DNA of 42,824 bases from Prasinococcaceae sp. CCMP 1430. Taxonomy: Eukaryota; Plantae; Prasinodermophyta. Position numbers and translations under genes: made by a program. Shown here one piece after another: positions 1-42,824 of the stretch; position 1 is the stretch's first letter; each line of letters begins with the position of its first letter. Where the stretch lies: assembly GCA_013416795.1 (NCBI GenBank), contig RQSC01000020.1, positions 484,399-527,222 on the forward strand, given 5' to 3'. A model generated the notes under the pieces. That model was given only the letters and a program-made list of their open reading frames with translations. It did not search any database and was not told where the DNA came from.

Positions 1-91
1 GGGAGCGCGCGGCGCTCCTCGGCGACGGCGACGGCGACGCGCCCGCCGCGGCCGCGCATCGCGTGTGCGCGTGCGCGCGTGTCGGATGTGG

Positions 92-116
92 GCGCGCGCG
101 CGCGTGTGTGTGTATT

Positions 117-149
<33 letters not shown>
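92..149. repeat. (CG)n-(TG)n microsatellite
   Basis: Directly visible alternating purine-pyrimidine tract: gcgcgcgcgcgcgtgtgtgtgt, then a short interruption, then about (TG)15. Confidence 0.95.
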
Positions 150-152
<3 letters not shown>

Positions 153-924
153 ACGCCGCCCGGGCTGGAGAGCCTCGCTCACGCGCGCACTCCGACGAGC
201 GCTCCCAGCCCCTCGGCGACGCGCCGCAGCAGCCCCCGCCTCGGCGGCGCGTTCGCCTCGCCCTCCCTCCCTCCCCGCCCCCCTCCCCCGCCCCTCCTCC
301 CCCCGCTCCCGCGCGCGGCCGGGCAGGACGCCCGCTCGCCGCGCTNNNNNNNNNNNNNNNNNNNNNNNNNNNNNNNNNNNNNNNNNNNNNNNNNNNNNNN
401 NNNNNNNNNNNNNNNNNNNNNNNNNNNNNNNNNNNNNNNNNNNNNNNNNNNNNNNNNNNNNNNNNNGTGTCCGCATCTGCGCCCGCGTTTGTGTCCGCAT
501 CCTCTCCCGGAGGAGGGCCCGAGGAGGTGGAGGAGCGCGCGGCAGGGGGGGAGGCGAGGGCGGCAGGAGAGGCGCGCGCACGCGCCGGCGTCCCCCTCCG
601 GCGCGCGCCCCGTTGTGCCGCTTCGCCCGCACGCGTCCGTTCGGGTACGCAGCGCTTTGGACTGAACCCTATAACAAATCCCAAATCCCCCCAAATCCCA
701 ACAATCACCAGGTGCAGTGAGGCTGAACTCCCATCCCAACCCCAACCAATCAAACCCGGCCGGGCCCCCGCCACGGCGCCCCGCTTTCGGATCGTTTTCC
801 CATACAGCCGAGGACAGGGCGCGCGGCGAGCGGCGCGAGGCACTCGTGTGTGAGCGGGTCGAAGATCGGATCCGGGGCGCCGCGCGCGCACGCCGAGCCG
901 AGCCGAGCCGCGCGCCGCGGCGCG

Positions 925-2580
925 ATGATCCTCTCCAAGGCGCGCGTCGCGCCCGGCGGCGACGCGGGCGCGGGCGCCAGGGCCAAGGCGGCGGGCGCCA
1001 AGCTGCCGGACCTCGGCGAGCTCATCGCGAGGCGCGACTACCAGGGCGCGATCACGATGCTCGAGTTCCGCCGCGCGTCGGCGGCGGGCAAGAAGGACGT
1101 GGAGGTGCTCTCGTGGCTCGCGTACTGCTACGTGCACTACGGCGAGCACGGCAAGGCGCTGGAGCTCTACCAGCAGATGCTCGGCAGCGCCGACCCGGAC
1201 CCGACGCTGCACACGTACGCGGCGGTGTGCCTCTTCTACATGGGCAGGTACGCGGAGGCCGAGGAGGCGGCGCTCCAGGGGCCGGCCAGCCGCCTGCAGA
1301 CGCGGCTGCTCTTCCACCTCGCCCACAAGGCCGGCGACGAGGCGCGCCTGATGCAACAGCACGCCAAGCTCACCGACTCCCTGGAGGACCAGCTCAGCCT
1401 CGCGAGCGTGCACTACCTGCGAGGCCACTACCAGGAGGCCACGGAGGTGTACAAGCGCCTGCTGCTCGAGAATCGCGAGTTCCTGGCGCTGAACGTGTTC
1501 GTGGCGCTGTGCTACAGCAAGCTCGACTACTACGACGTCAGCCTGGAGATACTCGGCGTGTACCTGCAGCAGCACCCGGACAGCGCGGTCGCGCTCAACC
1601 TGCGCGCGTGCAACCACTTCAAGCTGCACAACGGGCACGCGGCGGAGGGGGAGCTCAAGAGCGCCACCGAGGAGGCGCGGCAGCACGATCTGATCCGCCA
1701 CAACATGGTGGTGTTCCGCGGCGGCGAGGGCGCGCCGGCGCACCTGCCGAGGGTGGTGGACGTGCTACCGGAGGCGCGCCTGAACCTGGTGATCTATCAC
1801 CTGCGCAACGGGGAGCCCGACCAGGCGTTCGAGCTCATGAAGGACGTGGAGCCCACCACGCCCAACGAGTACATCCTGCGCGCGGTGGTGCACATAGTGA
1901 TTGGCCAGCGGGACGACTCCCAGGAGCACCTCAAGACGGCGCAGCAGTACCTGCAGCTGGTGGGCGCGTCCGAGTCGGAGAAGGACACCATCCCCGGGCG
2001 ACAGTGCATGGCCAGCTGCTTCTTCCTGCTGCGCCAATTCGACGACGTCATGATATACTTGGAGTCCATCAAGCAGTACTTCGCCAACGACGACGACTTC
2101 CTCTGGAACTACGGCATCGCCAAGGCGGCCACCGGGGGGTTCGAGGAGGCCGCGGACGCGCTCATGTCGGTGCAGTCGGAGAAGTACCGCAGCGAGTATA
2201 CGTACGTGTCGTGGCTCGCGCGCTGCCACGTGATGAATGGGAGCCCGCGCCACGCTTGGGAGCTCTACCTACGCATGGAGACCTCGGACGAGAGCTTCAG
2301 CCTGCTGCAGCTGGTGGCGTCTGACTGCTACCGCATGGGACACTTCTTCTACAGCGCCAAGGCGTTCGACGTGCTCGAGCGATTAGATCCGAGCCCCGAG
2401 TACTTCGAGGGCAAGCGCGGCGCGTGTGTGGGGGTGCTGCAGGCTATCATCGCCGGCAAGGAGCCGGTCGAGAGCCTGCGCGACGTGGTGTCAATGCTTC
2501 GCAACACCAGCAACCCGTCGATCGAGTACATACTGCGCGTGGTCCGAAAGTGGGGGGCGCAGAACGGGATCGAGACGTAG
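925..2580 (+). CDS. IFT56: Intraflagellar transport protein 56 (TTC26/DYF-13), TPR protein, 551 aa, intronless
   Basis: The in-frame ATG at 925 gives MILSKARVAPG, resembling the known TTC26 N-terminus. Conserved blocks: RDYQGAITMLEF, WLAYCYVHYG, LSLASVHYLRGHYQEA, ALCYSKLDYYDVS, EARLNLVIYHL, DTIPGRQCMAS, AKAFDVLERLDPSPEY.EGKRGAC. Stop TAG at 2578-2580. Confidence 0.95.
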   Translation: MILSKARVAPGGDAGAGARAKAAGAKLPDLGELIARRDYQGAITMLEFRRASAAGKKDVEVLSWLAYCYVHYGEHGKALELYQQMLGSADPDPTLHTYAAVCLFYMGRYAEAEEAALQGPASRLQTRLLFHLAHKAGDEARLMQQHAKLTDSLEDQLSLASVHYLRGHYQEATEVYKRLLLENREFLALNVFVALCYSKLDYYDVSLEILGVYLQQHPDSAVALNLRACNHFKLHNGHAAEGELKSATEEARQHDLIRHNMVVFRGGEGAPAHLPRVVDVLPEARLNLVIYHLRNGEPDQAFELMKDVEPTTPNEYILRAVVHIVIGQRDDSQEHLKTAQQYLQLVGASESEKDTIPGRQCMASCFFLLRQFDDVMIYLESIKQYFANDDDFLWNYGIAKAATGGFEEAADALMSVQSEKYRSEYTYVSWLARCHVMNGSPRHAWELYLRMETSDESFSLLQLVASDCYRMGHFFYSAKAFDVLERLDPSPEYFEGKRGACVGVLQAIIAGKEPVESLRDVVSMLRNTSNPSIEYILRVVRKWGAQNGIET

Positions 2581-2727
2581 GCCGTCGGATTATACGGCCG
2601 CGCCGGCTCACACGTAACTGTTGCGCACACACCAATCGCAGCGCGTGCGGCGTGGCGGGCGCCCCTCGCACATCCGCTCCTAGGCGCGACACTTGACAGC
2701 GCGTGCGTCCAACGCATGCGCGGGCCC

Positions 2728-5700
2728 TCACATCTGCGGCATCACGCCCTCGAGCGCGTGAGCAGCCATCGCCTCGGCCGCCGCGTCGCGAGCGGCCCCG
2801 CCGGCGAGTAGTGCCGCCGCCACGATGTCCGCACCCGCGGCATGCCGGAGCACCTCACGTGGGGCGTCTTCAGCCACGCCGCCGGCACCAGTCGCTGGGG
2901 CGCCTGCCACGTGCGTCCAGAAGCGCGCCTCATCCGCGCAGCCAAGAAGCCGCGCGGCGAGCGCGAGGCGCGCGGGCGCGCGGGCGTCCCTGTTGCTGGC
3001 ACCCCCGCGCGCCAGAGCATCGAACGCAGCACCCCAGGCCGAATTCAAAAGCTGCGGACAGCCCAGCTTGCGCAGCCCGCCAAGCAGCGCAGCCTCGTGC
3101 GGCGTGAGGGCCTGGACACCATCAGGGATACCGCTGCCCTCCACGCCAGCGGCCGGCGCCATCACCGCCGCGCTAGCCGCCGTCTTTGCCGCGGGCGCGG
3201 GCGTCTCGTCGTCGCCGAAGTCAATCAGCGGCGGCAAGGCTCTCCCCGCTGCCTCAACCTGCTGCGCCTGGTGTGCCGGCCGCGCCTGCTCCGTCCGGTG
3301 CGCGTCTCCTTCCCCCCCGCCCGCGGCGCTCGCTCGCTCGGCCACCGCAGCGGGCGCGCGAGCGCCTCCCTCCTCGCCCATCAGCACCTCCAGGGGGGCG
3401 CCGCGGCACAGGAGCATCTTGAGGGCGCACTGGTGACCGGGGGGAAGGATCAGCGGCGAGCCGAGCGGCTGTCGCCACGCCGCGACGACGCCCGCGGCGT
3501 ACGGCGCGCCGCCGCCGGCCGCGGCGGCCTCAAAGTGCGGCTCAAGGCGCAGCAGGGCACCCGCGTGCGTCGCAGCAAGCAGCCGCGGACCGGGCCTCGG
3601 GGCGCCCATGTACGTGTCGCCAGCGGCGTGTGTGGTCTCTCCCGCCGGCGGCAGCCATCGCACGTCGGCGATCCTCGCCTTGACGGTGGCGCCGAGGTTG
3701 ACAGCGACTGCCGCGCGCCGGTCGACGTCCCACAGCGCCACCTCACCGTCGGCGTACACCACGGCGGCCCACAGCGCGCGCGAGGCGCCACCGGGGCCCG
3801 ATCGCACGAGCGCACCGCGCACGGCGCGCACGGGCGCGGCGCGCCCCGTGCTGAGCCGGTCGAGCGCGCCGCTTGAGGGCAGCCAGCGCCAGAGGCCCCC
3901 AGCGTTGTCCCCCACCAGCACGCCCGGGCCGCCCGCATCGATGCACGTGGGCGCGTGGCCCGCGAAGCCCTGCGGGGGCGGAGGCGCGCGCTTGTCCACC
4001 ACGCGCCCCTCGCGGACGCCGAACACGCCCAGCGGCACGCTCACGTCGCCCACCGCGAAGGCGAACGCCTCCTCGCCCTCCGCCCAGGTGCCCCTCGGCG
4101 GCGGCATGCCCGGCGGCAGCCAGCACACGCCGGCCACGCTCAGAGCAATGGTGCGCACCAGCCTCGGCGCGCCGCCCGTTTTCCCTGCGCCCGCACCCGC
4201 GGCCGCGGCCGAGGCTCTCCCCTCGCCCATGTCCCACACCTCCATGCCGGTGGTGTACAGCACCACCGCGTACGCGCCCGACGCCGAGGGCTCTACGCAG
4301 CGCAGCGCGCCGCCGCGCAGCGACGCGCCGGCGCCGTGCAACGGCCACGCGCGCCCTGACGGCAGATCGAAGGCCGTCACGTCGCACTTGTCGCCCGCGG
4401 CCGTCCATGTGACCAGCCGCGCGCGACCAAGGAAGCGTGCGCCGCGTGAGGCGCCCGCGCCTCCCGCCTCGGCGCCGCTGCTGCCCGCGCTCGCCGCGCG
4501 CGAGTGGACGCGCGCGTCGAGGCTGGCGATGGGGGCCATGCGCTCCACCGAGAGCAACTCGGCACCGCCGGCGGACGTTGCGACGCACGCGAGCGCGCGC
4601 GCTGAGGGTGCGCCGAGCGACGCCGCACTCGCGCGCGCGAGCACGTCAATGCACACCGCAGGCGCCGCGAGGGCGTGTGGGCACGCCATGAGCACCAGCG
4701 GGGGTAGGCTTGCGTCGAGCGCCACACCCTCCATTCCGTCCCCCTCGACGCCGTTAAGCTCGCTGCCCATGGCCATCTGAGGAGCGATGGCTTCGTCCAC
4801 ACCGCCACCCTCGTCCTCACCGCGGTCCTCGTCTGGCCTGCGCCCGCGCCACAGCCACAGTGCGCCGTCACCCGCGAGCGCCGCCACGCGCGCGCCGCCG
4901 GCGAGGTCCGCACCCGCCGCGCCCGCCGCGCCCGCCACCAGCCCACGCGCTTCGTGGACNGGGGCCAAGCCCCGCAGAGCTCCGCCGCGCGGCGTATGGA
5001 CGTGGTAGGCGCCGGCGCTGCCTCCGGCACCACCGTCGCGCCGTGCGCCTCCGCCAAGCGCGGCAGCAACGGCGCCACCCAGACCGCCGCCGCCACCGCC
5101 AGCCTGCTGCTGCTCGGAGGCGCGGTGCTGCTGGCCGTCGCCTGCAGCGCGCACGCGCAGCGTCTGCGTGCCCGCGAAGCGCCCCGCGCGCGCGTCGAGG
5201 CGGGTGACAACCCCCGCGCCGCCGGGGCCCGCCGCGGCGAGTCGCGAGGCGTCCCACGGGTCACGCTCGAGCTGCGCTACTCGCACGCCTGCCTCGAGCG
5301 CCTCGCTCGCGACGGGAGCGGCATCGCCCACGCTGTTGTCCGCACCGCCTGCCGCGCGCGCGGCGAGCGCACCCGTGTCCCACGCGTGCAGCACCTCGCG
5401 GTCGCCCGGTGCCGCGTGGCACGACACGAGGAGCCACTCGCCGCGCGTCTCGCCCGCTCCGGCGCACCACTCCAGCGCCACGACGGCGCCCGGCCGTCGC
5501 ACGGCGAGCAGTGGCAGCGCTCGCGCCACGTCCCACACCACGACTGTGCCGCGCGCATCGCCCGTCGCCAGCCGCGCACCGTGCCGCACGCCACCCCCTC
5601 CGCCCGGCGCGCCGCCGCCAACACCCACGAGCGCGGGGAACTCCTTCGCGAGCAGGCCCTCACCTTCGCCAGCGGCTGCAGTGACTGCACTCGCATCGCC

Positions 5701-6006
5701 CGTGGAGGCGGAAGCGGCGCTTGTAGAAGGAGGGGTGAGGAGAGAGGGCGCGTCGGGCGCCCAGCGCAGCGCGGTGACATCGGCGGCATGGCCGCCGGCG
5801 AGCGCAAGCACGCATGCACCACCGCGGCGGCCGTCGTGCACGGCAGCGGCCGCGCCGGCTGCGCGCGCGAGCAGGCCGCCTGCGTGGTAGTCTGCGGGCG
5901 CAGCGCGCGGCGCGTTCCCGCCCGAAGCCCCACCGCGCGCGCCGGACGCCGCTGTGGGCGCCGCGGGCGCCGCGCACGCCGCCACGCGCGTCGGCGCCGA
6001 CGCCAT
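2728..6006 (-). CDS. WDR11: WD40-repeat protein 11-like (about 1090 aa; single-n join at 4960)
   Basis: N-terminal ADYHAGGLLA..AAG..GHAADVTALRW and LATGDARGTVVVWDV match the WDR11 N-terminal propeller pattern. Further WD-like strands follow (VALWDVD, IADVRW). ATG at 6006. Sequence may be missing at the n. Confidence 0.75.
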   Translation of the reverse strand: MASAPTRVAACAAPAAPTAASGARGGASGGNAPRAAPADYHAGGLLARAAGAAAAVHDGRRGGACVLALAGGHAADVTALRWAPDAPSLLTPPSTSAASASTGDASAVTAAAGEGEGLLAKEFPALVGVGGGAPGGGGGVRHGARLATGDARGTVVVWDVARALPLLAVRRPGAVVALEWCAGAGETRGEWLLVSCHAAPGDREVLHAWDTGALAARAAGGADNSVGDAAPVASEALEAGVRVAQLERDPWDASRLAAAGPGGAGVVTRLDARAGRFAGTQTLRVRAAGDGQQHRASEQQQAGGGGGGLGGAVAAALGGGARRDGGAGGSAGAYHVHTPRGGALRGLAXVHEARGLVAGAAGAAGADLAGGARVAALAGDGALWLWRGRRPDEDRGEDEGGGVDEAIAPQMAMGSELNGVEGDGMEGVALDASLPPLVLMACPHALAAPAVCIDVLARASAASLGAPSARALACVATSAGGAELLSVERMAPIASLDARVHSRAASAGSSGAEAGGAGASRGARFLGRARLVTWTAAGDKCDVTAFDLPSGRAWPLHGAGASLRGGALRCVEPSASGAYAVVLYTTGMEVWDMGEGRASAAAAGAGAGKTGGAPRLVRTIALSVAGVCWLPPGMPPPRGTWAEGEEAFAFAVGDVSVPLGVFGVREGRVVDKRAPPPPQGFAGHAPTCIDAGGPGVLVGDNAGGLWRWLPSSGALDRLSTGRAAPVRAVRGALVRSGPGGASRALWAAVVYADGEVALWDVDRRAAVAVNLGATVKARIADVRWLPPAGETTHAAGDTYMGAPRPGPRLLAATHAGALLRLEPHFEAAAAGGGAPYAAGVVAAWRQPLGSPLILPPGHQCALKMLLCRGAPLEVLMGEEGGARAPAAVAERASAAGGGEGDAHRTEQARPAHQAQQVEAAGRALPPLIDFGDDETPAPAAKTAASAAVMAPAAGVEGSGIPDGVQALTPHEAALLGGLRKLGCPQLLNSAWGAAFDALARGGASNRDARAPARLALAARLLGCADEARFWTHVAGAPATGAGGVAEDAPREVLRHAAGADIVAAALLAGGAARDAAAEAMAAHALEGVMPQM

Positions 6007-6150
6007 GCCCCTCCCCCCTCTGTCTCTCTCTCTCTCCCGCTCGCGCTACAAACGCTGCGTGCGGTGGCACGCGCGCGCGCGCATCCGCGCGCGCCTGCAG
6101 CCCGCTGCCCCCCCACCCGACACCACACGCGAGGCACCTCACCACCGCCC

Positions 6151-6179
6151 TACACACACACACACACACACGCACACAC
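6151..6179. repeat. (CA)n microsatellite upstream of WDR11
   Basis: Visible CA run about 150 nt 5' of the WDR11 ATG. Confidence 0.9.
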
Positions 6180-6370
6180 GCCGCCACCACCACCACCCCT
6201 TGGCACCCAACGCCACACCCCCCGCGCGCACTGTGGCGCCGCCGACCGGCCCTGTGTGCGGGGGGGGGGCTGTTGAAAAGGGCAAGACTTGAACCCTACA
6301 CATTAACCTCAACAGCATTTCGCCTCCAATGCAATTTGATATGATCTCATACCGTACATGGCGCATGCAT

Positions 6371-7775
6371 TCAAACACATGTACGTAAAAGTGAGCCTGA
6401 ACCTGAACCTTGACGACGAGTGACGAACCGTGTGCAGGGCTGTCGCAGCGCGCGCGGGCGGGCGGGTGCCAGATGTGCCTGCGCGTCGGCCGAGCTGGCG
6501 GCGATCGCCACGCGTTTCTTGGCCGTTCCCGCTGCCGGCTGTTTCGGTTGCTGCGCACTTTCGTGCAGCGAGGTCTGCTCCTGCGGTGGCTCGAACCGCG
6601 CGGCGGCGGCGGTTCCATCAAAGCCCACGCCGTCGGATCGCCCGGGCGTGCCCGTGCGCGGCTGCATCCGCCACCCAGAGCTGAGTTGGCCCACCCCCGC
6701 GCTGTGCGCACTCTCCTCGCGAGTCTGGCGCTTCGCCTGGTCCTCGGGGGTCTCCGCGACGAACGGGTGCTCCAGGAGGTCGGGCCACCCAAGCCTGCGC
6801 TTGGGATCCTTGCTGAGCAGCCCCGACAGGAAGGCGCGGAAGGAGTCGCTCATGGTGTCCGGGTACTGCACGCTGTCGTTGACGATCCTCTGCACGAGCT
6901 TGAGGATCGAGTTGGTGTAGAACGGCGGCTGCCCGACATAGAGCTCGTACAAGATGACCCCCAGGCTCCACAGATCCACCGTGTGGTTGTACGGCTGCTC
7001 CTTGACGAGCTCGGGTGCCATGTACAGCGGCGTGCCTTTGATGGAGGTGAGCATCATCGTGTTCGAGCTCATCGCGCGCGCGAAGCCAAAGTCGCAGAGC
7101 TGCACCCGTCCGTTGGCGCCGATGAGCACGTTTTGCGGTTTGAGATCCCTGTGGATGATCCTGTGCGCGTGCAGGTAGTGCAGCGCCCTCACGAGCTGCT
7201 TGGCTATGGAGCGAACCTCCTCCTCGGGCAGGCACTGGTCGTCCTCGAGGATCTCGAAGAGCTCGCCCTGCGCGAACTCGGTGACGACGCAGAACTCGGA
7301 CTTGGTTTCGAAGGCGTCGAGCATCTGCACCACGCCCTCGTGCCGCAGGTCGCGCAGGATGTCGATCTCCTGGCGCAGGCTGTTCAGGTCCTTCTCCGTC
7401 TTTCCATGCTTGAGGATGAACTTGAGCGCGACGATCTGCCCTGTGAAGCGCCTGCGGCCCTTGTAGACCTGGTCGAGCGCCAGCGGGTGGCGGGTGAGCG
7501 CGCGACCAATGAGACCGGCGCGGCGCGCAGAGGGCGCGCGCGCCGTCGCAACTGGTGCAGCGCACGCGAGCGCGCGGCGACACAGCTCGGTGCGAGCAAG
7601 GTGCTGGCGCTGCCAGCGCAGGTGGCGTGCGCGGGCTGTCGCAGCGCGAGCGTCGGACGCGCGGCTGGGGGGCGGCGCACCGCGCCGCGGCGCGCGATGG
7701 CCAGCGCGACAGCTTTCCCCGCACCTTGCCGAACGACCCCTCGCCAATGAGCTCGAGGACGTGGTAGTTGTCCAT
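6371..7775 (-). CDS. Fused/STK36/TIO-family Ser/Thr kinase; 2 exons (7725-7775, 6371-7468), about 382 aa
   Basis: [17 protein letters not shown], then a GTGCGG...CCAG phase-0 intron (7469-7724), then [18 protein letters not shown]. Motifs [33 protein letters not shown] and [23 protein letters not shown] are characteristic of Fused/TIO kinases. Confidence 0.92.
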
Positions 7776-7894
7776 GCCGGCGGGCCGTGGCTGTCGCCGG
7801 CCCCCCCGTTCCCCCCCAAACCGGGCGGCGGCGAGATCCCGCGCGTGTTGCGCGGCGCCCGCCCGTCCCGCCCCCCGCCGAGGCGGGTGCGCGN

Positions 7895-10800
7895 GCCGCC
7901 TTCTCCGCCACCACCCTTTCCTCCGCCGTCTCCGCCACCTTCTCTACCGCCTTCTCCGCCGCCCAGCCCGCCACCGCCCAGCCTGCCGCCGTCTCCGCCG
8001 CCGAGCCCTCCTCCGAGCCTACCGCCGAGTCCGCCACCACCGTCCCCTCCGCCGTCTCCGCCACCTTCTCTACCGCCTTCCCCGCCGCCCAGCCCGCCAC
8101 CGCCCAGCATGCCGCCGTTTCCGAGCTTACCGCCGAGCCCGCCCCCGCGCCCACCACCGAGCCCACCGCCGTCACTGCCGCCGTCTCCGCCGCCGTCAAC
8201 GCCGCCGAGCCCGCCGCCGAGCCCGCCGCCGAGCCTGCCACCATCGCCACCGCCGTCTCCGCCACCGTCTCCGCCACCTTCTCTGCCGCCTTCTCCGCCA
8301 CCACCCTTTCCTCCGCCGTCTCCGCCACCTTCTCTACCGCCTTCTCCGCCGCCCAGCCCGCCACCGCCCAGCCTGCCGCCGTCTCCGCCGCCGAGCCCTC
8401 CTCCGAGCCTACCGCCGAGTCCGCCACCACCGTCCCCTCCGCCGTCTCCGCCACCTTCTCTACCGCCTTCCCCGCCGCCCAGCCCGCCACCGCCCAGCAT
8501 GCCGCCGTTTCCGAGCTTACCGCCGAGCCCGCCCCCGCGCCCACCACCGAGCCCACCGCCGTCACTGCCGCCGTCTCCGCCGCCGTCAACGCCGCCGAGC
8601 CCGCCGCCGAGCCCGCCGCCGAGCCTGCCACCATCGCCACCGCCGTCTCCGCCACCGTCTCCGCCACCTTCTCTGCCGCCTTCTCCGCCACCACCCTTTC
8701 CTCCGCCGTCTCCGCCACCTTCTCTACCGCCTTCTCCGCCGCCCAGCCCGCCACCGCCCAGCCTGCCGCCGTCTCCGCCGCCGAGCCCTCCTCCGAGCCT
8801 ACCGCCGAGTCCGCCACCACCGTCCCCTCCGCCGTCTCCGCCACCTTCTCTACCGCCTTCCCCGCCGCCCAGCCCGCCACCGCCCAGCATGCCGCCGTTT
8901 CCGAGCTTACCGCCGAGCCCGCCCCCGCGCCCACCACCGAGCCCACCGCCGTCACTGCCGCCGTCTCCGCCGCCGTCAACGCCGCCGAGCCCGCCGCCGA
9001 GCCCGCCGCCGAGCCTGCCACCATCGCCACCGCCGTCTCCGCCACCGTCTCCGCCACCTTCTCTGCCGCCTTCTCCGCCACCACCCTTTCCTCCGCCGTC
9101 TCCGCCACCTTCTCTACCGCCTTCTCCGCCGCCCAGCCCGCCACCGCCCAGCCTGCCGCCGTCTCCGCCGCCGAGCCCTCCTCCGAGCCTACCGCCGAGT
9201 CCGCCACCACCGTCCCCTCCGCCGTCTCCGCCACCTTCTCTACCGCCTTCCCCGCCGCCCAGCCCGCCACCGCCCAGCATGCCGCCGTTTCCGAGCTTAC
9301 CGCCGAGCCCGCCCCCGCGCCCACCACCGAGCCCACCGCCGTCACTGCCGCCGTCTCCGCCGCCGTCAACGCCGCCGAGCCCGCCGCCGAGCCCGCCGCC
9401 GAGCCTGCCACCATCGCCACCGCCGTCTCCGCCACCGTCTCCGCCACCTTCTCTGCCGCCTTCTCCGCCACCACCCTTTCCTCCGCCGTCTCCGCCACCT
9501 TCTCTACCGCCTTCTCCGCCGCCCAGCCCGCCACCGCCCAGCCTGCCGCCGTCTCCGCCGCCGAGCCCTCCTCCGAGCCTACCGCCGAGTCCGCCACCAC
9601 CGTCCCCTCCGCCGTCTCCGCCACCTTCTCTACCGCCTTCCCCGCCGCCCAGCCCGCCACCGCCCAGCATGCCGCCGTTTCCGAGCTTACCGCCGAGCCC
9701 GCCCCCGCGCCCACCACCGAGCCCACCGCCGTCACTGCCGCCGTCTCCGCCGCCGTCAACGCCGCCGAGCCCGCCGCCGAGCCCGCCGCCGAGCCTGCCA
9801 CCATCGCCACCGCCGTCTCCGCCACCGTCTCCGCCACCTTCTCTGCCGCCTTCTCCGCCACCACCCTTTCCTCCGCCGTCTCCGCCACCTTCTCTACCGC
9901 CTTCTCCGCCGCCCAGCCCGCCACCGCCCAGCCTGCCGCCGTCTCCGCCGCCGAGCCCTCCTCCGAGCCTACCGCCGAGTCCGCCACCACCGTCCCCTCC
10001 GCCGTCTCCGCCACCTTCTCTACCGCCTTCCCCGCCGCCCAGCCCGCCACCGCCCAGCATGCCGCCGTTTCCGAGCTTACCGCCGAGCCCGCCCCCGCGC
10101 CCACCACCGAGCCCACCGCCGTCACTGCCGCCGTCTCCGCCGCCGTCAACGCCGCCGAGCCCGCCGCCGAGCCCGCCGCCGAGCCTGCCACCATCGCCAC
10201 CGCCGTCTCCGCCACCGTCTCCGCCACCTTCTCTGCCGCCTTCTCCGCCACCACCCTTTCCTCCGCCGTCTCCGCCACCTTCTCTACCGCCTTCTCCGCC
10301 GCCCAGCCCGCCACCGCCCAGCCTGCCGCCGTCTCCGCCGCCGAGCCCTCCTCCGAGCCTACCGCCGAGTCCGCCACCACCGTCCCCTCCGCCGTCTCCG
10401 CCACCTTCTCTACCGCCTTCCCCGCCGCCCAGCCCGCCACCGCCCAGCATGCCGCCGTTTCCGAGCTTACCGCCGAGCCCGCCCCCGCGCCCACCACCGA
10501 GCCCACCGCCGTCACTGCCGCCGTCTCCGCCGCCGTCAACGCCGCCGAGCCCGCCGCCGAGCCCGCCGCCGAGCCTGCCACCATCGCCACCGCCGTCTCC
10601 GCCACCGTCTCCGCCACCTTCTCTGCCGCCTTCTCCGCCACCACCCTTTCCTCCGCCGTCTCCGCCACCTTCTCTACCGCCTTCTCCGCCGCCCAGCCCG
10701 CCACCGCCCAGCCTGCCGCCGTCTCCGCCGCCGAGCCCTCCTCCGAGCCTACCGCCGAGTCCGCCACCACCGTCCCCTCCGCCGTCTCCGCCACCTTCTC

Positions 10801-12165
10801 TACCGCCTTCCCCGCCGCCCAGCCCGCCACCGCCCAGCATGCCGCCGTTTCCGAGCTTACCGCCGAGCCCGCCCCCGCGCCCACCACCGAGCCCACCGCC
10901 GTCACTGCCGCCGTCTCCGCCGCCGTCAACGCCGCCGAGCCCGCCGCCGAGCCCGCCGCCGAGCCTGCCACCATCGCCACCGCCGTCTCCGCCACCGTCT
11001 CCGCCACCTTCTCTGCCGCCTTCTCCGCCACCACCCTTTCCTCCGCCGTCTCCGCCACCTTCTCTACCGCCTTCTCCGCCGCCCAGCCCGCCACCGCCCA
11101 GCCTGCCGCCGTCTCCGCCGCCGAGCCCTCCTCCGAGCCTACCGCCGAGTCCGCCACCACCGTCCCCTCCGCCGTCTCCGCCACCTTCTCTACCGCCTTC
11201 CCCGCCGCCCAGCCCGCCACCGCCCAGCATGCCGCCGTTTCCGAGCTTACCGCCGAGCCCGCCCCCGCGCCCACCACCGAGCCCACCGCCGTCACTGCCG
11301 CCGTCTCCGCCGCCGTCAACGCCGCCGAGCCCGCCGCCGAGCCCGCCGCCGAGCCTGCCACCATCGCCACCGCCGTCTCCGCCACCGTCTCCGCCACCTT
11401 CTCTGCCGCCTTCTCCGCCACCACCCTTTCCTCCGCCGTCTCCGCCACCTTCTCTACCGCCTTCTCCGCCGCCCAGCCCGCCACCGCCCAGCCTGCCGCC
11501 GTCTCCGCCGCCGAGCCCTCCTCCGAGCCTACCGCCGAGTCCGCCACCACCGTCCCCTCCGCCGTCTCCGCCACCTTCTCTACCGCCTTCCCCGCCGCCC
11601 AGCCCGCCACCGCCCAGCATGCCGCCGTTTCCGAGCTTACCGCCGAGCCCGCCCCCGCGCCCACCACCGAGCCCACCGCCGTCACTGCCGCCGTCTCCGC
11701 CGCCGTCAACGCCGCCGAGCCCGCCGCCGAGCCCGCCGCCGAGCCCGCCCCCGCGCCCACCACCGAGCCCACCGCCGTCACTGCCGCCGTCTCCGCCGCC
11801 GTCAACGCCGCCGAGCCCGCCGCCGAGCCCGCCGCCGAGCCTGCCACCATCGCCACCGCCGTCTCCGCCACCGTCTCCGCCACCTTCTCTGCCGCCTTCT
11901 CCGCCACCACCCTTTCCTCCGCCGTCTCCGCCACCTTCTCTACCGCCTTCTCCGCCGCCCAGCCCGCCACCGCCCAGCCTGCCGCCGTCTCCGCCGCCGA
12001 GCCCTCCTCCGAGCCTACCGCCGAGTCCGCCACCACCGTCCCCTCCGCCGTCTCCGCCACCTTCTCTACCGCCTTCCCCGCCGCCCAGCCCGCCACCGCC
12101 CAGCATGCCGCCGTTTCCGAGCTTACCGCCGAGCCCGCCCCCGCGCCCACCACCGAGCCCACCGA
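7895..12165 (+). repeat. Coding tandem repeat, 390-bp unit (130 aa), about 11 copies, one 96-bp internal duplication
   Basis: The same landmark recurs at 7921, 8311, 8701, 9091, 9481, 9871, 10261, 10651, 11041 and 11431, then at 11917 instead of 11821 (+96 bp). Confidence 0.95.
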
Positions 12166-12963
12166 CGGATCCTCCCGCGTTAACCGCCACGGACGAATAC
12201 GAGAAGACTGTCGATTTCTCGGGAGACTCGGGCTGGAGAAACTGCGACAGCGACTCGGACGCCATCGGCGGGTTCTATCGCGATAACCAGTACGTCATGC
12301 GCGCCGGCTCGGACACTGGACAACTGACGCCTGACTGTCTGCCAGTAGGACTAGGATGCTCAGAGCGCACCTCACCCGCGCATGCTTGAATGCATGCACG
12401 CGCGCGTGCGCGCGCGCGTGCCGCATGCGCACGTGTGGTGCGCCCGGACGCATGTCTGCGAAGCGTGTCGCGCTGGCCCGCCAGATCCGCGAGCGCATGC
12501 AATGCGCCGGCACTGACAGCCACCGCTCGCCCACGCTGCCCGCCTTGGCGCGGTCCTGTACAGGGATGGCTGCGAGTATCTTGCTTTCCTCCAACGATAC
12601 AAGTGCGTGCCCGTTGACAACAACGACAACCCCGAGTGTGTCGAAATTTCATGGTCCAGTGGATGGAAAAATCAGTTCAAGACATGCGGCGATGGGTACT
12701 ATCTCACAGGCATGTACAAGACAAGCGGGTCAATGGCTGTGAACTACATAACCGGGTTTCGCTGCTGCAAGCCGGCCGGCTACCGAACTTTTCTGACGCG
12801 GACCATGGATGTGAAAAACACCTTCGAGGGCGTGGGCTACACGCACTGCTGGGAGGCGCCGCACATCGAGGTCATGGGCGGCTTCGAGCTGGGCAACAAC
12901 GGGTGTCTGAGCAAGATCGACGCTTTCAACTGCCGCGGGACCTTTATTGAGGAGTATGAATGA
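7895..12963 (+). CDS. PPSP-repeat hydroxyproline-rich glycoprotein (extensin/pherophorin-like stalk) with C-terminal Cys-rich domain; 5' end missing; intron 12290-12563
   Basis: Frame reads (PPSPPPS)n for about 1420 aa, then unique sequence. Donor CA|GTACGT at 12290 and acceptor TACAG|G at 12563 are phase-compatible (CA+G = Gln), with CTGAC near 12514. The join gives GGFYRDNQDGCEYLAFLQRYKCVP and runs to TGA at 12961-12963. The start codon is lost at the n at 7894. Confidence 0.8.
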
Positions 12964-13070
12964 GGACTGGCACCTGGCAAATGACTCGCGAGCGCGTGCA
13001 TGGCGGCGAGCGCGGGCAGCGCGGCCGGCCGGGGCTGACAACTACACTCGCTGCAAGCACACCACACGCA

Positions 13071-13075
13071 TGTAA
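13071..13075 (+). promoter_or_regulatory. Candidate chlorophyte-type TGTAA polyadenylation signal
   Basis: TGTAA about 110 nt after the PPSP gene stop. Similar placements at 14230-14234 (minus, after the transporter) and 42324 (plus). Other genes lack it. Confidence 0.35.
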
Positions 13076-13252
13076 CGCTCCTAAGACGTGCGTACATACG
13101 CACGCGCCACCCCCCGTCGACGGCGAAAGATCTCGTCTTACTCGGGCCCTCTCGCGCGCGCGAGCCCCAGGTCTTTCGCTTGCCCATCGTGCTCTAGCGG
13201 TGTCTTCGCTGGCGCCCCTCTCTCGTGCCGCGCCACTGTTGGCGCTCGGTGC

Positions 13253-13801
13253 TCACAGCCCCGCGACGCGCCCGCCGCTGGGGCTGACCTTGCCTACCGT
13301 GCGGAAGACAGAGCGCGAAGCGAACTTTTTGCCGTCCCGCTCGAAGTCCTCGGTGGTCTTGGCGCCACCGGCGACCGAGTCGGTCTCATCGAGGCCGCCA
13401 AAGCCCTGCCCAGGCGAGCGGATGTTCTTTCGCACGCGCACTGCCACACCACCGCGCGCCGTTGTCCACATTATCAGACAGTCAGCGCGGGCGCAGCTTT
13501 CACAATGGCTTTGGAAGCGACGAGAGGGAGCACGCACGCGCTAGCTAGCCGTCGCGCGCCAGGCTCACACACTTGGTTGGCCACGGCGGTGGTCTCGCTC
13601 GCGCGGCACAAACACGCGTCACGCGCCGCGCTACGCACCGTCCGGGTTGTGGAATGCGTGGTACGCCTCGTACACCCCCGCGGACACGCCCACCCCGAGC
13701 GCCGCCCACAGCGGCCACACGTCGGGCTTGTTCCAGCGCGCCGACCACACCTGACCCACCGTGCGCCGCACGTACGCGTGGACGGCCGCAGTGGGCGCCA
13801 T
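13253..13801 (-). CDS. B12D/NDUFA4-like small mitochondrial membrane protein; 2 exons (13639-13801, 13253-13440), about 116 aa
   Basis: KPDVWPLWAALGVGVSAGVY..YH.FHNPD, then a GTGCGT...GCAG phase-1 intron (13441-13638), then VRVRKNIR...FERDGKKFASRSVFR. This restores the NPDVRV..K..R signature of the B12D family. Confidence 0.75.
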
Positions 13802-14273
13802 GTCGACGCCACTCTCAACCCGCCACAAGTAGTACGCGCTGGGCCGGGCGGCGGGCCGCGACGACCACTTCTTGCTCAGTTTGTGTGCAGCCGACGCTGC
13901 TGCCGTGCGTGCGGCGCTGCCAGCAGTGGCGCGCCGGGGCACCACCACTCCTACTACTACCGGGTCTACCGCCCTTCCTTCCCCCGCTTCGCCGCCGCGC
14001 GCGAGGTGTGGCGCAGCGGGCGGGCCGCGCCACCACCGGCAGCACCGCCTTCGCCCCCCCGCCACCGCCACCGCCCCTGGGACCTCGCCGCCCCGCGCAG
14101 GGGGTCCCAGGCGCTGCCGCTGCCGCCGCTGACGTGGCGTCGGATATTTTCCTGACGTGCATTTCGATACGCGTGGGAATCTTCAATGCTTTCTGCCGTG
14201 CAGACTCCGAATGGGGTTTGGGTTTGATATTACAGGGTTTACGGAATGACGGCCGGCGCCCGGCGCGCGCCGG

Positions 14274-15243
14274 TCAGGCGCCGCCCTTCTCGCGCAGCTT
14301 GATGGCGGCGTACCAGGCGCTGCCCGCGATGGAGACGGCGATGCCCGCCACGTTGGCGGCGACCACCGGCACGCCGCCGAAGGCGAAGAACCCGACGAGC
14401 ACCGTGCCGACGTCCTTGAGGTTGCCGCACACGCTCTGCGTGACGGCCGTGTTGAGCGTGGTGTTGAGGAAGATGGCGTAGTTGATGGCGAAGGCCAGCA
14501 CGCACGAGCCCGCGACGACGGCCAGGAATGCGGGGTCGAGCAGGTGCTCGTATGCCAGCACGGCTGCGAGCTCGCCGCTGGCCACCACCCACACCGCCAG
14601 GCCCGGCAGGCACAGCACGGCGTTGGCCCACATCATGCCGAAGCTCGAGAGCGGCAGCTTCTTTCCCAGCCTGGAGATGACTCCCAGGTAGAACGCGGTG
14701 GCCACGTTGGACAGCGCCACCATGGCGTAGCCTCGCGCGTCGAAGGCGCCGTCGGCAGCGCCCGCAAGCGCGCTGCCGCCCACGATGAGCGCCACAGCGC
14801 CCACGGTCTCCCTGGAGAAGCGCTGCCCCGCGAGCGCGAACTCGGCCGCCATGGTGAACGCCACCGCCGTGCGGCGCAGCGTGGTGTACATGGGCACGTT
14901 CACGCCGCGCACTGCGACCATGCCCACCAACAGGTACGCCAGGAAGGCCGCGGCGAGCGGTGCGCACGCCACCAGCGCCTCGAGCGGGAGGTACACGCAG
15001 CCCTCGTACTGCGGCGGCGCCTCGCCCGCGCGCCAGAACGACAGCGCGCCGCGCGCGCGCGCCGGCGCGAGCACCGCGAGCGCGACCGCCAGCTGCGCCA
15101 GCGTGAGCGCGCGCGCGTGCGGAAAGTCCCACGCACTCAGGGCAGCCTTGTTGAACAGCGTGAGCGCGATCGCCGTCCCCATGTAGAGCGCCGCGGCCGC
15201 CGCCGCCGCGCGCGTCGACGGCGCGGCGCGGCCCTTGGCGTCC
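14274..15243 (-). CDS. Nucleotide-sugar transporter (SLC35D/GONST-like, TPT/DMT superfamily); 5' end in gap
   Basis: Multi-TM protein with LFNKAALS.W.FP, VNVPMYTTLRR, S.FGMMW.NA, NYAIFLNTTLNTAVTQSVCGNLKD and N..GI..S..GS..YA motifs. Confidence 0.88.
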
Positions 15244-15872
15244 NNNNNNNNNNNNNNNNNNNNNNNNNNNNNNNNNNNNNNNNNNNNNNNNNNNNNNNNN
15301 NNNNNNNNNNNNNNNNNNNNNNNNNNNNNNNNNNNNNNNNNNNNNNNNNNNNNNNNNNNNNNNNNNNNNNNNNNNNNNNNNNNNNNNNNNNNNNNNNNNN
15401 NNNNNNNNNNNNNNNNNNNNNNNNNNNNNNNNNNNNNNNNNNNNNNNNNNNNNNNNNNNNNNNNNNNNNNNNNNNNNNNNNNNNNNNNNNNNNNNNNNNN
15501 NNNNNNNNNNNNNNNNNNNNNNNNNNNNNNNNNNNNNNNNNNNNNNNNNNNNNNNNNNNNNNNNNNNNNNNNNNNNNNNNNNNNNNNNNNNNNNNNNNNN
15601 NNNNNNNNNNNNNNNNNNNNNNNNNNNNNNNNNNNNNNNNNNNNNNNNNNNNNNNNNNNNNNNNNNNNNNNNNNNNNNNNNNNNNNNNNNNNNNNNNNNN
15701 NNNNNNNNNNNNNNNNNNNNNNNNNNNNNNNNNNNNNNNNNNNNNNNNNNNNNNNNNNNNNNNNNNNNNNGGCGGCGCCGCCGCGGCCCGGGGCAGCGCC
15801 CGGGTGCGGGAGGGACGCGCGCGCCGCGCGTGCCACACCGCACGACTCAGACATCCCCTCGCACGCTCAAAG

Positions 15873-16073
15873 CACTGCCACTCGGACATCATGCCGTTCG
15901 ACCAGGAGCCCATCGCAGCCGAGGTCGAGCTGATGAGCGCGACCTTCCGCGCCATTGCTGGTTTCCTCGCCGCGCCCTTCCGATGCGCCTCGCCGCGGCC
16001 GGTCGCCTCACGCCGCTACTCGGGAGCGAACGGCGGGGCTGCCAGTGAGACGCTGCTCTCGGGCCAGGCGTGA
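15873..16073 (+). CDS. Possible 3' terminal exon of an unknown gene whose 5' part lies in the gap
   Basis: Protein-like stretch HSDIMPFDQEPIAAEVELMSATFRAIAGFL...* followed by UTR-like sequence. No family recognised. Confidence 0.3.
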   Translation, partial: HCHSDIMPFDQEPIAAEVELMSATFRAIAGFLAAPFRCASPRPVASRRYSGANGGAASETLLSGQA

Positions 16074-16551
16074 GGCAGGGATGGGGGTTGGGGAGCACAC
16101 GGAGGGCGATGCCAACATCTGTTCGGGAGGAAGGAGTAGTAGTAGACGCGGAGACACACACGCACGTGCCAAGTGTCGATACAGGCACCGAGGGGCACGT
16201 GCACTCGCAGCATCGTGACAGGCGCGCGCACACACATACGAGCACGCGCGCACAAAACCATGCACCATTTAATGTCGCACTTACGTCATCGTCCAGTCAA
16301 GCGCGCGCGGCGTTCGCACGCGCCCGCCTCGGCCGCATCACGATGAGGGCGTGCGCAAAGAGCGTGTGCTGACACAGAGAGACACTAACAGGTGCGGCGA
16401 CACAATACTGCTCTTAAGTTTCACACTCCCATCCACAGGCTTCTTGGGCGCGCGCGCGCGCTCGCGCAGTCTGTCACGCTACGTCGTAGTCGATGGTAGT
16501 CTTGGCGGCTTCGACGCTCTCCCGCACCCGCTTTGCGTTCGCACTCTTCAG

Positions 16552-17849
16552 TCAGGCCGAGGCGGTCGCCGAGGCCTCGGCGACGTCGATCTGGACGTCT
16601 GCGCACGACTGCCACACCTGCGAGCTCTGCTCGCAATCCCAGCGCCACCCAAGCAGGTAGCGCCCGGGCTCGAGGTCCTCAGGGACCACCACGGTGTCAT
16701 AGATCATCAGTTCGCCGACGGACTTCTGCCCGACGAAGCCGCTGGCGCCGGGCGCCGGCTCGGGGAACTGAGTGTTGCCAGTGCAGCCCTGCGGGCGCTC
16801 CGTCCCGTTCATGTGCAAAAAGTCGGCCCCGGCACACTCCGAGAGGCAGACCACCTGCTGCAGCCAGGGGTTGTTGGGGATGTCGCTACCCTCTTGCGGC
16901 GGCAGCTCGCCTTCGCCGTACTCCATGCCGCACTTCTCGGCGGTGTGATCATCCCCGCTGCTGTCCTCGCACCACGAGCATCCGGGGATGGGATTGACGG
17001 CCCACTCGCTACCGGCGGGGGTGGTCCCCTCGCTGACGGTGACGCGCTTCACGAGCACCGGCGGCTCGTGCGGTGCACTGGTGTTGACGATGCGCGAGTA
17101 CGCGCCGTTGGCATCGGCGGCAAAGCGCAGCGGCGTGCGCTGGAAGCACTCCTCGGACACCCCCCCGCGCGGCGCGCCCTCGTCCAGCTTGCACAGGCGC
17201 AGCTGGTAGCCGCCTCCGTGGTTCGCGGTGATCGCCCAGGCGACCTCTTGCTCGCTGCCGGCGGTCCACACCACCGGCTGCTTCTCCGGCAGCACGTCGA
17301 GCGCGTCGGCGCCCTGCTCGTAGTAAAACGGCGCCATGCCGCCATTGTTGAGGCGCAGCGGCCCGCCGCCCGCCGCGCCGCACCCCGAGCCGAGGACGGG
17401 CGCCGCCCCTGGCGAGCGCCACGGGCGGTGGCGGCTGAAGTCCGCCGCGCCCCCCTCGACGCCCACGTTGACGGTGCGCGCGTACTGCGGCAGCGTCGGG
17501 CGGTCGACGTTGGCAGGCTGGGAGAAGAAGAGGCAGCCGCCTCCGCAGCAGCCGGCGTCGGGGTCGCGGGGCTCGCGGCGGTGGCCGTGGTGCGCGGCGT
17601 CAGCGTCGTCGCCAACCTCGGAGTACAGCCCGAGGTCACTGGCGTGGTGCGGGGCGTCGACGGAGACGGCGGAGACGGCCGCCCCAGCCGCGTCGACCGG
17701 ATCCGGATCGCCGCGGCAGTACACCCCGGGGGGGCGCACGTCATTGCGCACGCTCGCGGGCACGCGCAGCATGCCGTGCGCGTCCGCGCCCGGGAGGAGG
17801 AGGACGCCCGCCCCCGCCGCCGCCGCCAGCAGCGCGGCGGCCGGGAGCG

Positions 17850-17852
<3 letters not shown>
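16552..17852 (-). CDS. Secreted histidine-brace (LPMO-like) copper protein; start ATG is 1 nt out of frame as assembled
   Basis: Signal peptide (M)ALPAAALLAAAAGAGVLLLPGADA|HGML puts His at residue 1 of the mature chain. Second-His motif WAITANHGGGYQLRLC and C-terminal PGRYLLGWRWDCEQSSQVWQSCADV are present. Confidence 0.75.
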
Positions 17853-17905
<53 letters not shown>

Positions 17906-17912
17906 CGCGTGT
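17852..17912. repeat. (TG)n-(CG)n microsatellite abutting the LPMO-like start
   Basis: About (TG)22 followed by CG runs. On the coding strand it reads ...CACACAC-ATG. Confidence 0.95.
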
Positions 17913-18032
17913 GTGCGCGCGCGCTACGCGTGCTCTGCCAGCGCGCTGGCGGCTCTTCCGCCCGCGCGCGCGCCCCGCGGCGCCACACGCCACCCGCGCG
18001 CACGCCTGTGCACGCGCATTCGCTTTGATATG

Positions 18033-18210
18033 AAATGTACACACGTGTGGTCGCACACCATTTCTATTGCCGGGGTGCCACTATGCCTGAATCCTTTTTT
18101 TTATTTTTAATTTATTTTAATTTTAATTTTTAATTTTTTGATACGAAATGTACACACGTGTGGTCACACACCGTTTCTATTGCGTTTTTTTTTTATTTTT
18201 AATTTATTTT
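18033..18210. promoter_or_regulatory. AT-rich island with two copies of a 38-bp G-box-containing palindromic module plus T-tract
   Basis: aaatgtacacacgtgtggtc(g/a)cacacc(a/g)tttctattgc at 18033-18070 and 18146-18183 (36/38 identical), each followed by ttttttttatttttaatttatttt. It lies between divergent genes. Confidence 0.6.
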
Positions 18211-18375
18211 TCCGGATCTCGAATTCGGCACACACGAAAAGGGAGCGTCGGCGCGGCGCGCGACACCCCATCAAAACGCACGATGATCAAAACGCGTGAT
18301 GAAAGAGTTAACCCGAAAAAGAGGGTTTGCGGGAGGTCTCCTATCGGAATGTCACTCTCATTCTGACCTTTTTAG

Positions 18376-19930
18376 GTTGGGGTTGGGGGCGCGCGCGGCG
18401 CGCGGGTGCGCCGCGCGCTCGACAGCGACGTGGCGCGCACGCGCGCGGGCGGGACGCGTGGCGCTCTTCGAGCGCGCGGGCGCGCTCGGCGGCGTGGCGA
18501 CGACCGCCAGCGCCGCCGCCGCGGGCACCGGCGCGCGCTTCAACGACGGCGTGCAGGGCGGCGCGCCGAGCTATCGGAACACGCTGCGGCTGCTCTCCGA
18601 GCTGGGCCTGGCGTCCGGCGTGAGCTGGGTGGACATGACGGTGAGCTTCGGGACGGGCGAGCGCAACTGGTCCAACGTCGGACCCGCGTCGGAGCTTGCG
18701 CGGCGCTGCGCGTCGGACGTGGCGCGCTTCGGCGCGCTCCTGCGGCGCGTCGCGCGCTTCGAGTGGTACTACGCATTCGTGCCCGTGGCGTCGCTGCTGC
18801 GCCGCAACGGCTTCAGCGCAGAGTTCGCCGACGCGATGGTGTACCCGCTCACGGCGCTCTTCTTCGGCACGGGCTCGCAGACCAGCCGCGTCAGCAGCGT
18901 GCTCGTCGCGCGCGTCTTCAACGACCCGGCGCTGCGCCTGTTCGAGTACGACTCGGCGAGGCTGCTGAGCACGGCGCCGCGGATGTTCGCCTTCCCGCCG
19001 CTCGCCGACGTGTACGCCCGCCTGGGCGATGAGGTGGAGCGGCACGGCGGCGAGGTGCGCACCGACTGCGAGGTGGTCGCCGTCGCCCGCCACCGCCAAG
19101 GCGTAGACGTCACCTACGTGGAGGAGGGCGCGCGCGTCACGCGGCGCTTCGACGACGTCGTCTTCGCGTGCAGCCCCGAGGTGTCCACGCGGGTACTCAC
19201 CGCCGGGGGCTCGCGGCTGGGCTTCCTCGAGAAGCGCGCGCTGAGGTCCGTTGAGTACTTCGACGATGTGACCGTCTCGCACACGGACGAGGAGTACATG
19301 GCGAGGCACTACGAGCTGCGGCCCGCGGGCGACGGCGACGCGCCCCCAATGTACTTCATCAAGACGTACGAGGAGGACCGCACGAAAGGGGAGATGTCCT
19401 TCGACCTCACGCGGTACCAGCCGAGCGCACGCGGCGGCGGCGAGCAGGCGTCGGGCGAGGTCGACGAGAGGGGAGAGGGGGTGCGAGCGCGGCCGCAGGC
19501 CCCCATCTACCAGTCGATCTTCCTCAACCGCGCGGAGGATGAGGCGCTGTGGACGCGCGATGAGATCGACCCGAGCAAGGTGCTCCTCGTCAAGTGGTGG
19601 CGGCAATTCGCGCACTCGGTGAGACACCTCACGCGCTCGGTGCCGCTGTGGCGCTTCGTGCAGGGCCGCCGCCGGACCCTGTACGCCGGCAGCTACACCC
19701 TGGTGAATACGCACGAGATCGCTGTCGTGAGCGGGCTCGCGGCGGCCGCGCGCCTCGGCGCCGAATACCCGTTCGGCGATGACGACCTCGCCGCGATGCA
19801 GTACGACCAGTACTGTAGCATCATCCATGGTGGCAAGGGGCGCATCCGAGGCAAGGGACGCGCCTCCGACGTTAAGGAGAAGGCCGCGCCCTCTGCTGGG
19901 ACGGCGGCGGCGGCCGCCGCGTCGGCGTGA
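18376..19930 (+). CDS. FAD/NAD(P)-dependent oxidoreductase (amine oxidase/COG2907-like); 5' end unclear
   Basis: RVALFER.G.LGGVATT, FNDGVQGG..SY.NT, LFFGTG, FDDVVFAC and the C-terminal LYAGSYTLVNTHEIAVVSGLAAAARLGAEYPF. No clear GxGxxG and no in-frame ATG near the start. A possible acceptor CTGACCTTTTTAG ends at 18375. Confidence 0.75.
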
Positions 19931-20053
19931 GGGGTGCGTGCCCAGGAGATAGGTCCGCACGCGCGCGGCGATGAGACGCGCGGGCGAGATCGCCTGTATA
20001 CATGTACATGAGAAATTGTTAGACAGAGACCGCCGAGGAGAAGGTGTATTCGC

Positions 20054-22679
20054 TCACTCCGCGAACGGCATCGACACGATGGCGCGCGCATCGCCCCTTG
20101 CCTCGAGGTCGAGGTCCAGCGGCAAGTCAGACAGCAGCGCAGCGAGCGCGCCGATGACCTCGTCCTGCCGCGGGGTCTGGAGGACCAACGAGCGCACCTC
20201 CACGCCGGCAGCGGGCGCGAATCTCAGCTCGACGTCGCCAGTGTCCTCCGCGTTCCAACGCACCGAGCGTATGTCCTGCAGTGCCAGCGGCGGGAGCAAG
20301 GCGCCCTCGTAGCCTGCTGCGCAGGTCTCGCCCGGCCTGGCCAGCACGAGCAGGTTCGCCTCCGTACAGAGCAGCCGCCGCATCCCGCCGGGCGCCCCGC
20401 AGCCCTGCACGCCCAAAATGTCCGAGAAGCGCACGCTGGCACCGGCACTGACCTCGCGCACCATCCGCATCATCGTCTCGGAACGATGGGCGCGCAGGAG
20501 GTCGATGGGCAACGCCACGCGGGCGGCGAGCGCGCGCACGCCCTCACGAGAGCGCGCAGACGCCACCGCGCCGTCCGCATGCTTCCCGGCCGTAGCGAGG
20601 CCCGTCGGGGCGGTGGTGGCAGCTGCTGGCGCCGCGGGCGCGGCCCTGTGGAGCCCGGGCAATGCGAGTACTGGTAGTCGGCCCTCCCTGAGCGCGGTGA
20701 CATCGGCGTCTACCGTTGCCAGCACGCTCTGATCGTAGTCCATCGCCGCCTTGGCACCATCTGGCATGCCCGCGCGCAGCACAGAGTTGAGCGTGCTCAG
20801 GCGCGCGTTCTCCTCGCGAAGCTTCTCAGCGCCGGCAAGCTGCGCCGTGAGCGCCTTGATACGACCACCGAGATCCTTGCGCTCGTCTTCGAACGCCGTC
20901 ACAAGTTCCTTGAGAGCGGCCACCTCCGCACCGAGGCTCTGTGCGTCAGCCTCGAACTTGACCGCGGCATCAAGCCGGAGCTCGAGAGCCTCCGCACGTG
21001 CGCGCTCCTTTGCGCACGCAAGCGCCTCCTCCGCGCGCGCGGCCTCGGCAGCCGCTGCCGCGTCGTGCGCGGCACCCACTTGTGCCGCTGCTTGTGCCTC
21101 AGACTCCTCGGACGCCACGCGCCTGCTGAGCGCCTCCACCTGCGCCTCCAGTCCCGCTGAGCACTCGAGCGCAGCATCGAGCTGTGACTTCGCAGACTTA
21201 AGCTCGGCGGCGAGCGCGTGGGCGCGCGCGTTGGCGGTCGTGACTGCCTCACCCATTGTGCGGACGGACTCTGACTGGGCTGAGGCGTAGGACTTTGCGG
21301 TCTCCTTCTCGGCGACCAGCTCGCGATTGACTTGGGCTAGCTTTGCGTTCATCTTCGTCAGCCTCTCAACTTCGGTCTTGCGCATCGACCACGCGGCCGC
21401 CTCCTTGAGCGCTCTTTCGGTTCCTGCAAGCCTGTCAGCGAGGTCCTGGACGCGTGCTTCGGCCTTCTCCGCACGCTGTTTGAGCTCGAGCACTTCTTTC
21501 TCGGAGGACGCCGTGAGTGCCACCAGCTCGGTCCTCAAATCGGCGGCGCCCACCGCCTCCACGGCGGCCGCATCGGCTGCCTCGCGAAGCGCTCGCGACT
21601 CGGCTGCAGCCCGCGTGGCGTCTTTTGCGGCGGCCTCGCGCACGGCCTCGAGCTCCTCCTCGTGCGCGCGCGTGAGCGCGGCCACCTCCAGCTCGGCCTC
21701 TCTCCGGAGCGCTTGTATCTCGGCCGTCTTCTTGGTGCACGTTTCGCTCGCTTGCTTGCACGTTTCGTTGGCGCTCTCGAGCTGGGCGCGCGCCTGCGCG
21801 AGCTCGTCCTCGAGGTGACGCTGCAGGTCGTCCTCGCGCTGCGCCATGCGTGCACTTACGGCACGCAGGATGTCCACTTCGGCGGCATCGCGCGCCGCAG
21901 ACGGCGGAGCTGCAACGACGGGCGCGGAGGGTGTGCTCGCCGCCTGCGCCCGCACCGCGCCGAGGCGCGCCTCCATGGCCAGCATGCGCTCCTCGCGCGT
22001 CGCCTCCTCGATCTCCGCCCGAAGGGCGGCCCGCCGGTACGCCGCATCCACGTAGGAGTTCATGGCGACCGGGCCGAAGCCAGGGGCGTGCAAGACGCCG
22101 CCTTCGACGCCCATCGCGTGTCGCACCTCGTCGCGCACGGCGTCGCGCAGCTCTCGCTTGGCCTTCTTCGCCGACGCGCGCGCCGCGGAGCGCGGGAAGC
22201 GGTCGCCCTCGGCGGCGGCGGGCGCGAGCGCCGCCATGACTTCCTCGGAGGTCATCCCCGCCTCGGCGGCAGCAGCCGCGACGTCGGAGATCACCGCGTC
22301 GCGCACGGACGTGTCCGGCGCGGGCGTCTCCGGATCGGGCTGCGGCCGCTTCTGCGCGGCCGACGCCAGCAGCGTCGCGAAGAGCTTCCGCGGCACCGCC
22401 AACGACGCCGCGTCCGAGCGCGCGGGCGTCACCGTCGGCGCCTCGCGCACCTCCGCGGGCGTGGCCGCCGCTCCGACGCGCAGCGTGCGGGCACCGGACC
22501 GAGCCCCCGAGCCCGGGCCAGCGCTCGCTCCCGCTGTCATGCCCACGCCGCGCATCTCCGCCACCGCCTGCACATCCACGAGCAGTGGCGGCTCCGGAGG
22601 GGGCGCTCCGCCAGGTATGTAGTACTTCTCCACCCCACGCCGCGCGGTGTTGCCCGCAACGACCTCGGCGTTCGGCGTG
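20054..22679 (-). CDS. Long coiled-coil protein with a C-terminal PH-like beta-rich domain; start uncertain
   Basis: About 400 aa of E/A/K/R heptad-rich sequence, then RRLLCTEANLLVL...LALQDIRSVRW...VELRF...LVLQTPRQDEVIGALAALL. Single-n join at 22680. Confidence 0.7.
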
Positions 22680-22761
22680 NCCGCAGGCGCCCGCAGCGCG
22701 CGCGCGCCGGCGCACGCGCTGTGCCGCACCTGCCCCCCCTCCACGCCCTCCCTCGGCAAGG

Positions 22762-22797
22762 CACACGCACACACACACACACGCACGCACACACGCG

Positions 22798-22834
<37 letters not shown>

Positions 22835-22892
22835 GCACACACACACACGCACACACACGCACACACACACGCGCGCGCGCGCGCGCGCGCGC
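22762..22892. repeat. Imperfect (CA)n plus (CG)n tract
   Basis: Directly visible; the pure CG run is at about 22870-22892. Confidence 0.95.
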
Positions 22893-23114
22893 ACGTTCGA
22901 GCGCCCGTTCCCCAACGGGCGCGAACACGGCACCGACCAACGCAGTCATTTCAAATGCGTCGATTCACACTACGGCAGAAATTACATTTAAAATGATATG
23001 ACAGTATGCGGTATGACGCGGACTCTTACGCCTTTCCGCAGAGCTGTCGTGGCGTCGTGCGCAGCGCCGGCGGACGCCCGACGCCGCGGCAGGCGCAGGG
23101 GGGCACGCCGCACA

Positions 23115-23116
<2 letters not shown>

Positions 23117-23157
<41 letters not shown>

Positions 23158-23162
23158 CGTGC

Positions 23163-23198
<36 letters not shown>
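23117..23198. repeat. (TG)n microsatellite, possibly the body of a short intron (23117-23210)
   Basis: Starts CACA|GTGTGT and ends ...TTCGTACGCGCAG at 23210, 11 nt before an ATG. Confidence 0.85.
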
Positions 23199-23199
<1 letters not shown>

Positions 23200-23221
23200 C
23201 GTACGCGCAGGCGAGGGAGTC

Positions 23222-24140
23222 ATGTCCTCTCTCTCTCTCGCGCGCCAAAGCGCGCGGCGCGGGGGCGTCCCCCACCCCGCACACCCCACCCACCCCACCC
23301 ACCCCACCCACCCCACCCACCCCACCCACACCACCACCTCGCCCACCGTCGCGTCTGCCGCGATGGGCGTCGCCTCCCCCTCCCCCGCCGCGGCGGCGGT
23401 CGGCGCGTCGGACAGCGACGACGACGACGACTACGACTTCGTCGTCGCCGGCGGCGAGGCGGAGCGGCTGCGCGCGGCTACGCGCGGCGGCGGCGGCGGN
23501 NNNNNNNNNNNNNNNNNNNNNNNNNNNNNNNNNNNNNNNNNNNNNNNNNNNNNNNNNNNNNNNNNNNNNNNNNNNNNNNNNNNNNNNNNNNNNNNNNNNN
23601 NNNNNNNNNNNNNNNNNNNNNNNNNNNNNNNNNNNNNNNNNNNNNNNNNNNNNNNNNNNNNNNNNNNNNNNNNNNNNNNNNNNNNNNNNNNNNNNNNNNN
23701 NNNNNNNNNNNNNNNNNNNNNNNNNNNNNNNNNNNNNNNNNNNNNNNNNNNNNNNNNNNNNNNNNNNNNNNNNNNNNNNNNNNNNNNNNNNNNNNNNNNN
23801 NNNNNNNNNNNNNNNNNNNNNNNNNNNNNNNNNNNNNNNNNNNNNNNNNNNNNNNNNNNNNNNNNNNNNNNNNNNNNNNNNNNNNNNNNNNNNNNNNNNN
23901 NNNNNNNNNNNNNNNNNNNNNNNNNNNNNNNNNNNNNNGCGCGCGGCCGCGCAGTCGCCGTCCGCGGCCGTCGGCGGACAGAACGGCGGCTTCCACCGCT
24001 CGCGCCGGCGCGACCCGGGGGCGCGTGCCACCGCGCCGACGGCGGGGCGCTTCGTGCGCAGGGGGCGGCCGACCGTCCGCGTGTCGGACCTCTTCAGGCC
24101 GGGCACGCTCTTCTCCGACGATGAGGACGACTACAGCTGA
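23222..24140 (+). CDS. Hypothetical low-complexity protein interrupted by a gap
   Basis: MSSLSL..(PTH)n..SDSDDDDDYDFVVAGGEAERL before the gap and RPTVRVSDLFRPGTLFSDDEDDYS* after it. The frame differs across the gap. The start could be 23222 or 23363. Confidence 0.5.
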
Positions 24141-24421
24141 GGAAGCCCACACGTCGACCGCGCGTCGCGCGCGTGGCCTCGCCGCGTGCAGCCAGGCTCT
24201 CCCGCGCAGGCATGCCGCGCTCGCTGGCTCGCGCCCTTGAGCGCGCGCGCCCGCGCGCACCCGCGCCGTCGCTCTAGCTACCGTAGTGCATGCAACTGCT
24301 ACAAAAGGGTGCGTTCATGGTATATGCTACACCGCACTCGGATGGCATGTGTGCGGTCTGCGTGCGTGGATGCGCGCGCGTCGCCATCGTCGGCTCGCGA
24401 TGCGCGCCATTATGTCCGCGC

Positions 24422-25625
24422 TCACAGGGCGGCGATGGCACCGAGGGCGTAGACGGCGGCGCCCGTCGCCCAAGAGGTGAGCATTCCTACGGTGAGGGCG
24501 ACCTTGACGCGCGAGGAACTGCACGCGCGCTCGCTCGCCACGCGCGCGGCGCACTCGATCGAGGTGGCGGCGCAGCGCTCCTCGGCGAGCACCGCGTGCT
24601 TGCGAGCCTCGTCACGGTCCGCCTCAGCACACGCCAGCGCGCCCTCGAGGCGCGCGGCCTCCTCCGCGTGCGCGCGCGCGGCCGTGGCACCCTGTTCGCG
24701 GAGGTGCGCCTCACGCGCCTCGGCGGCGGCGGCCACTTCGTGGATGCCCTGCTTTAGGATGATGACGGCGTCGGCGAGGCCGCCCTGCTGCACGCCGTCG
24801 CCGCCGACATCGACAGCCGCGGCGGAGCGCTCGATGCGTATCGCCTCAATCGCCTCGTCGCGTTCCGCCTCGGCGGCACGCGCGCGGTCGTCGGCGGCGT
24901 CGCGGGCGGCCTCCGCCTTCGCCGCGCGCGCGATGGCTTCGTCCCGTTCGGAGCGCGCCTCGATGGCGCACGCCTGCGCCTCGGCCGAACGCTCCTCTGC
25001 CTCGAGCCTGGCAGCCTCCGACGCCGCGGCCGCGATCTGTGCCTCGGCCGCGCGCGCCTCCGCCTGTCGCGCGCGCTCCTCCGCTGCGCTCGCCTCCCCG
25101 GCCGCCTTGGCGGCGCGGCTGCTGGCGACGCCAGCGCGCGCCATGGCGCGCTCGGCCTTGGCCAGCGCCTCGTCACGCGCCCTCCGCGCCGCCTCGGCGT
25201 CGGCGAGCGCCGCCTGTCGTGCCTCCTTGAACGCGTGCGTGTCGCCGGCGGCGGTCATTTGCAGGAGCTCCGCGTCGGCAGCGCGACGCTCAGCGGCGGC
25301 GTGCATGTCCTCCGCGGCCTTGAAGGCGGCCGTAAGCCTCTCGACCTCGGACTTGGCGCTCGCGCTGGCCGCCGTCGCCGCAGCCACCTGCCTGTCCGCC
25401 TCGGACCGGGCGGCGTCGAGCGCCTCGCGGGCCACGCGAGCCCTCTCCTCGGCGGCCTCGGCCCTCGCGGAGGCGCGTCGCGCGTCGAGCTCGGCGGCGT
25501 CGCGCGCGGCCTCCAGCTCACCGACCTGGCGCGTGCGGGCGTCGCGCTCCGCGCTCAGCAGCGCGCGCGCATCGCCGAGGAGGTGCTCCGAGTGCGCCTG
25601 CGCGATGACGGCCGCGTCGGCGCGG
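24422..25625 (-). CDS. Coiled-coil protein with a C-terminal transmembrane anchor (tail-anchored); 5' part in gap
   Basis: About 370 aa of A/E/R heptads ending in the hydrophobic KVALTVGMLTSWATGAAVYALGAIAAL*. Confidence 0.7.
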
Positions 25626-26519
25626 GNNNNNNNNNNNNNNNNNNNNNNNNNNNNNNNNNNNNNNNNNNNNNNNNNNNNNNNNNNNNNNNNNNNNNNNNNN
25701 NNNNNNNNNNNNNNNNNNNNNNNNNNNNNNNNNNNNNNNNNNNNNNNNNNNNNNNNNNNNNNNNNNNNNNNNNNNNNNNNNNNNNNNNNNNNNNNNNNNN
25801 NNNNNNNNNNNNNNNNNNNNNNNNNNNNNNNNNNNNNNNNNNNNNNNNNNNNNNNNNNNNNNNNNNNNNNNNNNNNNNNNNNNNNNNNNNNNNNNNNNNN
25901 NNNNNNNNNNNNNNNNNNNNNNNNNNNNNNNNNNNNNNNNNNNNNNNNNNNNNNNNNNNNNNNNNNNNNNNNNNNNNNNNNNNNNNNNNNNNNNNNNNNN
26001 NNNNNNNNNNNNNNNNNNNNNNNNNNNNNNNNNNNNNNNNNNNNNNNNNNNNNNNNNNNNNNNNNNNNNNNNNNNNNNNNNNNNNNNNNNNNNNNNNNNN
26101 NNNNNNNNNNNNNNNNNNNNNNNNNNNNNNNNNNNNNNNNNNNNNNNNNNNNNNNNNNNNNNNNNNNNNNNNNNNNNNNNNNNNNNNNNNNNNNNNNNNN
26201 NNNNNNNNNNNNNNNNNNNNNNNNNNNNNNNNNNNNNNNNNNNNNNNNNNNNNNNNNNNNNNNNNNNNNNNNNNNCGAGCCCCCGCGCGCCCACCGCGCT
26301 GTGCCACCCCTCCCCTCGCCCCTCCCCCTCCCCCCCCTCCCCCCTCCCCTCACCCTCCCGCGCGCCTCCTCGCGCGCGCATACAGCACCATTTCAACCCC
26401 GTCAATTCACCTTATAATAATAAAAACAGATACATTTGTACGTACTGCAGAACTTCGAAGGGGCTGTTTGCGGTTTCGATGCGCGCGCGCGCGCGCGGCG
26501 CCGTGGCGACGGCGGAAAA

Positions 26520-27080
26520 AGCCCCATATCAAAACGCATGCGGCCCAGGAAGAGCCGTTCGAGCCGTTGCCAGGGGTGCCACGAACCTCAACACATATAG
26601 GGTTATTATATAGGGTTTATACCTATAATCAAAACGCACGCGAACGGGGGCGTTGCCGACACCGACCGACCGACCCCGACCGGGTGTGCACCGACGTGCC
26701 GCAAAAAAAGTCTCCATGAGTAGCGGGCTCAAAACTGCGCGCCCTGGAACGAGCGGCGCCCGCTGGGAGCATTTTTAGCCGGGCGTACATCCGCCTGGCG
26801 AGGGCGACGACTTTGGAGACCCCTGTCTGTATTCTGTGCGTATGGTGTGGTATTTAGAGGTTATGTATCAGGGTTTAATTATAATATCAAATCGCATGCG
26901 GAGGAGGGGGATGGGTTAGGGGGCGGAGCGAGCCGTTCGGAGCCGTTGCTCGCGCCCGCCCGACGCGTGTTTGGGGTATGCAATGCAACCTCAACTCGCC
27001 TCACGCGCGCGCTGCGGTGCGAAAACATCTTGATTACCCGCTTTTTGTGGAGACCCTACGTACATCAAAACGCGTGCGAG
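26520..27080. promoter_or_regulatory. AT-rich divergent intergenic region with a duplicated motif module
   Basis: ATCAAAACGC-type motifs at 26528, 26628, 26886 and 27064; GAGCCGTTC(G)GAGCCGTTGC twice; AACCTCAAC twice; three AGGGTT motifs. Confidence 0.5.
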
Positions 27081-27177
27081 TCCGAGCGCACCATCGGGAA
27101 TGGGGGTGTGGGGTGTGTGTGCCCTTTGGCGGCGCGCCCCTTCGGCGTTCCTCGAGTTGACCTCGCACGCTGCGATC

Positions 27178-28578
27178 ATGTCGCGCATCGTCATACGCAA
27201 AGCTGACCGTCGGACGTCGGCGATGCCGATCTATTGCGACGAATCCGACGGAACCGGTTCCGGCGTGGTGTTGATGGCATCGCTGTCAATGAGCGACGAG
27301 GCAGCCCATGCCGCGATGGCGCGGGTGCGCCAAGTGATCGGTCTGCGCGGCGAGTTGAAGGGCAGCCGCATCAGCATGGCGGAACGGGCTTTCGTGGTCG
27401 AGTTGCTGTGCGCGGCAGGGGTCGAGGCCTATGTCGTCGAATCCTATTTTGCCGATGGTGCGGATCGCAACGATGTCACCCGCTACGCCGCCGTTCTGGA
27501 GATCCTGTTGAGCGACGCCTCGCTGGACGCGGTCGTGGTGCTGAACGCCCCGACCGCGCTGGGCGACGGGGTCGCCGCCGCGCGGCGCGTGGCCGCGGCG
27601 ATGCCCGCCTGTGCCCCCCGCCTGCTCGCGCACGCGAACGCGATGCGCTTCCTCGCGAGCACTACCACGGGCGACGTCGTCGTTCGCGCAGTGCTTGACC
27701 CGAAGGCGCGCGCGGCAGCGTGTGGCGAGGACGCGGTGCGCGCCATGCGTGCGGAGTGCGAGGCGCTCGCTGCCGCGGCGCGCTTGCGCGGCGTGCTCAC
27801 CGCCGGCCTCGGCGAGTCTGGCGCGGCGGGTGAGCACCTCGTGGGGCATGACCACGTGGTCGAGACGTATACGCTCGCCGACGGCAGGCGGCTGAGTTAC
27901 GAGCACGTGGAGGGCTTCTTCTCGAATCCCAGCGCAGCCGCGTGCACCTTCACTCTCGATTGGCTCTGCGCGCGCGCGAGGGAGTTGCGAGCACGCGCGG
28001 CCGAGCGCGGCGCGCGGCCGGGGGCGCTGCTCGAGCTCTACTGCGGCGGCGGCAATCACACGGTTGCGCTTGCGCCCTTCTTCTCGCGCGTGACGGGCGT
28101 GGAGCTTCATCCGAGGCTGGTAGAGGCGGCCGCGCGCAACGTGCGCAGAAACGCAGCCGCCAACGCGTCGCTCGGCGCTGCAGCCACCAACGTGGAAGTT
28201 GTCGCCGCGCCCTCGGCCAAGTTCTGCAAGAGGGTACTCGCGACCAAGGGCAAGTGCCTCCAAAAGCGCGCGCCCGAGCGCGAGGGTGAGGGCGATGCGT
28301 GCGCCGAAGAGGCCTATGACACGCTGCTTCTCGACCCGCCGCGCGCGGGCCTAGACGCGCTCACCGCGCGGATGGCCACCCTCTTCGACGTTGTGCTCTA
28401 CGTCTCGTGCTCGCCCGCGCACTCGCTGCCGCGCGACCTGTGCGTGCTCTGCAAGACGCACGAAATCACGCGCATGTGCTACATCGATCACTTCCCCGGC
28501 AGCCAGCATCTTGAGACGGCTCTGATGCTCGAGCGGAGGCGCGGCAGGCAAGTCGCCGACGCAGACGATGTAAAATAG
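27178..28578 (+). CDS. tRNA/tmRNA (uracil-5)-methyltransferase TrmA-like with an atypical, bacterial-looking N-terminus
   Basis: EGFFSNPS, LLELYCGGGNHTVALA, VTGVELH, LLLDPPRAGLD, LYVSCSP..L.RDL and DHFPGSQHLE are the RlmD/TrmA SAM-binding and catalytic motifs. Confidence 0.85.
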   Translation: MSRIVIRKADRRTSAMPIYCDESDGTGSGVVLMASLSMSDEAAHAAMARVRQVIGLRGELKGSRISMAERAFVVELLCAAGVEAYVVESYFADGADRNDVTRYAAVLEILLSDASLDAVVVLNAPTALGDGVAAARRVAAAMPACAPRLLAHANAMRFLASTTTGDVVVRAVLDPKARAAACGEDAVRAMRAECEALAAAARLRGVLTAGLGESGAAGEHLVGHDHVVETYTLADGRRLSYEHVEGFFSNPSAAACTFTLDWLCARARELRARAAERGARPGALLELYCGGGNHTVALAPFFSRVTGVELHPRLVEAAARNVRRNAAANASLGAAATNVEVVAAPSAKFCKRVLATKGKCLQKRAPEREGEGDACAEEAYDTLLLDPPRAGLDALTARMATLFDVVLYVSCSPAHSLPRDLCVLCKTHEITRMCYIDHFPGSQHLETALMLERRRGRQVADADDVK

Positions 28579-28661
28579 GAGTTGGCAGTGACTCTACCTG
28601 TGCCATCGCTGCGCTCGCGGTTGGCGAGCTAGGTAGCGAGCTGTCCGGTGGGATTCCTCTC

Positions 28662-31331
28662 CTAGCTGTTCCCACCGGTGAGGGTGCTCGGCGGCGACTC
28701 GCGCCCGCTCAGCGCGCCACCTATATTGCGAGACGCCGGGAGCGTCCTATTAAGGAGGCCGTACTTGTTGAGGACCGACACGATCGAGCGATGGGAGGGC
28801 GGCTTCGCGATGAAGTCGGAGAGACCGCGCTTGACGAACTCCTCCCGTTCGTCGGTGAGCGTGTTGCCCGTAAGGCCGACGATCGGGATGGAGACGCCCA
28901 ACGCGCGGATCTTGCTGGTGGCGTCGCCGCCGCACATCACGGGCATCTGCGAGTCCATGAAGACCACATCGTACTCGCCGCCCGCTTCGAAGGCCTCGAC
29001 GGCCGCCAGCCCGTCTGCAGCTTCTTCGCACACCACGCCGAGCTTCTCCAGCAGCCGGACGAAAATTTTGCGGTTGAGCGGCGCGTCCTCCACGACCAGG
29101 GCGCGCGCGCGCCGCGTGCCCCCCCCGCCCTCAGGGCGCGTGTCCATCGCCGCCGTGACGGCGGCGAGCTCGGCGCCGCCATCTTCGCCGTCGTCGCCGT
29201 CAGCAGCTCCGCCTGCGGGATGGATGGGGGCGGGGGCTACCATGTCCTCGCCGACAGCGGCGGTGGGCATGGTTGGCATCGCGCAGGCGGGCACGCGCAG
29301 GTGAATGCTGAACGTAGAGCCCTCGCCCACTTTCGACTCCAGCTCGAGCTTGCCGCCGTGCAAATCCACGATGATGCGGCAGAGGTAGAGCCCGAGGCCG
29401 CTCGAGTGTTTTGCATTGCGGCGCAGACCCGCGCGCGTCTGCGAGTACGGCTGGAAGAGCCGCGAGGAGTCGTCGTTTGATATGCCGCAGCCGGTGTCGG
29501 CCACGCTCAGGTCGACCTCGACCATGCACGTCGGCTGCATCGCGTCGTCGGCGCCCCGCTCGCCTGTCCCCCCGCCGCCCGCGGCGGGGGCGTCCCCTTC
29601 GACGATCCTGGCCGCGTACGTGACCGTGACGGAGCCGCCTTCGGGCGTGAACTTGGCTGCGTTGGACAGCAGGTTGTTGATGACCTGCCCTATTCTGAAG
29701 GGGTCGAGCACCAGGGCGTGGGTGTTCAGGAACGCCCGCGTGTTCTCCGAGGCGACCAAGCTGAGCTTCACGCCCGCCGCCGAGAACACGCCTTTCTGCG
29801 TGGACACCTCGCGCTCGATCAGGGCGCCGCAGTGCGCCGCCTCGCTGCAGAGGACAAGCATCTGCTCCTCGTGCTTCATGACGTCGAGCACGTCGTCCAA
29901 GACGCGCTGCACGACGGTGCACGACCTGGCCATGCTCGCGATCGTGTCGATGTGTTCGCCGCTTGCAAAATGCTGTGAGTTCGGGCGGTCCAACGACGTC
30001 ATTCCCGAGCCGCTCGAGAAGGAGCTCGAGCCGCTCGTTGGGTTGCGCGCCCTCGCTTTCTCTCCCCCGTCCATGGCCAGCAAAGCGAGGCCGGTGCTGA
30101 TGACGCTGAGCGGCACGCGCACCTCGTGGAAGATGTACCCGATGAAGATCTTGGTTGCTTGCTGCTCTGCGCGCAGCCTGGCGCGCATGATGTAGTTGGC
30201 CAGCCCGTTGATGTCGCTGACCAGCGCGTTCACCGCGATGGTCAAACAGCCCATGACCGCGAGCAAGGCGATTTCCAGGCGCGCGTCCGGCGTGTAGACG
30301 TGCGCGCGCAGCACCGAGGCGGTGGTGAAGGTCAGCGTGGACTGCAAGGCGAGTAGCACGGTGAACTGCCAGCGCGTCGACATCGTGGTGGCCGTCATCA
30401 TCGTCATGAGGAAGGGGCTCAGGCCGCCCTGCGCCAACCTGCCCGCGCGCACGTTGACGCAGTCGGATGGGTCGGCGAAGAGCGCCGGCGTGTGCGTCGA
30501 CGCGCACAGCGCCCCCGACTGCATTGGCCACGACGCGAACAGGCCAAAGATCAGCACGCCCGCGTTCCACTGCTTCTGCATGCGCGACATGTCCGAGTAC
30601 GACACAGAGTACAGCGACCCCATCATCACCACGAGGCACATCACCACCGCCGCGTTGCCCAGCGGCGACACCGTCGCTTCGCGGGTGCGATGCGTGACCA
30701 CGAACATCATGTGCGTCACGAAGAGGCCGACCACGGGCAGCACGAGCTTCTTGCGCGTCTCCCAGCGCTCGGCGTAGTACCCGTCGACGTCATCCAGCGA
30801 CGCCTTGGTGGCCACCTCCGCGTCCGCCAGCGCGATCACCGCCGCGGGCACCACGTTGGGCAGGCCCGCCGCGCCGTCCTTAGCGTCGGTGCCCTCGCCG
30901 GGCGCGCCGGCGTCTGCGTCGCCCTCGGCGGGCCCCGCGTAGCGGCCCACGGCCCACGTCGCGGTGGCGAGCGCGGGCATGGCGGCGCCGGCGGCCACCC
31001 AGAACGCGGGCACGGCGAAAAGGGGCCACAGCCCCGCCGCGTCGCCGTCGCGCAGCATCGTCGCGACGTGCGCCGCCTGCTGCGCGCACACCGCCGCGAC
31101 CGCCGTCGCGGCGTACGCCACCATGCCGTAGTGGAACGCGCCGCTCCCCACGCGCGCGCCGCCCGCCTGCGCGGGGTCCACGCCGCCCCCCGCGGCGGCC
31201 CCGGCCCCCTTGGCGGGCGAGTACACTCGCTGCAGCAGCTCGACCGAGGCGACGGGGTACGTGCCGAGCAGCACCGCCGTGGCGGCGAAGAGGCACGCCT
31301 CGGCTGCGTCCGTGGCTCCGAGCAGCGCCAA
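28662..31331 (-). CDS. Hybrid sensor histidine kinase (multi-pass TM, HisKA, HATPase, REC); true start uncertain
   Basis: H-box [14 protein letters not shown]-box [15 protein letters not shown]1 [17 protein letters not shown]2 SGLGLYLC. Receiver [30 protein letters not shown]. About 8-9 hydrophobic segments at the N-terminus. No in-frame ATG precedes the first TM; a likely acceptor GCGCAG follows the CA tract. Confidence 0.92.
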
Positions 31332-31361
31332 CAGGCGGTCCCACGGCTGCGCGAATCATGC

Positions 31362-31442
31362 GCGTGTGCGTGTGCGTTTGGGTGCGTGTGCGTTTGGGTG
31401 TGTGTGCGTGTGTGCGTGTGTGTGTGCGTGTGTGTGTGTGCG

Positions 31443-31504
<62 letters not shown>
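31362..31504. repeat. Long (TG)n microsatellite (CA on the kinase coding strand)
   Basis: Directly visible; probably inside a 5' intron of the histidine kinase gene. Confidence 0.95.
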
Positions 31505-31506
<2 letters not shown>

Positions 31507-31895
31507 GCCCGAGGGGCGCGGGCAAGCGCGTGCGTGTGTGAGCGAGCGCAGTGGACACAGGCCTGAGCCGCCTCACTCGCACGCAAGCGCACGCGCTCGC
31601 GCTCGCGCTCTCGCTCGCCCGTACCGCCGCGGTGCCTGCGACCCGCGCGCCGAGAGGCGCGCAATTGGCAGTTTTGCTGTAACGCGGGTCACATCCCGTA
31701 CGGGTTTTAGCATACGCAGACGCATGGCCGCCGAGCCATCACCCGCCGCCTGGATGGGCGGCTGGTGNAGGAGGCGCACTCCCAGACGAGCGCAAACAAC
31801 CCCACCCACCCACCCTGCGCACGCCCACCCACGCACGCACGCACGTGCGCACGTGGCGGGGCGCGCAGGCCGCGCGCTTTGCCATGGGCGCGCGT

Positions 31896-31942
31896 ACACG
31901 CACACACACACACACGCAAGCACGCACGCACGTACACACGCA

Positions 31943-31995
<53 letters not shown>
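31896..31995. repeat. Abutting (CA)n / (TG)n inverted microsatellite
   Basis: Imperfect CA tract 31896-31944 joined by CAG to about (TG)25. Confidence 0.9.
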
Positions 31996-31996
<1 letters not shown>

Positions 31997-32578
31997 CACG
32001 CGCGCGCGCCCACCGGCGCCACCGCGCAGATCTCGCCCCCCCGCGCGCCCCGCCGCGTTTCTCGCGCGCGGGGGAACGTGGCGGTTCAACCAGGTTGGGT
32101 TACGAATGAACGCGGTGGAGGTTCATTCGGGAGAATGCACGCACGCACGCGATGAATAACCCCACGGGAAAGCGAACGAGGAACGCGCTGTGCTGCGGCT
32201 CCCGGGCTCGCGGATTTCCCCGGGGCGTCGAATTCGACGGATGGTGGCAAATTGTGCGCGCTCCCGTCGATTAGACGCCCGTCGCCAGGATGTCAATACG
32301 CACTACGTTTGAGGGGGAAGCAACGACTGCGCGCAGGATTCAATTGCGGGAAAACTCGAAAGCGCGCGAGCGCCAGTTCAAATGCCCTTCCGCGATGTCG
32401 CCTCAACACGCAGAAAACACAGATCATCCAATTTCATATCCACATCGTGGACGTACGCACATGTCTTTACGTGTAAGCGAACACGCGGAAGAAGATTTCA
32501 GAGCGATTTCAGCGGCGCCCGCCCCGCCACGCGGGCCACCACGTGCGTGGGAGCGCGCGGCGGCGCGCGCTCGCGCTC

Positions 32579-32700
32579 CGACGTGCGTTTTGACGTTCTG
32601 ACGTGCGCTTTGACGTGCGCCGCGCGCCGACGTGGCTTTTGACGTGGCTTTCGACGTGGCTTTTTGACGTGGCTTTTCGACGCGGCTTTTGACGGGCTCC
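32579..32700. promoter_or_regulatory. Tandem array of (T)nYGACGTGGC units (bZIP ACGT/ABRE-like sites)
   Basis: Ten GACG cores, eight with ACGT, mostly 9-13 bp apart, e.g. ttttgacgtggc-tttcgacgtggc-tttttgacgtggc. Confidence 0.55.
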
Positions 32701-32702
32701 GA

Positions 32703-32704
<2 letters not shown>

Positions 32705-32734
<30 letters not shown>
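32705..32734. repeat. Poly(T)30 tract, followed by a T-rich tract to about 32840
   Basis: Direct count of 30 T. Confidence 0.95.
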
Positions 32735-32735
<1 letters not shown>

Positions 32736-35484
32736 GAAACCCGCGCGCCGCGGCTGTCGGCGGCGCGCAATGCGTTCGTTCGGCTTTTTTCTTTTTCTTT
32801 TTCTTTTTCTTTTTTAATTTTTATTTTTTTTACATTTTTTTGCGCGCGTGCGCTTGCGTCCGGAGCGGTGCCACAGAGCGCACGCGGGCGCATCCGCCGG
32901 GCTCGTCGTCGAGGGGGGAGGGGCGGCGGTGCGCGCGAGCGCTCGCCCTGGGCTCTTCGGCGGAGGGGAGCAGCGCCAGGGCGAGGGGGCGTGCGGCGCG
33001 GCGCGCGCCGCGAGGCGAGCGGGGCGCTGCTGGTGACNNNNNNNNNNNNNNNNNNNNNNNNNNNNNNNNNNNNNNNNNNNNNNNNNNNNNNNNNNNNNNN
33101 NNNNNNNNNNNNNNNNNNNNNNNNNNNNNNNNNNNNNNNNNNNNNNNNNNNNNNNNNNNNNNNNNNNNNNNNNNNNNNNNNNNNNNNNNNNNNNNNNNNN
33201 NNNNNNNNNNNNNNNNNNNNNNNNNNNNNNNNNNNNNNNNNNNNNNNNNNNNNNNNNNNNNNNNNNNNNNNNNNNNNNNNNNNNNNNNNNNNNNNNNNNN
33301 NNNNNNNNNNNNNNNNNNNNNNNNNNNNNNNNNNNNNNNNNNNNNNNNNNNNNNNNNNNNNNNNNNNNNNNNNNNNNNNNNNNNNNNNNNNNNNNNNNNN
33401 NNNNNNNNNNNNNNNNNNNNNNNNNNNNNNNNNNNNNNNNNNNNNNNNNNNNNNNNNNNNNNNNNNNNNNNNNNNNNNNNNNNNNNNNNNNNNNNNNNNN
33501 NNNNNNNNNNNNNNNNNNNNNNNNNNNNNNNNNNNNNNNNNNNNNNNNNNNNNNGTGCAGGTGCGCGCGGCGGCGGGCGGCCTGCTTGCGCGCGCGCGCG
33601 CACCGCCCCGCGCGCGCAAAAAAAAACAAAAAACGGAACGCGCGCGCGAAATTCGAGACGCGAAACGCGGAAGGAACGCCTTTTACCCCTTCGGGCGCGC
33701 AAAACAAAACGGAATGCCTGCGCGAAATGCCGACGCCAACGCCAACGCGGAAAACGCACAGCGAAAACAAAAAACGCCGCCAGATTTCATCGCCGTTTTG
33801 TTGTGCGGGGAGGCGGGCGTTTGCTCGGTCGCTCCGGTGCGTTTCCCCTCCCAAACTTTCCGCGGTTGCGGCGTTTTCGGACGCTTAATCCGCGGCGTTG
33901 CTGGTGCTTTTTTTTGTGTGTGCGCGCTTTTTTTTGGTGGGCGCGAGCGGCCGGCCGACGGATGCGGGCTCGGATTCGGGCGAGGGGCTGGCCGGGCGGG
34001 GGTGTGGGTGGGTCGGGCGGGAGGGAGGGCGGAGGTGCCTTGCTTTGCCTGCCGGCCTGCCTGCCTGTGGCGCAGTCGTGGGTGGGCGGGGCGTGCCGCG
34101 ACCCTCTTTCTGTCCGATCTGTCCGACCGAGTGTGTGTCCCGCTGGCTGGATGGGGAACGGAGCGGGAACGCGTACCGGCCGGGCGGGTTGTCGATCGAT
34201 CGAGGCACGTGGATCGATGGATGGGGGCAGGGACGGCAGCGCGAGGGCGACGTCGTGCTACGCTCCCCACCGGCCAGGCGGCCGGCACGGCATGGCACGG
34301 CGCACGCACGGCGCACCCACGGAGGGACGGCGTCACGTGACGAGGACGAGCGAGTCGATCCATCGCTGGTCGATCGATTTGATCCATCGACGGCGCGGGC
34401 GAGCCGCGCTTGCTCCCAGTCACGCCTTCCCCCCCCGCCTCCCCAACCAAGCCACCCACCCCAGCCGGATGCGGGCGCGGGGCCAGCCAGGCCGAAGCGG
34501 AGCTCTGCCGCCGCCGCCGCCGCCGCCGCCGCCGCTTTCGGCTGTGGCCGGTGGTTGGGCCGCGCGGCCCGCTCCGCCGGCCGGTCGCGACCGATCCGTC
34601 GATCGATCGATCGCGNNNNNNNNNNNNNNNNNNNNNNNNNNNNNNNNNNNNNNNNNNNNNNNNNNNNNNNNNNNNNNNNNNNNNNNNNNNNNNNNNNNNN
34701 NNNNNNNNNNNNNNNNNNNNNNNNNNNNNNNNNNNNNNNNNNNNNNNNNNNNNNNNNNNNNNNNNNNNNNNNNNNNNNNNNNNNNNNNNNNNNNNNNNNN
34801 NNNNNNNNNNNNNNNNNNNNNNNNNNNNNNNNNNNNNNNNNNNNNNNNNNNNNNNNNNNNNNNNNNNNNNNNNNNNNNNNNNNNNNNNNNNNNNNNNNNN
34901 NNNNNNNNNNNNNNNNNNNNNNNNNNNNNNNNNNNNNNNNNNNNNNNNNNNNNNNNNNNNNNNNNNNNNNNNNNNNNNNNNNNNNNNNNNNNNNNNNNNN
35001 NNNNNNNNNNNNNNNNNNNNNNNNNNNNNNNNNNNNNNNNNNNNNNNNNNNNNNNNNNNNNNNNNNNNNNNNNNNNNNNNNNNNNNNNNNNNNNNNNNNN
35101 NNNNNNNNNNNNNNNNNNNNNNNNNNNNNNNNNNNNNNNNNNNNNNNNNNNNNNNNNNNNNNNNNNNNNNNNNNNNNNNNNNNNNNNNNNNNNNNNNNNN
35201 NNNNNNNNNNNNNNNNNNNNNNNNNNNNNNNNNNNNNNNNNNNNNNNNNNNNNNNNNNNNNNNNNNNNNNNNNNNNNNNNNNNNNNNNNNNNNNNNNNNN
35301 NNNNNNNNNNNNNNNNNNNNNNNNNNNNNNNNNNNNNNNNNNNNNNNNNNNNNNNNNNNNNNNNNNNNNNNNNNNNNNNNNNNNNNNNNNNNNNNNNNNN
35401 NNNNNNNNNNNNNNNNNNNNNNNNNNNNNNNNNNNNNNNNNNNNNNNNNNNNNNNNNNNNNNNNNNNNNNNNNNNNNNNNNNNN

Positions 35485-36053
35485 TGGCGGCGCTGCCCGT
35501 CGAGGCCTCGGACATCCCGCGCGGCCGCAGGACGGCGCGCCGCCCCGTCGCGAGCGCGCTGGCGGCGGTGCCGAAGACGCCCAACGCGCCCGCGTCGGCG
35601 CCCAAGAAGCGCAAGGCCGCCACGAGCCCCGGCCCGGCCAAGCCGCCGAAGAAGCGCGCGGCGCCCAAGAAGGCGGCGGTGCCCGCGACCACCGACACGA
35701 GCGGGCTCAGCCTGCTGCTCGACGCGGTCCAGGAGGTCTCGGGCAAGGGCCTCGGCGCCGACCTCGACGACGGCATGCCCGGCATCACGCCGTCGAGCAA
35801 GCGCGTGGACGCTCCCGAAATGCCGTCGCCGCCGCAGCGCTCCGGCTCGGCCAAGGCCGCCGCCAAGCCGCCGCCGCCGCCGTCGCCGAAGAGCGAGGCG
35901 CTCCGCGCGGCGCAGCTCGCCGCGGCCGAGGCCGCGGTGAACGCGCGCATCGCCGCGGCCATCAGGGCGTCCACCTCGGACGTGAACGCCGCGTCGGGGG
36001 CCGCGACGGCGGCCGTCGAGGGCCAGGGGAGCCAGCGCGCTTGTGTACGCTAG
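35485..36053 (+). CDS. Fragment of a Lys/Pro/Ala-rich, probably nuclear protein (5' in gap; likely continues at 38617)
   Basis: NLS-like PKKRK..KPPKKRAAPKK, GLSLLLDAV motif and typical codon usage. Ends TAAVEGQGS-QRACVR*. Confidence 0.6.
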
Positions 36054-36179
36054 CATGTGATGCGCGCGTACGAGGGGTAGCGGTACCCACGCACGCGAGG
36101 TCTGCTTGGGTGCAGTGCATGCCTGTGTGTATGATGGTACGAGCGCCTACGCTGGATGCACCCATGCTCGGGCGCGCAC

Positions 36180-36620
36180 CTGTCGACGTCGTCTTCTGTG
36201 ATGGGTGGCGCCCCAACGGCCGCTAGCCGCTCGCGCAGCGCGACCTCGAGCTGTACGGCCATCGAGCGCATAGGCGCTCCGCCGCCGGTGCCACGCGCGC
36301 GCGGCGCAAGGGCGGGGTCGGCGCGCAGCGTCACAAGACCGGGCATGACGCCTCGAGCGCGAGCCGGCGCCACTTCAACCGGCTCCAGCGCCTTGCAGCC
36401 CCGCACTCACCCACCCGCCCGCCCACAACAGCACTCACACCGCTCGCTCGCACTCGCGTGCGGGCCGAGCCCGCCCGCGGCGCGCAGCCCGCCCGGCGCG
36501 CGCGTTCTGGCGCGGGGCGGCGGGCACGGCCGGGAGAGAGAGTGGATGCAAGGAGCGAGGGGGCATCACAGGGGGAAGTGGGGAATCGCCGCCCGCGCCT
36601 GAGTACGCCCGCACTGGCAT
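36180..36620 (-). CDS. Possible 5' exons of a gene truncated near 36033
   Basis: ALEPVEVAP...LEVALRERLAAVGAPPITEDDVD followed by a good donor AG|GTGCGC at 36179. An upstream ATG-initiated Pro/Arg-rich stretch is present. No plausible 3' continuation. Confidence 0.3.
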
Positions 36621-37020
36621 GCGCCGGTTCCCCGAGCGCGCGGCAGCGCGCACCGCCGGTGCCGCTTTCGGCGACGAACTGATTGTTTCCCTGATTCCTC
36701 AGCCCTGCCCCAGCTCGTTCGTTACTTTTCCCCCTTCCCCACCCCCGCATTGTAATTTGATGTGACGAAATAGTACTGTATGCTCTCCGTGGAGGAGCGA
36801 TTGAGATGTGTTGGAGACGCGCACCTGTTCCGCCCGCTGGGGGCGCCGCGCCCGTGCGCTTCAGGCGCGGGGCTCGGCCGTCTCAGTGCTATCCACGTGC
36901 GTTAATATTACTATCTATGTGTACATGGCGCGCACGTCCCGCGCGAGGCGCCTGCCCCTTCCCTCTCTTCCCCCGGGGCCTGCCCACTAGCTACACTAGC
37001 CGGCGCTACCAGCGCGCGCT

Positions 37021-37665
37021 TTACTCAACAGCAGCCTCAGCAGGCACGGCCTCGGCCTCGACTTCAGAGGGGGCAGCCTCGGCCTCGGCCTCGGCGACGG
37101 GCTCAGTAGGTGCGGCCGCGGCCTCGGGGGCTGGCGCCTCCTCAGCGGCGGCATCGGGCTCGGGGGTCCCGGCTTCAGGCTCTTCCGCGGCGGGAGCGGG
37201 CTCCTCGGCAGCAGCCTCCTCAGCAGCAGGCACGGCCTCGTCGACAGCAGGCGCGTCCTCCTCAGCAGGAGCAGCCTCCTCGGCGGCGGGCTCCTCAGCA
37301 GCGGGAGCAGCCTCCTCGGCGGCGGGCTCCTCAGCAGCGGGGGCAGCCTCCTCGGCGGCGGGCTCCTCAGCAGCGGGAGCAGCCTCCTCGGCGGCGGGCT
37401 CCTCAGCAGCGGGGGCAGCCTCCTCGGCGGCGGGCTCCTCAGCAGCGGGAGCAGCCTCCTCGGCGGCGGGCTCCTCAGCAGCGGGGGCAGCCTCCTCGGC
37501 GGCGGGCTCCTCAGCAGCGGGAGCAGCCTCCTCGGCGGCGGGCTCCTCAGCAGCGGGGGCAGCCTCCTCGGCGGCGGGCTCCTCAGCAGCGGGAGCAGCC
37601 TCCTCGGCGGCGGGCTCCTCAGCAGCGGGGGCAGCCTCCTCGGCGGCGGGCTCCTCAGCAGCGGG
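37021..37665 (-). CDS. 3' end of an acidic Ala/Glu/Pro-rich repeat protein, (PAAEEPAAEEAA)n; 5' in gap
   Basis: 36-bp coding repeat, at least 11 copies up to the gap, with a degenerate tail to TAA at 37021-37023. Confidence 0.65.
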   Translation of the reverse strand, partial: PAAEEPAAEEAAPAAEEPAAEEAAPAAEEPAAEEAAPAAEEPAAEEAAPAAEEPAAEEAAPAAEEPAAEEAAPAAEEPAAEEAAPAAEEPAAEEAAPAAEEPAAEEAAPAAEEPAAEEAAPAAEEPAAEEAAPAEEDAPAVDEAVPAAEEAAAEEPAPAAEEPEAGTPEPDAAAEEAPAPEAAAAPTEPVAEAEAEAAPSEVEAEAVPAEAAVE

Positions 37666-38588
37666 NNNNNNNNNNNNNNNNNNNNNNNNNNNNNNNNNNN
37701 NNNNNNNNNNNNNNNNNNNNNNNNNNNNNNNNNNNNNNNNNNNNNNNNNNNNNNNNNNNNNNNNNNNNNNNNNNNNNNNNNNNNNNNNNNNNNNNNNNNN
37801 NNNNNNNNNNNNNNNNNNNNNNNNNNNNNNNNNNNNNNNNNNNNNNNNNNNNNNNNNNNNNNNNNNNNNNNNNNNNNNNNNNNNNNNNNNNNNNNNNNNN
37901 NNNNNNNNNNNNNNNNNNNNNNNNNNNNNNNNNNNNNNNNNNNNNNNNNNNNNNNNNNNNNNNNNNNNNNNNNNNNNNNNNNNNNNNNNNNNNNNNNNNN
38001 NNNNNNNNNNNNNNNNNNNNNNNNNNNNNNNNNNNNNNNNNNNNNNNNNNNNNNNNNNNNNNNNNNNNNNNNNNNNNNNNNNNNNNNNNNNNNNNNNNNN
38101 NNNNNNNNNNNNNNNNNNNNNNNNNNNNNNNNNNNNNNNNNNNNNNNNNNNNNNNNNNNNNNNNNNNNNNNNNNNNNNNNNNNNNNNNNNNNNNNNNNNN
38201 NNNNNNNNNNNNNNNNNNNNNNNNNNNNNNNNNNNNNNNNNNNNNNNNNNNNNNNNNNNNNNNNNNNNNNNNNNNNNNNNNNNNNNNNNNNNNNNNNNNN
38301 NNNNNNNNNNNNNNNNNNNNNNNNNNNNNNNNNNNNNNNNNNNNNNNNNNNNNNNNNNNNNNNNNNNNNNNNNNNNNNNNNNNNNNNNNNNNNNNNNNNN
38401 NNNNNNNNNNNNNNNNNNNNNNNNNNNNNNNNNNNNNNNNNNNNNNNNNNNNNNNNNNNNNNNNNNNNNNNNNNNNNNNNNNNNNNNNNNNNNNNNNNNN
38501 NNNNNNNNNNNNNNNNNNNNNNNNNNNNNNNNNNNNNNNNNNNNNNNNNNNNNNNNNNNNNNNNNNNNNNNNNNNNNNNNNNNNNNNN

Positions 38589-39195
38589 GACGGCGGCCGT
38601 CGAGGGCCAGGGGAGCGCCGACGGCAGCGACGCCCGCCTCCCTGCCGCCGCCCGGCGCCTCGCGCCCGTTCTGCGCGCGGAAGCCGAGCGGCTCGCCGGT
38701 GCCGAGGAGGAGGGGCGGGCGGGCCCCAAGCTCGGGCGCGCGTGGCTGCGGCTCGCGCGCGCGTCCCAGGGCGTCGGCGCGGTCGCCGAGGCGCGCGCAG
38801 CGCTGCTGCGCGCCTGGGGTGTCATGCGCCGCCTGTCGAGCTCGGCCGTCATGCAGCCCGAGGCCATGCTCGCCGCTGGCGAGCAGTTTGCCGCGTTGCT
38901 CGAAGATCAGAACCGCCGGCTCGGCGCCGACGCGGACGGTGCGAGCGGCGGCGCCACCGGCGGCAGCCAGGAGGACGGTGCGGGCGGTGGCGCGGCCGAG
39001 GGCGCCGGGGGCGCAAGCGGCGGCCCCGATGCGGGGATGGACGGCGTGGACGGCAGTGGCGGCGGCGGCGAGGCGGAGGGCAGCGGAGGCGGCGGGAGCG
39101 GCGACGCTGGCGGCGGTGGCGGCAACGCCGGTGCGCCCGCAGGTGAAATGCCCGGTGCCGTGGCCGTGCTGCCACTGGCCATCGCCGCAGCCTAG
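38589..39195 (+). CDS. 3' fragment of a gene (helical segment plus Gly-rich tail), probably the continuation of 35485-36032
   Basis: Open frame TAAVEGQGSADGSDARL...LGRAWLRLARA...LLRAWGVMRRL...AIAAA*. Its first 28 bp are identical to 36005-36032 and in the same coding frame. Confidence 0.6.
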
Positions 39196-39755
39196 GCGTG
39201 AGCCTGCGCGGCCCTGTGGACGCTGTCCCGTGTGCCCCCCACTCGCCGACCTCAACAGGATCGATTGACGTCGGTGCCTCCCGAGGCGCGCCCGCCTCGA
39301 CCTGACCAGTACACTAGAAGTAGTGACACCGAGACAGGCTGCCGCCCGCATCGGCGCGCGCTCCCAGGAGCGCGCCGCCGGTGCGCGAGGCGCCGCGGTG
39401 CGCTCTCCTTTTCCTTTTTGCTCTGAAGCGTTGCATGATGTATATTCGTAGGTACAGTAACAAGAGTGCTCCACCCGGGCTCAGACGACCAGGCCGGCGC
39501 GCGTGCGCGCAGCCCTTGGGAGGTGGGGCGCGCGAGCGCGAGCGGGCGCCTGTATCATGCGTGCTACTTTCACAAATCGAAATGGTTTGAAAGCGTGGAT
39601 TTGTCTCCCCACGTGCCAGTCGCCGATGGTCGTCGCTGGTAGCCAGAGTCGATGCTCGTGAGAGTGTGCGCGTGTCACAATCATTGGCAGCGCGACGCTT
39701 CGTTGGTCCGAAGTCGATGGTCGTCGAATGGTGATCAGTGTGCACTCGCACACAC

Positions 39756-41102
39756 TCAGCAGTCCTCGCCGTTCCACTGCGCGACCGCCGGCGCCGTCGC
39801 CGTCGCGCTGTCCGACTTGTAGCGCGCCTGGAAGCCGAACGACGTCTGCCACTGCTTGGTCTGGAACTCGAGGAGGGTCCCGCCCGCCTTGTTCACGATC
39901 GTGCCGTCGACGGGCACGGCGTTCCACACCTGCACCAGCTCGAACGCATCCAGCTTGCCAGCTGTCGAGGCCACGAAGACGACCACTTCGTTGCCAGCGC
40001 TGTCGTCCGGAAGCTTCGCCGCCTCAACGATGAAGTGCTGCCACTCGCCCTGACTCCACGTGGACGGTTGCATGCCAATCTTGGCGCCGCAGTTGTCGCC
40101 GCCCGAGCCGCCGCCGCTGGGCTCTTCCACCGGCGCGTCCACCGCCTCCTCGGCGGGTGGCTCAGCTGGCTCTTCGACGGGCTGCGCCGCTGGCTCTTCC
40201 ACGGGTTGTTCGACCGGCGCGTCCGCGGGCTGGGCGGTAGGCTCCGGCTCCGGCGCGGGCGTGCCGTCTGCCTGAGGCTCCTCGGACGGCGCTGCCTGCT
40301 GCTGCCCACCGATTGTGACATCGATGCAGTTCCAAAACTGCTCCGGTCCGGTGCTGCCGGTCGGATCGAGCACCGCCGGGCAGTCGCCCATGGACGCAGG
40401 CCCCCACCAGTCCGAGCTCGGATACGGGTAGTCGTGGTAGCCTGCGTGGTTGCATGAGTTCCCGGTGATGTAGCGCCACTGGAGGATGACGTTGCCGGTC
40501 ACCCCCTCGGGCAGGCGAAACTTGTGCGTGAAGGGCATGCCTGGGCTGTCGGCCGTCGTGTATCCGCTGGCCGCCTGGCCGGTGTTGGGCGCCACGTACG
40601 CGCGGCCCGGGTGGTTGGGGTCCTTGGGAGCGCCGTACAGCTCGTCGCTCACGAACTCGAGCGGGTGAGCCGCGAAGCACCCCTGCGAGGGGCTGAGGTC
40701 GGCGCAGGCGAACATCTCGAAGTGGCCCTGGTGGTGGGCGGTCAGGCGGGACTTGACGGTGATCACGGCGCCCTCCTCGTAGTGCGCCTGGGGGCGGAAG
40801 GGCAGCGGCTGTCCCTCCCAGTTCTTGGGCACGTCGTACACGGTCTTCTCCACCTGGGTGATGCCGCAGATGCCCGAGCCGAACTGGTCGGAGCCGCGGT
40901 TCAAGCAGTGCGCGCAGTTCTCCGGCGCCGGGATGAGGGCCACCGCCGCCGCGTCCTGTCCGGGGGCGACCCACCACTCCCCGTCCTGCTCGGCGACGTA
41001 GTTCCGCGAGCGCGGCTCGGTGCACATGCCGTGCGCGTCGGCGCGCGGCGCGAGCCCCGCGCAGGCGAGCAGCGCCGCGGCGAGCCGGAGGGAGCGCGGC
41101 AT
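39756..41102 (-). CDS. Secreted AA15/AA10-like lytic polysaccharide monooxygenase with a Pro/Glu linker and a CBM2-like module, 448 aa
   Basis: 23-aa signal peptide ending ADA|HGMCTEPRSRN (His1). Motifs LTAHHQGHFEMFAC, LQWRYITGNSC and GPEQFWNCIDV. Linker EEPAAQPVEEP. The C-terminal module C...W..G...QVWNA...W..SFGFQ...NGEDC fits the CBM2 pattern. Confidence 0.85.
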   Translation of the reverse strand: MPRSLRLAAALLACAGLAPRADAHGMCTEPRSRNYVAEQDGEWWVAPGQDAAAVALIPAPENCAHCLNRGSDQFGSGICGITQVEKTVYDVPKNWEGQPLPFRPQAHYEEGAVITVKSRLTAHHQGHFEMFACADLSPSQGCFAAHPLEFVSDELYGAPKDPNHPGRAYVAPNTGQAASGYTTADSPGMPFTHKFRLPEGVTGNVILQWRYITGNSCNHAGYHDYPYPSSDWWGPASMGDCPAVLDPTGSTGPEQFWNCIDVTIGGQQQAAPSEEPQADGTPAPEPEPTAQPADAPVEQPVEEPAAQPVEEPAEPPAEEAVDAPVEEPSGGGSGGDNCGAKIGMQPSTWSQGEWQHFIVEAAKLPDDSAGNEVVVFVASTAGKLDAFELVQVWNAVPVDGTIVNKAGGTLLEFQTKQWQTSFGFQARYKSDSATATAPAVAQWNGEDC

Positions 41103-41204
41103 GAGTGGGTGTGCCGCCCCGCGCGCGGCGCGGCGGCGCCCGCGCGGCGAGCTGCCGCTGAAACGAGGACACTCTGGCCGCTTTCGATGAGTGCGCGCTC
41201 ATGG

Positions 41205-41287
41205 CACACACGCACACACACACGCACACACACACACACACGCACGCACGTGCGCACGCACGTGCACACGCACACACACACGCACGT

Positions 41288-41345
<58 letters not shown>

Positions 41346-41356
41346 GCGCACACACT
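41205..41356. repeat. (CA)n microsatellite 5' of the LPMO-CBM gene
   Basis: Directly visible. On the minus strand it lies between a GT donor-like site near 41362 and the acceptor-like TCGTTTCAG near 41158. Confidence 0.95.
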
Positions 41357-41710
41357 CGCACACCCTGCGCACGACGCTGTGCGCGCGCTCATCGGCCGCG
41401 CGCGCGCTCCGCCTCGGAGCGCGCCTCGAAAGTCAACGCCGTCATCGCGAAGGGGCGCGCCGCCGCGCCCCTTCGGCGTGGCCCAATCGCGCACGTTAAG
41501 GTTTTCAGAGCGCGTTTTAGGGTTTCCGCGCCAGTGCGAGCGCTCCCAGGGGGCGCTGCGAAGCCTTTTTGGCGTCGGTGCGGAGCGAACCCTGACGCGT
41601 GCGTTTTGATGGCGGGCGCGCGGGCGCGCGAAAAGGGGTTCGAAAGCGTCGGAGGCGGCGCCGAAAGCGCTGGAGGCGCCACAGCGCGCGCGCACGCGCG
41701 GGCGCGGGCG

Positions 41711-41723
41711 TGCGTGTGCGTGC

Positions 41724-41785
<62 letters not shown>

Positions 41786-41840
41786 CTGTGTGCACCTGTG
41801 TGTGTGCGTGTGTGTGTGTGTGTGTGCGTGTGTGCGCGTG
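41711..41840. repeat. (TG)n microsatellite 5' of the small plus-strand gene
   Basis: Directly visible. Confidence 0.95.
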
Positions 41841-41905
41841 CCCCTTTCCGCCTCCGCCCCGCGCACCGCGCGCGACCGCGCGTTTCGGGGCCCCTTCCGT
41901 GGGGC

Positions 41906-42281
41906 ATGGATGACGAGGAGGGCATGTGCCTGTTCCTCGAGGCTGCCACGCAGCCGGCGCCCGGCGAGGAGGCGCTGGGTGGGGGGGCCTGCGGGCCGGC
42001 GGCGGCCGGTTGCGGCGGCGGGGGCGGCGGCGGCGTGCGCCCGCGCCGTGTGCCGCGCGGTGCTGCTGCCGCGCGTGGCGATCGCCGCGCTGGGCGTCGA
42101 GCGCATGCTGCTCGAGGTGGCGGAGGCGAGAGGCGAGACGCCATCGCGCGCGCCGAGGGGCGAGCGCGTGGTGAGCCTGGTCGCCGAGGACGCCGGCGGC
42201 ATGCTCGCGCTCTTCGCGCGCGGGGAGATGCGCGAGCTGCTGCGCGCCGAGCAGGCGTGCGCGGTGCTGTGCATGCCCTGA
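41906..42281 (+). CDS. Small hypothetical protein with an apparent frameshift
   Basis: MDDEEGMCLFLEAA in one frame and RAVLLPRVAIAALGVERMLLEVAE...LCMP* in another, separated by G-rich runs. TGTAA at 42324. Confidence 0.4.
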
Positions 42282-42489
42282 TTGATGGGGGGGAATCGAT
42301 GACGCGTGGGCTCGACGCGCGTTTGTAAAAAGCCGTCATCTCGTGGTCGGAGCAGAGAGAGCCGGCGGCCGGCGGCGCGGGCGGGGGCCGCGGCTGGTGC
42401 GGGAGGTGTGTGTGGCGAAGGGCGGGTCGTGCTGGTTGGGCGCGAAGTTGCACACACACACACACACAAAAAAGAACGCGCCGTCGGGC

Positions 42490-42495
42490 AAAAAA
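42490..42495 (-). terminator. RNA polymerase III T-run terminator
   Basis: T6 immediately 3' of the tRNA discriminator base. Confidence 0.9.
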
Positions 42496-42567
42496 TGCGC
42501 CGGCCGGGAATCGAACCCGGATCCCGAACTTGGAAGGTTCATATCCTAGCCATTGGACTACCGGCGC
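42496..42567 (-). tRNA. tRNA-Gly (anticodon TCC)
   Basis: Folds by hand: acceptor GCGCCGG/CCGGCGC+A; D arm GTCC-AATGGCTA-GGAT; anticodon arm TGAAC-CTTCCAA-GTTCG; T arm CCGGG-TTCGATT-CCCGG. 72 nt, no intron. Confidence 0.97.
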
Positions 42568-42574
42568 CGTGCGC

Positions 42575-42608
42575 AAACCCTAATTGCCACAATTGGTGTG
42601 TTTATATA
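42575..42608 (-). promoter_or_regulatory. TATA box and telo-box upstream of tRNA-Gly
   Basis: TATATAAA (minus strand, 42600-42607) and AAACCCTAA (plus strand, 42575-42583). Confidence 0.6.
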
Positions 42609-42824
42609 ACCACTAATTTATTTACGTTCATTTTGATGGCGATCGATGGACGCGCGCAAACCCTCTTGCGGCGGGCCTCGCGGGGGGCCTCCCATCGCGC
42701 ATTCGCGCGCGGAGAGCTGTGTGCGTGGCACACCGCGCGGGGCACGCGGCACACGCCCCCATCCGCCCGCTCGGGCGGCCCACCCCGCGGCATGGCGAGC
42801 GACCCCTCGCCACCCGCCGCGGCC

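Follow-up and report, generated by a model that had tools for sequence, protein, structure and literature searches.

An AA15-type LPMO with a predicted CBM2-like C-terminal module, encoded by an intronless gene on a Prasinococcaceae contig

The window, a stretch of 42,824 nucleotides from contig RQSC01000020.1 of Prasinococcaceae sp. CCMP 1430 (assembly GCA_013416795.1), carries an LPMO gene on its minus strand, as one unbroken open reading frame (39756-41102) that runs from ATG to TGA and encodes 448 aa (Table 1). A sequence-only reading of this DNA had described a signal peptide, a His1 catalytic domain, an acidic Pro linker and a Cys-bounded, Trp-rich module, and every motif that it quoted is in place: TAHHQGHFE (residues 121-129), LQWRYITGNSC (207-217) and PEQFWNCIDV (253-262) in the catalytic domain, and QVWNA (391-395) and FGFQ (422-425) in the module. 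Its description of the gene as intronless holds for the window copy, because the gene is uninterrupted relative to its homologs.

Table 1. Parts of the LPMO gene and its product, in window coordinates
Feature	Residues	Coordinates	Strand	Basis or remark
Signal peptide, MPRSLRLAAALLACAGLAPRADA	1-23	41034..41102	(-)	Read from sequence
AA15-type LPMO catalytic domain	24-266	40305..41033	(-)	PF03067 and 5msz matches
Acidic Pro/Glu/Ala-rich linker, GGGSGGDN at end	267-337	40092..40304	(-)	Composition
C-terminal all-beta module	338-448	39759..40091	(-)	Predicted CBM2-like fold, putative polysaccharide binder
Stop codon TGA		39756..39758	(-)	Read from ORF

The flanks are those of a eukaryotic nuclear contig, with a WDR11-like gene, a gene for a 1964-aa protein kinase, a hybrid histidine kinase gene, a tRNA-Gly gene and (GT)n microsatellites. 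Immediately before the ATG of the LPMO gene, on its upstream side, come the long (GT)n/(CA)n microsatellites (41200-41370 and 41650-41800), and beyond them is the tRNA-Gly(TCC) gene (42496-42567, minus strand). On the other side a plus-strand gene ending at 39195 stands tail-to-tail with the LPMO gene, leaving a spacer of about 560 bases (39195-39756). A Tara scaffold (L002) independently matches the locus at 98.7% identity. Scaffold and window run collinearly to either side (98.7% and 99.8%) of window positions 36033-38588 (2.5 kb), which the scaffold omits and where the window has a long Ser/Ala-rich tandem repeat (about 37000-37660) and a gap of Ns (37666-38588); this discrepancy reflects either a difference in repeat length or an assembly artefact in one of the two sequences. 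The plus-strand neighbour is called on the scaffold as a 347-residue product across the repeat/gap region, and the scaffold's first 238 bases, which lie upstream of the start codon, have no counterpart in the alignment to the window. Elsewhere in the window (16555-18042, minus strand) is another LPMO-like ORF, a divergent one, with an HG start after a hydrophobic leader and a PF03067 score of 22.5 against the cut-off of 23 bits (residues 246-308).

The leader MPRSLRLAAALLACAGLAPRADA is a hydrophobic stretch of 23 residues, ends in ADA (...APRADA) and is followed directly by His24. Cleavage is predicted after Ala23, which would make His24 residue 1 of the mature protein; in our alignment His24 is the first aligned residue and is invariant in 21 homologs, each with a hydrophobic leader before it. 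Among the 71 residues of the linker are 16 Pro, 18 Asp/Glu and 13 Ala, with no Lys or Arg at all. The linker has no domain match in Pfam/NCBIfam, save a sub-threshold 'PT disordered repeat', and its pLDDT lies below 50 in a single-sequence AlphaFold model of the whole protein, a model that at an overall pLDDT of 40 is too poor for use. The module has five Trp (349, 354, 393, 418 and 443) and two Cys only, Cys338 and Cys448, which are the first and last of its 111 residues.

The earlier identification of a secreted, modular AA15-type LPMO is borne out. The Pfam LPMO_10 profile (PF03067) is matched far above its cut-off (57.3 bits vs 23, E 4.3e-15), with residues 24-262 covering profile positions 1-183 of 183. 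A single-sequence search of the PDB gave a sole match, the AA15 enzyme TdAA15A of Thermobia domestica (5msz, E 7e-5). When a profile of 21 homologous catalytic domains (A5) was used instead, TdAA15A was matched at E 1.3e-17, while the best AA10 chains (4oy7, 7ze9) reached just E 0.14-0.26; the catalytic domain is therefore AA15-type and not AA10-type.

The alignments place His24, Ala122, His124 and Phe256 on His1, Ala89, His91 and Tyr184 of TdAA15A, so that His24 and His124 would form the histidine brace, together with Ala122 and an axial Phe256. Eight Cys of the catalytic domain are conserved, and a ninth, Cys27, is not. The axial Phe is nearly invariant across the algal clade (21-homolog alignment). 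In TdAA15A, active on cellulose and chitin, the axial residue is a Tyr; in TdAA15B, which is chitin-specific, and in most AA10s active on chitin it is a Phe (PMC5823890). With Ala122, His124 and an axial Phe256, the active site of the window protein is of the chitin-type variant, and the gene encodes a real and probably functional secreted AA15 LPMO of the chitin type, presumably copper-dependent.

About 40 homologs, 36-54% identical, were retrieved; their sources are marine metagenomes, MMETSP transcriptomes and the diatoms Skeletonema and Aulacoseira. In many of 35 catalytic-domain homologs the LPMO domain is followed by CBM14, CBM18 and/or GH18; all of these partner domains are chitin-related, and none is cellulose-specific. 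Maximum-likelihood analysis puts the window protein beside its sister P0002, and an LPMO-CBM14 protein (P0052) next to the pair as their closest outgroup (support 85/92). Active-site type and partner domains together point to chitin as the substrate, an inference that is weighed against cellulose below. Seven giant-virus contigs in IMG/VR (L124, L125, L127, L129, L133, L137 and L138), 288-369 kb long and so of chlorovirus size, code for full-length relatives of the algal domain of AA15 type; with just 23-29% identity in these relatives, we consider a viral origin unlikely.

The C-terminal module is an orphan in sequence searches. Pfam and NCBIfam gave no relevant match at E<=10, whether queried with the module alone, with linker plus module or with five family members. 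Neither the module nor four relatives matched the CBM2 profile (PF00553, gathering score 24 bits) at E<=10, nor did the module match the CBM49 profile (PF09478) at that threshold. Sequence and profile searches of the PDB with the module returned chance-level matches alone (DCC FN3 and PCPE CUB, E 0.1-1). When 1.84 billion representative proteins were searched exhaustively with phmmer, relatives of the module came from two lineages only, both from Tara Oceans assemblies, and no bacterial relative was among them. One lineage is the P0001 cluster, 99% identical to the window protein, whose exact sequence is absent from the public collection searched; the presence of the gene at this identity in Tara Oceans metagenome assemblies places the organism in the sampled ocean. 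The other, hereafter the sister lineage (P0002, P0046-P0048), has a module about 72% identical. Three further phmmer matches (P0049-P0051) were rejected as repetitive, unrelated proteins. A module HMM found no further copy outside the two lineages among 82 LPMO-related proteins, and no second copy in the six-frame translation of the window.

The sister lineage shares the whole LPMO-linker-module architecture (~72% identity) and keeps both Cys338 and Cys448. Its members (P0002, P0046, P0047 and P0048) also have, within one loop of the module, a (GDVAGDYAT)-like peptide repeated in tandem, in copy numbers that differ among metagenome variants; the window protein has STAG only at the equivalent position (window 39950-39965).

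The sister ortholog on a Tara contig (L001; protein 63% identical) has canonical GT-AG introns, and the window gene has none. One intron of about 300 bp (618-914) follows the EWWVPPGGDPM exon, and another of about 110 bp (1523-1635) falls within the FWN|C codon and contains a CTAAC branch site. Gene calling on the metagenome ran through the latter intron, which produced the spurious insert WYGRITHARAAS... in P0002. Just upstream of the GMCTSPRSRN exon, L001:440-535 holds branch-point-like repeats of the CTGAC/CTGACC type, and at the end of this run stands a TAG|GC acceptor, set one base inside the Gly codon that follows His1. The sister gene's signal-peptide exon (exon 1) was not located on L001. 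The GT-AG introns of the sister imply a resident eukaryotic gene, of which the window copy lost the introns or never gained them.

These results bear on the source of the gene. An intronless gene, high GC and the pairing of an LPMO with a CBM2, the last two both typical of actinobacteria, could suggest that the module or the whole gene came recently from bacteria, or that the contig is a bacterial contaminant. We consider this very improbable, and largely refuted. The phmmer search of 1.84 billion representatives gave no bacterial relative of the module, and the catalytic domain is of AA15 type, not AA10. GC3 is 0.915 in the module and 0.936 in the catalytic part, matching nearby eukaryotic genes (amine oxidase, TrmA-like and histidine kinase, 0.83-0.91), and the sister has both the module and GT-AG introns. 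The proposal of a horizontally acquired CBM accordingly finds no support, and we see no sign in the sequences of recent horizontal acquisition of the module. Contamination, which the sequence-only reading had named as a case against itself, is likewise contradicted, as far as bacterial DNA is concerned, by the eukaryotic flanks, the sister introns and the independent Tara scaffold at 98.7%. As to which eukaryote, Tara proteins match the neighbouring amine oxidase at 97% and 65% identity; among named sources Ostreococcus tauri comes first (50%), and Chlorokybus and Micractinium follow (47%). The earlier phrase 'in an alga' is partly borne out, by a eukaryotic nuclear contig and by this best named relative of the neighbour gene.

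For the fold of the module, an AlphaFold (AF2) model was built on a five-sequence alignment from the two lineages, and it shows eight strands at moderate confidence (pLDDT 65, pTM 0.63). When this model was compared with the PDB by Foldseek, ranks 1-7 were all CBM2 domains (E 2e-3 to 2e-2, probability 0.97-1.00), at TM values of just 0.31-0.41. They comprise five different domains, two cellulose-binding and three chitin-binding: C. fimi CBM2a (6qfs, rank 1), C. cellulovorans EngD (3ndy_E), 2rtt, 5dhd and 5dhe. Of these, 2rtt is the ChBD of S. coelicolor Chi18aC, and 5dhd and 5dhe are ChBD2/3 of T. kodakarensis. Further CBM2 entries (1e5b, 1xbd, 2cwr and 1heh) stand at lower ranks; throughout, assignment of entries to CBM2 follows CAZy.

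VIA structural alignment was less selective. With 1xbd/2xbd it aligned 86 of 87 residues at 2.9 A, with 2cwr 93 of 97 at 3.1 A (Z 6.6-6.8), and it gave slightly higher Z (7.0-7.7, 103-115 residues aligned) for pilin domains, DUF4466 and cohesins. Differences of less than 1 in Z make CBM2 and the cohesins or pilins a tie by this method.

Sequence comparison with CBM2 required a control set, which we obtained by scanning bacterial genomes with a degenerate DNA pattern. This yielded 28 domains, all 28 of which pass PF00553 (best E 1.7e-37), and the set was widened to 114 domains from the same loci as these verified 28. Local hhalign of the module family against the 114-domain profile scored 17.6 with P 0.019, at low alignment confidence, and 2 of 200 column shuffles reached this score. 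The register lays query positions 12-118 on CBM2 positions 6-102, and at this same P it puts module Trp19, Trp63 and Trp88 (Trp349, Trp393 and Trp418 of the protein) on the three invariant Trp columns of CBM2; it also pairs FGF with FGF, a Pro with the invariant Pro, and last Cys with last Cys. The global mode of hhalign came out of register and with a worse score, and the local mode with a low MAC threshold was used instead. Against an HMM of the 114 CBM2 domains the module scored 6.2 bits, which 37 of 2000 shuffles also reached; for the module of the sister lineage the result was not significant. In CBM2a, three Trp form a planar binding face. Like a CBM2, the module is of about 100 residues with a Cys at each terminus, and a Cys338-Cys448 disulfide probably closes it.

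How, then, should the module be classed? The sequence-only reading called it CBM2-like. Modelled fold and key positions do resemble CBM2, and no CBM profile is matched even at E<=10, so that the module should not be filed as CBM2. The model supports a CBM2-like fold, and the module may be a remote relative of the CBM2/CBM49 class. Two of the verified bacterial CBM2 domains also match PF09478, which makes a vertically inherited relative in the green lineage conceivable.

A rather unlikely alternative is that the module is no CBM at all: as a generic beta-sandwich, like those of cohesins, pilins or Ig domains, it would instead fix the enzyme to the cell surface or to a partner protein. This would suit the slightly higher VIA scores of pilins, DUF4466 and cohesins, the lack of a CBM profile match and the marginal nature of the CBM2 sequence evidence. 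But those Z differences are ties, and Foldseek, which uses residue information too, puts CBM2 at ranks 1-7. The terminal Cys pair, the FGF and the three Trp are moreover in register with invariant CBM2 positions, and the order of LPMO, linker and terminal module is the standard one for LPMO-CBM proteins (PMC10154629).

We judge a secreted AA15-type LPMO with a CBM2-like module, acting most likely on chitin, to be the best explanation of the locus, and a reasonably probable one. Removal of the signal peptide would expose His24, which with His124 would hold Cu, and Ala122 and the non-coordinating axial Phe256 would complete a chitin-type active site. The 71-residue linker would tether this flat-faced oxidase to the predicted 111-residue beta-sandwich. 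By means of this module the enzyme would stay attached to a crystalline beta-1,4 glycan (chitin most likely, cellulose less so), whose chains would be oxidised and broken by the reduced copper centre with O2 or H2O2. Copper binding, carbohydrate binding and substrate are what we infer for the window LPMO, and its role would be in remodelling the cell's own covering or in attacking external chitin.

The substrate could instead be cellulose, or another non-chitin beta-glucan of the alga's own wall, with the module as a cellulose binder of the CBM2a type. Foldseek rank 1 is indeed the cellulose-binding CBM2a of Cellulomonas fimi, the three aligned Trp match the CBM2a set, and TdAA15A attacks cellulose as well as chitin (PMC5823890). 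We nevertheless think this improbable, since the axial Phe and Ala122 make a chitin-type site, the partners found among relatives (CBM14, CBM18, GH18) are all chitin-related with none specific to cellulose, and several of the top CBM2 structural matches bind chitin (2rtt, 5dhd, 5dhe, 2cwr). The GC content here resembles the 69.8% of Prasinoderma coloniale, whose genome is reported to have no cellulose-synthesis genes and very few chitosan-related genes (PMC7455551); in a host of that kind either substrate would be less certain.

Returning to the proposed chitin-active LPMO, a more speculative extension, possible though we would not favour it, is that its tail represents a eukaryote-resident, extremely diverged branch of the CBM2/CBM49 fold class, evolved in one small group of marine green picoalgae or captured by it long ago, and that the enzyme oxidises chitin. 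If so, a phototroph would bind and oxidatively open crystalline chitin in the sea, using external chitin as a source of N and C or acting on a hitherto unrecognised chitin-like layer of its own covering.

AA15 LPMOs have been characterised in insects and oomycetes. For algae we know of sequence surveys only, and of no algal AA15 enzyme with known substrate or role. The class itself and its presence in algae are not new: a 2018 paper described AA15 genes from Chlorophyta, diatoms, haptophytes and viruses, together with fusions of AA15 to CBM1, CBM14, GH18 and GH19 (Sabbadin et al., PMC5823890). A 2023 review of LPMO modularity gives CBM14 for AA15, and CBM2 for AA10 only (PMC10154629). What appears to be new is the attachment to an AA15 domain of a sequence-orphan module with a modelled CBM2-like fold, in an architecture confined to two marine lineages. 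The window gene offers a clean, intronless and directly expressible algal AA15 with a chitin-type site, and its tail lies outside current CBM catalogues, yet has a predicted fold like that of the Type A binders of bacterial LPMOs. Should the tail bind crystalline chitin or cellulose, the CBM2 fold class would gain a very distant sequence group, and there would be a handle on how marine picoalgae use LPMOs.

Among known systems, CBM49 (PF09478) is a CBM2-related module of plant GH9 endoglucanases and Dictyostelium proteins. It is a eukaryotic branch of the fold class that the window module is predicted to share, and differs in that its profile does not match the module at E<=10. The CBM2 domains themselves (6qfs, 2rtt, 5dhd and 5dhe) are similar in size and in their terminal Cys, and the hhalign alignment places the three Trp, the FGF and the Pro in register, at a sequence identity of just 14-18% and with 6.2 bits from the CBM2 HMM. 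The window module differs from them in lacking WNG after the third Trp and NG after FGF, in an 8-residue deletion between the third Trp and FGF, and in a long insertion after the second strand.

ScLPMO10C (CelS2) of Streptomyces coelicolor acts on cellulose. Like the window protein, it joins an LPMO domain through a flexible linker to a terminal, Cys-bounded beta-sandwich of about 100 aa, a predicted one in the window protein (PMC10154629). Its catalytic domain is AA10, however, a class whose chains the algal profile matches only at E 0.14-0.26, and its CBM2 passes PF00553, which the algal module does not.

On the catalytic side, no solved structure other than TdAA15A (5msz) gave a significant sequence match (family profile, E 1.3e-17). 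Common to TdAA15A and the window protein are His1, the second His with the Ala preceding it, the framework of conserved Cys and the C-terminal motif ...NC..(V/I); TdAA15A differs in its axial Tyr and in its low identity, such that segments only align. In its axial Phe the window protein instead agrees with TdAA15B, the chitin-specific enzyme. Compared with the Thermobia AA15 domains, the algal one has extra loops and about 40 more residues, and the Thermobia sequences consist of a catalytic domain only (PMC5823890).

Closest are the algal and diatom fusions of AA15 to CBM14, CBM18 or GH18 (P0004, P0006, P0052, P0058 and P0061), which belong to the same catalytic clade (36-54% identity) and share the start from signal peptide to His1, the Pro-rich linker and the placement of modules at the C terminus. 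What they carry there is a chitinase or small Type C chitin binders rich in Cys; in the window protein this place is taken by a predicted beta-sandwich of 111 aa with two Cys, found in two lineages only.
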